A DNA stretch of 64,000 nt, taken from the NCBI GenBank assembly GCA_964360965.1, contig CAYHYM010000001.1, positions 8,878 to 72,877 of the forward strand, read 5' to 3'. A program made the translations under genes and the position numbers. Shown one piece after another: positions 1 to 64,000 of the stretch. Below the pieces are notes generated by a model. It was not told the DNA's origin, did no database searches, and saw nothing but the letters and a program-made list of their open reading frames with translations. Positions within the stretch are counted from its first letter, which is position 1, and each line of letters begins with the position of its first letter. The DNA is from an uncultured Gammaproteobacteria bacterium (GTDB lineage Bacteria > Patescibacteriota > Microgenomatia > Daviesbacterales > UBA10151).

Positions 1-740
1 TTGATGAGATGCCAAAAGGCAGACCTCAAATAAAAACTTTTCTGGTCCCGGAGAAAAAAAGAGCGGACGGATACAAATTTATAGAAAAAAAGATCAAGAT
101 GGGTGATCAGGCCTACATCATCACTCCTTTGATTGAGCCGTCGGAGACACTGACCACAGTAAAGGCAGCCAAGATAGAATTCGTGCGGCTAAAAAAGATT
201 TTTCCTACTCTTACTTTGGGCCTTTTACATGGCAGGATGAAAGCCAAAGATAAAGAACAAGTTCTTAAAGACTTCCGATCTGGCCACATCCACATTTTAG
301 TGTCCACCTCAGTTGTTGAGGTTGGCATGGATATCCCCAATGCCACCATTATGGTAATTGAAGGCGCTGAAAGATTTGGTTTGGCTCAACTTCATCAATT
401 AAGAGGCAGAATTGGTAGAGGCACAAAAACCTCTTACTGCCTAGTCTACACATCCGGGGTGTCAACTGATGATAGGCGGCGGCTAAAATATTTGGAAACC
501 ACCTTTGATGGGCTGAAATTGGCTGAGCTAGACTTAAAAATTCGCGGCTCCGGGGAAATTTTTGGCACCAGACAATCCGGCAGGTTTGAATTCAAAATTG
601 CCTCTTTATCCAATTTGATAATGGTAGAAAAAACCAAAGCTGCTGCCCAAAAGTTACTTTCAGACAATCCTTCTCTTGACAAACATCCGCAAATAAAGAG
701 AAAATTGGAACAACTTGCGTCAAATGTGATGCCGGATTGA
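1..740 (+). CDS. recG: ATP-dependent DNA helicase RecG, C-terminal part (5' end outside window)
   Basis: Frame is open from the window start. Helicase C-terminal motifs present: HGRMKAKDKEQV, ILVSTSVVEVGMDIPNATIMVIEGAERFGLAQLHQLRGRIGRG. Confidence 0.8.
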   Translation, partial: DEMPKGRPQIKTFLVPEKKRADGYKFIEKKIKMGDQAYIITPLIEPSETLTTVKAAKIEFVRLKKIFPTLTLGLLHGRMKAKDKEQVLKDFRSGHIHILVSTSVVEVGMDIPNATIMVIEGAERFGLAQLHQLRGRIGRGTKTSYCLVYTSGVSTDDRRRLKYLETTFDGLKLAELDLKIRGSGEIFGTRQSGRFEFKIASLSNLIMVEKTKAAAQKLLSDNPSLDKHPQIKRKLEQLASNVMPD

Positions 741-775
741 CGCTTTGCGTCATCCCGCACTTGACAAAGGAAGCT

Positions 776-976
776 ATGCCTGGAGAACCAAAAAAAAGAC
801 ATTCAAAGAGTCGAAAGAGAATAAGAAGGGCTGCCATAAAACTGGTGGCAGCTTCTTTAATCGTCTGTAAAAATTGCGGCCAAAAAAGTCTGCCTCACAT
901 GGTTTGTAAAGAATGTGGATTTTATGGTGGGAAAGCTGTTATCAAAAAAAAGATATCCGTCACTAAAGTAAAGTAA
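776..976 (+). CDS. rpmF: 50S ribosomal protein L32
   Basis: PKKRHSKSRKRIRR N-terminus and CxxC...CxxC zinc ribbon. AGGAAG RBS lies 6 nt before the internal ATG; the ORF-track start at 737 is likely too early. Confidence 0.8.
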   Translation: MPGEPKKRHSKSRKRIRRAAIKLVAASLIVCKNCGQKSLPHMVCKECGFYGGKAVIKKKISVTKVK

Positions 977-1341
977 TGAAGACAGCCAGGGATCCCAGAC
1001 ATCTAAAACGCATCCATCTGATAAAACAACTTTTTTCCTGGGATTTTAACCAACAGGGGGAAGCTGGAGGACAAATTAAAGATATTACCAGACACTTAAA
1101 AAAAATAGACCACCTCATTTTGGAATCAGCCCCTCAAAGACCGCTAAAACAGATCAATAAAATAGATCTGGCTATCTTGCGTCTGGCTATTTTTGAGTTA
1201 ATAATTAAAAAAAATACCCCCATAAAAGTGGTGGTGGATGAAGCGGTTGAACTGGGAAAACAATTTGGATCAGCTGCCTCCAGCTCATTTGTCAACGGGG
1301 TATTGGGAACTTTAATAGAAAAGGAAGACATAAAAACTTGA
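976..1341 (+). CDS. nusB: transcription antitermination factor NusB
   Basis: NusB-like pattern AILRLAIFELI...VVVDEAVELGKQFG...FVNGVL. ATG overlaps the rpmF stop. Confidence 0.75.
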   Translation: MKTARDPRHLKRIHLIKQLFSWDFNQQGEAGGQIKDITRHLKKIDHLILESAPQRPLKQINKIDLAILRLAIFELIIKKNTPIKVVVDEAVELGKQFGSAASSSFVNGVLGTLIEKEDIKT

Positions 1342-1577
1342 ATCAAATAAACGAGGCTGAAATTATTAAAACTATAGCCGATCATCTGGGTGTGTCTTGG
1401 GAAGACATCAGCCGCAGCACCAATCTTTCGGATGATCTAACCTTGGGACAAATAGAGCTAAATGATCTACTACTGGCTCTTTCTCAAAAATTTAACGTGG
1501 AATTTGATCCGCAAGATCTGGAAGATTTGCAGACTGTTGATGACCTGATAGTTTTGGTGGAGGATAACTTATTGTGA
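1338..1577 (+). CDS. acyl carrier protein-like small acidic protein lacking the canonical DSL serine
   Basis: Helix II aligns to ACP (ELNDLLLALSQKF vs TVELVMALEEEF). The phosphopantetheine serine position reads Q (DLTLGQIE vs DLGADSLD). Position immediately upstream of rnc matches the Firmicutes acpP-rnc synteny. Confidence 0.55.
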   Translation: MNQINEAEIIKTIADHLGVSWEDISRSTNLSDDLTLGQIELNDLLLALSQKFNVEFDPQDLEDLQTVDDLIVLVEDNLL

Positions 1578-2257
1578 GAAATAACAATCTGCAAAATCTG
1601 CAACAACTTTTGGGAATAAATTTTAAAAATTTATATCTTTTACAAACAGCCTTTATTCACCGCTCATTCCTCAATGAAGTTAAGAGTAATCTTTCATCAA
1701 ATGAAAGAATGGAATTTTTGGGGGATGCGGTGTTATCTTTTATCATCTCATCCTATCTTTTTAAAATAAGACCCAAGGATACCGAAGGGGATTTAACAAA
1801 TCTCCGCTCTTTTATTGTCAAAACAGACTCCCTGGCCAAAGCAGCCAGTAAGCTAAACTTGGGAGAGTACCTTAAATTGTCAAAAGGAGAGGAGTCCTCA
1901 GGAGGAAGAGCAAGTATTCAACTTTTGGCCAATACTTATGAGGCCCTGCTGGGAGCAGTTTATTTGGATGGGGGCCTGGAGATGGCCCAAAAAATGGTGG
2001 AAAGAACACTGCTGCCAAATTTTAGGGATGAGCTCAAAATTGGCCCGCCCAAAGATGCCAAATCTGCCCTGCAGGAGATAACCCAGGAGCGTTTTAAAAA
2101 ATCACCATACTATAAAATTTTAAAAACTTCCGGCCCTGACCATGCCAAAACTTTTATGGTGGGAGTTTATATTAATGGAAAAATGATGGGGCAGGGCCAG
2201 GGAACCTCCAAACAAGAGGGGGAGGATAAAGCAGCCCAGAAAGCTTTAAAAAATTAG
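1574..2257 (+). CDS. rnc: ribonuclease III
   Basis: RNase III signature ERMEFLGDAVL plus a C-terminal dsRBD. Non-ATG (GTG) start. Confidence 0.9.
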   Translation: MRNNNLQNLQQLLGINFKNLYLLQTAFIHRSFLNEVKSNLSSNERMEFLGDAVLSFIISSYLFKIRPKDTEGDLTNLRSFIVKTDSLAKAASKLNLGEYLKLSKGEESSGGRASIQLLANTYEALLGAVYLDGGLEMAQKMVERTLLPNFRDELKIGPPKDAKSALQEITQERFKKSPYYKILKTSGPDHAKTFMVGVYINGKMMGQGQGTSKQEGEDKAAQKALKN

Positions 2258-2275
2258 CTAAATAAATTTCCACCG

Positions 2276-2304
2276 TTGACGCATGAGTAACTTTCAGATA
2301 TACT
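2276..2304 (+). promoter_or_regulatory. sigma70-like promoter of rpsP (TTGACG -35, 17-nt spacer, TATACT -10), predicted leaderless transcript
   Basis: TTGACG at 2276-2281 and TATACT at 2299-2304. The ATG at 2312 is 7 nt after the -10 and has no Shine-Dalgarno sequence. Confidence 0.45.
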
Positions 2305-2311
2305 TAATCTC

Positions 2312-2734
2312 ATGCTTAAGATAAGACTAATGAGGATTGGAGCCAAAAAAAGGCCATTTTATAGGATAGTGGTGGTTGATTCACGGGCCAAAAGGACTGG
2401 GGGGTATATTGAGCTTTTGGGAACTTATAATCCATTAACCGAACCCAAAGAGATCAAATTAAAACAGGATCGGATTAACCATTGGCTAAAGCAAGGAGCC
2501 CAACCCTCAGATGGATTTTTAAGAATAACCGGTAAAGCACCTCAAAGACCTCCCAGAAAGCCTAAGAAGGAGAAAAAAGAAGAGTCTTCGGCTGTCAGTC
2601 CTCAGCCATCAGATAAAACAAAGGAAAAGCCACAAGATTCGGAAGAGACGGCGAAGTCAAGTGAGTCAGAAGCAACTGGTGAAGTTGAGAGTGCTCCTGA
2701 GACAAAGGAAAAAGACAATGAAAGACCTTCTTAA
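2312..2734 (+). CDS. rpsP: 30S ribosomal protein S16 with K/E/S-rich C-terminal extension
   Basis: [34 protein letters not shown] is a canonical S16 N-terminus. Confidence 0.85.
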
Positions 2735-3011
2735 TTATATTATTACCAATCTTGTTTCCAAACCTGAAGCTGTTGCTATTGAGGAACAAAAGGATAATGG
2801 CCAGGTTAATTTAAACCTATCAGTTGACCCCTCTGATATGGGCATGGTGATTGGCAAAGGGGGACAGACTATCAGGGCCATCCGCAAACTTTTGGCTGTC
2901 AGGGCCATAGCGGAAAATGTCATGGTAAATCTAAAATTAAATGAGCCTGTAGGAGCCCCACAAGAGATTGCCACCCTTCGAACCGCTCAGGGTAAACTGT
3001 CCTCGCAATGA
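2718..3011 (+). CDS. KH-domain RNA-binding protein (YlqC/UPF0109-like)
   Basis: [21 protein letters not shown] loop. Conserved position between rpsP and trmD. Internal ATG start chosen. Confidence 0.65.
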
Positions 3012-3015
3012 CGTC

Positions 3016-3735
3016 ATGAAAATTTCCATCATCACCCTTTTTTCAGAAGTTTTTGAGCCCATTTTAAACTCTTCCATTTTAAAACGAGCACAAAAAAAGG
3101 GCTTGGTGGAATTTGAACTTATTAACCTCCGTGACTTTGGAGAAGGAAAACACAAAGTGGTTGATGATCGACCATATGGTGGAGGAGCGGGCATGGTACT
3201 CAGAACTGACATTTTGGCTAAAGCTGTAAAATCGTTAGATCGTTTTGTCATTCATTCGTCAAACGAAAATGCGAAAAAGCGATATAAACGACAATTAATT
3301 TTAACTTCAGCATCAGGTAAACCTTATAAGCAGGAAATAGCCAGGAAACTTTCTCAACTCGATCATCTAATCATAGTCTGTGGCCATTATGAAGGAGTGG
3401 ACCAAAGATTTATAGAAAAGTACGTTGATAGGGAAATAAGTATCGGGGATTATATTTTAACAGGAGGTGAGATTCCCGCCATGGTCATTGTGGATTCCAT
3501 AGTCAGACTGATCCCGGGAGTCCTGGAAAAGAAAGAAGCAACAGTTAATGAATCCTTTACAGAAAATATTCTAGAAGGACCCCAATATACAAGACCAGAA
3601 GAGTTTGAAGGATCAAAAGTCCCCAAAATCCTCCTTTCCGGGAATCATCAAGAAATAAAAAAATGGAGACAAGAACAAGCTATTAAAAAAACCAAAAAAA
3701 TAAGACCGGATTTATTACGAGATAAAAGTTCGTAG
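3016..3735 (+). CDS. trmD: tRNA (guanine37-N1)-methyltransferase
   Basis: MKISIITLFSEVFEP...DDRPYGGGAGMVL and LTGGEIPAMVIVDSIVRLIPGVL match TrmD. Confidence 0.85.
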   Translation: MKISIITLFSEVFEPILNSSILKRAQKKGLVEFELINLRDFGEGKHKVVDDRPYGGGAGMVLRTDILAKAVKSLDRFVIHSSNENAKKRYKRQLILTSASGKPYKQEIARKLSQLDHLIIVCGHYEGVDQRFIEKYVDREISIGDYILTGGEIPAMVIVDSIVRLIPGVLEKKEATVNESFTENILEGPQYTRPEEFEGSKVPKILLSGNHQEIKKWRQEQAIKKTKKIRPDLLRDKSS

Positions 3736-3743
3736 TGGACGAT

Positions 3744-4442
3744 TTACTCAAATGGATTAACTTTGCCTTTGGAGACAAAAGATGGTTGAGCGGCCACTGC
3801 CTGAGATGGAAAATTTACTTCCAAGTTGGTCAGAAACTCTTCATCTTTTTCTGTTAATTTTGGCAAAGGAGCATCCAGATCCCCCAAAGATGAAGGCAGT
3901 GGGGCATAAAAAATATCCACACTCAAGGATACTTGAGACACCCCGGAGGCCCTGGCAGTGGTGATCTCAATCCCGGAAACCTTCATCACACGGACAGAAT
4001 CCTCAATACCTGATAAAAGTTGAGGCATCAGCGCGGATGGCCCTGACAGCTCCAGTTTGGTGGTAAAATCAGGCACTGCCTGAGCTGTCTGGGGCAATAT
4101 TGCTACTTGAAAAGAAACCAGCGTAAAACCGTTTTTTAAAACAATATTCTGCAGCGCGCCAATGATTTGCGGCAGTTCTTTATCAACAGGCAGTGACAAT
4201 AGAGATAAACTTACTTTTTTGGACAGCTCATCTTGGTCAAAACCTGAAAGATCTTGCGCCTTAACTTCCAAAAGGTAAGATCCTTGGGAAAGATTGAGAA
4301 TTGTTTTATTATCCAAAAGATAGTTTTTAATTTGAGGGAAGATTACAAAAACTATCAAAATTACAGAAGAGAAAGCCACCAGCAGGGGGAAAACTATCAG
4401 TTTATATTTTTGATAAAAATTTATTAAGGGCAAAATATTCAT
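3744..4442 (-). CDS. pilO: type IV pilus assembly protein PilO-like
   Basis: Single N-terminal TM followed by a periplasmic-type domain. Last gene of the pilM-pilN-pilO run. Confidence 0.55.
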   Translation of the reverse strand: MNILPLINFYQKYKLIVFPLLVAFSSVILIVFVIFPQIKNYLLDNKTILNLSQGSYLLEVKAQDLSGFDQDELSKKVSLSLLSLPVDKELPQIIGALQNIVLKNGFTLVSFQVAILPQTAQAVPDFTTKLELSGPSALMPQLLSGIEDSVRVMKVSGIEITTARASGVSQVSLSVDIFYAPLPSSLGDLDAPLPKLTEKDEEFLTNLEVNFPSQAVAAQPSFVSKGKVNPFE

Positions 4443-4444
4443 TT

Positions 4445-4984
4445 TTATTTAATTTTTAAGTTTGTCCTATATACTCCGTCCCTGCCCCGGGACAGGTTTT
4501 CTATATCAACAGCCCCAATTTTACCTTCGTTTATCTGCGGGTCTACCAGATCTCTCAAAAATAAATCCAGGGATAAATAATCAGCAGTGATGGCGGATAA
4601 ATTGACATTACCGGCCCGATCAGCCCCAAAAGAATTAACAATAATGGAGGGGGGGATAATGGCGGATATTAAATTAAAAAGCTGGGACTGTTTGGAAGGG
4701 TTAGATTTAATCTGTCTAATATTTGTAACCCTTGATTTTAAAACTTGCAGTTTTGCCTCCTGATCTTTAAGCTCAGACACTTTCCCTTGAGCTTGTTCAA
4801 ATTTTTCCCTCGCCAGCGTCAGATTTTGGCTTTGCAGAATCCTTAAAGCAAAAACTGTGGATGACAAAAAAGTTAAAATCACCATGACTGCAATAGACAA
4901 AACGCGGATTTTGTAAAACTTTTGTCCTTGTTTTTGAGCAAGGTTCACCTCCGGGGGTAATAAATTAATAGTGATTTTTTCCAT
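4445..4984 (-). CDS. pilN: type IV pilus assembly protein PilN
   Basis: INLLPPE motif, one TM, coiled coil. Immediately follows pilM. Confidence 0.65.
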   Translation of the reverse strand: MEKITINLLPPEVNLAQKQGQKFYKIRVLSIAVMVILTFLSSTVFALRILQSQNLTLAREKFEQAQGKVSELKDQEAKLQVLKSRVTNIRQIKSNPSKQSQLFNLISAIIPPSIIVNSFGADRAGNVNLSAITADYLSLDLFLRDLVDPQINEGKIGAVDIENLSRGRDGVYRTNLKIK

Positions 4985-6022
4985 TTATTCCTCTCTCAGC
5001 GCCAAACCAACTGCCACAGAGTAGAGCGGAGCCTCCTGGGACAGTTTAGAAACTAAAGATTTATCCTTTTGGATTAAATACCAGGGATCTGCCTCCTGCA
5101 CCTCCAGCCCCAGACTGTGGGCCAGGTAAATTACCAGTCCCGGCATTTTGGCTCCTCCTCCTGAGAGCACCACTCTTTTGAGCCTGTTTTGGGGATGTTT
5201 GACCTCATAAGATTGAATTACTCTTTTGATCTCCTCCAAAATTACATCCACCACAGGTTTTAAGGCTGCAAAAACCTTACCTTCCAACTGATCCTCAACC
5301 AGTCCGTAAACCTTTTTATATTCTTCTGCTTGCAAGAGCTCAAAATTAAAATTTTTGGAAAGGGAACGGGTCAGGGCCAATCCGCCTGTAGAGATGGAAC
5401 GGGTCAGCAGGATCAGCCCTTTTGATATAGCAACCAAATCAGTGGTGGTGGCGCCCATTTGAATAATTAAAGTATTAGGGGAAAAGGGATTATTGCCAAC
5501 CAGGGAGCGGGCTGCCGCAATTACCTCTGTTTCCAAAACTCTGGGAGTAAGTCCTGCCATATTAAGAACTTTAATATATTTTTGGATGACATTTTTGGGT
5601 GAGGCCACCACAAAAACGACAGTTCTCCCTTTTTTATCTTTCTCATCTGCTCGGGAGAGCATCTGCCAGTATAAATTAACCTCTGATGAGGGCATGGGAA
5701 TAAATTCCTCCGAAGCAAAGCGGATGGCAGAAGACAGTTCAGAATCGGAAAGATAGGGCAAATCATCTATCACTCTGGTAAAAACCCGCGACTCAGGAAG
5801 TGCTGCTACCACTTCTCTTTCTTCAATTCTGGCAGCCTCCATCAGCTTTTTAATAGCCACAGCCACTTGCTCAAGCTCTATATCAGAATCAGACAGCATG
5901 CCGGGCGAAGGCGCAGGAATTGCCCCCAAAGACACCAACCTAAACTGGTTATCTTTCTTGGATAAAACCACCACTTTAACTGAAGAGAACCCAATATCCA
6001 GTCCTACAGAAATTTTGGCCAT
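4985..6022 (-). CDS. pilM: type IV pilus assembly ATPase-like protein PilM
   Basis: Actin-like fold with SVGLDIGFSSVKVVVL N-terminus. ATG at 6022 is preferred over the TTG at 6043 used by the ORF track. Confidence 0.8.
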   Translation of the reverse strand: MAKISVGLDIGFSSVKVVVLSKKDNQFRLVSLGAIPAPSPGMLSDSDIELEQVAVAIKKLMEAARIEEREVVAALPESRVFTRVIDDLPYLSDSELSSAIRFASEEFIPMPSSEVNLYWQMLSRADEKDKKGRTVVFVVASPKNVIQKYIKVLNMAGLTPRVLETEVIAAARSLVGNNPFSPNTLIIQMGATTTDLVAISKGLILLTRSISTGGLALTRSLSKNFNFELLQAEEYKKVYGLVEDQLEGKVFAALKPVVDVILEEIKRVIQSYEVKHPQNRLKRVVLSGGGAKMPGLVIYLAHSLGLEVQEADPWYLIQKDKSLVSKLSQEAPLYSVAVGLALREE

Positions 6023-6030
6023 ATCTTCAT

Positions 6031-6058
6031 TGTCAATTGTCAATTGTCAATTGTCAAT
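6031..6058. repeat. perfect tandem heptamer (TGTCAAT)x4 filling the spacer between the upstream stop and the pilM start
   Basis: Four exact head-to-tail copies. On the coding (minus) strand they read ATTGACA x4, giving overlapping TTGACA hexamers. Confidence 0.9.
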
Positions 6059-7860
6059 TATTTGACTTGGTATGTTCCTTTAACCAGAGTATAAGACCCT
6101 CCCGGACCTGATGTAAACAGGATGGAGGATAAACCTGTTTCATAATCTATTATTGACTCATTGGTTATTTTTATTTTCCAGGCTGTTATCTCTTTAAATT
6201 GGTTATTATTACCCGGATCAATAATTCCTTTGTCCGCATAAAATACTCCGCTATTGCCTACATTGCCAATGGTGATGGCACTATTGTTATTGGTTCTTGA
6301 ATCATAAGTAGACAAAAGTACCAGTATACTGTTTCCTTCACCCGTACCCAAGAGTTTATTTTGATTACCCATGATAGCCTTTCCATTAGTTCCATCAGTC
6401 CCTAAAACTATTATCCCGGAACCAGTCCCATAAGAGGAATCTAGTATAAACCTATTCTCATTACCCATGGTAATATCTCCTGCTATCCATATCGGAGTTT
6501 TTACCTTAATGATGCACTGATTGCCCAAAGTCAGGTTGCCGCTAAATTTACCCGGGCCCCAGGCAGTTTGTGAACCGCAAACAGGTTGCGAAAGGGAGCC
6601 TGCAGCTACCGCCTCATTTTTCCATCCTGTTATATTAGCTTCGGATATAGGGAAGGTTTTGGGAGGGGGGTCTTCCGATCCAGGATGACAGTGTGAATTG
6701 GGACAAGCACTACCTGAAACAGTTGAATTAGTAATAGTCTGATAATAAGCATCTTTATCTATAATCAATCTGTCTATTGTATTTGCATGAGCATCACCGT
6801 TAACCCTAGTATTATTTCCTGAAAGCAGGGAATTGGTAGTTCCGCCCATATAAGCCTTAAAGCTTAGGTCTCCGGAAAAGGAATTCCAGCTAGGATTAGC
6901 AGCACTCCAGTTAGGTGACCATTTAGGTTGACCATTGTTGTAGCTTTGAGCCAAGTCATTTTGCCATGACCAGTAATTATTATTATCAGAGGAAGTATCG
7001 ACCATAATCCAATAAGAAATGTCTGCGGAGAGTGTGGGATTTGTGGAAAAGGTCACATCTATCCATCCGTATTCAGTTATCACCAAGCTGCTTGAAAGAG
7101 TTCCTGTAGCAAATACCTCATTTTTTTTAGGCTGTCCGCTATCGTCACCCAAAATTCTGACAGTTACATCCGGAGGATTACCGAATTTTTTTAACTTGAG
7201 AGAGACTTTTCTTATTTTATTTGTCACTTGTGGCCTAAAGCTTTGAGCAATATCCAATCTGTTTTGACTGTCAATTGTTTTCCCAAATAAATAGTCTACA
7301 CAATTTGATCCTTCACAATCTGTCTGCTGATCGGCAGTCGGAGGAACACCTGCTGCCACCCATGCATCACCGGTGATAATATTACCATTACCCATAATGA
7401 TACTGCCGTTTGAATAAATCGAACCTTTAATTGTATTTTCATTACCAAGCTGTAATCCTCCTTCTCCCACCTGTATACCGTAAATAAAGGCCGCCCCAAC
7501 TCCTTTGGAAGTCTCTATCCTTAAGGTCTTTTTAACCTTGGGGGAAGTTTTATTGGGGATGTATCCGGTGGAGGTGATAACTTTGGTGGCTACATCTTTA
7601 GTGGTAATAACAACAGCATATGATCCGTCTGATAAAGCTGTCTCTGTCTCACCTGAATAACTGCCGCCGGTTTTATTAAGTGATACCAAAGCCTTATCCA
7701 CTCCGGCTTCAGCCAGACCAAGGGCTTTTTCCGATCTGGTTGAGTAAACGGCATTTTGCCAATATACTTGAGCCCCTCCTATGATCACCAAGGTCAATAC
7801 CAGCATCACCCCCACCACAATCAGCACTATGGGAAAAATCTGACCCCTTGAACTAATCAT
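6058..7860 (-). CDS. large pilus-associated protein with PilX-N-like N-terminus and beta-helix-like Gly/Asn repeats (putative tip adhesin)
   Basis: N-terminal hydrophobic segment IFPIVLIVVGVMLVLTLVIIGGAQVYW plus ALGLAEAGVDKAL as in the PilX N domain. Repeated IMGNGNIITGD, ITMGNENRF and IMGNQNKLLG motifs. Confidence 0.5.
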   Translation of the reverse strand: MISSRGQIFPIVLIVVGVMLVLTLVIIGGAQVYWQNAVYSTRSEKALGLAEAGVDKALVSLNKTGGSYSGETETALSDGSYAVVITTKDVATKVITSTGYIPNKTSPKVKKTLRIETSKGVGAAFIYGIQVGEGGLQLGNENTIKGSIYSNGSIIMGNGNIITGDAWVAAGVPPTADQQTDCEGSNCVDYLFGKTIDSQNRLDIAQSFRPQVTNKIRKVSLKLKKFGNPPDVTVRILGDDSGQPKKNEVFATGTLSSSLVITEYGWIDVTFSTNPTLSADISYWIMVDTSSDNNNYWSWQNDLAQSYNNGQPKWSPNWSAANPSWNSFSGDLSFKAYMGGTTNSLLSGNNTRVNGDAHANTIDRLIIDKDAYYQTITNSTVSGSACPNSHCHPGSEDPPPKTFPISEANITGWKNEAVAAGSLSQPVCGSQTAWGPGKFSGNLTLGNQCIIKVKTPIWIAGDITMGNENRFILDSSYGTGSGIIVLGTDGTNGKAIMGNQNKLLGTGEGNSILVLLSTYDSRTNNNSAITIGNVGNSGVFYADKGIIDPGNNNQFKEITAWKIKITNESIIDYETGLSSILFTSGPGGSYTLVKGTYQVK

Positions 7861-8413
7861 TTCTCAAATTTGCCTCTGATGTGGCCACATTTGTCTCCTC
7901 TTCTCTGCCTGTTTTTTGTTTTAACCTTAAGGTAATTTTGACTTTGACAGCAGAGGTGGGGGAAACTGCTATCCCCAAGGAGTCAAAATAGGCAAAATTA
8001 ACACTGTCCACATTCAGTGACAATATTTGATCCTGTGATTTTCTGCTACTTAAACTATCGGGGAAAAGCTTAAAAATTAGTTTGTCTGAATCTTTACTAA
8101 AAACCACGAAGTCAAAAGTATTTATTAAAACATTGTCAGAAGAATCAATGGAGGGAATTTTTAAAACCACTGTTGAAGAGGAAGAGGTGTAATCAGGGGA
8201 AATCACAGGATATCCGGATGCCACAGATTGGGCCTCCTTTAAAAACCCCCGGATTTTACTCAGAGTGTCATTGATTGATAAACCTTGAGAAACTTTTTGA
8301 GATTGATTATAGAAAACCCCGCTGCCTTGTACCAAAATCCCAAGCAGTAGCCCTCCCACTAAAACTGCCACCACTGAAGCGATGATGACCTCAGGCAGGG
8401 TAAAACCTCTCAC
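7853..8413 (-). CDS. minor type IV pilin (prepilin-type N-terminal cleavage/methylation)
   Basis: MRGFTLPEVIIASVVAVLVGG class III signal with G-F-T-L-x-E. Confidence 0.7.
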   Translation of the reverse strand: MRGFTLPEVIIASVVAVLVGGLLLGILVQGSGVFYNQSQKVSQGLSINDTLSKIRGFLKEAQSVASGYPVISPDYTSSSSTVVLKIPSIDSSDNVLINTFDFVVFSKDSDKLIFKLFPDSLSSRKSQDQILSLNVDSVNFAYFDSLGIAVSPTSAVKVKITLRLKQKTGREEETNVATSEANLRND

Positions 8414-8832
8414 AATCCTCCTTCTGAGATCAAAGTCTGCAATTTAACTTCTCTATCTTTACCTTCCTCTTTCCATTTCACAGATGCTATAACATTTTTG
8501 GCATTTTCAGAAAGGGTACAAACACTGGCAGGACAATTCTCCACCAGGGTTTTCCCCAAAGAAGAAGGTAGCAGATTTAACCTGGAATCTATAATATTAT
8601 TTTCACCGTCTGCCAAATTAATATAACCTGTGGTCCTTTTATCCTCCAAAGCTTTGCTGGCTATTTCCCGGGCCAAACTTTCATGTCGCGATCTTCCAAT
8701 CAGGTTAACAGAGGGGGGGATATTGGCAATCACCAGAATTAAAAAACCAACTGTGGCTATCACCAAAAGTATCTCCACCAGGGAAACACCTTTACTTTGA
8801 AATTTCTCCTGCTGAAAAAATGGCATAGTCAA
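8410..8832 (-). CDS. minor pilin / pseudopilin
   Basis: KGVSLVEILLVIATVGFLILV prepilin-like N-terminus. Confidence 0.65.
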   Translation of the reverse strand: MTMPFFQQEKFQSKGVSLVEILLVIATVGFLILVIANIPPSVNLIGRSRHESLAREIASKALEDKRTTGYINLADGENNIIDSRLNLLPSSLGKTLVENCPASVCTLSENAKNVIASVKWKEEGKDREVKLQTLISEGGL

Positions 8833-9673
8833 AATAAAGGGGGACTACTTTTTTTAATTCAAATATCTGAACTTTTCTTTGGACCTCACCTGAGACTCCG
8901 GTGGAGGTAAAAATCCTGGCCTGAGGAGGCAGTGAACACCCAGGATTACAGCTCCCCACAGGCGATACAGCCAAAGGTTGAGCGCTACTGTTATATAAAA
9001 ATCTGGTCCTTACCAGAATTAATTTTGGTAAACCACTGGCTGAATTTGGCAGGCTGGATAAGGTGATCTTGCATTTAAAAGGTCTGTCATTGGTACCTGC
9101 GGAAAAACTGGTGGTAATTTGGTAGTTGGTACACCCTCCACCGTAGTCCGCGGGAGCTTTAAAACCATTATCCCCTCTACCTCCAACACCTTCAACCGGG
9201 TCAATAAAAAACTTTTGAGCTTTGTAACCAAGCGCATCTTGATATACCACACTCACCTCCAGGGCTGGTTGTTCTCTGCCGGATGAGGCAGTTGTCCCCC
9301 AATAAAGATCAAGGCTGGTTTGAGTATAGTAATTTTTTAAACTATCCGGATCTGCCAGCCAAACATGAGCAATATCTTCTTTACCCAAGGGGGGATATTC
9401 TAAGGCTTGATTTTGGGCGGGAATGGAATTTTTGACAACTTGTTCGATCTTGGACTGGTTTCCCAATTCAATGGGGGAGGTGATACCAATATCTCCTTGT
9501 AGAGCTTTTTCAATACCCGCTTCTGCCGCAGAAAAGGCCCGGGATGATTGTTCTACTTTGGTGGCGGTTGAAACATCTACCAAACTTTTTTGCACTATTG
9601 AAAGACCGATGGCTAAAGCCATAGTCATAACCAGGATGAGGGTTAGTATTAACTGACCTTTTTGGTTGTTCAT
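8792..9673 (-). CDS. PilX-N-like minor pilin
   Basis: N-terminus QKGQLILTLILVMTMALAIGLSIV...AFSAAEAGIEKAL resembles the PilX N domain. Confidence 0.55.
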   Translation of the reverse strand: MNNQKGQLILTLILVMTMALAIGLSIVQKSLVDVSTATKVEQSSRAFSAAEAGIEKALQGDIGITSPIELGNQSKIEQVVKNSIPAQNQALEYPPLGKEDIAHVWLADPDSLKNYYTQTSLDLYWGTTASSGREQPALEVSVVYQDALGYKAQKFFIDPVEGVGGRGDNGFKAPADYGGGCTNYQITTSFSAGTNDRPFKCKITLSSLPNSASGLPKLILVRTRFLYNSSAQPLAVSPVGSCNPGCSLPPQARIFTSTGVSGEVQRKVQIFELKKVVPLYFDYAIFSAGEISK

Positions 9674-9693
9674 ATATTCACGTTATCATATGG

Positions 9694-10320
9694 TCACCGC
9701 AGTTGTATAGTTGTTTCAAATCTTACAGGATCAATCTGTCCAGCCACAGAGGGAAGAGCATTAACCGCCGGGGAAAGAGTAAAGTTAATTTTTACCCCAT
9801 CCTTAAACCCGGCTGACCGCTCTCTGGCAAAACTACCATTTATGGAAACTCCGCTTTGAGGATTTGTATCAGTTAAAACTAAAGCAGCCGGCATCGGATT
9901 ATCGCTTGTGCAAACTCTGTTAACAAAAACTGTATCTGTTTCTTCTTTACCGGTGGCTGGATCTAATTGTTTGACTGGATTATCTTGTTGGATTAAACCA
10001 TTGCTATTGGGAGCTGAAGGGGTAAAAGGAATAAATCTGTAGCGGGTATAGATGCCTTTACTGACTACTACCAAATTAGGGGAGGAGGCAGTGGTAGCAG
10101 GAGAAATAATCGCCGGACAAACTATATGATCTGCATTTCTAATCACACTGGTCATACTTTCCAAAACTGATTGCCCATTTTGTTTAATGGCAATTAAAAT
10201 TTGTGATTTGTTATTTCCCCGCAAACTGCCGGAGAATATAGCCAGCACTAAAACTCCCGCAATAGATAAAACCCCTATCACCACCAAAACTTCTGCTAAG
10301 GTAAAACCTCCCTTTTTCAT
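9694..10320 (-). CDS. minor type IV pilin
   Basis: MKKGGFTLAEVLVVIGVLSIAGVLV prepilin motif. Confidence 0.7.
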   Translation of the reverse strand: MKKGGFTLAEVLVVIGVLSIAGVLVLAIFSGSLRGNNKSQILIAIKQNGQSVLESMTSVIRNADHIVCPAIISPATTASSPNLVVVSKGIYTRYRFIPFTPSAPNSNGLIQQDNPVKQLDPATGKEETDTVFVNRVCTSDNPMPAALVLTDTNPQSGVSINGSFARERSAGFKDGVKINFTLSPAVNALPSVAGQIDPVRFETTIQLR

Positions 10321-10805
10321 ATTTTCCTCAAGATTGTGGTTAATCTGGACTCATGAGGACCGGAAACATCTGTCCAGGTTACCACCACCGTGATTTTCTT
10401 TTGATCCACTGCTGTATCTTCAATAAAAAACTGTCTTCTGAATCCTGCAGCAATAGTTTCTGAGTTAGCCGCAGTTGCATTTGTTAATACCCCAGATGCG
10501 TTAAAAAAGAAGTAGCAGCTACCTACAGGACAACTGGATTGGGTAGCAGGACAAGTGGGTGGAACGCTGGAACTACAGGCAGTAGAACTGGACCAAATTC
10601 CCGTTCCAGTGGTATCCCTATCTCTTAAACCTCTGACTTTCTCCAATCCCTGTTGTGCCAATTTTGTGGCCTGGGCTTGATTTTGAGAAAAGCTGGCATT
10701 TCGCAACGATGCAATAGTGGCAAAGGTTAAAGCAGCCACTACAATTATAATTACTGCAATCACCACCACCAATTCCATTAAACTCTGACCTTTTTCACTG
10801 AACAT
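10317..10805 (-). CDS. type IV pilin-like protein
   Basis: KGQSLMELVVVIAVIIIVVAAL prepilin-like N-terminus (Q instead of F at +1). Confidence 0.65.
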   Translation of the reverse strand: MFSEKGQSLMELVVVIAVIIIVVAALTFATIASLRNASFSQNQAQATKLAQQGLEKVRGLRDRDTTGTGIWSSSTACSSSVPPTCPATQSSCPVGSCYFFFNASGVLTNATAANSETIAAGFRRQFFIEDTAVDQKKITVVVTWTDVSGPHESRLTTILRKI

Positions 10806-11361
10806 CTATGGCTCCTCCTTGGGATATTGTAAAGCATGCTTTAGCATCATTTTTCTGATTCCTTAGTACTATCATCAAGGTTGAAGCGCTGGTAATACAA
10901 GAATCCCCACCGGCAAAACCCACATTCCCATTCAGAGCAGTAAAGTTCACAGTTAAAGGAGGGGGGAAGGTTGAACCATCCGGAGGGCAACTTGCATTAG
11001 GAACAGGTGAACATTGGATTGAAACTACCTCTGCACCTTCAAGAGTTTGTACTTTTTGTTCAGATTCTAGGGTTCCACAGGTTAATGATAGCTTAAGCTT
11101 ATTCCCATCAAACTTAACTGACCAAGGAACACCGCCTTGATTATTACATAGGACTCCGGCCGTGGCATTGGCTTGAGCCAGCCTTAAATAGGTCTGAATT
11201 TGACCAACAGCTTTGTTTAAAACCTGATCCTGGGTAAAATTCTTAAAGTTGGCAAAAACTACAATTCCCACCAGGGCAGTAATGGTAATCACCACCAAAA
11301 GTTCAACAAGGGTGAACCCGCTTCGACCTCGAAGCGAGGCGAGACCACGGACAGTTTGCAT
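10795..11361 (-). CDS. type IV pilin / pseudopilin (GspG-like)
   Basis: RSGFTLVELLVVITITALVGIVVFANF prepilin motif. Confidence 0.7.
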   Translation of the reverse strand: MQTVRGLASLRGRSGFTLVELLVVITITALVGIVVFANFKNFTQDQVLNKAVGQIQTYLRLAQANATAGVLCNNQGGVPWSVKFDGNKLKLSLTCGTLESEQKVQTLEGAEVVSIQCSPVPNASCPPDGSTFPPPLTVNFTALNGNVGFAGGDSCITSASTLMIVLRNQKNDAKACFTISQGGAIDVQ

Positions 11362-11406
11362 AATTTAAACGTACCATATTTCCTGGGCAACTACCAACTG
11401 GATTAC

Positions 11407-11423
11407 CCACACCCGGTGTGTAC
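11407..11423. repeat. REP-like near-palindrome CCACACCCGGTGTGTAC 3' of the RAYT gene
   Basis: ACACC/GGTGT arms around CGG. The same core recurs at 12138-12151 and 12161-12183. Confidence 0.6.
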
Positions 11424-11441
11424 AAGGTAGACACATCGGGG

Positions 11442-12119
11442 TTATTCTGCAATAAGATGTTTTATTTGATCTAATTTCCTCTGATAATCCATCTGGTCAA
11501 ATGTAAATTTTTTAAACTGATTCAATGAACGAAAATAGGCCAATAAGAACTTTTTATCCACAATGATATTCAATTTTTGTTTACCGAGGTATTCTGAAAA
11601 AGAGCACCATGGATAATTTTCCAACTCTTCAGGCTTTTTAATGATATAAGCAGTTAGGGGATTAAGATGAATGTAACGAGCTACATGAACTAATTGCTCA
11701 TCAGTCTCAATTCTAACTGCCTTAAATCTTGATTGGAAAAGTGACCCATTTCTATCATTTTTAGTATTAAAATATTTTGCATAGCTATTTTGAAAGTTTC
11801 TTGTAAAAGTGGTTATTCCGCCACTATTTATCTCCTTAATTAAAAAATGAATGTGATTTGGCATTAAACAATAAGCTAAAACTTGTATCAATCTTTTGCC
11901 AGTTTGCTCTAAACTTTTTAAAAACTTCGTCTTTTGGTCTTCAGCTAATCGATTAAAATGAGAGTAACGTAAAGTTAGTTTTTCAAATGTGTAAAAATAG
12001 AGTGTTTGAAGTGCTCTCTGATAATCCCTTTCATTGATAAAGATTGGCAGACGTGCCACACTCCGGTTGAAAATATGATAGATTTCACCTTCAACAATCG
12101 GTACTTTGCGGTAGGGCAT
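11442..12119 (-). CDS. REP-associated tyrosine transposase (RAYT, IS200/IS605-like Y1 HuH transposase)
   Basis: HuH motif LMPNHIHFLIK. Catalytic Tyr region ARYIHLNPL...YPWCSFSEY. 225 aa; a paralog lies at 41180-41848. Confidence 0.8.
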   Translation of the reverse strand: MPYRKVPIVEGEIYHIFNRSVARLPIFINERDYQRALQTLYFYTFEKLTLRYSHFNRLAEDQKTKFLKSLEQTGKRLIQVLAYCLMPNHIHFLIKEINSGGITTFTRNFQNSYAKYFNTKNDRNGSLFQSRFKAVRIETDEQLVHVARYIHLNPLTAYIIKKPEELENYPWCSFSEYLGKQKLNIIVDKKFLLAYFRSLNQFKKFTFDQMDYQRKLDQIKHLIAE

Positions 12120-12137
12120 TATTCCAGATTACGCTGT

Positions 12138-12183
12138 ACACCCCGGGGTGTCAAGCTACCACACACCCGGTGTAGATATCTAC
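12138..12183. repeat. REP-like palindromes 5' of the RAYT gene (ACACCCCGGGGTGT perfect 14-bp palindrome; ACACACCCGGTGTAGATATCTAC)
   Basis: Perfect palindrome at 12138-12151. A second ACACC/GGTGT unit follows, with a GTAGATATCTAC palindrome. Confidence 0.65.
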
Positions 12184-12680
12184 GGTCTGGTAAGCCCGTA
12201 GTTGAGGCGATTATCAGGGGGTGAGCTGCAGACTGGATCACTGACCTGACCGGCCCCTTTATTTTCTAATCTGGTGTACAAACAATAACAGATACAACCG
12301 GCAGGGTTAACTGCACTGCAGCTGCCACCTGGTTTACAATCTAATGTGCCAAAAGCCACGTAAGTATAATCCGGCTGGGGAACAGAATCATTAGGCACCC
12401 TGGTTAAATAGACAAACTTTTTACCGGCTGCATTAGTATAAGACAACTCACTGTCTGGTATAACACTAAAAGGGTAAAACTTTTGGTCAGCATGGTATTG
12501 TTGCAAACCGCTTTGGATGAATTTTAAATCTGACAGTCTTTTGCTATCTCTGGAGGCCTTATAAACTGCCTGATAAGTGGAAAAACCAAGCGCAGTTAAA
12601 ATGGCAATAATTGAGATGGCAATCAACAGTTCCACCAAGGTGAAACCTTTTTTAGAATTATCTATCCGGGGATGCTTCAT
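12180..12680 (-). CDS. type IV pilin (PilA-like)
   Basis: KKGFTLVELLIAISIIAILTALGFS prepilin motif. Internal ATG start chosen. Confidence 0.7.
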   Translation of the reverse strand: MKHPRIDNSKKGFTLVELLIAISIIAILTALGFSTYQAVYKASRDSKRLSDLKFIQSGLQQYHADQKFYPFSVIPDSELSYTNAAGKKFVYLTRVPNDSVPQPDYTYVAFGTLDCKPGGSCSAVNPAGCICYCLYTRLENKGAGQVSDPVCSSPPDNRLNYGLTRP

Positions 12681-13287
12681 AAATTTGATTTGAATAAGAG
12701 CCTCCAAAAGCTGCACACCAAATATCTGAAGCAGTAGACCTTAATGATGAATTGTATTTCCAGTTTTTAAGTCCGCATCTTTCAGAATCATTGGTATTTT
12801 CCAGCTGTGCTGTCAGGTCATAAGTTTGACCATCAGCAGTAACATTTCCATAAGTATAGGAATAATTTCCACCAACCCAAGGACCATTGGCATTATTGAT
12901 AGGGTCAATTGGTAGCCTGGGAGTAATACCACCATTGACTAAAGCAGGAATCCAACCCTCTCCTGTAGTACTGTAGACATAACAATTGGATCCGTAAGCA
13001 CAACTACCAGCAGTGGGATACTTACCAGCACCAGCACGATAAGCCTCCAAATAGGTATTGATTTTATTAAGATCAGCTTTTCTTTTAGCATCTCTGGCAT
13101 TTTTTTGAACACCTGAGTAGGCAGCTATACCTATCACAGAAAGAATACCAAGAATGGTAATAACAACCAGCAATTCAACCAGGGTGAAACCCTTCGACTC
13201 ACTATGCTCGCTCAGGGCAAGGCCACGTTTATCCTGAGCAAACCTGTACTGAGCGGAGTCGAAGTAGTCGAAGGAGGCAGATTTCAT
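12658..13287 (-). CDS. type IV pilin (PilA-like) with N-terminal extension derived from a palindromic repeat element
   Basis: SKGFTLVELLVVITILGILSVIGIAAYSGVQKNARDAKRKADL. The 32-aa leader MKSASFDYFDSAQYRFAQ... is encoded by the repeat at 13190-13274. Confidence 0.7.
   Translation of the reverse strand: MKSASFDYFDSAQYRFAQDKRGLALSEHSESKGFTLVELLVVITILGILSVIGIAAYSGVQKNARDAKRKADLNKINTYLEAYRAGAGKYPTAGSCAYGSNCYVYSTTGEGWIPALVNGGITPRLPIDPINNANGPWVGGNYSYTYGNVTADGQTYDLTAQLENTNDSERCGLKNWKYNSSLRSTASDIWCAAFGGSYSNQIYEASPDR
13190..13274. repeat. GTCGAAG/CTCAGTAC-family palindromic element (inverted CCTTCGACT ... AGTCGAAGG arms) embedded in-frame in the pilin 5' end
   Basis: Reverse complement matches 54391-54435 and 62450-62495 (GGTTCGAyTACTTCG...CTCAGTACAGGTAC). 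Confidence 0.6.
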
Positions 13288-13310
13288 ATTCTTGTTTAAT
13301 TATAACATAA

Positions 13311-13874
13311 TTAATCATCACTGGTAATTACATAAGCATTATCCCAGCCTGGTCCGGTTATAGCTGCCCCATTACAATCTTTGACTAATCTTAAGCCGTT
13401 ACGATTAGCATCATTTTTATTTTCCAAAAGAGCCACTAAAATAAAAAATTGTCCTTTTTTCGCAGCACAAAGCGCACTATGGTAACCTCTGTAGCCATAG
13501 TAGTAGCCTGTTTCTAAATTATTCCAGACCGTACCTGGTCCGCTGTTAAGAGGGTCTGTGGGCATCCGGCTGATATAACTACTATCCAAATTTTTCTGGG
13601 TGTCTGTACAACCTGCAAAATCCTCATCAGTAATCCAACTACCACCACTGGCAGAAGATTTCCAGACATTATCACCGGGACAAGGATAGCGGTTATTTTT
13701 TTGATAATACAACTCTAGAGCCACCTTTACAGCTCTTAAATCATCTTTTCTTTTAGCATCCCGGGCATTTTTTTGAACACCGGAGTAGGCAGTCAAACCC
13801 ACCACTGATAAAATAGCCAAAATAGTGATAACAACTAAAAGTTCAACGAGGGTGAAACCGGATCTTGGCCGCAT
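13311..13874 (-). CDS. type IV pilin (PilA-like paralog)
   Basis: RSGFTLVELLVVITILAILSVVGLTAYSGVQKNARDAKRKDDL. Confidence 0.75.
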   Translation of the reverse strand: MRPRSGFTLVELLVVITILAILSVVGLTAYSGVQKNARDAKRKDDLRAVKVALELYYQKNNRYPCPGDNVWKSSASGGSWITDEDFAGCTDTQKNLDSSYISRMPTDPLNSGPGTVWNNLETGYYYGYRGYHSALCAAKKGQFFILVALLENKNDANRNGLRLVKDCNGAAITGPGWDNAYVITSDD

Positions 13875-14275
13875 TATTGTTGGTTAGACTTACAAAAAGT
13901 GCCGGTAGAACTTTCAATGGTGGCGCAAACTTTGTAAGTTGCACCTGACGCACTTTCATTAGCAGCTCCACCGCTATAATCATAAGCAACATTAGTCAGG
14001 GGATCTCTGGGGATTGACTGGTTGCTAAACCATGTTGCCTGAAGTGCCGGATAATTTGGGGTAGTTTGACTGTAATGAACTTCCCAGGCTTTAGAAATGG
14101 CATCTACATCTCCTCTTCTTTGAGCATCTCTGGCATTTTTTTGAACACCAGTGAAGATGGTAATACCAATTACTGACAAAATGGCAATGATAGTAATAAC
14201 AACTAACAGCTCAACCAAAGTGAAACCAGATTTGTTTACACTAAAATTTATTGAAGTGGGCAGATACTTTTTCAC
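13874..14275 (-). CDS. type IV pilin (PilA-like paralog)
   Basis: KSGFTLVELLVVITIIAILSVIGITIFTGVQKNARDAQRRGDV. Confidence 0.75.
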   Translation of the reverse strand: MKKYLPTSINFSVNKSGFTLVELLVVITIIAILSVIGITIFTGVQKNARDAQRRGDVDAISKAWEVHYSQTTPNYPALQATWFSNQSIPRDPLTNVAYDYSGGAANESASGATYKVCATIESSTGTFCKSNQQ

Positions 14276-14309
14276 AATGATTTATCATTGCCATAATCTG
14301 GATTGATTG

Positions 14310-15164
14310 TCAAGGATTTAAGGTTAAATACCAATTCAAAATCAAATTTCCCCAAAAAAGAGCCACCAATGATCCTAAAACCAAAAACGGGCCAAAGGGC
14401 AGATTCTGTCCAAATTTCTTTTTACCCAAAATTATCAAAAATATGGCCACTGCCGCTCCTGTTAAAAATGATAAGAAAGTGGCCAAAACCGCATTGGGAA
14501 AACCCAATCCCAAACCCATAAAAGCCCCCAGCTTGACATCTCCTCCTCCCATGCCTTTACCGCGGGTAATGGTAATAAGGGCCAGGTAAAATCCTGCCAA
14601 AAAAAGTGCTGTCAATATTGAGAAAAAAAACTGCTCCAGCATTATCTGGGTATGTCTTATAAAATAAGGACTGTGAGGGGGAAGCAGCAGCCTTCCCACC
14701 AAAGATTGTGAAAGATAAAAATAAAGATAGCCAATCTTATATAAAGTAAGACTGATCAGCCATATTAGTAAAGTGACCATGGCAGGCCAAATTATCCGGT
14801 CAGGGATCAGCATTTTTTTAAAATCTGTTAAAAAAATTATGGTCAGAACTGTGATAAAGAATACTTTAAAAAAAAGCTCAAGAAGTTGAATTGGGGAGGG
14901 GAGCGAAGTCGAGGGAATGGAAGTTGAGAAAAGATAGGCTATCAAAAGACCTATCACAATCTCCATCCACAAATACTCAGTAGAAATCTTTTTATGGCAA
15001 TACCTGCATTTACCATAGAGAATTAGATAGGAAAAAATAGGAATAAGGTCATACCATCCAAGTTGATGTTTACATTTTGGACAGTACGACCTTCCCCAAA
15101 AAGACCGCTTTTGTAAACTGCGATCAGCCAAGGCTTTAACCAGACTCCCCAGAACAGCCCCCAC
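14310..15164 (-). CDS. pilD: prepilin peptidase (A24 family)
   Basis: N-terminal CPKC...CRYC zinc motif, polytopic membrane protein, GGGDVKLGAFMGLGLG catalytic region. Confidence 0.85.
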   Translation of the reverse strand: MGAVLGSLVKALADRSLQKRSFWGRSYCPKCKHQLGWYDLIPIFSYLILYGKCRYCHKKISTEYLWMEIVIGLLIAYLFSTSIPSTSLPSPIQLLELFFKVFFITVLTIIFLTDFKKMLIPDRIIWPAMVTLLIWLISLTLYKIGYLYFYLSQSLVGRLLLPPHSPYFIRHTQIMLEQFFFSILTALFLAGFYLALITITRGKGMGGGDVKLGAFMGLGLGFPNAVLATFLSFLTGAAVAIFLIILGKKKFGQNLPFGPFLVLGSLVALFWGNLILNWYLTLNP

Positions 15165-15178
15165 TATAAACCCTAAAA

Positions 15179-15727
15179 TTAGTATATACAGCTTCCTACT
15201 GATGCGGCATTGAGTGTCAATCCAGAACCCACCTCAAACTTATCAGTTTCATTACCTCCATCAGTTATCATCTTGCCGGACTGTTGAACTGATTCCAAAA
15301 CCGTATTTATTTCCCAACCAGTACCATTTGAACAGTAGGTGTAATGATAAGCTGTGGAGTTGGTAGGATCAACCGGTAAAGTTGGCACTGACACACTCTG
15401 TTGTGAAGAAAGGTCAACCTTAACCCAACCTGTTCCATTAGATGCTCTTGAACCTGTGCTTACACCACTGCAAGGGACTGTCAGATCCTTACACAAAATA
15501 GCGGCAGATGAAGACGTTGCTTCCTGAACTGCCACATTAATAGCCTGTTGCAAGTTGGCCAGATCTGTCAATCTGGCAGCATCCCGACCCCTTCTTGTTA
15601 ATTCCAAAGGATTAATAATAAGTACCACCACTGCTGCCAATATGGCAATAATGGCAATAACAACTAAAAGTTCCACCAAAGTGAAACCCTTTGATTCACT
15701 TCGTTTACTCAGGGCAGATTTACTCAA
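15179..15727 (-). CDS. type IV pilin (candidate major pilin, adjacent to pilC)
   Basis: MSKSALSKRSESKGFTLVELLVVIAIIAILAAV. The leader SESKGFTLVELL is shared with the 12658 pilin. Confidence 0.75.
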   Translation of the reverse strand: MSKSALSKRSESKGFTLVELLVVIAIIAILAAVVVLIINPLELTRRGRDAARLTDLANLQQAINVAVQEATSSSAAILCKDLTVPCSGVSTGSRASNGTGWVKVDLSSQQSVSVPTLPVDPTNSTAYHYTYCSNGTGWEINTVLESVQQSGKMITDGGNETDKFEVGSGLTLNAASVGSCIY

Positions 15728-15813
15728 ACTCTCTCACCTCCTCTCAAAAATCAAAATTTTACTAACCATATTATTGTATCCATAAAAAATAGTGTTAAGT
15801 CAAGATGGCAAAA

Positions 15814-17013
15814 TCAGAATGAAGTTGTCAGTTTATAAATGGGCAGGATGATGGATAAGACTAAAAAGCCTACGCCAATTCCCAAAACTATTAAGATAAT
15901 AGGTTCAATGGCCACAGTTAAATTTTTCACCAGATGGTCAGATTCTGATTCAAAATACTCTGATAATTTAAAAAAAATCTCATCCACCTTTCCTGTTTCT
16001 TCACCCACCTTAACCATCTGAGAAACAATTTTGGGGAAGATGGAAAGGGAGAGTAGTGAGGAAAATGGCATGCCCCTCTCTACCCCGGCATAGGATGATT
16101 TTAAGGCATTTCTAAAAACCTGATTTTCTGTCACCCCCCCTACAATATTGATAGCCTCAAGCAGAGGGATACCCGCTGAAACCAACAGGCCAAAAGTTCT
16201 GCTAAAGTTGGTCAGGGTGACATTGGTTATCACCTTTCCTATGATGGGAGTTTTAAGAAGCAGTCTGTCAAAGGCCAGTCCTCCGGCAGGGGTTTTCACC
16301 CATCTTTTCAAAACTGCCACAGTAATCCCCAAAATAATAATCATCAGCCACCAGAAATTAACAAACAAATCAGAGGTGGCAATCAGAATTTTGGTGGGAA
16401 GAGGCAAATCCAAAGTTGAATCACGATACAAAGATGTCAGCTTGGGAATCACAAATATCATCATGATGATGATAACCGCCATCATCATGGTAATAACCAC
16501 TATAGGATAAATTATGGCCCCCTTTACCCGGGCCCGAAATTCCCTTTCTTTTTCCAAAGAATCTGCCATCCTAAGGAATACCTCATCTAACTTTCCCGAG
16601 GCCTCGCCACTTTTGACCAGATTGACATATAGAATAGGAAAGACCTCTGTATGGCGACTCATTGCCTCTGCCAAACTCAAACCTCCTTTAATATCATGGG
16701 AAACCTCTGCTAAAACTTGCTTTAGGCCTTTGTTTTCCTGCTGTTCTTCCAAAATATCAATGGCCTCTGACAAAACCAAACCGGCAGAAATCATGGTGGC
16801 GAGCTGCCTGGTGATGGTGACCAGTTCAGAAAAACCGACCTTATTTAAAAACTTATCCAAAAGATAGACGGATTTTTTTTTAACAGTCACATCTGTCACC
16901 ACCAAACCTCTTTTTCTAAGGATCAAAGCAGCCAAACGAACATCACCGGCCTCGATTTCCCCTTTGTGTTCCTGACCATTTAAGTCTTTTGCCTTGTATA
17001 AAAAGTTAGCCAT
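15814..17013 (-). CDS. pilC: type IV pilus inner-membrane platform protein PilC
   Basis: Two GspF/PilC-type repeats, three TM segments, about 400 aa. Confidence 0.85.
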   Translation of the reverse strand: MANFLYKAKDLNGQEHKGEIEAGDVRLAALILRKRGLVVTDVTVKKKSVYLLDKFLNKVGFSELVTITRQLATMISAGLVLSEAIDILEEQQENKGLKQVLAEVSHDIKGGLSLAEAMSRHTEVFPILYVNLVKSGEASGKLDEVFLRMADSLEKEREFRARVKGAIIYPIVVITMMMAVIIIMMIFVIPKLTSLYRDSTLDLPLPTKILIATSDLFVNFWWLMIIILGITVAVLKRWVKTPAGGLAFDRLLLKTPIIGKVITNVTLTNFSRTFGLLVSAGIPLLEAINIVGGVTENQVFRNALKSSYAGVERGMPFSSLLSLSIFPKIVSQMVKVGEETGKVDEIFFKLSEYFESESDHLVKNLTVAIEPIILIVLGIGVGFLVLSIILPIYKLTTSF

Positions 17014-18067
17014 GGGACGTAAGTAATTTAGTCAAAAGCTCAGGTCTGATGGCAAATCGCAGGGCCACATCGGCTGAGATTTTACCAGCCTTAACCAAAG
17101 AGTTAAGCGATGTTTCCAGATTCATCATCCCCAGTTCGGCTGATGTTTGTATTAAATTATCAATCATATGGGTTTTTGCCTCCCTAATCATTGATCTGAC
17201 CGCAGCATTGGCAAAAAGAATCTCTTGAGCCAAAATCCTGCCCGGAGTCAAGGTTGGCACCAGCCGCAAGCATAAAATAGCCTCCAAAGTAGATGCCAGC
17301 TGCATCCTGATCTGTAGCTGCTGAGTTTGAGGAAAAACATCAATGATACGATCCACTGATTGGGCGGCAGAATTGGTATGTAAGGTGGCAAAAACCAGAT
17401 GCCCTGTTTCTGCGATGGTCATGGCAGAGGAAATGGTTTCCAAATCCCTCATCTCGCCAATTAACACCACATCCGGATCCTCTCGCAGAGCCGCGCGAAG
17501 CGCTCCAGCCCAGGACTTGGTATCATTGTACATCTCCCGCTGAGAAATTAGAGATTTGCCCTTTGGATAAACATATTCAATGGGGTCCTCAATAGTAATA
17601 ATGTGGGCAGCCCTATTTTGATTGATGGAATTTATAAAAGAGGCCAGAGCTGTTGATTTGCCATGGCCTGTTGGGCCGGTGATTAAAATAAAACCCTGGC
17701 GCAGCTCCGTCAGTTTTTCCACCACCTGAGGAAATCCCAATTCGGAGATGGCCGGAATTTTAAAAGGGATCAGGCGAAAAGATGCTGCCAGGTTTCCTTT
17801 TTGACGATAGATGTTAACCCGAAATCTGCCTTTTCCTTCAAAATCTATTGAGAAGTCAAGTTCCAGGTTTTGGGAGAAAGTTTGCTTTTGGGTCTCTGAC
17901 AAAATTGGGGTTAAAAAGCTGACCATCTCAGACGGAGCGATTACCTCTTCCCCTGGTATAGGGAAAAGCTCACCATGAACCCTTAAAATAGGAGGAAAAC
18001 CTACGGAAAGATGCAAATCTGAAGCTCCCCTGGCAATGGTTGTTTCCATTAGTTGTTGAATAGTCAT
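17006..18067 (-). CDS. pilT: twitching-motility retraction ATPase PilT
   Basis: Walker A GPTGHGKST. PilT-type HTNSAAQSVDRIIDVF. 353 aa. Confidence 0.85.
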   Translation of the reverse strand: MTIQQLMETTIARGASDLHLSVGFPPILRVHGELFPIPGEEVIAPSEMVSFLTPILSETQKQTFSQNLELDFSIDFEGKGRFRVNIYRQKGNLAASFRLIPFKIPAISELGFPQVVEKLTELRQGFILITGPTGHGKSTALASFINSINQNRAAHIITIEDPIEYVYPKGKSLISQREMYNDTKSWAGALRAALREDPDVVLIGEMRDLETISSAMTIAETGHLVFATLHTNSAAQSVDRIIDVFPQTQQLQIRMQLASTLEAILCLRLVPTLTPGRILAQEILFANAAVRSMIREAKTHMIDNLIQTSAELGMMNLETSLNSLVKAGKISADVALRFAIRPELLTKLLTSHG

Positions 18068-18075
18068 ATTTTTTC

Positions 18076-19788
18076 TTAATCCTGTGCGACTCTTAGCACC
18101 TCTTCCATGGTGGTAATTCCTTCCAAAACCTTTAAATATCCATCCTGTTTCATGGTGACCATGCCATCCTCAACACCCTGGCGTTCAATGTCTTGTGAGG
18201 AGGCATGCTCCAAAATTTTCCGGGAAATTTTTTCTGTTACCAGCAGCACTTCAAAAATACCGATTCTGCCCAGATATCCCATCTGAGCGCAATCTTGACA
18301 GCCTTGCGTTTTATAAAGTTTGATCTGACCATTTTTGGGCAGCAAGTTTCCCAAAACAGCTTTGATATTTTCCCAAACCTCAGGAGGAGCATCATATAAA
18401 ACTTTACATTTGGGACAAAGTTTTCTGACCACTCGTTGCCCCATCACTGCATTTAGGGCTGATGCCAAAAGAAACGGCTCCACCCCCATATCCAACAGCC
18501 TGGGAGCTGCGCCTGAAGAGGAATTGGTATGAACTGTGGAAAAAACCTGATGGCCGGTCAAGGCTGCCTGGATGGCCAGTTCAGCAGTTTCTGTATCTCT
18601 GATCTCACCCACCATCATTATATTGGGATCCTGACGCAAAAATGAACGCAGGGCTGAGGCAAAAGTTAAGCCTATTTGGGGATTGACCTGAACCTGATTA
18701 ACTCCGGGAATTTCATACTCAACCGGATCTTCAATGGTTAGGATATTAACTTTGGTGGTGGAAACTTTGGTCAGGATGGAGTAGAGGGTGGTGGTTTTGC
18801 CTGAACCTGTTGGTCCGCAGATTAAGATGATGCCATGAGGGCGAAGCAGCTGGGACCCTAAATTATTCAAAGACGAACCCCTCAGCCCCAGCTCCAGCAG
18901 GGTGGGGGCGCCTCCTGATTTAGGCAGTAGCCTCATCACCACTTTTTCCCCAAAAATGGTCGGCACTGTGGAGATACGTAGGTCAACTTCCTTCCCTTGA
19001 TAATCAAAAGAGAACCTGCCATCCTGCGGCAGCCTTTTTTCATCAATTTTTAAAACAGCCAGAATTTTAACCCTGGAGATCAGGGCATCATGTACCCCTT
19101 TGGGCAGAATTATTTTTTCCGACAGCACACCGTCAATTCTATAGCGGACCCGGGTTTTGTCTTCCTGTGGTTCAATATGGATGTCGGAAGCGCGGGTTTT
19201 GATGGCATATTCTAAAAGTTGATTGATGATATTGGCCACAGGCGCCTCGCGGATCACCTCAGGCGCCTCTTGAGCTTCCTCTTGCGGTTTAACCGAGGCC
19301 ACCTCTTTTAGGGCAGATGTCACCTCGGTAGTTAAACTTTGGGCATACTGGTTGGAAATGGCCTTTAAAATATCTGAAGTTAAGCCCAAAAAAGGCCTGA
19401 TCCTCATGCCTGATTTTTTCTCAATAAATTGGATCACCTGTATATCTAAAGGGTCTGCCATGGCCACCAGCAGTTGCCCATCTTTTTGGTCAAAAGCGAT
19501 CAGGATATAGCGGCGGGCCACTGCCTCAGGGATTAAATTTAGGATATTGGAAGCAATGGCCTGATCTTCCAGTAAGATATAGGGAACATTTAAAATTTGA
19601 GCTTTGGCCTGGGTTAGTTTATCAACAGGCACAAAATTATGTTCAAGAATTATTTTTTCGCTATTTTGGCCGGTGTTGATGCTTTCCAGCTTAATGGAAG
19701 AGAGTTGATCAGGAGTCAGAAGCCCCTGTTTAAATAGGATGTCCTCAATTAAAACATTATTTGATGAAGACTGGGCAGCCTGATCCAT
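18076..19788 (-). CDS. pilB: type IV pilus assembly ATPase PilB (GspE family)
   Basis: N-terminal GspII-like domain, Walker A GPTGSGKTTT, tetracysteine CPKC...CQDC. Confidence 0.85.
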   Translation of the reverse strand: MDQAAQSSSNNVLIEDILFKQGLLTPDQLSSIKLESINTGQNSEKIILEHNFVPVDKLTQAKAQILNVPYILLEDQAIASNILNLIPEAVARRYILIAFDQKDGQLLVAMADPLDIQVIQFIEKKSGMRIRPFLGLTSDILKAISNQYAQSLTTEVTSALKEVASVKPQEEAQEAPEVIREAPVANIINQLLEYAIKTRASDIHIEPQEDKTRVRYRIDGVLSEKIILPKGVHDALISRVKILAVLKIDEKRLPQDGRFSFDYQGKEVDLRISTVPTIFGEKVVMRLLPKSGGAPTLLELGLRGSSLNNLGSQLLRPHGIILICGPTGSGKTTTLYSILTKVSTTKVNILTIEDPVEYEIPGVNQVQVNPQIGLTFASALRSFLRQDPNIMMVGEIRDTETAELAIQAALTGHQVFSTVHTNSSSGAAPRLLDMGVEPFLLASALNAVMGQRVVRKLCPKCKVLYDAPPEVWENIKAVLGNLLPKNGQIKLYKTQGCQDCAQMGYLGRIGIFEVLLVTEKISRKILEHASSQDIERQGVEDGMVTMKQDGYLKVLEGITTMEEVLRVAQD

Positions 19789-19957
19789 ATATCTTTATTA
19801 TGGGCAAAATAACAGGGTGGTGTCAATCCCGATTAAATCAGGATCAATGCTTCACCCGGGATATTGCTTACATCAGGTTATTTATGTTAAAAATCATCCT
19901 GTGATATCCAAGCTTTTGATATCCCCATCTATTAAGGCAATAAGGGCAGAGGTTGAC

Positions 19958-20572
19958 ACCATGCTGACTCAAGCGGGTCTTAAAAAAACCCATCCAGATG
20001 TTTTATATTTCGAACGCAGTGAGAAGTTAGGCATTGGTGAAGCCAGAAAAATCAAAAACCATTTTTCCCATAAACCATTTCAGGCCAAGGGTAAAGCCGT
20101 AGTTTTGGAAGATGCAGGCATTTTAACTCCTGAGGCCCAAAATGCCCTGTTAAAAACTTTAGAGGAACCACCTGCTGACGCCCTGATAATTTTGGCAGCT
20201 TCATCAGACGCTCAATTTTTACCCACCATTTTATCCCGCTGCCAGATAATTAATCTTGAAGGTAGAAAGTATAACAATTATAACAACTATAAAAATTATA
20301 CTAAAGATCTCGAGGCTTTGTTAAAAGCAGATATCCCAGAAAGGTTTGAATATATTGAAAAACTAAAGGACAGGGGAGAATTTTTAAAATTTTTAATTCA
20401 AGCTTTCCGTCAACAACTACTACAGTCTACGCACGCCAAGTCTGACTTGGCGAGGCTGGAAATACAGAATTTCCTGAAGGAGCTTTTGCAGGCCGAGCAG
20501 TGGGCAAAACAAAATGTCAATATCCGGGCCATTTTGGAATATTTAATGCTGGTTATGCCCCAAAAATTGTGA
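19958..20572 (+). CDS. holB: DNA polymerase III delta-prime subunit-like (short form lacking P-loop region)
   Basis: THPDVLYFE...GKAVVLEDAGILTPEAQNALLKTLEEPPADALIILAASSDAQFLPTILSRCQII. Later ATG chosen because the track start at 19817 is 28 bp from the divergent pilB start. Confidence 0.55.
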   Translation, partial: TMLTQAGLKKTHPDVLYFERSEKLGIGEARKIKNHFSHKPFQAKGKAVVLEDAGILTPEAQNALLKTLEEPPADALIILAASSDAQFLPTILSRCQIINLEGRKYNNYNNYKNYTKDLEALLKADIPERFEYIEKLKDRGEFLKFLIQAFRQQLLQSTHAKSDLARLEIQNFLKELLQAEQWAKQNVNIRAILEYLMLVMPQKL

Positions 20573-20580
20573 TAAAATGA

Positions 20581-22566
<1,986 letters not shown>

Positions 22567-22620
22567 TGGATTTTGCTAACGCGGCACTGAGCGTAGTCGA
22601 AAGGCAATAGAGGTTTATGT

Positions 22621-23259
22621 ATGAAAAATTATTCCCCAATTTTATTTGAGGCCTATGATAAGTTTATGCTCTCCCTGGGGGGCAAAAAGATTCCCACTCC
22701 ATACAGGATAAATATTCCATATCAGAGCGATAGAAAAAAATATGGTAAATCTGATCCTGATACTTTAACAACAGATACCAGAAGGTTGGTCGTAGAGCGG
22801 AATTTTGATTTAAATAAAGCAACTGAGCAAGAAATAAGAAGTTTCATGGAAAAAAATATGCTGGGGATTGACTGTTCCGGATTTGTCTATCATCTGCTGG
22901 ATTATTTATTAAGACATACCAACAAGGGAGGCATGGAAAATATCGGTTTTCCTCCTGCCCAAAGAACCAATGTTTGGCTGTTAACTTCCAAGGAGTTCAC
23001 CATTCCTGTTGATGATCTAACCCATGCTTTGGCAGGGGATTTGATAAAATTAAACAGTGGGCAGGATCTTTTGCACTGCCTGATTGTTTTGGATCACCAA
23101 AATAGTATGATCACCTATACTCACTCTAGTAGATTTAACAAACCCAGTGGTATCCAAATTGGTAAAATAACTGAGGGAAAATTCCCAGATGATTTACAAG
23201 TTTTTTCCTATAATCCCAACAAGGGGGATGGCATTAGAAGGCTCAAAATGCTAAAATAG
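22621..23259 (+). CDS. NlpC/P60 (C40)-like cysteine peptidase domain protein
   Basis: GIDCSGFVYHLL resembles the C40 catalytic Cys motif, with a downstream His region. Confidence 0.45.
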   Translation: MKNYSPILFEAYDKFMLSLGGKKIPTPYRINIPYQSDRKKYGKSDPDTLTTDTRRLVVERNFDLNKATEQEIRSFMEKNMLGIDCSGFVYHLLDYLLRHTNKGGMENIGFPPAQRTNVWLLTSKEFTIPVDDLTHALAGDLIKLNSGQDLLHCLIVLDHQNSMITYTHSSRFNKPSGIQIGKITEGKFPDDLQVFSYNPNKGDGIRRLKMLK

Positions 23260-23263
23260 CTCA

Positions 23264-23902
23264 ATGGTAATTGAAAAAACGCCAGAAACTATGCCTACTT
23301 TGACTGTTCCTTATATCTCACAGAAAGATGATGAAACCAGCAATAGATATGGTAGAAGAGGGTGTGGATTAACGGCTTTGAGAATGGTGCTATCTTATTA
23401 TGGTAAGGATCTGGGCATGGAGGAACTAGACCAGCTAGTAGTAGAGACCCACGCTTATCAGCCAATGGAAGGCAAGGAGGAAATAGGCGGTTGGATTCAT
23501 GCAGGTATGACCAACATAGCTAGAAAAGTAGGACTCAGAGGATATAGAATCCATTATGGGATGCTTACTGAGCAAGATTTAATTAACTCTAAAGCTGTAT
23601 TTGAGGAAGAAGGAATGGGTGAGGAAGAGTTTAAGGACTTTAGTGAGAGCTTTGACCAAGCCAGAACAGAAGGTCCCATGTCTGATCTCTATCGTTTAAT
23701 TGATAAGGGCATTCCAGTGATTGCTTCAATGAAAAAATCTTATGCTAAAACTCTAGCTTCTCATATGATAGTTTTAATGGGCTATGGGGGTGATGAGTTA
23801 GTGGTTAATGACCCTTGGGAATTTGGACCAAATTATAAAGTTTCAGTTGATGAATTTAAGAAGCATTGGACTAATAGGGTAATCGTTATAAGCACTCCGT
23901 AG
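23264..23902 (+). CDS. peptidase C39-like (papain-fold) domain protein
   Basis: RRGCGLTALRMVLSYYG resembles the C39_2 catalytic Cys motif (CGPTSLAMVLSYYG-type). Confidence 0.5.
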   Translation: MVIEKTPETMPTLTVPYISQKDDETSNRYGRRGCGLTALRMVLSYYGKDLGMEELDQLVVETHAYQPMEGKEEIGGWIHAGMTNIARKVGLRGYRIHYGMLTEQDLINSKAVFEEEGMGEEEFKDFSESFDQARTEGPMSDLYRLIDKGIPVIASMKKSYAKTLASHMIVLMGYGGDELVVNDPWEFGPNYKVSVDEFKKHWTNRVIVISTP

Positions 23903-23951
23903 CCCATAGTTTGAATTACTGGACAAGTTGTGATATGATTATTTTAATAAT

Positions 23952-24503
23952 ATGTCAGAAAGAGATAGTGAACCTTTGCCCTCAGGGCAAAGATTTTTAG
24001 ACAACAAATGGACCAGAACAGCTGCAGCTGTTCTGGGTATTCCAACTGCAATATCACCTATAGCTTGTGCACCCCAGGCTGCAGAAGTCAGACCCGCCAG
24101 CGCCAGCGAGTTAGAAAGTGGTCTAAGGATTCCTTATCCTGACTACCAAATAACTTTACCTGAAGGTTGGGTTAAAGGAGATGGATTTTACATTGGTCAT
24201 GGTCATATCTTCTTTACTACGGAAAGACCAGTACCATCAGAAGTTGTTGGAAAAATAACTTTAGGTCGAACTAGCTCTCCAGAAGAAGAAGCCAAAAGAG
24301 TTCGTTCTACCTTAAGTGAACAAGTTCAAGTGGTTAGAGAGGATGAATTAAATATTGAGTACCTAATGGATGGTGATTTAACCTTACTAAGATTTAAAAA
24401 CGATAATAAAGGTCAAGTAATAATTATTGAAGTCTTGATTCCTAATGGTTTGGCAACTGTCTATCAAAAAGAGGCTCTAGAGTTTATAAACGCTATTCAC
24501 TAA
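23952..24503 (+). CDS. hypothetical protein (possible lipoprotein)
   Basis: N-terminal hydrophobic stretch with IAC lipobox-like site. No recognisable domain. Confidence 0.3.
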   Translation: MSERDSEPLPSGQRFLDNKWTRTAAAVLGIPTAISPIACAPQAAEVRPASASELESGLRIPYPDYQITLPEGWVKGDGFYIGHGHIFFTTERPVPSEVVGKITLGRTSSPEEEAKRVRSTLSEQVQVVREDELNIEYLMDGDLTLLRFKNDNKGQVIIIEVLIPNGLATVYQKEALEFINAIH

Positions 24504-24572
24504 CCCCTAAAAGCCTTGCGTTACCACCTTCAAACCAAGTATAATTAGAGTGGCTACAAAGCCATTTTTTTA

Positions 24573-27104
24573 ATGAACATTGGTAAAATTCAACCGGCTC
24601 CCATAATTGAAGAGATGCAGCGGTCCTATTTGGACTATGCTATGTCCGTCATAGTCTCTCGGGCCTTACCTGATGTCAGAGACGGCCTAAAACCGGTGCA
24701 GCGACGCATTATCTATGCTATGCATGAGCAAGGATTGCACCATACCTCAAGATATCAAAAGTCTGCAGCAGTTGTTGGTGAAGTTTTAAAGAATTTTCAT
24801 CCCCACGGAGATACCCCTGTCTATGAAGCCATGGTGAGAATGGCCCAAAATTTTTCCATGAGATATATGCTGGTTGACGGCCAAGGAAATTTTGGCTCCA
24901 TTGATGGAGATTCACCGGCAGCCATGCGATATACTGAGGTAAAATTATCCTCAATATCAGAAGAATTACTGCGTGATATCAACAAAAACACTGTTGATTT
25001 TACGGATAATTATTCAGGAACAACTCAAGAGCCCGTCCTGTTGCCATCCGTTATACCCAATCTGCTGCTTAATGGAGCCTCAGGTATAGCTGTTGGCATG
25101 GCCACCCAAATTCCACCCCATAATTTGGGGGAAGTATGTGATGCCTTGGTCTATATGATAGAACACCCAACCAGAACTGTCATTGCGACCCCGAATGAAA
25201 CAAGGGGGGATAACAATATATTTTCCTCTGATGCCACTGTTGAAAATTTAGTCCAGTTCATCAAAGGTCCGGATTTCCCCACAGGCGCTGCTATTTTTGA
25301 TCAAACAGAAATTATGGCAGCTTATGCAACTGGTAAAGGCAGGATTGTCATGCGCGCCAGAGCAGAAGTTGAGGAGACAGAGGCGGGCTCGCCTCGCTCC
25401 GCGGGCGGAGCGGGAAAAATGCAAATCATAGTCACGGAAATCCCATATCAGGTTAATAAATCCACTCTTATCTCAAGGATGGCCGAGCTGGTCAAAGATA
25501 AAAAAATAGAGGGGATTGCGGATTTGCGCGATGAGTCTGACAGAACACAGATGGTGCGAATTGTGATCGATCTGAAAAGAGACGGGAAACCCCAATCAGT
25601 TCTAAATAATTTATACAAACATACTACTATGCAGTCTGTTTTTAATGTCAATATAGTAGGCCTTCTTGATGGAGTGCCGCATCTTTTAAACCTAAAACAA
25701 ATTCTGCAGGAGTTTGTCAACCACCGCCAGAGGATTGTCAAAAGACGTTCCGAATTTGAACTGGCTGAGGCTAAAGCCAGGGAACACATCCTGCTGGGAC
25801 TGACAATTGCCGTTGATCAAATAGACGATGTCATTGAAACAATTAAAAAGAGCAAAGACGTTGAGATGGCCAAAGTTAATTTAATGGCCAAATTTAAACT
25901 AACAGAGATTCAATCGGTGGCTATTTTGGATATGCAGCTGCGGCGTTTGGCAGCATTGGAAAGGCAAAAAATTGAGGATGAGCTAAAAATGGTTAAAGAA
26001 ACCATCGCCTATCTTGAGAATCTGCTGATCTCGCCTGAAAAAATCTTAAGAGTTATAAAAGATGAGCTGGTAAAAATTAAGCAAAAATATGCAGACCCGC
26101 GACGCACCAAAGTTTACAAACAAAAAGTGGGGGAATTTAATGAGGAAGATCTGGTAGCCAATGAGGTGACAATTGTCACCATTACAGAAGGAGGTTATAT
26201 CAAACGTCAGTCTCCCGCCTCTTTCAGGACTCAGGCCAGGGGAGGAAAAGGGGTTTTGGGCATTTCCACCAAAGAAGAAGATGCGGTTTCCCATATTTTT
26301 TATACCCAGACTCACGATAATATTTTATTTTTTACCAGTATTGGAAAAGTTTATCAGGTTAAAGTTTGGGATATCCCGGAAACACAACGGGCTGCCAGGG
26401 GCCAAGCTGTGGTTAATTTAATAAATATTGAGCAAAGGGAAAAAGTCACTGCTGTTTTAACCAGAAGAGAGAAAGGAGAGGCGGCCAAATACTTCTTTAT
26501 GTGTACCTCCCGTGGTACTGTCAAAAAAACCGCTCTTTCAGAGTATGCCCATATTAGAAAGAACGGGTTGTTGGCCATAAAACTGGGAGCGGGTGATAAC
26601 CTGGGCTGGGTTTACCCAACAACAGGATTAGATGATGTGATAATTGTGTCCCAAAAAGGCAAATCTATCAGATTTTCTGAAAAGGGGGTTAAGCCAACAC
26701 ACAGGGATACTTCAGGCGTCAGGGGTATCAGACTTACAAAAGATGATCAGGTGGTATCTTTAAATATTATTGGGGATGGACAGGGAGAGCTGCTGGTTAT
26801 TATGGAAAACGGTTTGGGTAAAAAGACCAATATTTCATCCTGGAAAAGACAAGGCAGAGGAGGACAGGGAGTGAAGGCTGCCCAGGTTACTGCCAAAACA
26901 GGGAATATTGTCACAGCATCTTTAGTTGATAAAACCATGGATACGCTGATTTTAACATCAACCAAAGGCCAACTGATAAAAATGGACCTTAAACAGGTGC
27001 CAACGCTGCAAAGACAAACTCAGGGAGTAATTTTGATGAGAGCAAAAGACGGGGAAAAAGTGGCAGCAGCCACAGTGGTATCATCCAAGGAGAAGGTAGA
27101 ATGA
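24573..27104 (+). CDS. gyrA: DNA gyrase subunit A
   Basis: [16 protein letters not shown], active-site region AAMRYTE, C-terminal beta-pinwheel repeats. 843 aa. Confidence 0.95.
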
Positions 27105-27310
27105 AAAAAGAAAAGTTTATATCTAATATAGCTATTATTTATTTTTTTGCAGGTTTTGTTTTTGCCATAATTTTTGCCTTTTATTATCATTGGCCGGCTC
27201 TGTCATTTTTATCCCCAGGATTTTTTGTGGTGGCATTTTCCTGGCCCCTGCAGATTGGAGGATTTGGGGGAGACCTGATAAATTATGGCCTGTCAGGTAA
27301 ACCAATTTGA
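27101..27310 (+). CDS. small hypothetical membrane protein
   Basis: Two hydrophobic helices. Start overlaps the gyrA stop. Confidence 0.25.
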
Positions 27311-27332
27311 ATATTGATCAATGACCAACCTC

Positions 27333-27626
27333 CTATTTGCTGCCCAGAAACTTTTGAGCAAAATCATTTAAAAAATTTGATCCCCGGGAAATAACAAATC
27401 CTGACAAAAAAGTATCCACAAAAGGAATACTGCTTTCAATTCCCAAAATAAGGGAGAAAAAATTAATATGATAGGCAAATGCTAAAAACATCCCTGTTCC
27501 CAAACAGAAAAGGGGTAGATAGGGCTTCAAGGTAGTCACATTACCAAAAATATACTCCACGACAGCCTCATTGATGGCAGTAAATATAAAAACCGTGGCC
27601 AAGGGTGATAAATTTAATCCTTCCAA
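27333..27626 (-). CDS. small hypothetical membrane protein (3 predicted TM) downstream of the amidase
   Basis: Hydrophobic 97-aa ORF directly following the amidase gene on the same strand. Confidence 0.3.
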   Translation of the reverse strand: MEGLNLSPLATVFIFTAINEAVVEYIFGNVTTLKPYLPLFCLGTGMFLAFAYHINFFSLILGIESSIPFVDTFLSGFVISRGSNFLNDFAQKFLGSK

Positions 27627-27627
27627 T

Positions 27628-28569
27628 TTAGAAAGTTACCTTCCTGGCAGGAAAAAGCAGTTTATAAATTGAGATTATAACATCAATTAAAGTAAAGGTG
27701 GAATCAGGGTGTTCTTTTTGGGGCAGCGCTACCAGCGGAGGTTCTTTTAAAGAAGCCTTAAAGGCTAAAATCTGGGCCTCCAAGTTTTCTATCTGGCTTT
27801 TTTGGGAATCAATAATGGCCTGCATGCTTGATATTTGATTTTGTAAATTTTGCCCCTCTTTTCCCATTTTTAAAAGGGACTGATGTTCATCTGAGCTTAC
27901 CATGGTTAAAAGTACTTGTTCTAATCTGGCAGGGGAGTTGGTGTGAGCCGAAAGTCCAGCTTGATCCGGCTCTCTGCCTAAAACAGTTCTATAATAGCTC
28001 GCGATTACATCGCGTCGCTCTTGTAGCTGCCTTTCATCCATACCACTCACAATCATCTGTTTCCAGTTTAACCAGCCATCACCCGGACAGGCTGTTGATT
28101 GACCGGGCAGTTCTTTGTGGCCTTTGATACTATCCCAAGAAATAAAGCCCACTAGATCCCCAAAATTATTAATAAAAAAATCACAAAGTTTTCTGGCTGA
28201 GTCAAGCTGATCAGCAGTTGGAATTTTACCTGCCATAAAATTACCAATTAAACAAATGCCAATCACTTGATCATTTAAATTGGCCACATTGGCCCGGGCA
28301 GTTGATAAATCACCCACATAATAAACCGTGCCATCTTTACCGATTAAAAAATGATAGCCAATTCCACCCCAGCCATTTGTTTGGATATGAAAACGGGCAA
28401 TATCCAAAGGAGTTTGACTGTCCAAGGCAGCAGTGTGGTGGATGGCCAGGTATTTAACCTGAGAAGGTGTCCTGGTCCAGCTCCAATTATAGGCATCACC
28501 GGGCAGAGTATCTCTTAAATCTATAAATTTATTACCTAAAGAGGGAATGGTTAAATCAATCCTGGCCAC
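27628..28569 (-). CDS. N-acetylmuramoyl-L-alanine amidase (Amidase_2/PGRP domain) with coiled-coil and hydrophobic C-terminus
   Basis: AIHHTAALDSQTPLDIARFHIQTNGWGGIGYHFLIGKDG...GICLIGNF matches the PGRP amidase_2 signature. Confidence 0.75.
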   Translation of the reverse strand: MARIDLTIPSLGNKFIDLRDTLPGDAYNWSWTRTPSQVKYLAIHHTAALDSQTPLDIARFHIQTNGWGGIGYHFLIGKDGTVYYVGDLSTARANVANLNDQVIGICLIGNFMAGKIPTADQLDSARKLCDFFINNFGDLVGFISWDSIKGHKELPGQSTACPGDGWLNWKQMIVSGMDERQLQERRDVIASYYRTVLGREPDQAGLSAHTNSPARLEQVLLTMVSSDEHQSLLKMGKEGQNLQNQISSMQAIIDSQKSQIENLEAQILAFKASLKEPPLVALPQKEHPDSTFTLIDVIISIYKLLFPARKVTF

Positions 28570-28608
28570 GTTGTGGCTATACTAACAAAGACCAATTTCT
28601 CTTGTCAA

Positions 28609-29529
28609 TCAACGATTATTCCCCGAATGAAATGCCTTATGCACATCCTTTAGATGAGCATTGGTGACATGGGTGTATATTTGGGTGGTTTGGATGTTGG
28701 AGTGACCTAACATTTCCTGCACTGAGCGGATATCGGCTCCATTTATCAGTAAATCCGTGGCAAAAGAATGCCTTAAGGTATGGGGGGTGGCTTTGACAGG
28801 AAGACCTAAAGCTTTAACATATTTTTCCACAATTCGCTCAATTGAGCGGGAAGTAAGCCTCATAGCCTCACCGCTGTTTTGGGCATCTATCTTACCCTGA
28901 TACCTGATAAAAAGAGGCTTGAGGGTATCTTTTCTTGCCATCAAGTATTTTTCCAAAAACTCAACTGCAGAATCAGATAAAAAAACTATCCTTTCTTTTC
29001 CACCTTTACCAACAACTCCAAACTCGCGTCTGTTAAGATTTATGGTGTCCCTGTTTAAAGAAGCCAGTTCAGAAACCCGCAGTCCTGTTGAAAAAAGCGT
29101 CTCCAGAATGGCCCTATCCCTTATGCCATCTTTTCTAGATGTATTCGGAGCATCAAGCAGTTGCTTAAGCGAAGCATCATCCAAAATCTTCAAAGGCCTT
29201 GGTTCTGCCTCTCCCAGTTCCACTTTTTCAGGGGATAAAGTTTGGATATCTTGGCGGGCTAAATATCTTAAAAATGCCCGCAGAGCTATCATAAAATAGT
29301 TTTGGGTGACTCTTTTTAAGGATCTTTTGGTCTTTGGATCCTGAAATCTTGCCAGATACAACCTGTATTTTCTGACCAAATTCAAATCTATATCTTTGGG
29401 ATCAATATCATTCGAAAACTGCAAAAATCGTTTTAGATAATGATCGTAGTTTTTAATGGTTAACTGAGAGGCATTCCTCTCCAGCTCCAGATATTCTAAG
29501 AAATCAGTAATTAAGGCAGATAGGTTCAT
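28609..29529 (-). CDS. xerC: tyrosine site-specific recombinase XerC/XerD-like
   Basis: R..HxxR..Y catalytic region HTLRHSFATDLLINGADIRSVQEMLGHSNIQTTQIYTHV. ATG overlaps the upstream gene stop as ATGA (29527-29531). Confidence 0.8.
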   Translation of the reverse strand: MNLSALITDFLEYLELERNASQLTIKNYDHYLKRFLQFSNDIDPKDIDLNLVRKYRLYLARFQDPKTKRSLKRVTQNYFMIALRAFLRYLARQDIQTLSPEKVELGEAEPRPLKILDDASLKQLLDAPNTSRKDGIRDRAILETLFSTGLRVSELASLNRDTINLNRREFGVVGKGGKERIVFLSDSAVEFLEKYLMARKDTLKPLFIRYQGKIDAQNSGEAMRLTSRSIERIVEKYVKALGLPVKATPHTLRHSFATDLLINGADIRSVQEMLGHSNIQTTQIYTHVTNAHLKDVHKAFHSGNNR

Positions 29530-30236
29530 CACAAAAGTGCCAGGCCTAAAATTCCCAGGATGGTTAAGATTGAACCTACTATGGCCAGGGCAAAGGTAAA
29601 CTGCTCTGTTCCTGCCGGGGGAAGAGCCTTTGGCGGCCCAACATAGGGAGCAGTAGTCCCTGAGGGTGTGGCCACACCAACACCAACTCCTGCTCCGGGC
29701 GCGCCAGCAGCGCAAGTGCCAGTCCCTATAGTATAATTTCCATTAACCACTGAGTTTAACACATCAGCCACTATATCCCCCCTTTGCACCACATTAGAAT
29801 CTGAAGTTTTACTTTTATCATTGGAGTCAAAGTCAAATTTAATCTGACTGGCGCCAGTTGGAGCATCATCTTTAACTTTAAACTTAATGCTGGCCAAAGT
29901 TCCAGAACCCAAAAAACCAGTCGTGACAGAGGCCAAGCCTGAAATGGAAACTTTACCGTTGGACTCATCAATGCTATTTCCCGGGTAATCTGCATAAATT
30001 GATCCCACTGACATGGATGAAGCGCTAAACCTGGAAGTATCATATAAAACTATGGCATCAGTGCCATCAGTTTGAACCCCGCCAGTATTTAAAACAATAT
30101 CCAATGAGAAGGTACAGCTTTTATTAAAGGTACCCGAGGAAGGGGACAAAGACAGGGTGGCAGTCTGGGCAAAGGCAACCGGGCTTAATATAATTGTTAT
30201 AAAAATTATAAAAATTATAATTACTATAGTCTTCAT
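29529..30236 (-). CDS. secreted cohesin-like domain protein with C-terminal LPPAG-TM anchor-like tail
   Basis: Signal peptide. Cohesin-like beta-sandwich segment ...AIVLYDTSRF...GTLASIKFKVKDDAPTG. C-terminus KALPPAGTEQFTFALAIVGSILTILGILGLALL. Confidence 0.5.
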   Translation of the reverse strand: MKTIVIIIFIIFITIILSPVAFAQTATLSLSPSSGTFNKSCTFSLDIVLNTGGVQTDGTDAIVLYDTSRFSASSMSVGSIYADYPGNSIDESNGKVSISGLASVTTGFLGSGTLASIKFKVKDDAPTGASQIKFDFDSNDKSKTSDSNVVQRGDIVADVLNSVVNGNYTIGTGTCAAGAPGAGVGVGVATPSGTTAPYVGPPKALPPAGTEQFTFALAIVGSILTILGILGLALL

Positions 30237-30787
30237 GGCAGAATATTTATCTCCAACTGATTAACTTTTTCCAAAATATCTGCTCCAGTGCCTGTTTCAG
30301 TCACATTAGTGTCCCCGGTTTTACCTGGGGTAAAGTCCAATGAAACTTTGGTTAATCCTACAGCTTTGGCCACAAATGTTACTGCAGCAAACTGACCCTC
30401 CGGTATAACTCCGCCTTGCTGGGTGGTAATACCGGAGACAGATACTCTTCCCAAAGTCGCGTCAACCTTATTTTGCGGATAATCGGAAAAAATGGTCCCC
30501 AATACTGTTGGCTGGGCTGTTAATAGTTTTGGGTCATAGGTAATTATCAAGTCCACCCCATCAACTTTTTTGGCCGAGGCGACATTTATAGTAACCAAAA
30601 TTCTCTCCCTCACCCTAAGCTGACTTTTATCAGCGGAGAGGCTGATGGAGGTTTGACTTGTAACAGGTACGGCAACAGTTGATGGAGGAGTTGGTTTAAC
30701 CAAAGACCATCCGGCCCACAAAACTTCTGCCAAAATTACCATACCCAGCACTATAAAAATGTTTCTTTTCACCAGATATTTTTGCAT
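30233..30787 (-). CDS. secreted cohesin-like domain protein
   Basis: Signal/anchor. Cohesin-like ...VDGVDLIITYDPKLLTA...QFAAVTFVAKAVGLTKVSLDF (compare FRYDPNVLEI and VFAKIRATVKS in clostridial cohesins). Confidence 0.5.
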   Translation of the reverse strand: MQKYLVKRNIFIVLGMVILAEVLWAGWSLVKPTPPSTVAVPVTSQTSISLSADKSQLRVRERILVTINVASAKKVDGVDLIITYDPKLLTAQPTVLGTIFSDYPQNKVDATLGRVSVSGITTQQGGVIPEGQFAAVTFVAKAVGLTKVSLDFTPGKTGDTNVTETGTGADILEKVNQLEINILP

Positions 30788-30806
30788 ACCTTTAGATTAA
30801 ACTTTC

Positions 30807-31109
30807 TCAACTGCCGAAGTCAAGGGCGGGCAGTTGAATTAAAGTCGCACCGGGTGAGGGGGAAGGTGATGGACTAACTTGTGCTGACGGAGAAGAGGAG
30901 GGGGCTGTTTCCTTGGTAATTTTTAATTTTACATTAGAGTTGGTAGTTTCTGTGATGACCTGACCTGTATCATTCACAAATTCCACCTTGGGGATAAAGG
31001 CTGCCCGAGGCCTAAAAATTTGGGTCTGACGTACCAAATACAAAGTAGCCGGAATAGCCACCAAGATAATTACAAAGCCTATTAAAATTAATGTTTGTCT
31101 TTTAGTCAT
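30807..31109 (-). CDS. truncated 5' paralog (100 aa) of the 31143-32411 gene; leader plus Pro-Ser linker only
   Basis: First 67 aa nearly identical to the next gene. Contains a 76-nt tract 100% identical to 32215-32291. Confidence 0.4.
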   Translation of the reverse strand: MTKRQTLILIGFVIILVAIPATLYLVRQTQIFRPRAAFIPKVEFVNDTGQVITETTNSNVKLKITKETAPSSSPSAQVSPSPSPSPGATLIQLPALDFGS

Positions 31110-31142
31110 TAACTTACCCCCTTATAGATTAACCGACTCTTT

Positions 31143-32411
31143 CTACAGTGTCAACCTTTTACTTGTTCTCATCACATTATCAAAGTCTCCATGGATATCC
31201 CACCAATTTCTCAATTTTTTACCCTGATATGTTTTAGTGTTATTTTTTCCCGGCATGTTTTGCAGCATCCAAATTTGATAATTCAGTGCAGAGTTATTAT
31301 TTATCGGATCTATATCCTGACAACCCCAAATTTGACAACTAATATCTGTCAGCTGACCTAAAGTATCCGGATTCCAATCCAGACAATCAGATTTTTGGGG
31401 GGTTGGATTATTCCTGTCATATTCTGATCTGGCATTTGGTGGATTGTGCGCTGAACCGCACCTGCCATTCACCCCCAAAGTCTGCGGGAAATTTGGTCCC
31501 TGGAATTTATCTCTGTATAAACTTTTATCAACAGCATCAATTTCTGCCTCTATTTGATGTCCCCAAGACTCCAAAGCTTCTGCAGTAAACCTTTGATAAT
31601 TAAATGTGTACACACGATAAGTATTTGCACAAATTGGCATATCATTCTCTCCGCCGCTATTTGAGATATCCCCAAACGGCCCTGACATTTTTGATTCATA
31701 AATATCAAGATAGGGGTGACTGTCTGCTTTTGGCGAACCCTGATAACCCCAAAGCCATACCTCTTTTACCCCCTTACTGTCAACATAGTCGCAAATGTTG
31801 TGAGTTTGCATGATGCCCCGGTAGTCAGGGTAGGTTGGTTTATCCAACCGGGCTTTAATCGGTACTGCCTGCAGGTATTCTTTGGTATCAACGATTGTAT
31901 AACGGAGAACCGGTTTTGCATTCGGATCTTTATATCCCAAATATGTGCTGGCTTTCTCCAAAGATATTTTGAGCTGGCTGGTCACATCATCAGTTCTTTT
32001 TTTGATCAGTTCATATGAATCACCAATATCTCCTGTCACAGTAATATCAATACACTGCTGTTGGGGATTTAAGGAACAGGGAACAGAAGGAAAATATTTA
32101 ATCAGCAACACATTTATATTAAAACTTGTATCCAAGCCTGGTTGGAAAGTTGGAGAAGGGGATGGAGATGAAATTTGTGTGGGAGAAGGACTAGGAAAAG
32201 TTGTCACTGCTTCTTTGGTAATTTTTAATTTTACATTAGAGTTGGTAGTTTCTGTGATGACCTGACCTGTATCATTCACAAATTCCACCTTTGGAATAAA
32301 AGCTGCTCTGGGTTTAAAAATCTGAGTCTGCCTGACCAGATACATGGTGGCAGGAATGGAAATAAGAATAATGACGAAGCCTATGAGAATAAGTATTTGT
32401 TTTTTCGTCAC
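31143..32411 (-). CDS. secreted protein: conserved leader, Pro-Ser linker, C-terminal Cys-containing domain of unknown function
   Basis: Leader MTKKQILILIGFVIILISIPATMYLVRQTQIFKPRAA, linker SPSPTQISSPSPSPT, then a 300-aa domain with no assignable family. Confidence 0.5.
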   Translation of the reverse strand: MTKKQILILIGFVIILISIPATMYLVRQTQIFKPRAAFIPKVEFVNDTGQVITETTNSNVKLKITKEAVTTFPSPSPTQISSPSPSPTFQPGLDTSFNINVLLIKYFPSVPCSLNPQQQCIDITVTGDIGDSYELIKKRTDDVTSQLKISLEKASTYLGYKDPNAKPVLRYTIVDTKEYLQAVPIKARLDKPTYPDYRGIMQTHNICDYVDSKGVKEVWLWGYQGSPKADSHPYLDIYESKMSGPFGDISNSGGENDMPICANTYRVYTFNYQRFTAEALESWGHQIEAEIDAVDKSLYRDKFQGPNFPQTLGVNGRCGSAHNPPNARSEYDRNNPTPQKSDCLDWNPDTLGQLTDISCQIWGCQDIDPINNNSALNYQIWMLQNMPGKNNTKTYQGKKLRNWWDIHGDFDNVMRTSKRLTL

Positions 32412-32428
32412 TTTTCACTTTTCCCTTA

Positions 32429-34306
32429 TCACTTTAACAATATGCTGGCCGTTTGAGGAGGTATTGGTCCCCAAGCGCCACTTTCAAAAAACTGCACATA
32501 CGCTGACTTTAATCCTGGTCCACCTGTTAAAGTCAGATCCAAAGTGAAAACTGTTGCTGTACCCATATCACTTTGGGCTAAAACAGTGGCAAAATTAGGA
32601 TCAAAGGAAACCCTGAAAGGCAGCAGGCCTGAAGGCACAGCAGAGGCGGTGGCTGTGGGGGAGGCTGAAGAAGTTGCCACCGGCGAGGCAGATGCAGTTG
32701 CCACAGGTGATGCGGCAGGACCACCTACAGGGGGTTCTTTTGGTAGAGGGGGAGAGAACTGCTCATCAGATTGGTTGATATTCTGCCTCATACAGGCATA
32801 ATCAATGGAATTAATCCTGCCATCCCCATTAAAATCACCTGTTTTGACCACGTCTTTTACCAAACTCCACTGGCGGGTTAATTCTGCCCGATCAAAAGCA
32901 TTTATTTTTCCATCAGCCTTGATGGCTGGAGCAATATCACCAACCAGCAAAGTTACAGCCTCCAAATTCTTGGTACCGGTTTTGGTTTCAAATTCCACTT
33001 TTTTAGAGAGGGTATTGGGTGCTTTAATAACCAGGGCATACTTTTTATTTTTCTCCAGCTTTGGTGTAAAACCTGTCACTTTGCCATCTTTGTCCAGTTT
33101 GACTGTTTGTTCCAGAACCGGCTCCGGGTTTTCCGACTCGGCGCTGACCAGTACATTGGCAAAAATCTTCACTAACACATTATCCACTGCCAAATTCCCG
33201 CCAGCGCTCTTACATTGGGTTAGAGCGGCAAAGGTGACAGTGGTAGTGCCCACCGAACAGTCGGCTCTGGCAGTTTTGCTGTCATCACGGGTCAGCTCCA
33301 CATCATTTTTGCCTTCCAATTTTTTATCCAAAATAGCTGTCACCACCCCTGTTGATTCATTCCAACTCAAAACTTCCGCATCAGTTCCACCCACCTTAAC
33401 TTTGCCTTTACCTTTGGGGCCAATATTGGTACCGGTGATGGTGATGCTGGTACCGGATCCGGAAATGGCATGAGTACAGCTGGCCTCAGAAATAGCAGGA
33501 TTGGGGATAAAGTTGATCATCCGATCTCTTCTTGAAATAACACCAGTATTTGATATAAAGAGGGCATGAATAGTATTTCTGCCAGGTTTGGTTAAGGTAT
33601 GGGGTATCAGCTTGGGATGAGTATCATAAAGTTGAGCGCCTTTATCTGCGCAAGAGGTAGCAGTAATTGGCCCTTTATCAGATATAAAGAAACAGGCAGT
33701 AGAAACAGGTGGAGTTGGGGATGGTGATGGGCTAGGTGATGGACTGGGACTTGGTGAAGGTGAAGGAGACGGTGAAGGAGACGGAGCCTGGTTGACTGTC
33801 AGGGCAGAAGGGGAAACAGACAGGGTTTCCAATGATAAATCTGATTTAACATTTTTCAGCAAGGAGGTATTCAGTATATCAATGCCATACTGATTGGGGG
33901 ATTGGGATGTAAACACAAGTTCTACAAACGAGGTAGTAACTGCCGCAGGCAATGTAAAGCTGGCTGCGGTGTCCAATTCTCCAACCAGTTTAATCTGGCC
34001 GTTTAAATTGATCTGGGCCAGATTTTGGTCTCCATCGCCCTCCAATACATCAGATTTTTTGCCAACTTTGTAGGTAATGCTTTTCAGCTTAGCCTTAACT
34101 GGATCAAATTTAACATTAATTTGATACATCCTTATCTTTAAGGCGGCAGTTGAAGTAAGCTGAGCATTGACTGTGAAATCCTGCCCTGCCGGCGCTACCA
34201 AGGCAGGCGGATTAAATGAGGAAGAAACTGTCTGGCCAAATGCGGCCCTGGGCAAGCCTAGTGTAGCAAGTAACAATAAAATAATAACAGTAAATTTTCT
34301 TTTCAT
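32429..34306 (-). CDS. large secreted protein with cohesin-like modules, (SP)n linker, Ig-like region and dockerin-like repeat
   Basis: Signal peptide ending PRAAFGQ. (SP)x20 linker. Dockerin-like loop DFNGDGRINSIDYACM plus KADGKINAFDRAEL. Confidence 0.55.
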   Translation of the reverse strand: MKRKFTVIILLLLATLGLPRAAFGQTVSSSFNPPALVAPAGQDFTVNAQLTSTAALKIRMYQINVKFDPVKAKLKSITYKVGKKSDVLEGDGDQNLAQINLNGQIKLVGELDTAASFTLPAAVTTSFVELVFTSQSPNQYGIDILNTSLLKNVKSDLSLETLSVSPSALTVNQAPSPSPSPSPSPSPSPSPSPSPSPTPPVSTACFFISDKGPITATSCADKGAQLYDTHPKLIPHTLTKPGRNTIHALFISNTGVISRRDRMINFIPNPAISEASCTHAISGSGTSITITGTNIGPKGKGKVKVGGTDAEVLSWNESTGVVTAILDKKLEGKNDVELTRDDSKTARADCSVGTTTVTFAALTQCKSAGGNLAVDNVLVKIFANVLVSAESENPEPVLEQTVKLDKDGKVTGFTPKLEKNKKYALVIKAPNTLSKKVEFETKTGTKNLEAVTLLVGDIAPAIKADGKINAFDRAELTRQWSLVKDVVKTGDFNGDGRINSIDYACMRQNINQSDEQFSPPLPKEPPVGGPAASPVATASASPVATSSASPTATASAVPSGLLPFRVSFDPNFATVLAQSDMGTATVFTLDLTLTGGPGLKSAYVQFFESGAWGPIPPQTASILLK

Positions 34307-34311
34307 ACTTT

Positions 34312-35238
34312 TTAACGCTTCCAGATATTCAAATCATCAGCGTCTATTTGACCGTCACCGTCAAAATCAGGGTTAACAGAGACAGGTATTTTACCTAAGT
34401 TTACCGCAGTCAGCCAGTAAAGATAATCATTTTCATCTTTCACTCCGTTACCATCAGCATCACCTAGGGTTCTTGATGGTCTGTTGCACCAGCTATTTTT
34501 ATCCTGGGTAGAGGGCACAATGTTGTAGATAGTTGCCGGAAGAGAACATTGTATCGGACCGCTTCCAGGAGGTAGTCCGTAATCTACCCCTGTCAGTTTG
34601 GTAAACTGGCAAGGAGAGGAGCAGCTGTTATCGGCTTGACACCCACATCCTGTCACAGGCGGGAGCGGAGAAGGCGAAGGAGAAACAGCAGGCCCTGTCA
34701 CCATATATCTCCCTTCAATGTTTTCTGCAGTTATTAAAGTTGTTTCCGCTCCGGAGGCCACCAGTTCAAAGGCAGGGGCAAACCTGACAGTTGATACCCC
34801 TCCTGCCCTGGCCTTAAACTTGAGCGTTCCCAAAATCAGAACTCCTGAAGAGATGGGATCTTTCGACTTTCTTACAGCAGTAAAGCGGAACTGGCCCAAG
34901 GGATCATCCACAGTATTTCTTAAAGTGTCAAAACTTGAAAGAGCAGGGTCAAATGTGACAAGCTGTAAGATATTTGTGTTGTAGGCAAGCTGTATGTTTA
35001 CTCCGGTAATATCCTGGTTTCGTGCATTCATCTTCAGCTGCACCTCAAATTCTTCTCCCGTATTTTTGCTGGATTCAGCAGGAGAGAGAGACAGTGTTAC
35101 TGCGCCAGTAGGCACCGCAGCCCTACTTCTTAGGTCCTGAATCTGCCTGACCAGATATAAAGTTACTGGTATGGCCACAATCAGAATAGCCACTACCATA
35201 AACGGTATAATTTTTATCAATTTATCTCTATCTATCAT
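34312..35238 (-). CDS. cohesin-like + Pro-Ser linker + type I dockerin protein
   Basis: Leader ...VTLYLVRQIQDLRSRAA. Cohesin-like core. C-terminal dockerin pair DADGNGVKDENDYLYWL and DFDGDGQIDADDLNIWK, with Ca-loop D/N at positions 1, 3, 5, 9, 12. Confidence 0.6.
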   Translation of the reverse strand: MIDRDKLIKIIPFMVVAILIVAIPVTLYLVRQIQDLRSRAAVPTGAVTLSLSPAESSKNTGEEFEVQLKMNARNQDITGVNIQLAYNTNILQLVTFDPALSSFDTLRNTVDDPLGQFRFTAVRKSKDPISSGVLILGTLKFKARAGGVSTVRFAPAFELVASGAETTLITAENIEGRYMVTGPAVSPSPSPLPPVTGCGCQADNSCSSPCQFTKLTGVDYGLPPGSGPIQCSLPATIYNIVPSTQDKNSWCNRPSRTLGDADGNGVKDENDYLYWLTAVNLGKIPVSVNPDFDGDGQIDADDLNIWKR

Positions 35239-36809
35239 AGGTAACCATTTTTCCAGATACTGAAATCCACGGTATTGATTGAGTCGTCGCAGTTGAAGTC
35301 TGCCTTTTTACTCTTGGTTAAGGAATGTAACTCCCTGAACCAGATGTTAAAGTCTGAAAGATCCACATCACCATCTTTGTCAGCATCACCCTGGGAGGGG
35401 ACACAAACCGCTGGTGTTGGGGAAGGGGAAGGAGAGGGAGAAGGGGAGGGGGAAACTGTAGGTTGAGGAGCTACACAAAAACCTCTATTTGGTTGATTGG
35501 CTTCACAAACAGGTTTTTGGGGGTCAACACAAAAAGAAGCATCTGTTTGACATTGACTGCCATGACATATCAGACAATCCCTAGCCTTGGAGGCTGAGAC
35601 GCATTGGGCATCAATACATTTATCTTTAAATTCCCTAAAATCAATTGACACCTTTCTTCTACATCTGTCATCCTCATCATCTTTGGTGGCTGCAAAATTA
35701 TCACAATTAGGATCTTCTGTCTGTGTTTTGGGGTTATTTCTACAAACTCCACACTGGCCAAAGTTATAGGTATTTAGGATGGGGGTAGTGGTAGTTACAC
35801 AGGCAAAACAAGATTGGCCTGAAACAGCACAAGTCAGCTGGCTGGCTGGAACCCCTTGATAAGCCGGGGTATCAGAAGATGAAAGGCAACCAATAGTACC
35901 GGCTGGTTGGCACTGATATGTCCTTTCAGCTCCAAAAAGATTGCCTGCGGATACTCCCACAGGACAAGTGGGAACACCTAGGGCCCCACCGGGTAGGGTG
36001 GTAAAAACAATCAGACTAAGGTTACACTGCCCACCAAATTCCTGACTTTTATCATTAAACATTCTCCACCTGAAGGGATATGTCCCAGCAGTTGTGGGCC
36101 CAATTGTGACATTAAAGTCCTTTTGATTGCCTGGTTCAATTGTGCTACCTACACTAATATTGGTTTTATCTGGCTTGAATGCCAACTCAGCACCTGAACC
36201 ACCAGTGAATCTTAAGGAATAATTTGATTGCCAGTTGTTAGTAACACCCCCAGTAGGGTCTTGAGTATTTCTTAAAATCATGGTGATGTTATAAGATTTG
36301 TTAATCACAACAATACCAGGGTGTTTATCATAAGGTTGGCCATCAATGGTGACGTCTGTACAGTCTGCCCTGTCTGCACCACCCACACCTACATTGCCAG
36401 ATGAAGGTGAAGGTGGAGGTGGTGGTGGTGAGGCTGCAGCGGGACACTGCTTTGGTTCTGTACAACTGGAAGCATCACACTGCGGTTGATCACCTGGATC
36501 ATTAGGATCGGCCACACCGTCACTATTGATGTCCAGGGTGTTATCCGTATAAGTGGCAAAAGCCGTTAGATAACAACCGTTGGCATCTACAGATCCACAA
36601 CTACCAACCGGCTGACCAACTTGTGGCTGGTTTGGCCTATTACACGGGAAAAGACCATCTGGGGCAGGACTCATAATCTCTGCTGCCTTTGATTTAAGTT
36701 GAGTTTGTTGTTGGACCAGTCTTACTCCCACCAGAAGCCCCACAGCCAAAACCCCCAAAATCAACAGGGCAATGATATTTCTTTTAGATAATAATTTTGT
36801 TGCTTCCAT
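35235..36809 (-). CDS. Cys-rich secreted protein with Pro-Ser linker and C-terminal dockerin
   Basis: Leader ...VRLVQQQTQLKSKAA. PPPPPPSPSS and PSPSPSPSPSPTP linkers. Dockerin pair DADKDGDVDLSDFNIWF and DFNCDDSINTVDFSIWK. Confidence 0.55.
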   Translation of the reverse strand: MEATKLLSKRNIIALLILGVLAVGLLVGVRLVQQQTQLKSKAAEIMSPAPDGLFPCNRPNQPQVGQPVGSCGSVDANGCYLTAFATYTDNTLDINSDGVADPNDPGDQPQCDASSCTEPKQCPAAASPPPPPPSPSSGNVGVGGADRADCTDVTIDGQPYDKHPGIVVINKSYNITMILRNTQDPTGGVTNNWQSNYSLRFTGGSGAELAFKPDKTNISVGSTIEPGNQKDFNVTIGPTTAGTYPFRWRMFNDKSQEFGGQCNLSLIVFTTLPGGALGVPTCPVGVSAGNLFGAERTYQCQPAGTIGCLSSSDTPAYQGVPASQLTCAVSGQSCFACVTTTTPILNTYNFGQCGVCRNNPKTQTEDPNCDNFAATKDDEDDRCRRKVSIDFREFKDKCIDAQCVSASKARDCLICHGSQCQTDASFCVDPQKPVCEANQPNRGFCVAPQPTVSPSPSPSPSPSPTPAVCVPSQGDADKDGDVDLSDFNIWFRELHSLTKSKKADFNCDDSINTVDFSIWKNGYL

Positions 36810-36812
36810 ATT

Positions 36813-37211
36813 TTATATTCCAGGTGATGGTGATGGACTAGGTGATGGACTGGGACTTGGTGAAGGTGAAGGGCTTGGACTGGGGCTGGGAGACAGTGAT
36901 GGAGAGGGGGATGGGGATGGTGGGAGTGGCAAATTAATTCCTTCCTCAGATTTTAAGAAAGGTGAATCCAACACCACATTTATTTCAGAATCTGTAGATG
37001 TACATTCACCAACAGCCGGACAATTAACACCTGATTTTCCTTCTATTGCTCTAAAGGAGATCGGATCACCACCGGCTGCTTTGGATTTTAATTGCTGTTG
37101 GGTTTGGACCAGTTTAATCCCCAAAGGAATGGCCACAATCATAATGGCCAAAATCAAAAATGAAATGATGTTCTTCCTGGAAAAAAGACTGTTGTCTGAA
37201 GAATAATCCAT
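36813..37211 (-). CDS. short leader + (PS)n-only protein (possible truncated paralog)
   Basis: Leader ...GIKLVQTQQQLKSKAA, then (SP)x18 to the stop. The plus-strand ORF 36772-37206 is its antisense image. Confidence 0.4.
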   Translation of the reverse strand: MDYSSDNSLFSRKNIISFLILAIMIVAIPLGIKLVQTQQQLKSKAAGGDPISFRAIEGKSGVNCPAVGECTSTDSEINVVLDSPFLKSEEGINLPLPPSPSPSPSLSPSPSPSPSPSPSPSPSPSPSPSPGI

Positions 37212-37244
37212 TACCCTTACTCTAAAGCAAAAGATTGAAGTTTG

Positions 37245-38720
37245 TCAATCTGTTTTTAACTTGGTCAAATCTACAATCACAAAATCATGGGTCTGATGGA
37301 TAATCTTATATTTTTCCATGACTTGCTTTGTCTGATCATCAAGAGCCACAGACACATAATGGGTGGCCCCCAGCTTAATCAGCTCGGTCACACTCAGGTA
37401 AACAGAAGACCAGCCAGGTCGATCCAGCTGGTATAAAAAAGCGGTATTTCTCTCAAATGGAGCAATCACCCTGGCTTCTTTGGGTAAAATTTCTCTGGCC
37501 ACATCTCCAGCTTTCATAATCTCACCATGATTAATCTGATAAAAACCCCTCACCTGATACCAGCCAAAAGCAAAGGTTAGAGCAATCAAAGCTAAGGTAG
37601 CAGGAATGGTGATCCAGGCAGTCAACCATCTGCCGGAGGCAAAAATTAGAAAATCTACTGAGCGGGCCATAAACACAGCCAAAATCGGCACCAGGGGAAT
37701 CTGATAATAATCATGTTCCACATTGCCGCGAGCCAAAATCAGCACATATAAACTTAAACCCAGCAGCCACCAGTGGAAAAACCAGGTTTGACCTTGTTTC
37801 GGCTTCAAAAATACTCCCAGGGTAGCCAGGAAAAAACCAGCCACAGTTAAAATTTCCCTGCCCAGTCTTTCTGCAATAATCCAATGTAAGAAAGCTCCTT
37901 TGTAGCGGATGTTGTCACCATTAAAAAGCCAGGCGGCAGAAGGGATGCCTTCAGGATATTGCAGCATCCATAAACGCCATGATAACAGAGGTACAGTGGT
38001 CAAAGCAACCAGCAGATACAGCTTAAGGTTAGTCAGGGCCCGCAATCCCCGGTAATGGAAAGATAAATATGCCATCGGCATCAATAGATAAAGCGTGTAT
38101 GGTTTGGTGAGAATGGCCACATTCAAAAACAACACAGTCAAAACAAAAAAAAACCAGGTTTCTTTTTCCAAAAACCTGATAAAAAAATAAAGGGCTGACA
38201 AAGAGGCAAAGATCATCATCGGCTCCGGCATAAACACTCTGGAGAAATAAATATTATACGGTAAAAAGGCCAAAAAGAGAGCTGAGATAAGAGCAACCCT
38301 GATCCCTAAAAATTTTTTGACCAGAAGATAAAGGAGAATAATTGACAAAAGTGAGAAAACAACTGACATTTGCCGGCCATAGATTACCTCCACCTGTCCC
38401 ATGATCAGATATACCACTGCCACCAGACCGCTATAGATGGGAAATTCCACAAAGCGGAAACGCTGCGGGTTGGGACGGGAATCGTGGGTAACAGGAGCCA
38501 TGTCATCATATTTAGGATGCAAAAAATCAAAGCCTTCTTTGATAAAATTTCTGGACACAGCTGCCGTGTCAACCTGCCTCCAGGAATGCCAGTCACCCAG
38601 GGGAATGTTGATCCGGTACTGGCGGATCCAAAAGGCCCCAATTAAAATGATTATCAAAAAGAGCAGGGGACTGGAAAAAACCTTTTTAAGTACCATAAAG
38701 CCATTATAGCAGCAAGACAA
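37245..38720 (-). CDS. GT-C fold glycosyltransferase (PMT_2 / ArnT-like, family 39/83-type), polytopic
   Basis: About 12 TM helices. First extracytoplasmic loop carries acidic YDD...PQRFRFVEFPIYSG. Topology and size typical of protein O-mannosyl/ArnT-like transferases. Confidence 0.55.
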   Translation of the reverse strand: MSCCYNGFMVLKKVFSSPLLFLIIILIGAFWIRQYRINIPLGDWHSWRQVDTAAVSRNFIKEGFDFLHPKYDDMAPVTHDSRPNPQRFRFVEFPIYSGLVAVVYLIMGQVEVIYGRQMSVVFSLLSIILLYLLVKKFLGIRVALISALFLAFLPYNIYFSRVFMPEPMMIFASLSALYFFIRFLEKETWFFFVLTVLFLNVAILTKPYTLYLLMPMAYLSFHYRGLRALTNLKLYLLVALTTVPLLSWRLWMLQYPEGIPSAAWLFNGDNIRYKGAFLHWIIAERLGREILTVAGFFLATLGVFLKPKQGQTWFFHWWLLGLSLYVLILARGNVEHDYYQIPLVPILAVFMARSVDFLIFASGRWLTAWITIPATLALIALTFAFGWYQVRGFYQINHGEIMKAGDVAREILPKEARVIAPFERNTAFLYQLDRPGWSSVYLSVTELIKLGATHYVSVALDDQTKQVMEKYKIIHQTHDFVIVDLTKLKTD

Positions 38721-39788
38721 ATTAGACAGTATCTTGCAAAATCATACATTAAACAAAAACGCCGTAATTAATATTGTCCGACAAGGACCAGTATATCTGT
38801 GAGTCAGTATATCAGTGTTTCAGTGGATTAAAAATATTTGATAATTTGATAATATGGAAGTGTGATAAAAGATGTGAATATAAACTTTTGTCAAAAAGAA
38901 TAAACTCCTTGCACAAATACTGGCGCTTTTAACACCGATACACAGATATACTGAAAGATACACTGAAACTCCGAGCCCCTAGAAGGGCCTAAAAACGGCT
39001 GGTTAGGGGAGGGCCGCTATCTGCCATCATCTAGTTTAGGCTGTCAGGAAGGGCCAAATTGGTAGTTAGTAGTTTGTAGTTGGTAGTTGGTAGAAAACAG
39101 CAAATTTTTGAAGGGAAATATGAGAAATTAGGCACACAAAAATGCTTGATAAAAAACTTATGCCTTTTATAATTAAATTTATCCTGAGCAAGCCTGAAGG
39201 ACTCCTCCCTAATCCCACTTCTCTGACATCGCATAACCATGATTGTCCGACATTATTATATTTGGGGAAGAATGCGGAAAAGAGAGAATAGCCTTGGTCT
39301 TCTGATACGTGAGTAAAGAATCTCTAGATTACTCTCATGATCCTTCGCTAACGCTTGGGATGACAACTAGAAGAGCACCTCTCCTCCAAGAGGCTTCGGG
39401 TATTCTATGTAAGAAAGAATAAGCAATTATATGCACTAACTGACAGATTACTTTTAATCTTCAAGCGTCCATCCTTTTGCCGTAGGCAAAAGTGTACAGA
39501 GCTAATAACGAGAGTAAGATCGTGTGAGTCCTTAGAGTACGGAGTGCTATTGTGACAACGATCACAATAGTAGCGCAGTACTCGGGGGCTCGTAGTGCAC
39601 GAACATCGTGAGAGCACGAAGAGACCCATAGTTTTCCACATTTGAACTTGGCAAATATATAAAACTATATCACCTATAGTTTTCACGAAATATCTCATAA
39701 TTTTTCACAGTTCGACTTCGCTCACTGCAGGCACTCCTCTACTTCCAATTTGTCTTAACAATCCAATTCTCCATTGTCAATTGATTCT

Positions 39789-40598
39789 CTATCCTATCCA
39801 GGAAGTTGTTAAAAATGCTACCATAAAAACAGCCATCCCAATAATCAGGTATTCCCATATTACTCTCCTATTCAACCTGTTTTTTAACCATCCTGTCAAA
39901 AGTCCCAGTAAAACATACATGGAAGAAGAAACAGCCAGGGAAAACATCGGGGCTTTGATCGGCCAAAAGGAAAAAGCTAAAGCCAGCTCCCCCAAAACCA
40001 AACTTAAAATAAATGTCTGTCCCAAAATTGCAGTCCCCATACTATCCTCCATCTCCTGAGCCCAAATAAATTGCATGATCAGGGGAAAGCTGATCACAAA
40101 AACAAATCCTCCATTTGCCCAAAATGGCAAATTAAAAGCAGCCAGTACATTTATGATAAAAAAAGCAGTTATCAGGGTAAATAAAAAATTGGCTGTTGAA
40201 GCAGCGCGGTACAAAGGTATGGTCCTTAATGATGCCACATTAAAGACATTTTGAGAAAGCAGAAGTAAATAAAAAGTCAGACCAAAAAAAAGTCCTACAG
40301 GCAGCCTAGTAAGCCAGCGCACAGGCAGTAAGAAATAAAAGGAGGCCACAGCCAAAGCATAAAGCGTGGGCAAGATCAAAAGTACCACTGCTTTGATGGG
40401 ACTTAGTCCCTCCCAAAGAGCCCACAAAGACAAAAAATAAGCGCTGAGCGCAAGTCCTGCTATAAAGCGAAATCTTAAGTCAAAATCAACCAGTTGGGTG
40501 GAAAAAAGGCCCAAAGTTAAAAGTATGGAAGATATGATAATTTTCTGACGTTTGGTTAAATTTAGATTCATTTTGCTGCCATCTTCAACACATGACAA
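39789..40598 (-). CDS. hypothetical polytopic membrane protein
   Basis: Seven or more hydrophobic helices. No recognisable family. Confidence 0.35.
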   Translation of the reverse strand: MSCVEDGSKMNLNLTKRQKIIISSILLTLGLFSTQLVDFDLRFRFIAGLALSAYFLSLWALWEGLSPIKAVVLLILPTLYALAVASFYFLLPVRWLTRLPVGLFFGLTFYLLLLSQNVFNVASLRTIPLYRAASTANFLFTLITAFFIINVLAAFNLPFWANGGFVFVISFPLIMQFIWAQEMEDSMGTAILGQTFILSLVLGELALAFSFWPIKAPMFSLAVSSSMYVLLGLLTGWLKNRLNRRVIWEYLIIGMAVFMVAFLTTSWIG

Positions 40599-41101
40599 AT
40601 GGCAATGGCCAAGGCATCTGTGGCATCATCCAAATGTCCGCCGCGCCATGTGACTTTTAGCTTCCTTCTCTTTCTTCCGTTACTCCCCAGAAACTTCCTT
40701 ACCCCATCATGGACTTGGGTCTTATCTGCCCTGCCTGATCCTGCCACCATCAGCTTCACCTGAAGTCCGGTATAATCTTGAATGGGAACCCTATGCTCTG
40801 CTGCAGCCAGCATGATCACTCCCCTAGCTTGACCTACCATGATGGCAGTTCTGGTATTGGCCCCAAAAAATAACATCTCGGAAACCATCTGATCCGGCTT
40901 GTATTGTTTTATTATTTTGGTCAGCTCTGAATGAATCATATGCAGTCTATCCTGCATTAATCTTTCTTTGGGGGTGTATATATTGCCATAAGTTATAAGT
41001 TCAATTCCATATTCAAATTCCCTACCCAAAATATCATCAGGAACCTTAATTACCCCATATCCGGTTGTAGCTGTTCCAGGATCAATGCCTAGTATTATCA
41101 T
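40568..41101 (-). CDS. ruvC: crossover junction endodeoxyribonuclease RuvC
   Basis: MIILGIDPGTATTGYGVI. RNase H-like fold with conserved D/E/D/D positions. Confidence 0.8.
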   Translation of the reverse strand: MIILGIDPGTATTGYGVIKVPDDILGREFEYGIELITYGNIYTPKERLMQDRLHMIHSELTKIIKQYKPDQMVSEMLFFGANTRTAIMVGQARGVIMLAAAEHRVPIQDYTGLQVKLMVAGSGRADKTQVHDGVRKFLGSNGRKRRKLKVTWRGGHLDDATDALAIAICHVLKMAAK

Positions 41102-41143
41102 AACAGTTTTCCAATTCTAACACAGCCATTCATTAGTAGTTTA

Positions 41144-41159
41144 GACACCTGGGGGGTGG
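41144..41159. repeat. REP-like element GACACCTGGGGGGTGG 3' of RAYT-2 (inverted partner at 41889-41904)
   Basis: The 14-mer ACACCTGGGGGGTG occurs here and as a reverse complement at 41889-41904. The pair brackets only the RAYT gene. Confidence 0.65.
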
Positions 41160-41179
41160 ATTAGGCAGGCATGTAGGGA

Positions 41180-41848
41180 TTATTCCAAAATAAGATGTTC
41201 AATCAGTTTTAATTTTCTTTGATAGTCAGCTTGATCAAATACAAAATGTTTATATTTTTCCCTGCTTCCAAACATATCCAACACTAAATTTGGTTCTAAA
41301 AAACCATCATTACCAGTAAGATAATTTGAAAAGGATGACCACGGATACTTTTCTAATTCACCAACAGTTCTAACTATAAAATTTGTATAAGGATTTAGGT
41401 GTATATATCTTGAAACATGAATAAACTGTTCATCAGTCTCTATCCTCTTGGCTTTAAATTGATCTAAAAATAAGGAGCCGTCCCGTTCATTCCTGGTATT
41501 ATGATAACGAGTATAACTATTTTGGAAATTACCTATAAATTTTGAAATACCATCCTCCATTTTCTGCTTTAACAAGAAATGAAAATGATTGGGCATTAAA
41601 CAAAAACAAATAATATCAACTAATTTTTCTGCCTGGTTCGTAATTTTGGTAATCTCTTTTTGTTTATCTTGTTCCAACTCCAAAAATTTAGATAATCTAA
41701 TAGGTGGGCTTGAAACTCTATAAAATTCAATTGCCAAAATTGCCCTTTGGTATTCTTTTTTTGTGGTAAAGGTGGGTTGCTTATTTATACCTCTGTTGTA
41801 AACATGGTAGATCTCATCCGTTACAAGTGGAATTTTTCTACCTGGCAT
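41180..41848 (-). CDS. REP-associated tyrosine transposase (RAYT) paralog
   Basis: HuH motif LMPNHFHFLLK. Tyr region SRYIHLNPYTNFIV...YPWSSFSNY. About 50% identical to the 11442 copy. Confidence 0.8.
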   Translation of the reverse strand: MPGRKIPLVTDEIYHVYNRGINKQPTFTTKKEYQRAILAIEFYRVSSPPIRLSKFLELEQDKQKEITKITNQAEKLVDIICFCLMPNHFHFLLKQKMEDGISKFIGNFQNSYTRYHNTRNERDGSLFLDQFKAKRIETDEQFIHVSRYIHLNPYTNFIVRTVGELEKYPWSSFSNYLTGNDGFLEPNLVLDMFGSREKYKHFVFDQADYQRKLKLIEHLILE

Positions 41849-41870
41849 AAAGTCATAATAGATTAATTAT

Positions 41871-41930
41871 CCCTGGGTGTCAACCTGAGACACCCCCCAG
41901 GTGTTTATAGGTGTTTATACAGGTGTTTAT
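41871..41930. repeat. REP-like hairpin (GGGTGTC aacctga GACACCC) plus three tandem AGGTGTTTAT decamers 5' of RAYT-2
   Basis: Seen directly: CCCTGGGTGTCAACCTGAGACACCCCCCAGGTGTTTATAGGTGTTTATACAGGTGTTTAT. Confidence 0.7.
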
Positions 41931-42518
41931 ATCCACTGAATGGACACTCTCCGGATTCCCTATAACCATTTTGATATCGGCAGGTAGTTCAATCTCATGA
42001 TGGTAAAATCCATCAACCACGCTTTTACCAATTTTCATACTAATAGGAGTTTTATAGTCTCTAATAATGGGAACCCCCACGTTGTCTCCTTCTCTAAAAA
42101 AGCTTCTCCACTCTGGTTTACCGACGTCAGCAGGATAAAAATATTTGAACCTTGCCTTAGCTGCTTCAACATCTACCTGACAATCTGAATCAAAAGTCAT
42201 ACCATTAACACTTACTCTAAGTTTTAATTCAGATAAACACTGGGTTAACTGCATAAACCATGGTTCAGACACTACAGCTTTTAAATTTATATCAGGCCAA
42301 TCCCAACCGTCTTTATTGTGATCTTCTCCAAATCTTACTGATATCAATGCCTGTCTTGAAGGTAACTCCACCTGTCTCACTTCTCCGTTAAATTCCCCGT
42401 CAAAAATATACTTTTTAAGTTGAAAAGCATGAACAACAGAATCACCTGACTGGTAAACTAATCTTCCATTAGTAAAAGGTTCAAATTGTTGATCAAATTT
42501 TCTAGTTTCAATATCCAT
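41880..42518 (-). CDS. hypothetical protein
   Basis: 212-aa ORF. No recognisable domain. Confidence 0.35.
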   Translation of the reverse strand: MDIETRKFDQQFEPFTNGRLVYQSGDSVVHAFQLKKYIFDGEFNGEVRQVELPSRQALISVRFGEDHNKDGWDWPDINLKAVVSEPWFMQLTQCLSELKLRVSVNGMTFDSDCQVDVEAAKARFKYFYPADVGKPEWRSFFREGDNVGVPIIRDYKTPISMKIGKSVVDGFYHHEIELPADIKMVIGNPESVHSVDINTCINTYKHLGGVSG

Positions 42519-42526
42519 AATTTGCC

Positions 42527-43387
42527 TTAAGTAGCCTCTCTTAAAATTTCCTCAGCTATATCAAAATTTGCGTAAACTTTTTGTACATCATCCAACTCCT
42601 CTATTTTTCGGGCAAAATCCAGTACTTTTTTGGCAGTTTCCTTATCTTTTATTTCCATCAAGGTATTAGGTTTATAAACAATTTCAGCCTGCTCTACCCC
42701 ATACCCTACTTGAGTAATTTTTGTACTCATAGTATTTAACTGGGAGCTTTCTACATATACTAAATATCCTCGCTTTTCTTGAGCGTCAGCGAAATCCCTT
42801 CGGGTCTGAGCTCTTCGAGTCCGAGCCTCAGAGTCGAGGACCTCAGGGTCGAAGACCTGAGCGAAGTCGAAGGATTCCACATCCTCCGCTCCCAAATCTA
42901 TTAACTCCAACATTTCCTGTTCTCTGTCATCCTCCTTTTCGGGGGCCCGCTGTCCCCTAACTTTTATCTCCCCAATTCTATCAAACATATAAGCCACACT
43001 TCCCTGCCCAGCCAAAGAACCACCTGCTCTTTCAAATAAATTCTTCACTTCCTGTAAGGTCCTCAGTTTATTATCTGTCATCCCCTCCACTAAAAAGGCC
43101 ACTTTCCCCGGCCCAAAACCCTCATACGTGACTTCTTCAATACTTTGACCGGGTAATTTACCCAAACCCCTGTCAATGGCCCGTTGCACGTTCTCCTTGG
43201 GCATATTAACAGCTTTTGCCTCATCCATGACTACCCTCAAACGAGGATTAGACTCCGAATCACCGGATCCCCCCATTTTAGCAGCAATAGTGATGGCATT
43301 AGCTACTTTAGTAAAGGTCTGTCCCCTCTTTATATCCGCAGCCCCTTTTTGCCTTTTTATCGTCGACCATTTGGAATGTCCGCTCAT
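42527..43387 (-). CDS. yebC: YebC/PmpR-family DNA-binding regulator with in-frame repeat-derived insertion
   Basis: MSGHSKWSTIKRQKGAADIKRGQ YebC N-terminus. About 100 nt of GTCGAAG/CTCAG repeat encode DVESFDFAQVFDPEVLDSEARTRRAQTRRDFADAQEK. Confidence 0.8.
   Translation of the reverse strand: MSGHSKWSTIKRQKGAADIKRGQTFTKVANAITIAAKMGGSGDSESNPRLRVVMDEAKAVNMPKENVQRAIDRGLGKLPGQSIEEVTYEGFGPGKVAFLVEGMTDNKLRTLQEVKNLFERAGGSLAGQGSVAYMFDRIGEIKVRGQRAPEKEDDREQEMLELIDLGAEDVESFDFAQVFDPEVLDSEARTRRAQTRRDFADAQEKRGYLVYVESSQLNTMSTKITQVGYGVEQAEIVYKPNTLMEIKDKETAKKVLDFARKIEELDDVQKVYANFDIAEEILREAT
42776..42876. repeat. GTCGAAG/CTCAG-family repeat tract inside the yebC coding sequence
   Basis: TTCGACTTCGCTCA 14-mer shared with 39711-39731. 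GTCGAAGACCTG 12-mer shared with 53975-53990. Confidence 0.55.
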
Positions 43388-43619
43388 GCAAGATATTTTA
43401 ACACAGCCTGAGAATATATGTTTTTAAAGTAAGGGTATAGTTTAATGGATAGATCTACCCCACTTGCTACAACTAAACCTTCTCTTGGTGTTTCTGATGC
43501 CATATTTTTATGAGCAGAATAATAAGACGAGTATACAACTACAAACCCATCTTTGCAAATACCAACAAAAATACGAAACATTGACAAGTTTACTTCCCAC
43601 ACCTTATACTTTTTCTTTG

Positions 43620-44318
43620 ATGGATTCACAACTTGCCATTTCAGCTGCTTTGGAAGGCCGTTTTTCCGAGGCTTTAAAATTAAACCAGCATATCTTAAAA
43701 GATGATCCTAAAAATGTAGATGCCCTAAATCGGTTGGCCAGAGCCTATTTTGAACTGGGAAAACTTATCCTTGCCAAAAAATACTACAATCATGTATTAG
43801 AAATTGACTCCTATAACCCTATTGCCCAAAAAAATTTAAAGATTATTAAAGCCTTCAAAGGCAAAAAAGTAAATGGCATACCAGTTATGCAGCGTATTCA
43901 ACCTGCCCTTTTCCTGCAAGAACCAGGTAAAACAAAGGTGGTAGAAGTTATGAAAGTGGCTGAACCCAATAAATTATCCCAACTTTTCCCCGGACAGAGC
44001 GTCAAAATTGTACTTAAAAAAAGAACCATCACTGTGGTTGACCAAAATGATGTTTATTTGGGGGTTTTGCCTGATGATTTAGCCTATCATTTGATCAGAC
44101 TTTGCAGGGGGGGCAACAAATTTCAAGTTTATGTTAAATCTGTCAGAGTTAATGGATTATCACTGATTTTAAAAGAGGTGTTCCGCAGCAAAAGATTTAA
44201 AAACCAACCGTCTTTTTTGCCTGCCAAGGTTTATCATCATCAAGATATCATCAGCCTTCCTGCAAAAGGGGAAAGTATTGATTTAACCTCAGATGATGAA
44301 GAAGAGGGAACTAGTTAA
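43620..44318 (+). CDS. TPR-repeat protein
   Basis: TPR motifs ALKLNQHILKDDPKNVDALNRLARAYFELGKLILAKKYYNHVLEID. Internal ATG start chosen. Confidence 0.5.
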   Translation: MDSQLAISAALEGRFSEALKLNQHILKDDPKNVDALNRLARAYFELGKLILAKKYYNHVLEIDSYNPIAQKNLKIIKAFKGKKVNGIPVMQRIQPALFLQEPGKTKVVEVMKVAEPNKLSQLFPGQSVKIVLKKRTITVVDQNDVYLGVLPDDLAYHLIRLCRGGNKFQVYVKSVRVNGLSLILKEVFRSKRFKNQPSFLPAKVYHHQDIISLPAKGESIDLTSDDEEEGTS

Positions 44319-45225
44319 TTTTTTGGGCAAAGTCTTCTCCTATAAAAATATTAACCTCGGCCCTTGATTCATATTTTTCATCTTTCATTTCAGAGGATGA
44401 GAAAACCTGCATCAGCCTTTTTCGGGTTTGAGAGGGAGGTGCTGATAAAGTGGAGTGTTTTTGTTTAAATGAGGCATTTGAAGAAATTATGACATTTCCT
44501 CCCATATTGGAAATGATCCTGGACACTTTTTGGGCAATGCCCGGGAGATCCGTGGCATTATAAACCCCAATTGTTAAACCCTCAGACAAAATGGCATCTT
44601 CGGAAAAATTCCCTGTCTCAACTATTTTATCCTCTCTTATTCCTATCAACCCTAAGGCAAATCGCCAAAACTCAAACAAGGTGATATTTGTTTTTGAGGA
44701 AAGCAGAAGTGATATCAAATCCAGAGGAGATGAACGCAGCTGCAAGATTAAATCTTTAGCCCTGGTATTTTTAAAAGAACCCCCGGGTTCCCAATATCCA
44801 TCAAGGGGAATCTCCAGATGTGAAGAAAAAGAGTTTACCAAAAATGAGTCTCCTGCTTTAGGATTCTCATTTTCACCCAAATCAAAGATTGACCTTGCCT
44901 GCCATTCTCCAAATCCTCCCGGAACATTAATATAAACCTCATCCCCAACTTCTAAAAGGACCAAAGTTTTCTCTTTGGGATTATAGGATAAAACTGATAA
45001 ACCGGCAGATTTAACCACCAGATTAATATTAAATGCTCCGTCCCAAAGATAATTTTTGGAAATGGTGGTTTCTTTATTTAGCGGAGCAGATATGAAATGG
45101 ACAAAACGCACTCCATTACCCACCATAATTACCAAAATAAGTATGACCAGCGCCCACAGGGCAATTTTGACCTTTTGTTTTGTTTTTTTATGTGACTCAA
45201 AAATTTTCCAGCCCATTTTTTTCAT
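44311..45225 (-). CDS. LytR-CpsA-Psr (LCP)-family-like protein
   Basis: N-terminal TM, then an LCP-like core (AFNINLVVKSAGLSVLSYNP...LLEVGDEVYINVPGGFGE). Confidence 0.4.
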   Translation of the reverse strand: MKKMGWKIFESHKKTKQKVKIALWALVILILVIMVGNGVRFVHFISAPLNKETTISKNYLWDGAFNINLVVKSAGLSVLSYNPKEKTLVLLEVGDEVYINVPGGFGEWQARSIFDLGENENPKAGDSFLVNSFSSHLEIPLDGYWEPGGSFKNTRAKDLILQLRSSPLDLISLLLSSKTNITLFEFWRFALGLIGIREDKIVETGNFSEDAILSEGLTIGVYNATDLPGIAQKVSRIISNMGGNVIISSNASFKQKHSTLSAPPSQTRKRLMQVFSSSEMKDEKYESRAEVNIFIGEDFAQKIN

Positions 45226-45298
45226 TGTATAAACAAACCTCTTGACCATGCAAGTTTTTATAGTGTAAACTAACCTTTAAAGGGGGTGATAATAATTT

Positions 45299-45571
45299 AT
45301 GGATGATCAAAATACAGTACCGTCTACTGCGGCGCCAGCGCCAACCTGCACCAGCTGTGGCATGGCCACATCAGGTTATAAATGCGCTGTTTGCGGTGAA
45401 GAATCAGCTGCCCATGATCAAGCTCATGCTTGCGGTGGAGAAAATTGCCAGCCAAAATGTGAGGGCTGTGGACAAGCTGACAGCAAATGTACTTGTCAGC
45501 AACCTCAAACTCCATCATCAGGCCCAACTCCTCCACCTGTGGACACTGGAGCAGCGCCACCTGCAATGTAA
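45299..45571 (+). CDS. small Cys-rich (12 Cys/90 aa) Pro-rich protein, possible metal-binding
   Basis: AGGGGG RBS 11 nt upstream. CTSCG...CAVCGEE...HACGGENCQPKCEGCGQADSKCTCQQ. Confidence 0.4.
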   Translation: MDDQNTVPSTAAPAPTCTSCGMATSGYKCAVCGEESAAHDQAHACGGENCQPKCEGCGQADSKCTCQQPQTPSSGPTPPPVDTGAAPPAM

Positions 45572-45591
45572 AGTTTAAACCTCAATTAAAC

Positions 45592-45636
45592 CACCTTCCA
45601 GGATGGTGTCTGCCGACAGATGATTCCTGGAAGGTG
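45592..45636. terminator. perfect 12-bp-stem hairpin between convergent genes (candidate bidirectional terminator)
   Basis: CACCTTCCAGGA ... TCCTGGAAGGTG, with an inner TCTG-CCGA-CAGA stem. No strong U-tract. Confidence 0.4.
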
Positions 45637-45644
45637 ACATGACA

Positions 45645-47354
45645 TTATTCCCAGGCCAGAGTTTTTCTGGATAGTCTGGCCAGTTCAATTTTGGCCCTGC
45701 CTTTAAAATATCCTCCCTCTTTTAAATGCTGACGCAGTTTTTCCGCCAAAAAATCCCCAGCCAAAATTTCCGGCACAATCACAAAATCAGCTCCCTTTTT
45801 ATACAAAATTTTGGCATCAAGAGGAGTTTCTGCCCGGACAACAACAGGTACCCTGATATGTCTTGAGCGGACCTCTTCCAAAAGAGTAAGATTATCCTCC
45901 ACACCCGGGGCTGTCGATATAATCATCCTGGCCTCTTTTAAAAATAAGGCATCTAAAACTTCAGGATCACTCATGTCCCCATAAATAACTTTCACTCCCA
46001 TCTTTTGTAAATCCTCTATCTGGGTGGGGTTAAAATCCAAAACAATATGCCCTATCCTTTCCTTTTTTAAAAATTTGATAATCTCTCCCCCCACCCGGTG
46101 TCCTCCAATTACCACCACATGACCGCGTAAATTTTCACCAATCCTTACTCTTTCCAAAAAATGATGGTAGTTTTTCCTCTCAAAAAAAGTAAAAAGAGAG
46201 GACAAATGTTTATAAATTACACTTGAGTGTGAGATTAAAATGGATGAGATAATCATCGAGGCCACCCCTGTGAGAGCTATTACTGTCAACGCAGCAGTTG
46301 AAGCAACCCCCATCTTCACCCCCACCAAAATTACAATCAAAGAAAACTCAGACACCTGAGAAAGGTTAATGGAAGTTTGGAATAGAGTATGTTTGCGAAA
46401 TCCAAAAATACCCAAAATCAGCATAAAAAGAACAGGCTTTATCAAAACAGCATAACTTACAAACAACAAAACCGTTGGTAAAACTTCTCTAATTTGAGAA
46501 AAATTAACCTGGGTGCCAAGATAGACAAAAAAGAGGGTGATAAAAAAATCTCTTAAGGGTTTAACTTTGCCTTGAATTTGAAAATGATAAGGCGAGGCAG
46601 CCAAAGCCACTCCTGCCAAAAATGCCCCTATCATCACGGAAAAACCCAAAAAAATAGAAAATGACACAAAAATAAAACACCAGGAAAGAGCTGTTAAAAA
46701 TAGCAGTTCTCCTGATTTGGCCACAGCGGAAAAAACAGCCGTCAGCAGATAACGATTAAGTAAAAATGCCGATCCAAAAAGTAGCAAAACCTTGGCCACA
46801 AAGGTAATTACAGGAATAGTCTGCTGCAATCCCAATCCCAAAAAAGAGGGAGAAACAGTTAAGGCCAAAAGCACCAGCACTGCCAGCAAATCTTCCAAAA
46901 TAAGTATCCCCAAAGCCAGTTTTCCATATAAAGAGGTTAAATCTTTTTTATCAAGCAGCAGTTTGACTACCACGATGGTGGATGAAAAAGACAATCCTAA
47001 CCCCAAATACCAGGATTCAGCATCAGAAAAGCCAAAGTTTTTTGCCAGAGACGATCCTAAAATTGTGGTTATGATAATCTGGAAAAGAGCCGATACAATA
47101 ATGGGCTTGCCTAAATTTTTTACCTCTCTTAAATCAAGCTCCATGCCCACCAGAAAAAGCACAAAAGCTATTCCAATCTCCGGTAAAAAAGATAAAGCTT
47201 GTGAGCCTTGAAAATCAAATAAGGTAGAAGAAGCAAGAATCAATCCTCCAAAAAGATAGGCTACCAAAAGCGGCAGGCTAAATTTATGGGTTACAAAACC
47301 CAAAACTGATGATAAACCTAATATGATAGCCAGTTGTATGAAAATGTTATCCAT
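45645..47354 (-). CDS. monovalent cation:proton antiporter-2 (Kef-type) with C-terminal RCK/TrkA-N domain
   Basis: About 12 TM helices. C-terminal Rossmann GHVVVIGGHRVGGEIIKFLKKERIGHIVLDFNP. Confidence 0.75.
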   Translation of the reverse strand: MDNIFIQLAIILGLSSVLGFVTHKFSLPLLVAYLFGGLILASSTLFDFQGSQALSFLPEIGIAFVLFLVGMELDLREVKNLGKPIIVSALFQIIITTILGSSLAKNFGFSDAESWYLGLGLSFSSTIVVVKLLLDKKDLTSLYGKLALGILILEDLLAVLVLLALTVSPSFLGLGLQQTIPVITFVAKVLLLFGSAFLLNRYLLTAVFSAVAKSGELLFLTALSWCFIFVSFSIFLGFSVMIGAFLAGVALAASPYHFQIQGKVKPLRDFFITLFFVYLGTQVNFSQIREVLPTVLLFVSYAVLIKPVLFMLILGIFGFRKHTLFQTSINLSQVSEFSLIVILVGVKMGVASTAALTVIALTGVASMIISSILISHSSVIYKHLSSLFTFFERKNYHHFLERVRIGENLRGHVVVIGGHRVGGEIIKFLKKERIGHIVLDFNPTQIEDLQKMGVKVIYGDMSDPEVLDALFLKEARMIISTAPGVEDNLTLLEEVRSRHIRVPVVVRAETPLDAKILYKKGADFVIVPEILAGDFLAEKLRQHLKEGGYFKGRAKIELARLSRKTLAWE

Positions 47355-47419
47355 ATTTTTTTGGACTAATTCGGTACATATCTTGACTTGTTAATTTAGT
47401 ATGTCTGCCGAATTGTCCA

Positions 47420-48205
47420 TTACGAACTTTCTTCTTTTAAATAAGTTAACGCAATTTTTAAATCATCTGGCAATGGGCTTTCCACCTCCATCCATTCCCC
47501 ACTCACTGGATGATAAAATCCAATCTTTTTAGCATGTAAAAACTGTCTATGTACCCATCTGTGATCAAGCCTCACCATCTTACGGCCGACATATTTCTCG
47601 TCCGCCACTATTGGGTGTCCCGTATATTTTAAATGTACCCTAATTTGATGTGTCCGTCCAGTTTTTGGTCTTACGACCAAAAAAGTAAACAGGTTATAGT
47701 GAATAGTTGACAGTTTTCTGAATTGTATTTTGTTGAAATCATTAAAAATTGTTTGTAACTTGGTTATTGGTAATTGGTAATTACCTATAGGTTCGTACTC
47801 TGTCACAGCCTGTCGTGCCTCCAGTGCCTCCAGGGGGACGCCTTGGAGGCTTGCAGTGAATTTTTCTCTTTTAAATGGATTCCTGGCAATGGCAGCATCA
47901 ATTACTCCACCCTGTTCAATTCTTCCATGCACCAAGGCTAAATATTCTTTTTTAGTTTTTCTTTCTTTAAATTGGGCTTGTAAATTTTCTAAAGCTTGTT
48001 GAGTTTTAGCTACCAACAAAACTCCCGAGGTATCTTTATCTAATCTATGAACTGCCCCACCTCTCTCAAGGTTAATACCATGCTCTTTCTGTAAAATCTC
48101 TGCAAGTGTCACTTCTTTTTGAGTCTCAGATGGAGTGACAACTAAACCAGGTGGTTTATCTACTACCAGAAGAGAATTATCTTGATATATAATCTTTAAA
48201 GCCAT
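47420..48205 (-). CDS. RluA-family pseudouridine synthase
   Basis: Catalytic HRLDKDTSGVLLVAKT motif. Confidence 0.8.
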   Translation of the reverse strand: MALKIIYQDNSLLVVDKPPGLVVTPSETQKEVTLAEILQKEHGINLERGGAVHRLDKDTSGVLLVAKTQQALENLQAQFKERKTKKEYLALVHGRIEQGGVIDAAIARNPFKREKFTASLQGVPLEALEARQAVTEYEPIGNYQLPITKLQTIFNDFNKIQFRKLSTIHYNLFTFLVVRPKTGRTHQIRVHLKYTGHPIVADEKYVGRKMVRLDHRWVHRQFLHAKKIGFYHPVSGEWMEVESPLPDDLKIALTYLKEESS

Positions 48206-48208
48206 ACC

Positions 48209-48586
48209 TTAAGATTTCTGTAGGTAGGAGTGTATTTCAGATAAAACCTGGTCAGGATTTAGAGCAGATTTGATCAGATATCCTGAGGCTCCCAGGTCAG
48301 AGCACTGCTTTATCACACCATCTTGTCCCAGATTTGTTAAAATGACAATCTGACCATTATTTTGTTTTGGGGGAGTTATTTTTAAATCTCGCAAAATTTG
48401 CAGTCCGTCTTTTTTGGGCAGCATAATATCCAAAAGCACTAGATTATACCCACCCTGGGAAATTTTTTGTAAAGCCACTTCCCCGTCTGCAGCCACATCA
48501 ACCAGATATCCTTCCCCCTGCAGCAGTTCCTGATAAAATTCCCGCAAGAATTGATCATCCTCAACAATTAAAATTTTTTCTTTCAT
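48209..48586 (-). CDS. stand-alone response-regulator receiver domain protein
   Basis: KILIVEDD...VLLDIMLPKKDG...K CheY-like phosphoacceptor fold. Confidence 0.8.
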   Translation of the reverse strand: MKEKILIVEDDQFLREFYQELLQGEGYLVDVAADGEVALQKISQGGYNLVLLDIMLPKKDGLQILRDLKITPPKQNNGQIVILTNLGQDGVIKQCSDLGASGYLIKSALNPDQVLSEIHSYLQKS

Positions 48587-48665
48587 AAATTATAATGATT
48601 ATAACGCATCGCGTTACAAGAAGCGATGCGATGTAATCGCAGAGCGATTATAACAGTTATAAAAA

Positions 48666-50138
48666 TTACAAAGCAACTGGTTCCAATCCTCTAACCTCTT
48701 CTTTGGGCTTGATATGATATTTTTCAGATTGATCAAGCACATCAGCGCTGGCCACAGGCAAAGAAAAAGTAAAAGTGGCGCCCTTACCCAAACCATCTGA
48801 GAAGGCCCAAATCCTGCCATGCATGAGATTTACCAAACTTTTGCAAATATAAAGTCCCAAACCTGTTCCGCCTGATGTTCCCATGGCTACATAGGAGTTA
48901 TCCAACCTGCCAAATTTGGTAAAAAGTTGTCCCAAATCCTCTTTGGCAATGCCTGAGCCTGAGTCTTTAACTGAAGTTTCAATAATCTGCCCGTCACCAA
49001 AAAATGAGATGCTAATTTTGCCTCCTGAGGGGGTAAATTTTAAAGAGTTTCCCAGCAGATTCAAAAGCACCTGATGCACTTTATTACGATCGGCAAATAT
49101 TTTTGGTATTGGGGTGCTCAAAATTTCAATTGTAATATTTCTCTCCTGGGCTCTGGGTTTTACCTCTTCCATCACCTCATTTACTAAAATGACCATATCA
49201 TACTCTTGCGGGTTTATCTCTATCCTACCCGCTTCAATCCTGGAAATGTTTAACATGTCAGAAACCAGATTAATCAATCTTTCTGTTGAAATCAAGGTCC
49301 TCTGAAGGTATTTTTTTAATTTTTCTGTTAAGGGAATATCAGGTCTGTTTAAGGCCATCCAGATATAGGAACGAATCGCTGTCATGGGTGTTCTTAGCTC
49401 GTGAGAAGTAACAGAAACAAAATCATCTTTTAGTTGATCTAACTGTTGAAGTCTGGTATTTGCAGTAACCAGTTGTCGACTAGTATCTTTTAGATTCTGA
49501 TAAAGAAAGGCGTTATCAAGTGCTCTAGAGACTTCCGCAGTAAACTCTTCCATAATAAGAATTTCTAAAGCTGACAGTTTTTCTTTCTCTTTGGTAGATG
49601 AGTATTCTAAGATTCCTACCACCTCACCTCTTATTAATATTGGGTAAAGAAAAATGCTTTTTAGTCTCCATAATCTTTGAATTTTAGCTGATATTTCTGA
49701 AGGCAAAACTCCTTTTTGAATATCATATAAATTTCTAGTATGTAGAGGCGTTTTATCTAGGACTACTTTGGTGAATAAGTTCTCTGTATTGGAAAGTGGA
49801 ACGATCTGTTCTTTAAATTTTACTGGCAACATATCATGTAAAGTCTGGGTCGAGTCTGAATCTAGAGATATAGCAATTCGTTTTATTATTTGAGCTTCCT
49901 TATCAACTAGCGCAAGGATAGCAAAAGTAAATCCCAGCTCTTTGTGAATTACTTCTACTATACCTTGGTATAAAGATTCAATTTCCGGGCTAGAAATTAC
50001 TAACTTATCTAAGCTTCTTAAAGCTTTTAAAAGCCTATTCTGAGAAGATAATTGAGAATATTTTGAAGCAATAATTCTTATACCCACTAGAGCGGAAATG
50101 ATGATTGTTATAATGATGAACAGAGCAGGTATTACCAC
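48666..50138 (-). CDS. sensor histidine kinase (TM, GAF-like, HisKA, HATPase_c)
   Basis: H-box HELRTPMTAIRSY. N, G1, G2 boxes LGNSLKFT and GTGLGLYICKSLV. Confidence 0.8.
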   Translation of the reverse strand: MVIPALFIIITIIISALVGIRIIASKYSQLSSQNRLLKALRSLDKLVISSPEIESLYQGIVEVIHKELGFTFAILALVDKEAQIIKRIAISLDSDSTQTLHDMLPVKFKEQIVPLSNTENLFTKVVLDKTPLHTRNLYDIQKGVLPSEISAKIQRLWRLKSIFLYPILIRGEVVGILEYSSTKEKEKLSALEILIMEEFTAEVSRALDNAFLYQNLKDTSRQLVTANTRLQQLDQLKDDFVSVTSHELRTPMTAIRSYIWMALNRPDIPLTEKLKKYLQRTLISTERLINLVSDMLNISRIEAGRIEINPQEYDMVILVNEVMEEVKPRAQERNITIEILSTPIPKIFADRNKVHQVLLNLLGNSLKFTPSGGKISISFFGDGQIIETSVKDSGSGIAKEDLGQLFTKFGRLDNSYVAMGTSGGTGLGLYICKSLVNLMHGRIWAFSDGLGKGATFTFSLPVASADVLDQSEKYHIKPKEEVRGLEPVAL

Positions 50139-50152
50139 ACAATTAGTATAAC

Positions 50153-51076
50153 CTATTTTGTTAAGCGTCTTTTTATAAAACCAACTATGTTTTCAGCATG
50201 AGCTTCTTTATTTACATGATTAGGTTTATTTAAGTCAGGAAAAAACCTCCTAAAACTTAAAGGGTGTTGATTTCCCCATCGCATTAATTTTGGCTGTTCT
50301 CCTGTTAAATCAATTACGGTCGAAGAAGCTGCTGCATCAATTTTAGGAGATTTTGGGGGAATTTTGTTAAATACCACAAAACCATCCACTCTTGATCCTA
50401 TCTCTTCATATAATTGGTGCTGGGCTGCTACAGAATAAACATTTTTCCCCGTAGGATTGGCTGAAGTTCCCGCTACGACTTTACCATATCTTGTGGATAG
50501 CTCCCATAAAGTATTATTATAGCTATCATTAGGATCCTGCCAATCACTTGCTCCTAAAACAAGTACAGTCCTACCAAATGGTTTGGCATCTGTTACCTGA
50601 ATAGGTAAAGAATCTTGAGCCATTAGAAGTAGCCCTACTGAATTATTTTCAAAAAGTAATCCTATTACTTGATTTAAATGGTCTTTGGTAGGATTACTAA
50701 TATCTAATAATCTTCTTGCTGCTTCAACTAGCGGTTTTGATTCTTCCGTTTTAGCCACATAATGAGTTGACTCTGGCAAACACCCAATACCTAATACTTG
50801 GCGTTGAGGTCTACCTTTAATTTCATTGAGTGCAGCTGTTGCTAAGGGATTATCAAAAACACCTACCAAAATCATAATCCTCCTACTTTCTGCCCCCCAA
50901 GGCATAACCACTACTCCCCCTGCAGCAATTAAAGCTGCAACCTCTTTTGCATCTTCTTGCCCAGGATGAAAGATTTTACCTCGTCTGCCATCTTTTCTCC
51001 TTTGAGCAATGTATTCTTTGTTTACCTCTAAACTAGCTAAAGCTGCAGGGGCTAGCTTTCGACCAATTTGAACCAT
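50153..51076 (-). CDS. L-threonylcarbamoyladenylate synthase-like (Sua5/YrdC/TsaC family)
   Basis: EIKGRPQRQVLGI, VVAGTSANPTGK and STVIDLT match YrdC-domain motifs. Confidence 0.55.
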   Translation of the reverse strand: MVQIGRKLAPAALASLEVNKEYIAQRRKDGRRGKIFHPGQEDAKEVAALIAAGGVVVMPWGAESRRIMILVGVFDNPLATAALNEIKGRPQRQVLGIGCLPESTHYVAKTEESKPLVEAARRLLDISNPTKDHLNQVIGLLFENNSVGLLLMAQDSLPIQVTDAKPFGRTVLVLGASDWQDPNDSYNNTLWELSTRYGKVVAGTSANPTGKNVYSVAAQHQLYEEIGSRVDGFVVFNKIPPKSPKIDAAASSTVIDLTGEQPKLMRWGNQHPLSFRRFFPDLNKPNHVNKEAHAENIVGFIKRRLTK

Positions 51077-51156
51077 AGTTAAATTTTACAACAAAATCTG
51101 TATTTGACAAAATTTGCTATGTATGCCCATTATAGTATTAGAGGGGGTGATAAAAA

Positions 51157-51486
51157 TTGGATTTATTATGGTATTTTCTGGCAGGATTTTTTCATTTCAA
51201 TGCCCTGCCCCATCTTTTTAAAGGCATCACCGGACAGACTCACATGACTCCTTTTGCCAGGGTGTCATCACCGGTGGTAAATGTGATATGGGCCTTTGTC
51301 AGTTTCGGGATGGCAGCTTTTATTTTGGGAATGGTCACAGGTAAAGGAGGTTTGGTGCTACCCTGGGATGCCAATCTGATGGATCTGAATTTGTTGGCCT
51401 ATTTTGGGGGAGCTTTGGTAGTGGCTTTGTATCTGGCCTGGTTTTGGTCTAATCCCAAAGCCAGACTGCCCTGGCAGACTGACTGA
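51157..51486 (+). CDS. small hypothetical membrane protein
   Basis: GGGGGTGATAA RBS-like sequence upstream. Three hydrophobic helices. Confidence 0.3.
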   Translation: MDLLWYFLAGFFHFNALPHLFKGITGQTHMTPFARVSSPVVNVIWAFVSFGMAAFILGMVTGKGGLVLPWDANLMDLNLLAYFGGALVVALYLAWFWSNPKARLPWQTD

Positions 51487-51502
51487 TTGGTGAACAATCC
51501 TT

Positions 51503-51862
51503 CTATTTTGACATTTTCTTAGAACAAGAAAGGCACAAAGTAGCTGTGGGCATGGCCAGCAGCCTGGCTGTTTCAATATGCTTGGGGCATTTTAAACAAT
51601 GGCCATAAGTGCCATTTTTAATCCTGAAAAGTGCCTCTTTTACATCCTGGGCAAAAGTTTTAAGACCTGCTACCAAAGCAATAGTTCTCAAATGAGCCTG
51701 AGCCAAAAAAGACTCTGTCCCCAACTCAGTGGTTTCGGCAACAGAGGGAAGCTTAAGCGGATCCTCTTTTTCCACGGTTTGCAAGTTTTTCCTGACCTCC
51801 TTTTGACGGGCCAACAGCATTCTTTTAATATTATTTAAAGTTTTTTGGGGTAGTTCTAACAT
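51503..51862 (-). CDS. DksA/TraR-family C4 zinc-finger protein
   Basis: C-terminal CLKCPKHIETARLLAMPTATLCLSC four-Cys motif after a coiled-coil region. Confidence 0.55.
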   Translation of the reverse strand: MLELPQKTLNNIKRMLLARQKEVRKNLQTVEKEDPLKLPSVAETTELGTESFLAQAHLRTIALVAGLKTFAQDVKEALFRIKNGTYGHCLKCPKHIETARLLAMPTATLCLSCSKKMSK

Positions 51863-52733
51863 TGAACCTCCTCAATATTTTAGTCAAACTCCTGATATTC
51901 CAAAAAATAGCAACTGTTTGATTATACCATTTTTTCTGCAAACCCTTTAAAAACCGCTGCCTCTTTTCCCGGCTGGTAAAGATTTCTTTTAACAAAGCAG
52001 CCAGATTTTTAACATCTTCTATTGGTGTTTTCCTGGCAATTTTATAAAACAAAAAAATTGCCAACAAAACAAGTACCAAAGATAAAAAATGTCCGCTACT
52101 CTGCCTAAAAAAATCCATGATAAATTTGGTTCCTCCTATAAAAATTAGTACTAAACTGGCAATTTTGCCCGGAGGATGAAATTGGACGGCTTTTGGCCAA
52201 ATCTTTATCAGTATTATTAAAAAAATCACAGCTTCAAAAAGCTGTACCGGCAGCCTTTTGCCTATCAAACCAACCATGGGAGTGGCAAAAAAAAGGTCGC
52301 TTTGAATCCCTGCCCCGCATCCTCCCAAGAAACAGCCTATATTACCCCAAAAAAGCCCACCCAAAAAACCAACAGATGAAATGTCTAAAACTTTCCCAAA
52401 ATCGATCTTGATCATCCTGCATAAAAAAAACAGCGCTCCTGCTCCACCCCCAAAACCTCCCCAAAAAGAAAATCCCGGGTATTTGGTAATCTGGATCATT
52501 TTTAGAAAATCTGCTTGAAAAAAATTTAAGTGTTCTATAATAAAAAATACTCTGGAAATAACAAGTCCTCCAAAAAAAGTCAGGATTAAAACGTCAAGCA
52601 TCTTTTCTTCATCCATATCCCAGGCTCGGGCCAGCCTCCAGATAAGGTAAGTTGAAAATAAAAATGCCACAGCTAAAAATAAGCCAAAAGAAGAAATGGT
52701 AATTGGGCCAATTGAAAAAAGCACCGGTAACAT
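51831..52733 (-). CDS. lgt: prolipoprotein diacylglyceryl transferase
   Basis: PVLFSIGPITISSFGLF N-terminus, GFSFWGGFGGG and FLGGLFWGNIGCFLGG Lgt-like motifs. Confidence 0.75.
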   Translation of the reverse strand: MLPVLFSIGPITISSFGLFLAVAFLFSTYLIWRLARAWDMDEEKMLDVLILTFFGGLVISRVFFIIEHLNFFQADFLKMIQITKYPGFSFWGGFGGGAGALFFLCRMIKIDFGKVLDISSVGFLGGLFWGNIGCFLGGCGAGIQSDLFFATPMVGLIGKRLPVQLFEAVIFLIILIKIWPKAVQFHPPGKIASLVLIFIGGTKFIMDFFRQSSGHFLSLVLVLLAIFLFYKIARKTPIEDVKNLAALLKEIFTSREKRQRFLKGLQKKWYNQTVAIFWNIRSLTKILRRFNVRTTPKNFK

Positions 52734-52820
52734 AAGTATTGTGGTAATAAAAGCCTACCATACAACCTAATTTGACGCAAATTTATCCTTTGTATTGACA
52801 AAGGTTGGTATACTATCTTA

Positions 52821-53264
52821 ATGACCGCTACAGCACATGCTTTAGTGGGAGGAGCAATTGCCGCATCTATTTCTAATCCCGCTGTTGCCCTTCCCTTAGC
52901 TTTCATCTCCCACCCCATTTTGGACATGATTCCTCACTGGGATCTAGGTGTAGGCTGGAGAAAGAAAAATAAAGTAACTCTATTTTTGGAATCTGTCTTG
53001 GATTTAATAATTGGAATAATTTTGGCCTATTTTATATTTGGTAAAAATGTTGATCCAATCTATTTTTTAGCTTGTATATTCTTTTCTGAAGTTTGGGATA
53101 TCCTGATGATGCCATACCTTCTTTTTGGCTGGAAGAACCCACCTTTCTCAACAACCTACAAATGGCAGCATAAAATTCAAACCAATATTAAACTTCCCTG
53201 GGGAATCTTAACTCAAGCAATCACCGTGGGAGGGGTGGTTTTTGCTTTAAGATTTGTCCACTAA
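52821..53264 (+). CDS. hypothetical membrane protein
   Basis: Four hydrophobic helices. No family assignable. Confidence 0.3.
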   Translation: MTATAHALVGGAIAASISNPAVALPLAFISHPILDMIPHWDLGVGWRKKNKVTLFLESVLDLIIGIILAYFIFGKNVDPIYFLACIFFSEVWDILMMPYLLFGWKNPPFSTTYKWQHKIQTNIKLPWGILTQAITVGGVVFALRFVH

Positions 53265-53832
53265 ACCTTTCTACATATTCCCCTGTTCTCGTGTCTATTT
53301 TTACTTTTTCCCCAACCTTAATAAACATGGGAACTTTGACCATCAGTCCATTATCCATGATGGCATCTTTGAAGACATTGGAAACTGTATTTCCCTTCTC
53401 CCCTGGTCCTGTTTCTGCTATTTCATATACCAGGCTCATGGGTAATTCCATTCCCAGAGCCTCTCCTTCTGATATTATTAAAATCACCTCTAGTCCGTCT
53501 TTTAAGTACTTTATCTGCTCACCTAACGCTTGTCCACCTAATGAGAACTGTTCAAAAGATACAGGATCCATGAAGTTAAATCCGCCAGCTGGCGGATCCC
53601 CATCTCTGTACAAAAACTGGGCCTTTTTCTTTTCTACATCAGCTTCATCTACTCTAGCTCCGGTAATAAAGGAGTTTTCTAAAACAGCCCCTGTACGTAT
53701 ATTCCTGACATTAAGCTTAATATTCCCGGATCCCCGCCCGGTTTTCATATGCTCATAGGTTAAAACCAGGAAAATATCTTTTCCCTCTTTAAAAAACGTC
53801 CCATTCCTTAACTCATTTACATTTAAAGCCAT
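53221..53832 (-). CDS. efp: elongation factor P
   Basis: MALNVNELRNGTFFKEGKDIFLVLTYEHMKTGRGSGNIKLNVRNIRTG. Internal ATG start chosen. Confidence 0.9.
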   Translation of the reverse strand: MALNVNELRNGTFFKEGKDIFLVLTYEHMKTGRGSGNIKLNVRNIRTGAVLENSFITGARVDEADVEKKKAQFLYRDGDPPAGGFNFMDPVSFEQFSLGGQALGEQIKYLKDGLEVILIISEGEALGMELPMSLVYEIAETGPGEKGNTVSNVFKDAIMDNGLMVKVPMFIKVGEKVKIDTRTGEYVERFSGQILKQKPPLPR

Positions 53833-54128
53833 ACACCCTCCTGTCATCCTGAACCCGCCACAGGCGGGTGAAGGATCTAATCTTTGGATTTTAGCATAAA
53901 CTTCCTTCCTATGTCATCCCGACGAATGTCGGGATCCATAAATAATGTGTTTAGTTGGATTCTCCTCGAGTCTGAGCGACCTCGGAGTCGAAGACCTGCA
54001 TTTGCAGGAATGACAGAAGAAAATCCTTAATTCCCTCTCTATCTCTTTTTAACCATTCCACATTGGAATGAACAAGTTTTCTCTTTCTTACCACGATCGG
54101 AGGATATTTGGTATAATTATTTTTTAGG

Positions 54129-54174
54129 CCGAGGTGTTTACACCGAGCTTGCCGAGGTGTTTACACCGAGCTTG
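54129..54174 (+). repeat. two tandem 23-bp copies of GCCGAGGTGTTTACACCGAGCTT immediately 5' of tRNA-Leu, duplicating the tRNA 5' nine bases
   Basis: Units at 54129-54151 and 54152-54174, with the tRNA beginning GCCGAGGTG at 54175. Each unit holds a GGTGT-TT-ACACC inverted repeat. Confidence 0.75.
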
Positions 54175-54257
54175 CCGAGGTGCTGGAATGGTAGACAGGC
54201 CAGTCTCAAAAACTGGTGATGGCAACATCATGAGGGTTCGACTCCCTCCCTCGGTAC
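54175..54257 (+). tRNA. tRNA-Leu (anticodon CAA), class II with long variable arm, no encoded CCA
   Basis: Hand-folded. Acceptor GCCGAGG/CCTCGGT, D arm CTGG-AATGGTAGA-CAG, anticodon stem CCAGT/ACTGG with loop CTCAAAA, 15-nt variable arm, T arm GAGGG-TTCGACT-CCCTC. Close to E. coli tRNA-Leu in architecture. Confidence 0.85.
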
Positions 54258-54382
54258 TCTGTGCGACTATATGACTTCGCTCGAACATATTTTACCAAAA
54301 ATTACTAACGCATTACTAGTCGGCGTCAACCTCAATCTCGTTTCCTACCTCATTACAAACTCCTACCTCAATCTTTCCATAC

Positions 54383-54500
54383 TTCGACTGGTTCGACTAC
54401 TTCGGTTACACTCAGTACAGGTACGCTCACCATAAATTCACTCACCACAAGTTCACTCAGGACAAGTCACTATCGCTTCCATGCTCAGGCTCGCACTTGT
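54383..54500. repeat. GTCGAAG/CTCAGTAC-family element downstream of tRNA-Leu
   Basis: TTCGACTGGTTCGACTACTTCGGTTACACTCAGTACAGGTACGCTCACCA is about 87% identical to 62450-62495, and the reverse complement matches 13235-13274. Confidence 0.55.
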
Positions 54501-54725
54501 GGGCCTTCACTCTCCTTACCTTAACTTTAATTTAATTCAAAGAGAAATTTTCGCCAGCATTTTGTCCTAACTATCTATTGTATTTATTTTGAGTAACTAA
54601 TTTACTTTAGAGTAAATATATTGTGCAATAGATATAAGTCTATGGAATTCCAGTCAACTACAGAACATTTTTAGGATCTAGTCCAAATTAGCATAATTTT
54701 TAATAAAATAGGATATAATCGGCAT

Positions 54726-55535
54726 ATGGGAATTGAAAACAGAAGCCATTTTGGCAGAGAAAGACTACGGATGCCAGATCGTGATTATAGCAGTCATGTT
54801 ATTGGTGATCGATGCCCGCTTTTAGGAGGACCTTCTGTTGAAGAAGATGTTGCAACCTTATGGAGAAACTTAAGATATGGTCGTTTTCTCAAAGAAGAAT
54901 TAAGAAAATTAAGGGAATATTTAAGTCTAAATTCGGGTTTGCCAGATAGTAGTGCTGACTTTAAAGCGGGAACTACTTTTGAGCCTGATGTCTACCCTCA
55001 TGGAACCATTATACTTGCAGGAAGAGAAGGAGACATATATATCACAACCAGAACCAGGGTTAGAAGGGAACCGTACAGGTCGCCTCTCCGAGGACCAGAC
55101 ATTGCTTCAGTTCTTTATGGAAGACCTGACTATTCAAAACCGGAATGGCAAGATAAAGGACTATGGTTAGAAAAAGAAGATTATAACGATAGGCGACTTT
55201 TCCGAGGCAACCATTTTGGAATTATTATTAGATTGCCAAATACTCCCCACAATCAAACAGTACTGCTACAAAATAGCTGGGAGGAAATTATGAAAGGCAA
55301 AGCGGACCTTAGATTTATTGAAGGTCAAGTGCCTATTAGTTCATGGAATCACTTAGTAACTTCGTATCTGGGGCCTGGATATAATCCTGATAAGAAAGTG
55401 TATACCCAAGATGATCTTTTCGATCGCTTTACTGGAATACAGATATTAGAGGTGGGAAAAGGTGTTAAAGAAGAAGTCAGAAGGCCCTTAGGAAGATTAT
55501 CTACCGCTATAAGACGGGCTTTGGGTTCTACATAG
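54726..55535 (+). CDS. hypothetical protein
   Basis: 269-aa ORF. No recognisable domain. Confidence 0.35.
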   Translation: MGIENRSHFGRERLRMPDRDYSSHVIGDRCPLLGGPSVEEDVATLWRNLRYGRFLKEELRKLREYLSLNSGLPDSSADFKAGTTFEPDVYPHGTIILAGREGDIYITTRTRVRREPYRSPLRGPDIASVLYGRPDYSKPEWQDKGLWLEKEDYNDRRLFRGNHFGIIIRLPNTPHNQTVLLQNSWEEIMKGKADLRFIEGQVPISSWNHLVTSYLGPGYNPDKKVYTQDDLFDRFTGIQILEVGKGVKEEVRRPLGRLSTAIRRALGST

Positions 55536-55543
55536 TACAATAA

Positions 55544-55882
55544 ATGAAAGAGGCTGGAGAGTTTCGAATATTCTGTCCTAAGGCTGAACAATTTATGCCT
55601 ATAAATGGTTCCTTTGAAGTTGACTTACCAGCTTTAGCCCGTGGAGAACAAATTTTTCTAGACTGTGACTATATGCGAGATGCTCAACCTGTCAGAGAAG
55701 GGAGATTTGGCTGTCTTAAAGTTAGTGCATCAGAAGTAAACCTTAATGATTTAATAACAGTTAATGGCAGTGTTAATGAAGAAAAAGGAACGCTTGATGC
55801 TCAGCTTAACTGTGGACATTGTGGGAATAATGTAGATCTATCATTTCCATATCAGGATGGTAATACCGATAGCCAGCAGTAA
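55544..55882 (+). CDS. hypothetical protein
   Basis: 112-aa ORF, 8 nt after the previous gene. Possible two-gene operon. Confidence 0.3.
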   Translation: MKEAGEFRIFCPKAEQFMPINGSFEVDLPALARGEQIFLDCDYMRDAQPVREGRFGCLKVSASEVNLNDLITVNGSVNEEKGTLDAQLNCGHCGNNVDLSFPYQDGNTDSQQ

Positions 55883-56265
55883 AATAATTATCAGAATCCA
55901 CCAAATATATTTTCTGGATGATTTTCTTTCCTCAATTGAAGAATAACTAAAAGGTTTCTTTTTCTCTTGCATTTTTAAAATCCATAATTTTTAGGTTAAT
56001 TTTAGCAGAAATTTAGATCAGAAGGTAGGGTAATTAGGGAGATTGGGGAGGTAAGGGAGATTGGCCCTCCTGCGCTGAAGCTTCGGTGGGTAAAGGTGAT
56101 TCAGGTTGTTGGGGTTGTTCAGGGAGATCAGGCGGATTAGATGGATCAGAAGGAGTAGAAGGAACAGAGTCTGATGATTGATTAGGGTCATCTGGCATAA
56201 ATTAAGTATACAACAAAACATTTCCTTCTTGACAAATATTATCAAACTAATATAATGATAATAGT

Positions 56266-56562
56266 ATGAACAGCACAATTTTACAAATCCCTGTTAATAA
56301 AAACCTTCGTGACCAAGCTGCTAGCAGAGCAGAAAGGATGGGTTTTTCTTCCCTTCAGGAGGTAGTCAGATTATTCTTAAATAAAATAGCCTTGGGAGAA
56401 ATTGATGTCAGCTTTGAGCCAACTGTGCAGTTATCCCCTAAGGCAATTAAAAGATATAACAAGATGATAGATGAGATTGAAGCTGGTAAAAATATTACTG
56501 GTCCCTTTACAGATGTAGGTGAAATGATGAAATATCTCCATGAAGGTAAAATTCCACGCTAA
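56266..56562 (+). CDS. RelB/DinJ-like antitoxin
   Basis: Small acidic protein with an RHH-like N-terminus. 3' end overlaps the toxin gene by 23 nt. Confidence 0.55.
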   Translation: MNSTILQIPVNKNLRDQAASRAERMGFSSLQEVVRLFLNKIALGEIDVSFEPTVQLSPKAIKRYNKMIDEIEAGKNITGPFTDVGEMMKYLHEGKIPR

Positions 56563-56806
56563 GTTTATTAAAAATTACCGAAAAAGAATTCTCAGTAATA
56601 AAAAACTTGATAATCAGGTCAAAATAAAAATTGAACAGTTTAAAATTAATCCTAATAATCCTATCTTAAAAGATCATAATTTAACTGGGACAAAGAAGGG
56701 ATTAAAAGCATTTTCACTTACTGGAGATATCAGAATAATTTATAGACCTTCTTCCGACAATGAAGTAGTTTTTATGGATATTGGATCACATAATCAAGTG
56801 TATTAA
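56540..56806 (+). CDS. RelE/ParE-family toxin (mRNA interferase)
   Basis: 88 aa: ...LKDHNLTGTKKGLKAFSLTGDIRIIYRPSSDNEVVFMDIGSHNQVY matches the RelE/YoeB family. Confidence 0.7.
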   Translation: MKVKFHAKFIKNYRKRILSNKKLDNQVKIKIEQFKINPNNPILKDHNLTGTKKGLKAFSLTGDIRIIYRPSSDNEVVFMDIGSHNQVY

Positions 56807-56811
56807 ATAAA

Positions 56812-57012
56812 TTATTTACTCCAGATTCCTCTTTTATTTTTCTTTGCTTCATCTTGGGCTACAAGTAATTCTTTCTGATATATCCAGGGTTTTTTGTGTC
56901 CCGCACCATACGGTACAGGACTATTTTGGTAGATAAGGGAGAAAGAAGTATTTTTAACATGAGGTAGGATATCTTCAAGTAAATTCTCTGAAACTGTAAT
57001 TAATTTAGACAT
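56812..57012 (-). pseudogene. chimeric remnant: repeated MSKLITVSENLLEDILPHVK module fused to a staphylococcal-nuclease-like C-terminal tail
   Basis: C-terminus KPWIYQKELLVAQDEAKKNKRGIWS resembles the end of SNase/thermonuclease. Too short for a functional SNase domain. Confidence 0.35.
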
Positions 57013-57063
57013 ATTTATTATATTACTCAATATTTAGTCTGATTTGCACTATTTATTCTCAAG

Positions 57064-57609
57064 TTGTATTATTCCATCATTATGGTAACTGAAGCTAGAC
57101 CATCAATAGAATTTTTTAGACAAAGCTTAACTCAGCAAAAGGATTTAGTGGTTGCGGGAGAGGTTAGCCGTTCAAGTGAGAACTGGGCAGAATGGAGAAT
57201 GGTTTTTGTAGCTCCAAAGAAACCTGCATATAGTCTAAGAGGAATTCAGGTTGTCTATAATAGATTCTTAAAGCAAGGTTTTAAAGTATGTAACAGCACA
57301 TATCAAGGTCAAGATTCTCTGCATTTGGGAGATATTGAATTTGATGAAGGTCAAATACCACAGGCAAGAAGATTACTTATATCTGTTTATCCAGATGAAG
57401 GTTTAGCAAGAGAAGCTTATGAGTGGGAGGCAGCATGGGTGGAAAGAGGATCTACATTTGAGCAGTTACGTGGGAAATATCGTGCAGAAGGAAGACAGGA
57501 GCCCTATGTGGGTTATGTTCCAAATGATGTTTTAAGAGAAAAATGGTTAAAACACCAAGTTAATCAGATTAAATCTGCTCTAACTTTTTGGAAGAGACCT
57601 GCAGCTTAA
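57064..57609 (+). CDS. hypothetical protein
   Basis: 181-aa ORF. No recognisable domain. Confidence 0.3.
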   Translation: MYYSIIMVTEARPSIEFFRQSLTQQKDLVVAGEVSRSSENWAEWRMVFVAPKKPAYSLRGIQVVYNRFLKQGFKVCNSTYQGQDSLHLGDIEFDEGQIPQARRLLISVYPDEGLAREAYEWEAAWVERGSTFEQLRGKYRAEGRQEPYVGYVPNDVLREKWLKHQVNQIKSALTFWKRPAA

Positions 57610-57687
57610 TATTCACTTCTTCAAAATAATCCCATAGTTTGATATATAGCTTCCTCTTGTATATAATCTCATTCAATAGTTAAACTT

Positions 57688-58890
57688 ATGGCCACTGAAC
57701 AAGGAATAATTAATTCTGGACAGGATTTTTTTAATTCACTTAGACTACGACATATTTATGGGGATCTGAATACAATTGAGGCTAAGATTAACAAGCGAAG
57801 CTTCTTGAGGTTAACTAATCCTGACCCAGACATTGTAGCAGCTGAAGCGGAAAGGATAATTCAAGCTGGACCACTCAGAGGCATTTCCTTTATTGAAGCA
57901 AATAAACAAGGTTACTTTGTTTATGAAGGTGCACCAGTTCCACTTGCTTGGTGGGCACCACATAGGTTCGAAAGACAGTTTCTTACCAGATTAGCTCATT
58001 CACTCACTGGTGAATTTCCTTTTATACTAGATGTTGCATGCGGAACTGGATTACTTGCTAAATTACTAGCAGCAGAAACAGATGCAAAAGTAGTTGGTTT
58101 AGATCCAGGAGAAATATTTAATGAGATGTCTGGTATTGATCGTTTACCAGATACTCCTGGCAATATATTGCTTAGAAAGAAAGATGTTTGGAAAGCAGTA
58201 AATACCTATGGTCCAAAGTATCCTTATCAATTAAACCGAGAAAGAAGAGAATTGTTAAAAAGACTAAAAAGGGAACCTGAAAAAGTATCTATTTTCTTAT
58301 CTCCAGAGTATCCTTACTCATCTTCTGCTAAAGAAGGGTTCAATCGACCCAATGAAGGAGTTGAGGAATTATCTGATGAAGTGAAAAGAATCCAGGAAAT
58401 AGCACCTCTTTACAAGGCTCCTTCCCCCATAGATTTAGTAATTTGCAGTTTTATGCCAGTTGGAGCTGATTTAACAGTACCTATCAGAGATGGCATTTAT
58501 CCTAAGGGTATTGTTTATGTTAGACAAATGCGTGGTGGGACCGGAACAGGTGATTATTTCTTATATGAATATCTAAATCCTGAAAGTTCTAAAAGATTAA
58601 GATACTCTCAGATAAGTTTTAATCCAGGTGAACATTACCAAGTAGTTGCCAGATGGCCAACCCCAAGTCAAAATAATTGGCATGCTAGTGAAACTAATAA
58701 ACTGCAAAGTCCTATGACTGCAGAAGTTGTGGTCCAACTGAGAAAGGATGTTGTTTTAGCCAAGACAGATAGGATCACTTGTCCAAGTTACCCTTGGGAT
58801 CAGGATATAGAAGATTTTCTTGGACAAGTATTGAGGAAGGAACTCTTTTTTGCTGGTATTGAACAAGCTACAAATTCCTTATTTGCTTAA
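57688..58890 (+). CDS. hypothetical protein with class I SAM-methyltransferase-like motif
   Basis: Motif I ILDVACGTGLLAKLLA followed by acidic VVGLDPGE. Confidence 0.45.
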   Translation: MATEQGIINSGQDFFNSLRLRHIYGDLNTIEAKINKRSFLRLTNPDPDIVAAEAERIIQAGPLRGISFIEANKQGYFVYEGAPVPLAWWAPHRFERQFLTRLAHSLTGEFPFILDVACGTGLLAKLLAAETDAKVVGLDPGEIFNEMSGIDRLPDTPGNILLRKKDVWKAVNTYGPKYPYQLNRERRELLKRLKREPEKVSIFLSPEYPYSSSAKEGFNRPNEGVEELSDEVKRIQEIAPLYKAPSPIDLVICSFMPVGADLTVPIRDGIYPKGIVYVRQMRGGTGTGDYFLYEYLNPESSKRLRYSQISFNPGEHYQVVARWPTPSQNNWHASETNKLQSPMTAEVVVQLRKDVVLAKTDRITCPSYPWDQDIEDFLGQVLRKELFFAGIEQATNSLFA

Positions 58891-58899
58891 TATTCACAA

Positions 58900-58949
58900 C
58901 TTCCACCCTTCGATACTTCGACAAGCTCAGTACTCAGGGTAAACCTGAA
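58900..58949. repeat. 50-bp deletion derivative of the 108-bp palindromic element at 60725-60832, 10 nt after a stop codon
   Basis: CTTCCACCCTTCGATACTTCGACAAG + CTCAGTACTCAGGGTAAACCTGAA; identical to the ends of the 60725 copy. Confidence 0.65.
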
Positions 58950-58977
58950 TTAGCTATTTTTGTGCTAGAATTGCTTT

Positions 58978-59349
58978 ATGGCTAAGAAAGTCATAAGCTA
59001 TGACCTTTTATTTGAAGTCAAAGATACTCTTGGTAGAAGGATACACACCACAAAAGATTACTGGCAGAAGATTAAAACCTTAAAGCATCGAGAATTAAAA
59101 TATGGTATTAATGAAGTTAAGACTACACTGACAAAACCAGATGAGATAAGAAGAAGTGTGACTGATTCTACTATTTTACTCTATGCACAAAGACAGCAAA
59201 ATTATGATATACTTATTGTGGCAGTTAAGGTTTTAAATGGTGAGGGTTTCTTAGTGACAGTTTATCAGACTAAGGATTATAAAAAGAAAGGAGAACTTAT
59301 ATGGCCAAAGCAAAAACAGAGGCTCGCCCTGAGCGAAGCCGAAGGGTAA
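58978..59349 (+). CDS. DUF4258-like putative toxin
   Basis: About 120 aa: HTTKDYWQKIKTLKHRELKY...ILLYAQRQQNYDILIVAVKV. Paired with a DUF2283-like gene. Confidence 0.45.
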   Translation: MAKKVISYDLLFEVKDTLGRRIHTTKDYWQKIKTLKHRELKYGINEVKTTLTKPDEIRRSVTDSTILLYAQRQQNYDILIVAVKVLNGEGFLVTVYQTKDYKKKGELIWPKQKQRLALSEAEG

Positions 59350-59588
59350 AAATTTATCTTGATCCTGTAGCAAATACCTTTAATATTTGGTGGGATGATC
59401 CTAAAAAGGCTTATTCCTCTGAAGAGGTAGATTCTCCAAACAGGAATGACGTAATTATTAAAGATAAACAAGGCAAACCAATTAGTTTGGAAGTGATTGG
59501 TATATTTCCAAGTGAACTAAATGTGGCAGAGAAGCTTAAAAGGACAATTGGAACTCCCAAAGAACCACTGCTTCTTCAATCAATTTAA
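59301..59588 (+). CDS. DUF2283-like small protein (putative cognate antitoxin)
   Basis: VKIYLDPVANTFNIWWDD...LEVIGIF resembles DUF2283. Overlaps the upstream gene. Confidence 0.5.
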   Translation: MAKAKTEARPERSRRVKIYLDPVANTFNIWWDDPKKAYSSEEVDSPNRNDVIIKDKQGKPISLEVIGIFPSELNVAEKLKRTIGTPKEPLLLQSI

Positions 59589-59746
59589 TCCTTAATCTTT
59601 TTCTCTAAAGGTGTTCCTTTAACATGAGGCAGGATATCTTTTAATAGATTCTCTGAGACTGTAATTAATTTGGGCATGACACAATTTTAGTCTATTAGAT
59701 CTGGACAAAATGATAAAGTTGTGTAAAATAAACTAAAGTTTAATTT

Positions 59747-60715
59747 ATGACTCAAGAAACAAGAGCAGCTTTACTATTCCCAGGTCAAGGATTACCTTCT
59801 AAAGATATTGTTGCATGTTATCAAAGACTCAATAGTATTGATTCTACTCATATACAACAAAGATTAGGACGAGCCCAAGATGCAATAAATAAAGTTCATG
59901 GAAGTGCTGCTTTTGATATTAATATTGCTTTGCAGGATGAAAAATCTCCAAGCTTTACTCAGACTTCTTTTGTACAACCTGTGGTTTATACCCTTAGCGT
60001 CCTTACCTCTGAAATTACTGATGCTCACGGTATTGCCAGAATTGCTCCCAGTTTTGTGGCTGGGCATAGTTTAGGTGAGTACTCTGCTCTAACCAGGGCC
60101 AAAGTCTTTGATTTTGAACAAGGAGTTGATCTTGTTACATACCGAGGTTTGGTAATGGAAGAGGCATGTCAGAAAACCAAAAGCGTTTTACTTAGAATCA
60201 GTGGGTTAGCAGAAGATAGAGTAAGGGAACTTTGTCAACCAGGAGGCACAAGAATTGCTGAAGTTGCTTTGATCAATGCTCCAACATTGATAGTGGTAGG
60301 TTGTGCAGCAGAAGCTGCAACTGAAGTAGATAGATTAGCCAAAGAAGCTGGAGCTAGAGGTGCAACTGATTTAGGAACAGCTGGGGCTTTTCATACCACA
60401 TTTATGGAAGAAGCAGCTGACAAATTGGATAAAAAACTATTTGAATATGACTTTAAACACCCAGAAATTCCAGTTGTAACTAATTTTACAGGAAAACCTA
60501 TATATCATAGTATGCAAGCACAAGATCATCTAATTCAAGGCATGATCAATCCAGTTCAGTGGGCTAAGGTATTAGAAACTTTACAGACATCAGGTGTCAC
60601 GGTTTTTGCTGAAGTTGGCCCTGGAACTTCACTGGCTGCTTTAAATAGGATTAACAATATTCCTGAGGATAGAACAATAAATGTTCTTAACTGGTTTGAA
60701 CCACGAGGTACTTAA
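59747..60715 (+). CDS. fabD: malonyl CoA-acyl carrier protein transacylase
   Basis: FPGQG, active-site GHSLGEYSALT, conserved R (TYRGL) and GAFHTTFMEEAADKL all match FabD. Confidence 0.8.
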   Translation: MTQETRAALLFPGQGLPSKDIVACYQRLNSIDSTHIQQRLGRAQDAINKVHGSAAFDINIALQDEKSPSFTQTSFVQPVVYTLSVLTSEITDAHGIARIAPSFVAGHSLGEYSALTRAKVFDFEQGVDLVTYRGLVMEEACQKTKSVLLRISGLAEDRVRELCQPGGTRIAEVALINAPTLIVVGCAAEAATEVDRLAKEAGARGATDLGTAGAFHTTFMEEAADKLDKKLFEYDFKHPEIPVVTNFTGKPIYHSMQAQDHLIQGMINPVQWAKVLETLQTSGVTVFAEVGPGTSLAALNRINNIPEDRTINVLNWFEPRGT

Positions 60716-60724
60716 TATGTACAG

Positions 60725-60832
60725 CTTCCACCCTTCGATACTTCGACAAGACTTCGACGGTGAGTCTTTCGACCCTGAGCTCAAGACCGAAGGGCTCAGT
60801 CGAACCGCTCAGTACTCAGGGTAAACCTGAAG
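60725..60832. repeat. 108-bp composite palindromic element (GTCGAAG/CTCAGTAC family) 10 nt after the fabD stop
   Basis: Internal inverted pairs TTCGACCCTGAGC/GCTCAGTCGAA and TCTTTCGACC/GACCGAAGGG. The ends are identical to the 58900 copy. Confidence 0.7.
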
Positions 60833-60979
60833 CTGTTATTAAAAAGAGATTAGAACCTACTTCATAATAAGCTGCTTCATTTCCTCCATCAGAATATGCT
60901 TTAGAGCCTAAAAATTTAAGTAGTTTGATATACAAAATATACCTTGTATTTTAACAATTAGGATAATAAGATAGATACC

Positions 60980-61336
60980 ATGGATGAAAGTAAACTTAAA
61001 ACAATAGTTGAAGAAGTGGTAAATAAAGCCGTGGATCCAATCAAAAAACAGCTTGAAGATCCTAAAACTGGTTTAGCAGCAATCAATAGAAGGCTTGATG
61101 GTGTAGGAGGACAGTTGAATGATCCAGATACAGGATTAAAAAGAATTAATGAGAGATTAGATGCTAATACAGCAGCAGTCGTGGAACTTGAGAGTACAAT
61201 AAAAGGCTACGCTGATTCATACCAGACAAATGATGCTAATATTAGGAAAGTGGAAAAAAGATTGGAAACTTTGGAAGAGGATGCAAGAGTAAATGTCCCT
61301 TCTGAGTTACAACTTGCTCCTCAATCTGACCTTTAA
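60980..61336 (+). CDS. hypothetical coiled-coil protein
   Basis: 118-aa ORF with repeated DP(K/D)TGL...IN(R/E)RLD heptad-like units. Confidence 0.3.
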   Translation: MDESKLKTIVEEVVNKAVDPIKKQLEDPKTGLAAINRRLDGVGGQLNDPDTGLKRINERLDANTAAVVELESTIKGYADSYQTNDANIRKVEKRLETLEEDARVNVPSELQLAPQSDL

Positions 61337-61350
61337 TGCAAAACCTTTCA

Positions 61351-62661
61351 TCAGTTGTGTTCAATATATGCTTTGTAGCCAACTAGCTTTTTGTTATCCC
61401 CAGAGCCAGAGTAGATATTTTTAACTCCGAAGGTTAAAAAGAGATCATCTTTGGAATAGGTAATGGTAGTACCAGTATTATCTTGGGAATTTAAAGTCTC
61501 TTTAAAGTTAGAATTGGTAAGTTGATTTGTATAGTAATCCAAAAAGGCTTGAGGAATTGATAATAATTGTTCAGATTCCAGATAAATACCTTCCTCCTCA
61601 ATTCTTCTTTTGCCTGAAGTAAAAAGTAATACCTTCTTTTGGGTTTTCTCCCATTTAATATCTGAGTAGAGTTTAGGGAGTCCCGTACCATTCGGTACAG
61701 GATTAAAAGTAGTAAGTCCGCCTGTTGGAGAAACAGGGCTAGGTGAAGGCGTAGTCTCAAAAGAGATAATCTCGGAGACCTCTATTAAATTAGGGGTGGG
61801 GGTTAAGTTGCCCTTAATTTGAACTTTCATGCCTTCAAAATCTGATAAGTTAACATTTTTTGATGCAGGGTTAAGGGTCCAGAGGGTTTTATTTTTATCA
61901 TTTGCTTGCAGGTAATATCCTGCTGAGGATTTTTGGATTATTCCCTGGGCAGTAATACCTCTGTGTAAGATGGGAGAGAAATTAGGGAATAGTTTACCAA
62001 GACCATAGTTTATACCTGATTTAAAACCTATCCCAAAACCTCCCAACCCCCCGCCCACTCCTGCCATGATAATAATTAAAGCTAAAACAGGGATTCTTAA
62101 GGTAATCATCTGTCTTTTGAGCAGTTTATTTAAAAAAGCTCTTAAATAAGTAACAGGATTAGTTAAGAAAAAACCAAACAAAGGAGGATCTTTTTTAGAA
62201 GAAGGTTGGGTATTTTGATTTATTTCTATAATGGGAGGAAGTCCCGCACCAGACGGTGCAGGATTAGGGGTATTTGGCTCGCCTGGTGGCGAAGCTGGGA
62301 CAGGAGGAGGGGTAGTCTGTTCAACCTTTTCTTCATGTTCAGGGATAAATCTTCCATGTTCATCTCTTTTTTGATGGGAAGCCACAGCAGAATGGACTAA
62401 GTTTTCTGAAACAGGATATTGAGGGTAATCAGGGATATTGGGAGAATTTGGTTCGATTACTTCGACTGTGCTCAGTACAGGTACACTCACCACAGGTGGG
62501 GTATTAGGGGCTGAAGGAGTAGGTGTTTGAGGAAAGGTTGGATTAACAGATTGTTGGTAGGGATTATCGGGATCTACAGGATTAGTATGAGGGTTAAAGT
62601 TTGACCCAAAAGAAGGAGGGGGATTATTTTGATCCGGAGGATCTTTAGGCAGATTATCCAT
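61351..62661 (-). CDS. hypothetical single-pass membrane protein with Pro-rich N-terminus
   Basis: Pro/Asn-rich N-terminal 170 aa, one TM, C-terminal domain. Carries an in-frame GTCGAAG-family repeat (62450-62499) encoding VPVLSTVEVIEPN. Confidence 0.4.
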   Translation of the reverse strand: MDNLPKDPPDQNNPPPSFGSNFNPHTNPVDPDNPYQQSVNPTFPQTPTPSAPNTPPVVSVPVLSTVEVIEPNSPNIPDYPQYPVSENLVHSAVASHQKRDEHGRFIPEHEEKVEQTTPPPVPASPPGEPNTPNPAPSGAGLPPIIEINQNTQPSSKKDPPLFGFFLTNPVTYLRAFLNKLLKRQMITLRIPVLALIIIMAGVGGGLGGFGIGFKSGINYGLGKLFPNFSPILHRGITAQGIIQKSSAGYYLQANDKNKTLWTLNPASKNVNLSDFEGMKVQIKGNLTPTPNLIEVSEIISFETTPSPSPVSPTGGLTTFNPVPNGTGLPKLYSDIKWEKTQKKVLLFTSGKRRIEEEGIYLESEQLLSIPQAFLDYYTNQLTNSNFKETLNSQDNTGTTITYSKDDLFLTFGVKNIYSGSGDNKKLVGYKAYIEHN

Positions 62662-62816
62662 GAAATTAGTATAGAACTAATTTGCAGATTAAAGCAATAA
62701 ATTGATTAGAGGGTGAGTTTAGGTGATGCAACTGTGTATATTGATAGGATATTAGTTTCTCCTAAAATTTTAAGCAGAACGTAAGAACGTAAATTTTAAA
62801 AATTGTACGTGGTCAA

Positions 62817-63353
62817 TTAAGGCTTCATTATGAAAGGCTCAAGGTCTTCTCTTTTTAAAAGAGTAGATTCTGAACAATTTGCTACCATAGCCACACTTGG
62901 CATGTGTGAGAAACCTACATATTCAACAAACTTACCTTTTTCTTTGGCTTTCTTAACTGCCGGAAGAAGATCTGTATCTGATGAAACTAAAGTAATATGG
63001 TCGCAAAGATTTTCATAGGTTGCGACCAAGATATCTACGGCTATATTGACATCTACTCCTTTCTCGTGCATTTTGCCTTTTGATTTTAATAAATATCCCA
63101 ATGAGTATCTGAATTTGTGCTTTTTTAAGTGTGCTAATAGCTTTTGTTGTTTGTCAAACAACCCTTGAACATGTTTTGTGCGATTAGTTCTGACTGCTCC
63201 CACATAATATATACACTCTACTAATTCTCCTTTTTTAGAAAGACTTTTGGCAAAAGAAGAAAAATTAAACGCTAACTCATTATGAAGTTTTAGATCTTTA
63301 AGCTTGAAGTAGAAGTTACTACCATCAATTAACACTATATAACGTTGTTTAGT
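62817..63353 (-). CDS. NYN/LabA-like (PIN-fold) domain protein
   Basis: VLIDGSNFYF...GVDVNIAVDIL...LVSSDTDLLPAV matches the NYN domain. Confidence 0.65.
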   Translation of the reverse strand, partial: TKQRYIVLIDGSNFYFKLKDLKLHNELAFNFSSFAKSLSKKGELVECIYYVGAVRTNRTKHVQGLFDKQQKLLAHLKKHKFRYSLGYLLKSKGKMHEKGVDVNIAVDILVATYENLCDHITLVSSDTDLLPAVKKAKEKGKFVEYVGFSHMPSVAMVANCSESTLLKREDLEPFIMKP

Positions 63354-63569
63354 CATTGAGACCAATTATATAGCAAAGCTTGGGATAAAAAAATCCTGCA
63401 AATGCCTTGCGGCCTTGCAGGAGAGTTAAGTAATTGTATACTAACAAAATATTGGCAATATGTCAAGAAAAAATTGTAGGTGAGCAGTTGGCAGTGAAAA
63501 CTTTATAGCAGAAACAAGAAGATATGTAAAGCAAATTGCATATAGGCTCGTAAATCACTATAATTGCAG

Positions 63570-64000
63570 CATGGCTATTGAAAGATTTATTAAAGGCAGA
63601 ATTATTGGCCCATATTTTGAAAGAGTAAGAAGGCAAAGGGAACAATCACAGCAACAGGTACAAGTGGAAACTGCTCGCGGAGAAATTAATGCTCTTTTAG
63701 AGGATATATTTCCCAATGACACTGTTAAGGAATATACATTCAAAGATCCTGATATAGATTGGCCTCAACAGCTACCTTCATTAGTAAACTTACACCCAGA
63801 AATTACTGATAAGGATTTAATATCAATCTCAGTTGATAGAGAATACTTAGGATGTCCCACTCTGCATATTAGTATGTATTTTGGGTATTTTACAGATCCG
63901 CCTTATTATACAGTAACATCCTTGTTAGACAACAATCTTAGCAGTATTGAGGTTTATTCTGTAGCGACTACTGGAGATGCAATGACCCAAAGGTATAATA
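63570..64000 (+). CDS. hypothetical protein, 5' part (runs off window end)
   Basis: ATG at 63570. Frame is open through position 64000 (about 143 codons). Confidence 0.35.

What the first reader, a model, noticed from the sequence alone, without database searches (positions are those of the whole stretch)
54258..60832. Accessory island 3' of tRNA-Leu: two toxin-antitoxin pairs, nuclease remnant, MTase-like protein, uncharacterised two-gene operon and an orphan fabD
After a 470-bp AT-rich spacer containing a repeat element comes a run of genes unrelated to the core functions on either side. Two unknown proteins (269 and 112 aa) are separated by 8 nt. A DinJ/RelB-like + RelE-like pair overlaps by 23 nt. 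There is a chimeric SNase-tail remnant, a 181-aa unknown, and a 400-aa protein with a SAM-methyltransferase motif. A DUF4258-like + DUF2283-like pair follows. fabD is then followed by the 108-bp palindromic element. The block is a candidate defence or addiction island. The 269/112-aa pair and the 181/400-aa pair are the best places to look for an undescribed defence function.
Basis: partly seen in the sequence, partly recalled or inferred. Interest (0 to 1): 0.55.

Follow-up and report, generated by a model that had tools for sequence, protein, structure and literature searches.

The report
Patchwork gene island beside tRNA-Leu
A groundwater Daviesbacteria (CPR) genome carries about 13 kb of lineage-specific DNA wedged between a leucine tRNA gene and dnaB, made of two toxin-antitoxin cassettes, orphan genes, gene fragments and short repeats; it is a real accessory island of an ordinary kind, and nothing shows that it is an anti-phage system.

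Summary
The window comes from a Candidatus Daviesbacteria MAG from Hainich groundwater.

**Island status.** In 13 related genomes dnaB lies 5-600 nt from tRNA-Leu(CAA). Here about 13.3 kb intervenes. The island therefore runs from 54258 past fabD, through the coiled-coil, proline-rich and NYN genes, to about 3.5 kb beyond the window end. Its genes have low GC3 (0.28 against 0.37, p=0.0004).

**What is absent.** There is no integrase, no duplicated tRNA end and no phage gene.

**What it looks like.** The block is a mosaic:
- A RelB-like/YafQ-RelE pair with a perfect promoter.
- A BECR-like/DUF2283-like cassette that recurs in at least 5 other genomic contexts.
- Four gene remnants.
- REP-like repeats that sit on stop codons.

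**The two "pairs".** Neither the 269/112-aa pair nor the 181/400-aa pair is a conserved pair.
- The 269-aa protein belongs to a very rare family (6 members among 1.8 billion representatives) with no recognisable fold.

**Verdict.** Accessory/addiction island supported; defence island not supported.

The parts
54174..54257 (+). tRNA-Leu(CAA). This is the conserved left anchor of the island.
   Evidence: ARAGORN and Rfam, 55 bits. The same tRNA lies next to efp in 16 relatives.
54380..54436 (+). Copy A of the REP-like repeat element. Its core is TTCGAYTACTTCG..GCTCAGTAC. It lies in the 45%-GC half of the spacer.
54637..54690 (+). 3' remnant of an M23 peptidase gene (…VYGIPVNYRTFLGSSPN*). Homology to L021 breaks at about 54636.
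   Evidence: Alignment to L021, frame translation, and Pfam Peptidase_M23 at 3.6e-9 on the L021 product.
54726..55535 (+). 269-aa orphan protein (u269). It belongs to a very rare family with invariant H24, D28, C30, W207, H209 and D230. A TATAAT box lies 7 nt before the ATG.
55544..55882 (+). 112-aa Cys-containing orphan (u112), 8 nt after u269. No homologue was found, and it is not present beside u269 homologues.
56034..56198 (-). Proline-rich 54-aa low-complexity ORF. It is length-variable between assemblies and is probably a remnant.
   Evidence: and 12 differences in L024.
56266..56562 (+). RelB/DinJ-like antitoxin candidate. A TTGACA-16-TATAAT site lies at 56229-56256.
   Evidence: Pfam RelB 13.7 bits and TIGR02384 18.8 bits, both below cut-off. 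The promoter site matches 12 of 12 positions.
56540..56806 (+). RelE/YafQ-family toxin. It overlaps the antitoxin gene by 23 nt.
   Evidence: Pfam YafQ_toxin 35.3 bits (cut-off 30) and TIGR02385 32.9 bits (cut-off 27.9). PHROGs RelE-like at 4.4e-7.
56812..57012 (-). Chimeric remnant. The N-terminus of a 55-aa small gene (56942-57012) is fused to the last ~22 residues of an SNase-type nuclease.
57082..57609 (+). 175-aa orphan (181 aa if read from the TTG at 57064). The family has 4 members. One member follows pyrG elsewhere.
57688..58890 (+). 400-aa class I SAM-methyltransferase-fold protein of a small family. It has its own TTGATA-17-TATAAT site at 57639-57667.
58886..58958 (+). Copy B of the repeat element. 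It starts at the stop codon of the methyltransferase gene.
58978..59349 (+). 123-aa BECR-fold-like (PBECR2/3-like) putative toxin. It is the first gene of a mobile two-gene cassette.
59301..59588 (+). 95-aa DUF2283-like putative antitoxin. It overlaps the toxin gene by 49 nt.
59585..59677 (-). Second, truncated copy (30 codons) of the 55-aa small gene.
59747..60715 (+). Malonyl-CoA:ACP transacylase-family gene (FabD or trans-AT-like). It has no fab or ACP neighbours and the lowest GC3 in the island (0.198).
60711..60840 (+). Copy C of the repeat element, carrying a 57-nt palindromic insert. It starts at the fabD stop codon and ends in a terminator-like hairpin at 60816-60830.
60980..63365 (.). 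Continuation of the island inside the window. It holds a coiled-coil 118-aa gene (+), a proline-rich 436-aa membrane protein (-) with repeat copy D at 62449-62492, and a NYN-domain protein at 62817-63365 (-). The island goes on about 3.5 kb past the window end to dnaB.

Best explanation
The finding is the left half of a lineage-specific flexible island of about 13.3 kb. The island has accumulated between tRNA-Leu(CAA) and dnaB in one Candidatus Daviesbacteria lineage.

It is not a self-mobile integrative element. It is a patchwork built from small independent modules, each with its own promoter-like site. The junctions between modules are marked by truncated genes and by a REP-like repeat that sits on stop codons and supplies a terminator-like hairpin.

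**The modules in the window**
- Two type II toxin-antitoxin cassettes: RelB-like with RelE/YafQ, and BECR-like with DUF2283-like.
- A stand-alone SAM-methyltransferase-fold gene.
- A stand-alone FabD-family acyltransferase gene.
- Three orphan genes.

**Shown**
- The insertion relative to 13 relatives.
- The compositional shift.
- The mosaic structure with remnants.
- The cassette nature of the second toxin-antitoxin pair.
- The absence of an integrase, a duplicated tRNA end and phage genes.

**Inferred**
- The block grew by repeated recombination of imported DNA at a permissive site.
- The toxin-antitoxin modules act as RNase toxins held in check by labile antitoxins, and so stabilise the block as addiction modules.
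- The cargo enzymes are not parts of one system.
For: **Synteny**
- The order lgt, 147-aa membrane gene, efp, tRNA-Leu and the whole of window 42.5-53.8 kb are collinear in 19 relatives. Nothing to the right of 54257 is.
- In 13 relatives the order is NTP-transferase, 245 aa, 147 aa, MBL, DnaB, tRNA-Leu, with dnaB 5-600 nt from the tRNA.
- This genome has the same dnaB block, but its end lies at window-equivalent ~67.5 kb.

**Composition and reproducibility**
- GC3 is 0.28 in island genes against 0.37 in the left flank (Mann-Whitney p=0.0004). It is 0.26 for the three genes to the right of fabD.
- Three independent assemblies give the same sequence.

**Mosaic structure**
- The M23 tail, the SNase tail fused to a small gene, a second truncated copy of that gene, and a proline-rich fragment.
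- L026 shares the SNase tail, the small gene and the methyltransferase in the same order. It differs by a BrnT/BrnA insertion and by lacking the 181-aa gene.
- The BECR-like/DUF2283-like cassette is 69-86% identical in 6 contigs with at least 5 different flanks. Nucleotide homology is confined to about 600 bp.
- The YafQ/RelE toxin passes its thresholds.
- Promoter consensus sites lie just upstream of relB, the methyltransferase gene and fabD.
- Four of the five repeat copies in the window lie in 54.3-62.5 kb.

**Literature**
- Genomic islands are already reported in large numbers in groundwater Patescibacteria (PMC12455944).
Against: - Only +/-10 kb around efp was examined in the relatives, so island genes could exist elsewhere in those genomes.
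- The closest relative (L001, EF-P 86% identical) has no tRNA within its contig and is uninformative.
- The right end of the island lies outside the window. It is inferred from a second assembly contig that overlaps the window at 98.7% identity.
- Toxin and antitoxin activities are untested. Both antitoxins and the second toxin score below curated family cut-offs.
- The mode of acquisition is inference only.
Confidence: 0.75

Rival explanations
1. Anti-phage defence island. On this reading the toxin-antitoxin pairs act as abortive-infection modules. The unknown 269/112-aa and 181/400-aa genes, or the methyltransferase, would form undescribed defence systems.
For: - Toxin-antitoxin modules and variable, tRNA-adjacent regions often accompany defence genes (established knowledge).
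- The 400-aa protein gives a weak mad2 hit at E=0.0067 over motif I only.
Against: - PADLOC finds nothing for 9 of the 10 proteins in the range.
- The pairs are not conserved. u112 is absent beside u269 homologues.
- The methyltransferase family stands alone next to recA/gpsA, next to a kinase gene, or next to BrnTA. It has its own promoter-like site.
- There is no nuclease partner and no (D/N/S)PP(Y/F) motif after strand 4 (CSFMP instead).
- There are no viral relatives.
- The NYN hit is to a widespread domain.
Confidence: 0.1
2. Decayed integrative element. On this reading a prophage or integrative island inserted once into the 3' end of tRNA-Leu by a tyrosine integrase and has since lost its integrase and att site.
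For: - It sits immediately 3' of a tRNA gene.
- Its composition is atypical.
- It contains several gene remnants, which indicate decay.
Against: - No integrase, recombinase or transposase domain occurs in any gene from 54258 to dnaB.
- No copy of the tRNA 3' end occurs in the window or in L022, even allowing 3 mismatches.
- No PHROGs structural or replication hits.
- Relatives show small, different housekeeping-type inserts at the same junction: MgtE-like, kinases, NUDIX, NT5C. This fits a permissive intergenic site better than an att site.
- The modules have separate homology boundaries.
Confidence: 0.08
3. Not an insertion at all. On this reading the block is either an ancestral region lost from all sampled relatives, or a mis-assembly that joins unrelated contigs at repeats.
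For: - Replicate contigs break at or near the repeat after fabD and inside efp. Their tips diverge by about 15-18%.
- Coverage is low, about 5x according to the contig names.
Against: - L024 spans efp, tRNA, the whole range and on into the proline-rich gene. It has no differences outside its first 250 nt and one low-complexity stretch.
- L025 confirms the left junction, and L022 confirms the path to dnaB.
- Loss in 13 relatives spanning 61-80% EF-P identity would need many independent deletions. It would also leave the low GC3 unexplained.
Confidence: 0.05

Closest known systems
tRNA-adjacent genomic islands / flexible regions of plasticity, including the genomic islands reported in groundwater Patescibacteria (PMC12455944)
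   Same: It sits next to a tRNA gene, is absent from related genomes, has atypical composition, and carries orphan genes and toxin-antitoxin modules.
   Different: It has no integrase and no direct repeat of the tRNA end. It is built from very small independent modules with many gene remnants. The same dnaB/tRNA junction holds small, unrelated, housekeeping-type inserts in other Daviesbacteria.
RelBE / DinJ-YafQ type II toxin-antitoxin systems
   Same: The antitoxin gene comes first and overlaps an 88-aa toxin gene by 23 nt. The toxin passes the YafQ_toxin and RelE_StbE thresholds. A strong promoter consensus lies directly upstream.
   Different: The antitoxin is only weakly RelB/DinJ-like and scores below cut-offs. 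Activity is untested.
DUF4258 (BECR-fold) / DUF2283 toxin-antitoxin pairs and the PBECR nuclease families
   Same: The order is toxin first with overlapping genes. The small second protein shows DUF2283-like similarity. The pair behaves as a mobile two-gene cassette.
   Different: There is no DUF4258 match. Only sub-threshold PBECR2/PBECR3 similarity is seen (best 6.4e-4 among homologues). The DUF2283 match is also below the gathering score.
REP/BIME-type intergenic repeats (with RAYT transposases)
   Same: A short structured repeat occurs in several copies, placed right after stop codons with a terminator-like hairpin. An IS200/Y1-type transposase gene flanked by inverted repeats lies elsewhere in the window (41180-41848).
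   Different: The inverted repeats flanking that transposase gene do not match this repeat. One copy lies inside a coding region. Mobilisation was not tested.
FabD malonyl-CoA:ACP transacylase and trans-AT enzymes such as DisD
   Same: Pfam Acyl_transf_1 is above threshold, and the GHSLGE nucleophile and AFHT motifs are present. The best solved relatives are DisD (3.4e-37) and FabD (1e-33 to 1e-35).
   Different: The score is below the TIGR00128 equivalog cut-off (198 against 261). There are no ACP or fab neighbours. GC3 is the lowest in the island.
Class I SAM-dependent methyltransferases
   Different: The protein is 400 aa. It has a disordered insert of about 50 residues and extra N- and C-terminal elements. 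No specific subfamily can be assigned, there is no restriction partner, and Pfam scores are below cut-off.

Membership tests
Classical integrase-mediated tRNA genomic island | Inserted at the 3' end of a tRNA gene and absent from related genomes | tested here: met
   The block starts 1 nt after tRNA-Leu. In 13 relatives dnaB lies there instead.
Classical integrase-mediated tRNA genomic island | Integrase or recombinase gene at one end | tested here: not met
   No such Pfam domain occurs in any gene from 54258 to dnaB.
Classical integrase-mediated tRNA genomic island | Direct repeat of the tRNA 3' end at the far boundary | tested here: not met
   The 23-nt tRNA end has no second match with up to 3 mismatches, in the window or in L022.
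Classical integrase-mediated tRNA genomic island | Composition different from the host core | tested here: met
   GC3 is 0.28 against 0.37, p=0.0004.
Anti-phage defence island | Presence of recognised defence-system proteins | tested here: not met
   PADLOC gives 0 hits for 9 of 10 proteins and one motif-only hit at E=0.0067. The only solid hit is the NYN protein to HEC-09, outside the stated range.
RelBE / DinJ-YafQ type II toxin-antitoxin | Toxin belongs to the RelE/YafQ family | tested here: met
   YafQ_toxin 35.3 bits (cut-off 30). TIGR02385 32.9 bits (cut-off 27.9).
RelBE / DinJ-YafQ type II toxin-antitoxin | Antitoxin belongs to the RelB/DinJ family | tested here: inconclusive
   RelB 13.7 bits (cut-off 22.4). 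TIGR02384 18.8 bits (cut-off 45.65).
RelBE / DinJ-YafQ type II toxin-antitoxin | Adjacent co-directional small genes, antitoxin first, forming one unit | tested here: met
   The genes overlap by 23 nt. A 12-of-12 promoter consensus lies 10 nt before the first ATG.
RelBE / DinJ-YafQ type II toxin-antitoxin | Toxin arrests growth and the antitoxin neutralises it | not testable with these tools
   This needs expression experiments.
DUF4258 / DUF2283 toxin-antitoxin | Toxin matches DUF4258 | tested here: not met
   No DUF4258 hit at E<=1 in the protein or its 6 homologues. Only PBECR2/3 below cut-off.
DUF4258 / DUF2283 toxin-antitoxin | Second protein matches DUF2283 | tested here: inconclusive
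   17.7 bits (cut-off 23). 5 of 6 homologues match below threshold, best 0.0018.
DUF4258 / DUF2283 toxin-antitoxin | The two genes are inherited and moved as one unit | tested here: met
   Both genes are present in 6 contigs with at least 5 different flanks. Homology is limited to the cassette.
FabD (ACP S-malonyltransferase) | Scores as equivalog and sits with fatty-acid synthesis genes | tested here: not met
   TIGR00128 198.4 bits (cut-off 260.9). The neighbours are a toxin-antitoxin cassette and a coiled-coil gene.
FabD (ACP S-malonyltransferase) | Acyltransferase domain with the GHSxG nucleophile and a catalytic His | tested here: met
   Acyl_transf_1 64.8 bits (cut-off 32.7). GHSLGE and AFHT align with DisD.
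Class I SAM-dependent methyltransferase (400-aa protein) | Rossmann-type methyltransferase fold with a glycine-rich motif I | tested here: met
Restriction-modification methyltransferase (400-aa protein) | (D/N/S)PP(Y/F) motif and a linked restriction or specificity gene | tested here: not met
   The conserved motif after strand 4 is CSFMP. There is no nuclease or S-subunit neighbour in four contexts.
Staphylococcal-nuclease family (72-aa ORF) | Complete SNase domain | tested here: not met
   Only profile positions 86-107 of 107 are matched, at 17.7 bits (cut-off 21). It is a remnant.

The most novel reading that the evidence does not exclude
The 269-aa protein would found an undescribed protein family with a possible Cys/His/Asp active or metal-binding site.

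- The family has six members among 1.8 billion representatives.
- H24, D28, C30, W207, H209 and D230 are invariant.
- The start looks leaderless.
- There is no recognisable fold.

Together with the unique Cys-containing 112-aa protein 8 nt downstream, it might form a new two-component module, such as a toxin/effector with a partner, or a regulator. One distant member sits 8 nt downstream of an ECF sigma-factor gene, the position usually held by an anti-sigma factor.
Probability: 0.1. Interest if true: 0.55.

Novelty: new member of a known kind. Interest (0 to 1): 0.3.

Why it matters
CPR/Patescibacteria genomes are tiny and streamlined, so where and how they take up extra genes is of interest.

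- This locus is a clean example, anchored by synteny. A permissive junction between tRNA-Leu and dnaB has filled with small cassettes without any integrase.
- It shows that toxin-antitoxin cassettes move between these genomes as discrete units of about 600 bp.
- It flags three orphan families and one small methyltransferase family for structural or biochemical follow-up.
- It does not open a new class of system.

Tried and rejected
**Defence and phage origin**
- PADLOC, PHROGs, Pfam and NCBIfam scans of all ten proteins gave no defence or phage assignment.
- The viral-contig scans for the 269-aa and 400-aa families were empty.

**The 269-aa protein**
- The word-indexed search found one homologue. 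The exhaustive HMMER search found five further representatives, one of them a repeat-protein false match.
- The PDB profile search gave nothing better than E=0.17.
- The BFVD search had TM scores of 0.22 or less and is meaningless. The afdb50 library was unavailable.

**The 112-aa and 181-aa proteins**
- 112-aa protein: no PDB match and no relatives in JGI metagenome contigs.
- 181-aa protein: three close homologues only, no PDB match and no family.

**Pairing hypotheses**
- The 181/400 operon idea is rejected. L026 has the methyltransferase without the 181-aa gene, and L033 has the 181-aa homologue after pyrG.
- The 269/112 operon idea is rejected as a conserved unit.

**Integration site**
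- The att-site search with the tRNA 3' end was negative.
- The exact repeat motif is absent from all related loci.

**Other**
- Rfam found only the tRNA in 52-64 kb.
- The first look-up of the NYN protein failed because the start codon I chose differs from the called one.

Full report
**Source and observation**

The window is from a Candidatus Daviesbacteria (Microgenomates, CPR) metagenome-assembled genome from Hainich groundwater. EF-P next to the finding is 61-86% identical to EF-P of 19 Daviesbacteria loci. Identical island proteins occur on contigs named Hain_H51.

tRNA-Leu(CAA) is at 54174-54257.

Family scans gave the following results.
- The 88-aa protein is a YafQ/RelE toxin, above the Pfam and TIGR02385 cut-offs.
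- The 98-aa protein is RelB/DinJ-like, below cut-offs.
- The 72-aa minus-strand ORF matches only the last 22 positions of the SNase profile.
- The 400-aa protein matches methyltransferase motif I only.
- The 123-aa protein gives sub-threshold PBECR2/PBECR3 matches, and no DUF4258 match.
- The 95-aa protein gives a sub-threshold DUF2283 match.
- The 322-aa protein has an Acyl_transf_1 domain. It scores 198 bits on TIGR00128 fabD, below the cut-off of 261.
- The 269-, 112- and 181-aa proteins match nothing.

The spacer is 468 bp. Only its right 205 bp is AT-rich at 25% GC.

**Is it an island, and where does it end?**

Translated comparison of 19 related loci shows that window 42.5-53.8 kb is collinear with them. 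This stretch includes the lgt, 147-aa membrane and efp genes. Nothing to the right of the tRNA matches.

The relatives do share a conserved order on the far side of the tRNA. It runs NTP-transferase, a 245-aa gene, a 147-aa gene, an MBL-fold hydrolase and DnaB. The dnaB stop codon lies 5-40 nt from tRNA-Leu in five genomes and within about 0.6 kb in six more.

A second assembly contig of the same organism (L022) overlaps window 60943-64000 at 98.7% identity. It carries the same NTP-transferase-to-DnaB block. In that contig dnaB ends at a position equivalent to window ~67,520.

About 13.3 kb therefore separates the tRNA from dnaB in this genome. The right half holds:
- the coiled-coil 118-aa gene;
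- the proline-rich 436-aa membrane protein;
- a NYN-domain protein;
- a 225-aa methyltransferase;
- five further unknowns.

None of these right-half genes occurs at this junction in the relatives; the only match anywhere in their loci is a homologue of the coiled-coil gene in L013, on the far side of efp.

Composition agrees with an insertion. Island genes have GC3 of 0.28 against 0.37 for 62 genes on the left (Mann-Whitney p=0.0004). The three genes to the right of fabD have 0.26.

A caveat is that only +/-10 kb around efp was available for each relative.

**How it got there**

- No integrase, recombinase or transposase domain occurs anywhere between the tRNA and dnaB.
- The tRNA 3' end has no second copy in the window or in L022.
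- PHROGs and the viral-contig scans give nothing phage-like.
- The same junction is variable in other Daviesbacteria, but with small housekeeping-type genes: MgtE-like, P-loop kinases, NUDIX, NT5C and uridine kinase. L015 has a 4.7-kb insert, and L004 and L005 show no dnaB within 6 kb.
- Most relatives also carry an M1 aminopeptidase gene between the tRNA and efp, which is missing here.

The site therefore behaves as a permissive recombination spot rather than an att site.

**Mosaic anatomy**

The range contains four remnants.
1. The last 18 codons of an M23 peptidase gene lie at 54637-54690. In contig L021 an M23 peptidase gene, whose 3' end is all that lies on that contig, precedes the closest homologue of the 269-aa gene. 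Homology to the window stops at about 54636.
2. A proline-rich 54-codon ORF lies at 56034-56198 and varies in length between assemblies.
3. The SNase tail is fused to the first ~24 codons of a 55-aa small gene.
4. A second copy of that small gene, cut to 30 codons, lies at 59585-59677.

Contig L026 carries a 75%-identical methyltransferase. It has the SNase tail, the intact small gene and the methyltransferase in the same order. It differs in having a BrnT/BrnA toxin-antitoxin pair inserted between the first two, and it has no 181-aa gene. Such differences are what one expects of cassette-by-cassette turnover.

A repeat element with core TTCGAYTACTTCGAC..GCTCAGTAC occurs five times in the window, four of them between 54.3 and 62.5 kb.
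- Copies B and C begin exactly at the stop codons of the methyltransferase gene and fabD. They end in the hairpin TCAGGGTAAACCTGA followed by a T-rich run.
Its fold has a z-score of -3.3.
- Copy D lies inside the proline-rich gene.

Promoter consensus sites lie just upstream of three genes:
- relB: TTGACA-16-TATAAT, 12 of 12 positions;
- the methyltransferase gene: TTGATA-17-TATAAT;
- fabD: TGGACA-16-TAAAAT.

The modules therefore look independently transcribed. The total count of promoter-like sites is not above chance, so only the placement of the best three carries weight.

**The toxin-antitoxin pairs**

The first pair meets the toxin-family, gene-order and overlap criteria. The antitoxin assignment is weak.

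The second pair is better supported by behaviour than by profile scores. Both genes recur together at 69-86% amino-acid identity in six JGI metagenome contigs with at least five unrelated flanks. Nucleotide similarity starts about 30 nt before the first gene and stops at the stop codon of the second.

Among these homologues, PBECR2/3 is matched by 3 of 7 toxins (best 6.4e-4). DUF2283 is matched by 5 of 6 partners (best 0.0018). I call this pair a BECR-like/DUF2283-like cassette, not a DUF4258 member.

*The 269-aa protein.* It belongs to a genuine but very rare family. There is one homologue among 5.8 billion clustered sequences, and five true members appear in the exhaustive search of 1.8 billion representatives. 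Thirty columns are invariant, including H24, D28, C30, W207, H209 and D230.

Its neighbours differ in every context examined:
- an M23 peptidase gene;
- a convergent membrane gene;
- aminotransferase and SHMT genes;
- an ECF sigma-factor gene 8 nt upstream, for the most distant member.

The 112-aa gene is absent from all three informative downstream regions. It has no detectable relatives.

*The 181-aa and 400-aa proteins.* The 181-aa protein is 175 aa from the ATG that gene callers used. It has three close homologues, one of them following pyrG.

The 400-aa protein has 17 homologues. They sit in unrelated neighbourhoods:
- between gpsA and recA;
- after a Ser/Thr kinase gene;
- beside BrnTA and KilA-N genes.

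There is no restriction partner and no amino-methyltransferase motif. The protein looks like a stand-alone enzyme, and nothing ties it to defence.

**fabD**

The protein keeps the GHSLGE nucleophile and AFHT motifs. It is about equally close to the trans-AT DisD (3.4e-37) and to FabD structures (1e-33 to 1e-35). It has no fab or ACP neighbour and the lowest GC3 in the island (0.198). It is therefore cargo of the island, not its boundary.

**Reliability of the assembly**

Replicate contigs L024 and L025 are 100% identical to the window across the range. All differences are bunched in the first ~250 nt of contig tips:
- inside efp at 53528-53777;
- at 60943-61192 in the coiled-coil gene, for L022;
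- in the proline-rich low-complexity stretch.

The tips match no sampled relative better than they match the window. This points to co-occurring strain variants at the borders, not to a chimeric join. Read-level data would be needed to say more.

**Verdict**

The block is a real, lineage-specific accessory island of a known kind. Genomic islands are already reported in large numbers in groundwater Patescibacteria (PMC12455944).
- Its addiction-module content is supported.
- A defence role is not supported.
- The proposed two-gene systems are not conserved units.
- The right boundary is about 6.7 kb further on than stated.

The most unusual item is the rare 269-aa family, whose function remains open.

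Noticed in passing
window 41180-41848 (-), with inverted repeats at 41142-41184 and 41865-41907: An IS200/Y1-type tyrosine transposase gene (Pfam Y1_Tnp 5.7e-9) is flanked by a 43-nt inverted repeat. It has low GC3 (0.25). It could be a RAYT-like element. Its flanking repeats differ from the repeat family in the island.
   Followed up: partly
window 10.2-15.7 kb (for example 13311-13874, -): A cluster of at least six genes shares a repeated N-terminal segment (direct-repeat families D1, D3 and D6). One gene that was tested carries the N-terminal methylation motif of type IV pilins / T2SS pseudopilins (N_methyl 9.5e-9).
   Followed up: partly
L041 5453-6759 and L042 234-1540: The most distant member of the 269-aa family (P0025) starts 8 nt after an ECF sigma-70 gene. 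That is the position usually held by an anti-sigma factor. This is seen in one of five contexts only, and there is no zinc-binding anti-sigma motif.
   Followed up: partly
window 53528-53777 and 60943-61192 (tips of L024, L025 and L022): Replicate-assembly contigs are identical to the window inside the island but diverge by about 15-18% in their last ~250 nt, inside efp and in the coiled-coil gene. The two efp tips are only 89% identical to each other. This suggests several co-occurring strains that share the island, or recombination breakpoints in the flanks.
   Followed up: partly
window 54713-54728, 56251-56268; L021 170-185: A TATAAT box lies only 7-10 nt before the ATG of the 269-aa gene (conserved in its homologue) and of relB. 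This suggests leaderless or near-leaderless transcripts.
   Followed up: no
L002 7247-9841 and equivalents in L003-L005, L007-L009, L011-L014: Most Daviesbacteria relatives carry an M1-family aminopeptidase gene of about 850 aa (Peptidase_M1 9.5e-93) between tRNA-Leu and efp. It is absent here and in L006, where the gap is 330-400 nt.
   Followed up: partly
window 62817-63365 (-): A NYN-domain protein (Pfam 2.7e-20) hits the PADLOC candidate HEC-09 (2e-16).
   Followed up: partly
window 62449-62492, inside the 436-aa gene (61351-62661, -): One copy of the REP-like repeat lies within the coding region of the proline-rich membrane protein and is translated as ...VPVLSTVEVIEP.... The repeat has either invaded the gene or the ORF runs across it.
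   Followed up: no
L040 3001-3120: A 40-codon fragment of the BECR-like toxin gene occurs without its partner in another metagenome contig. It is a decayed copy of the mobile cassette.
   Followed up: no
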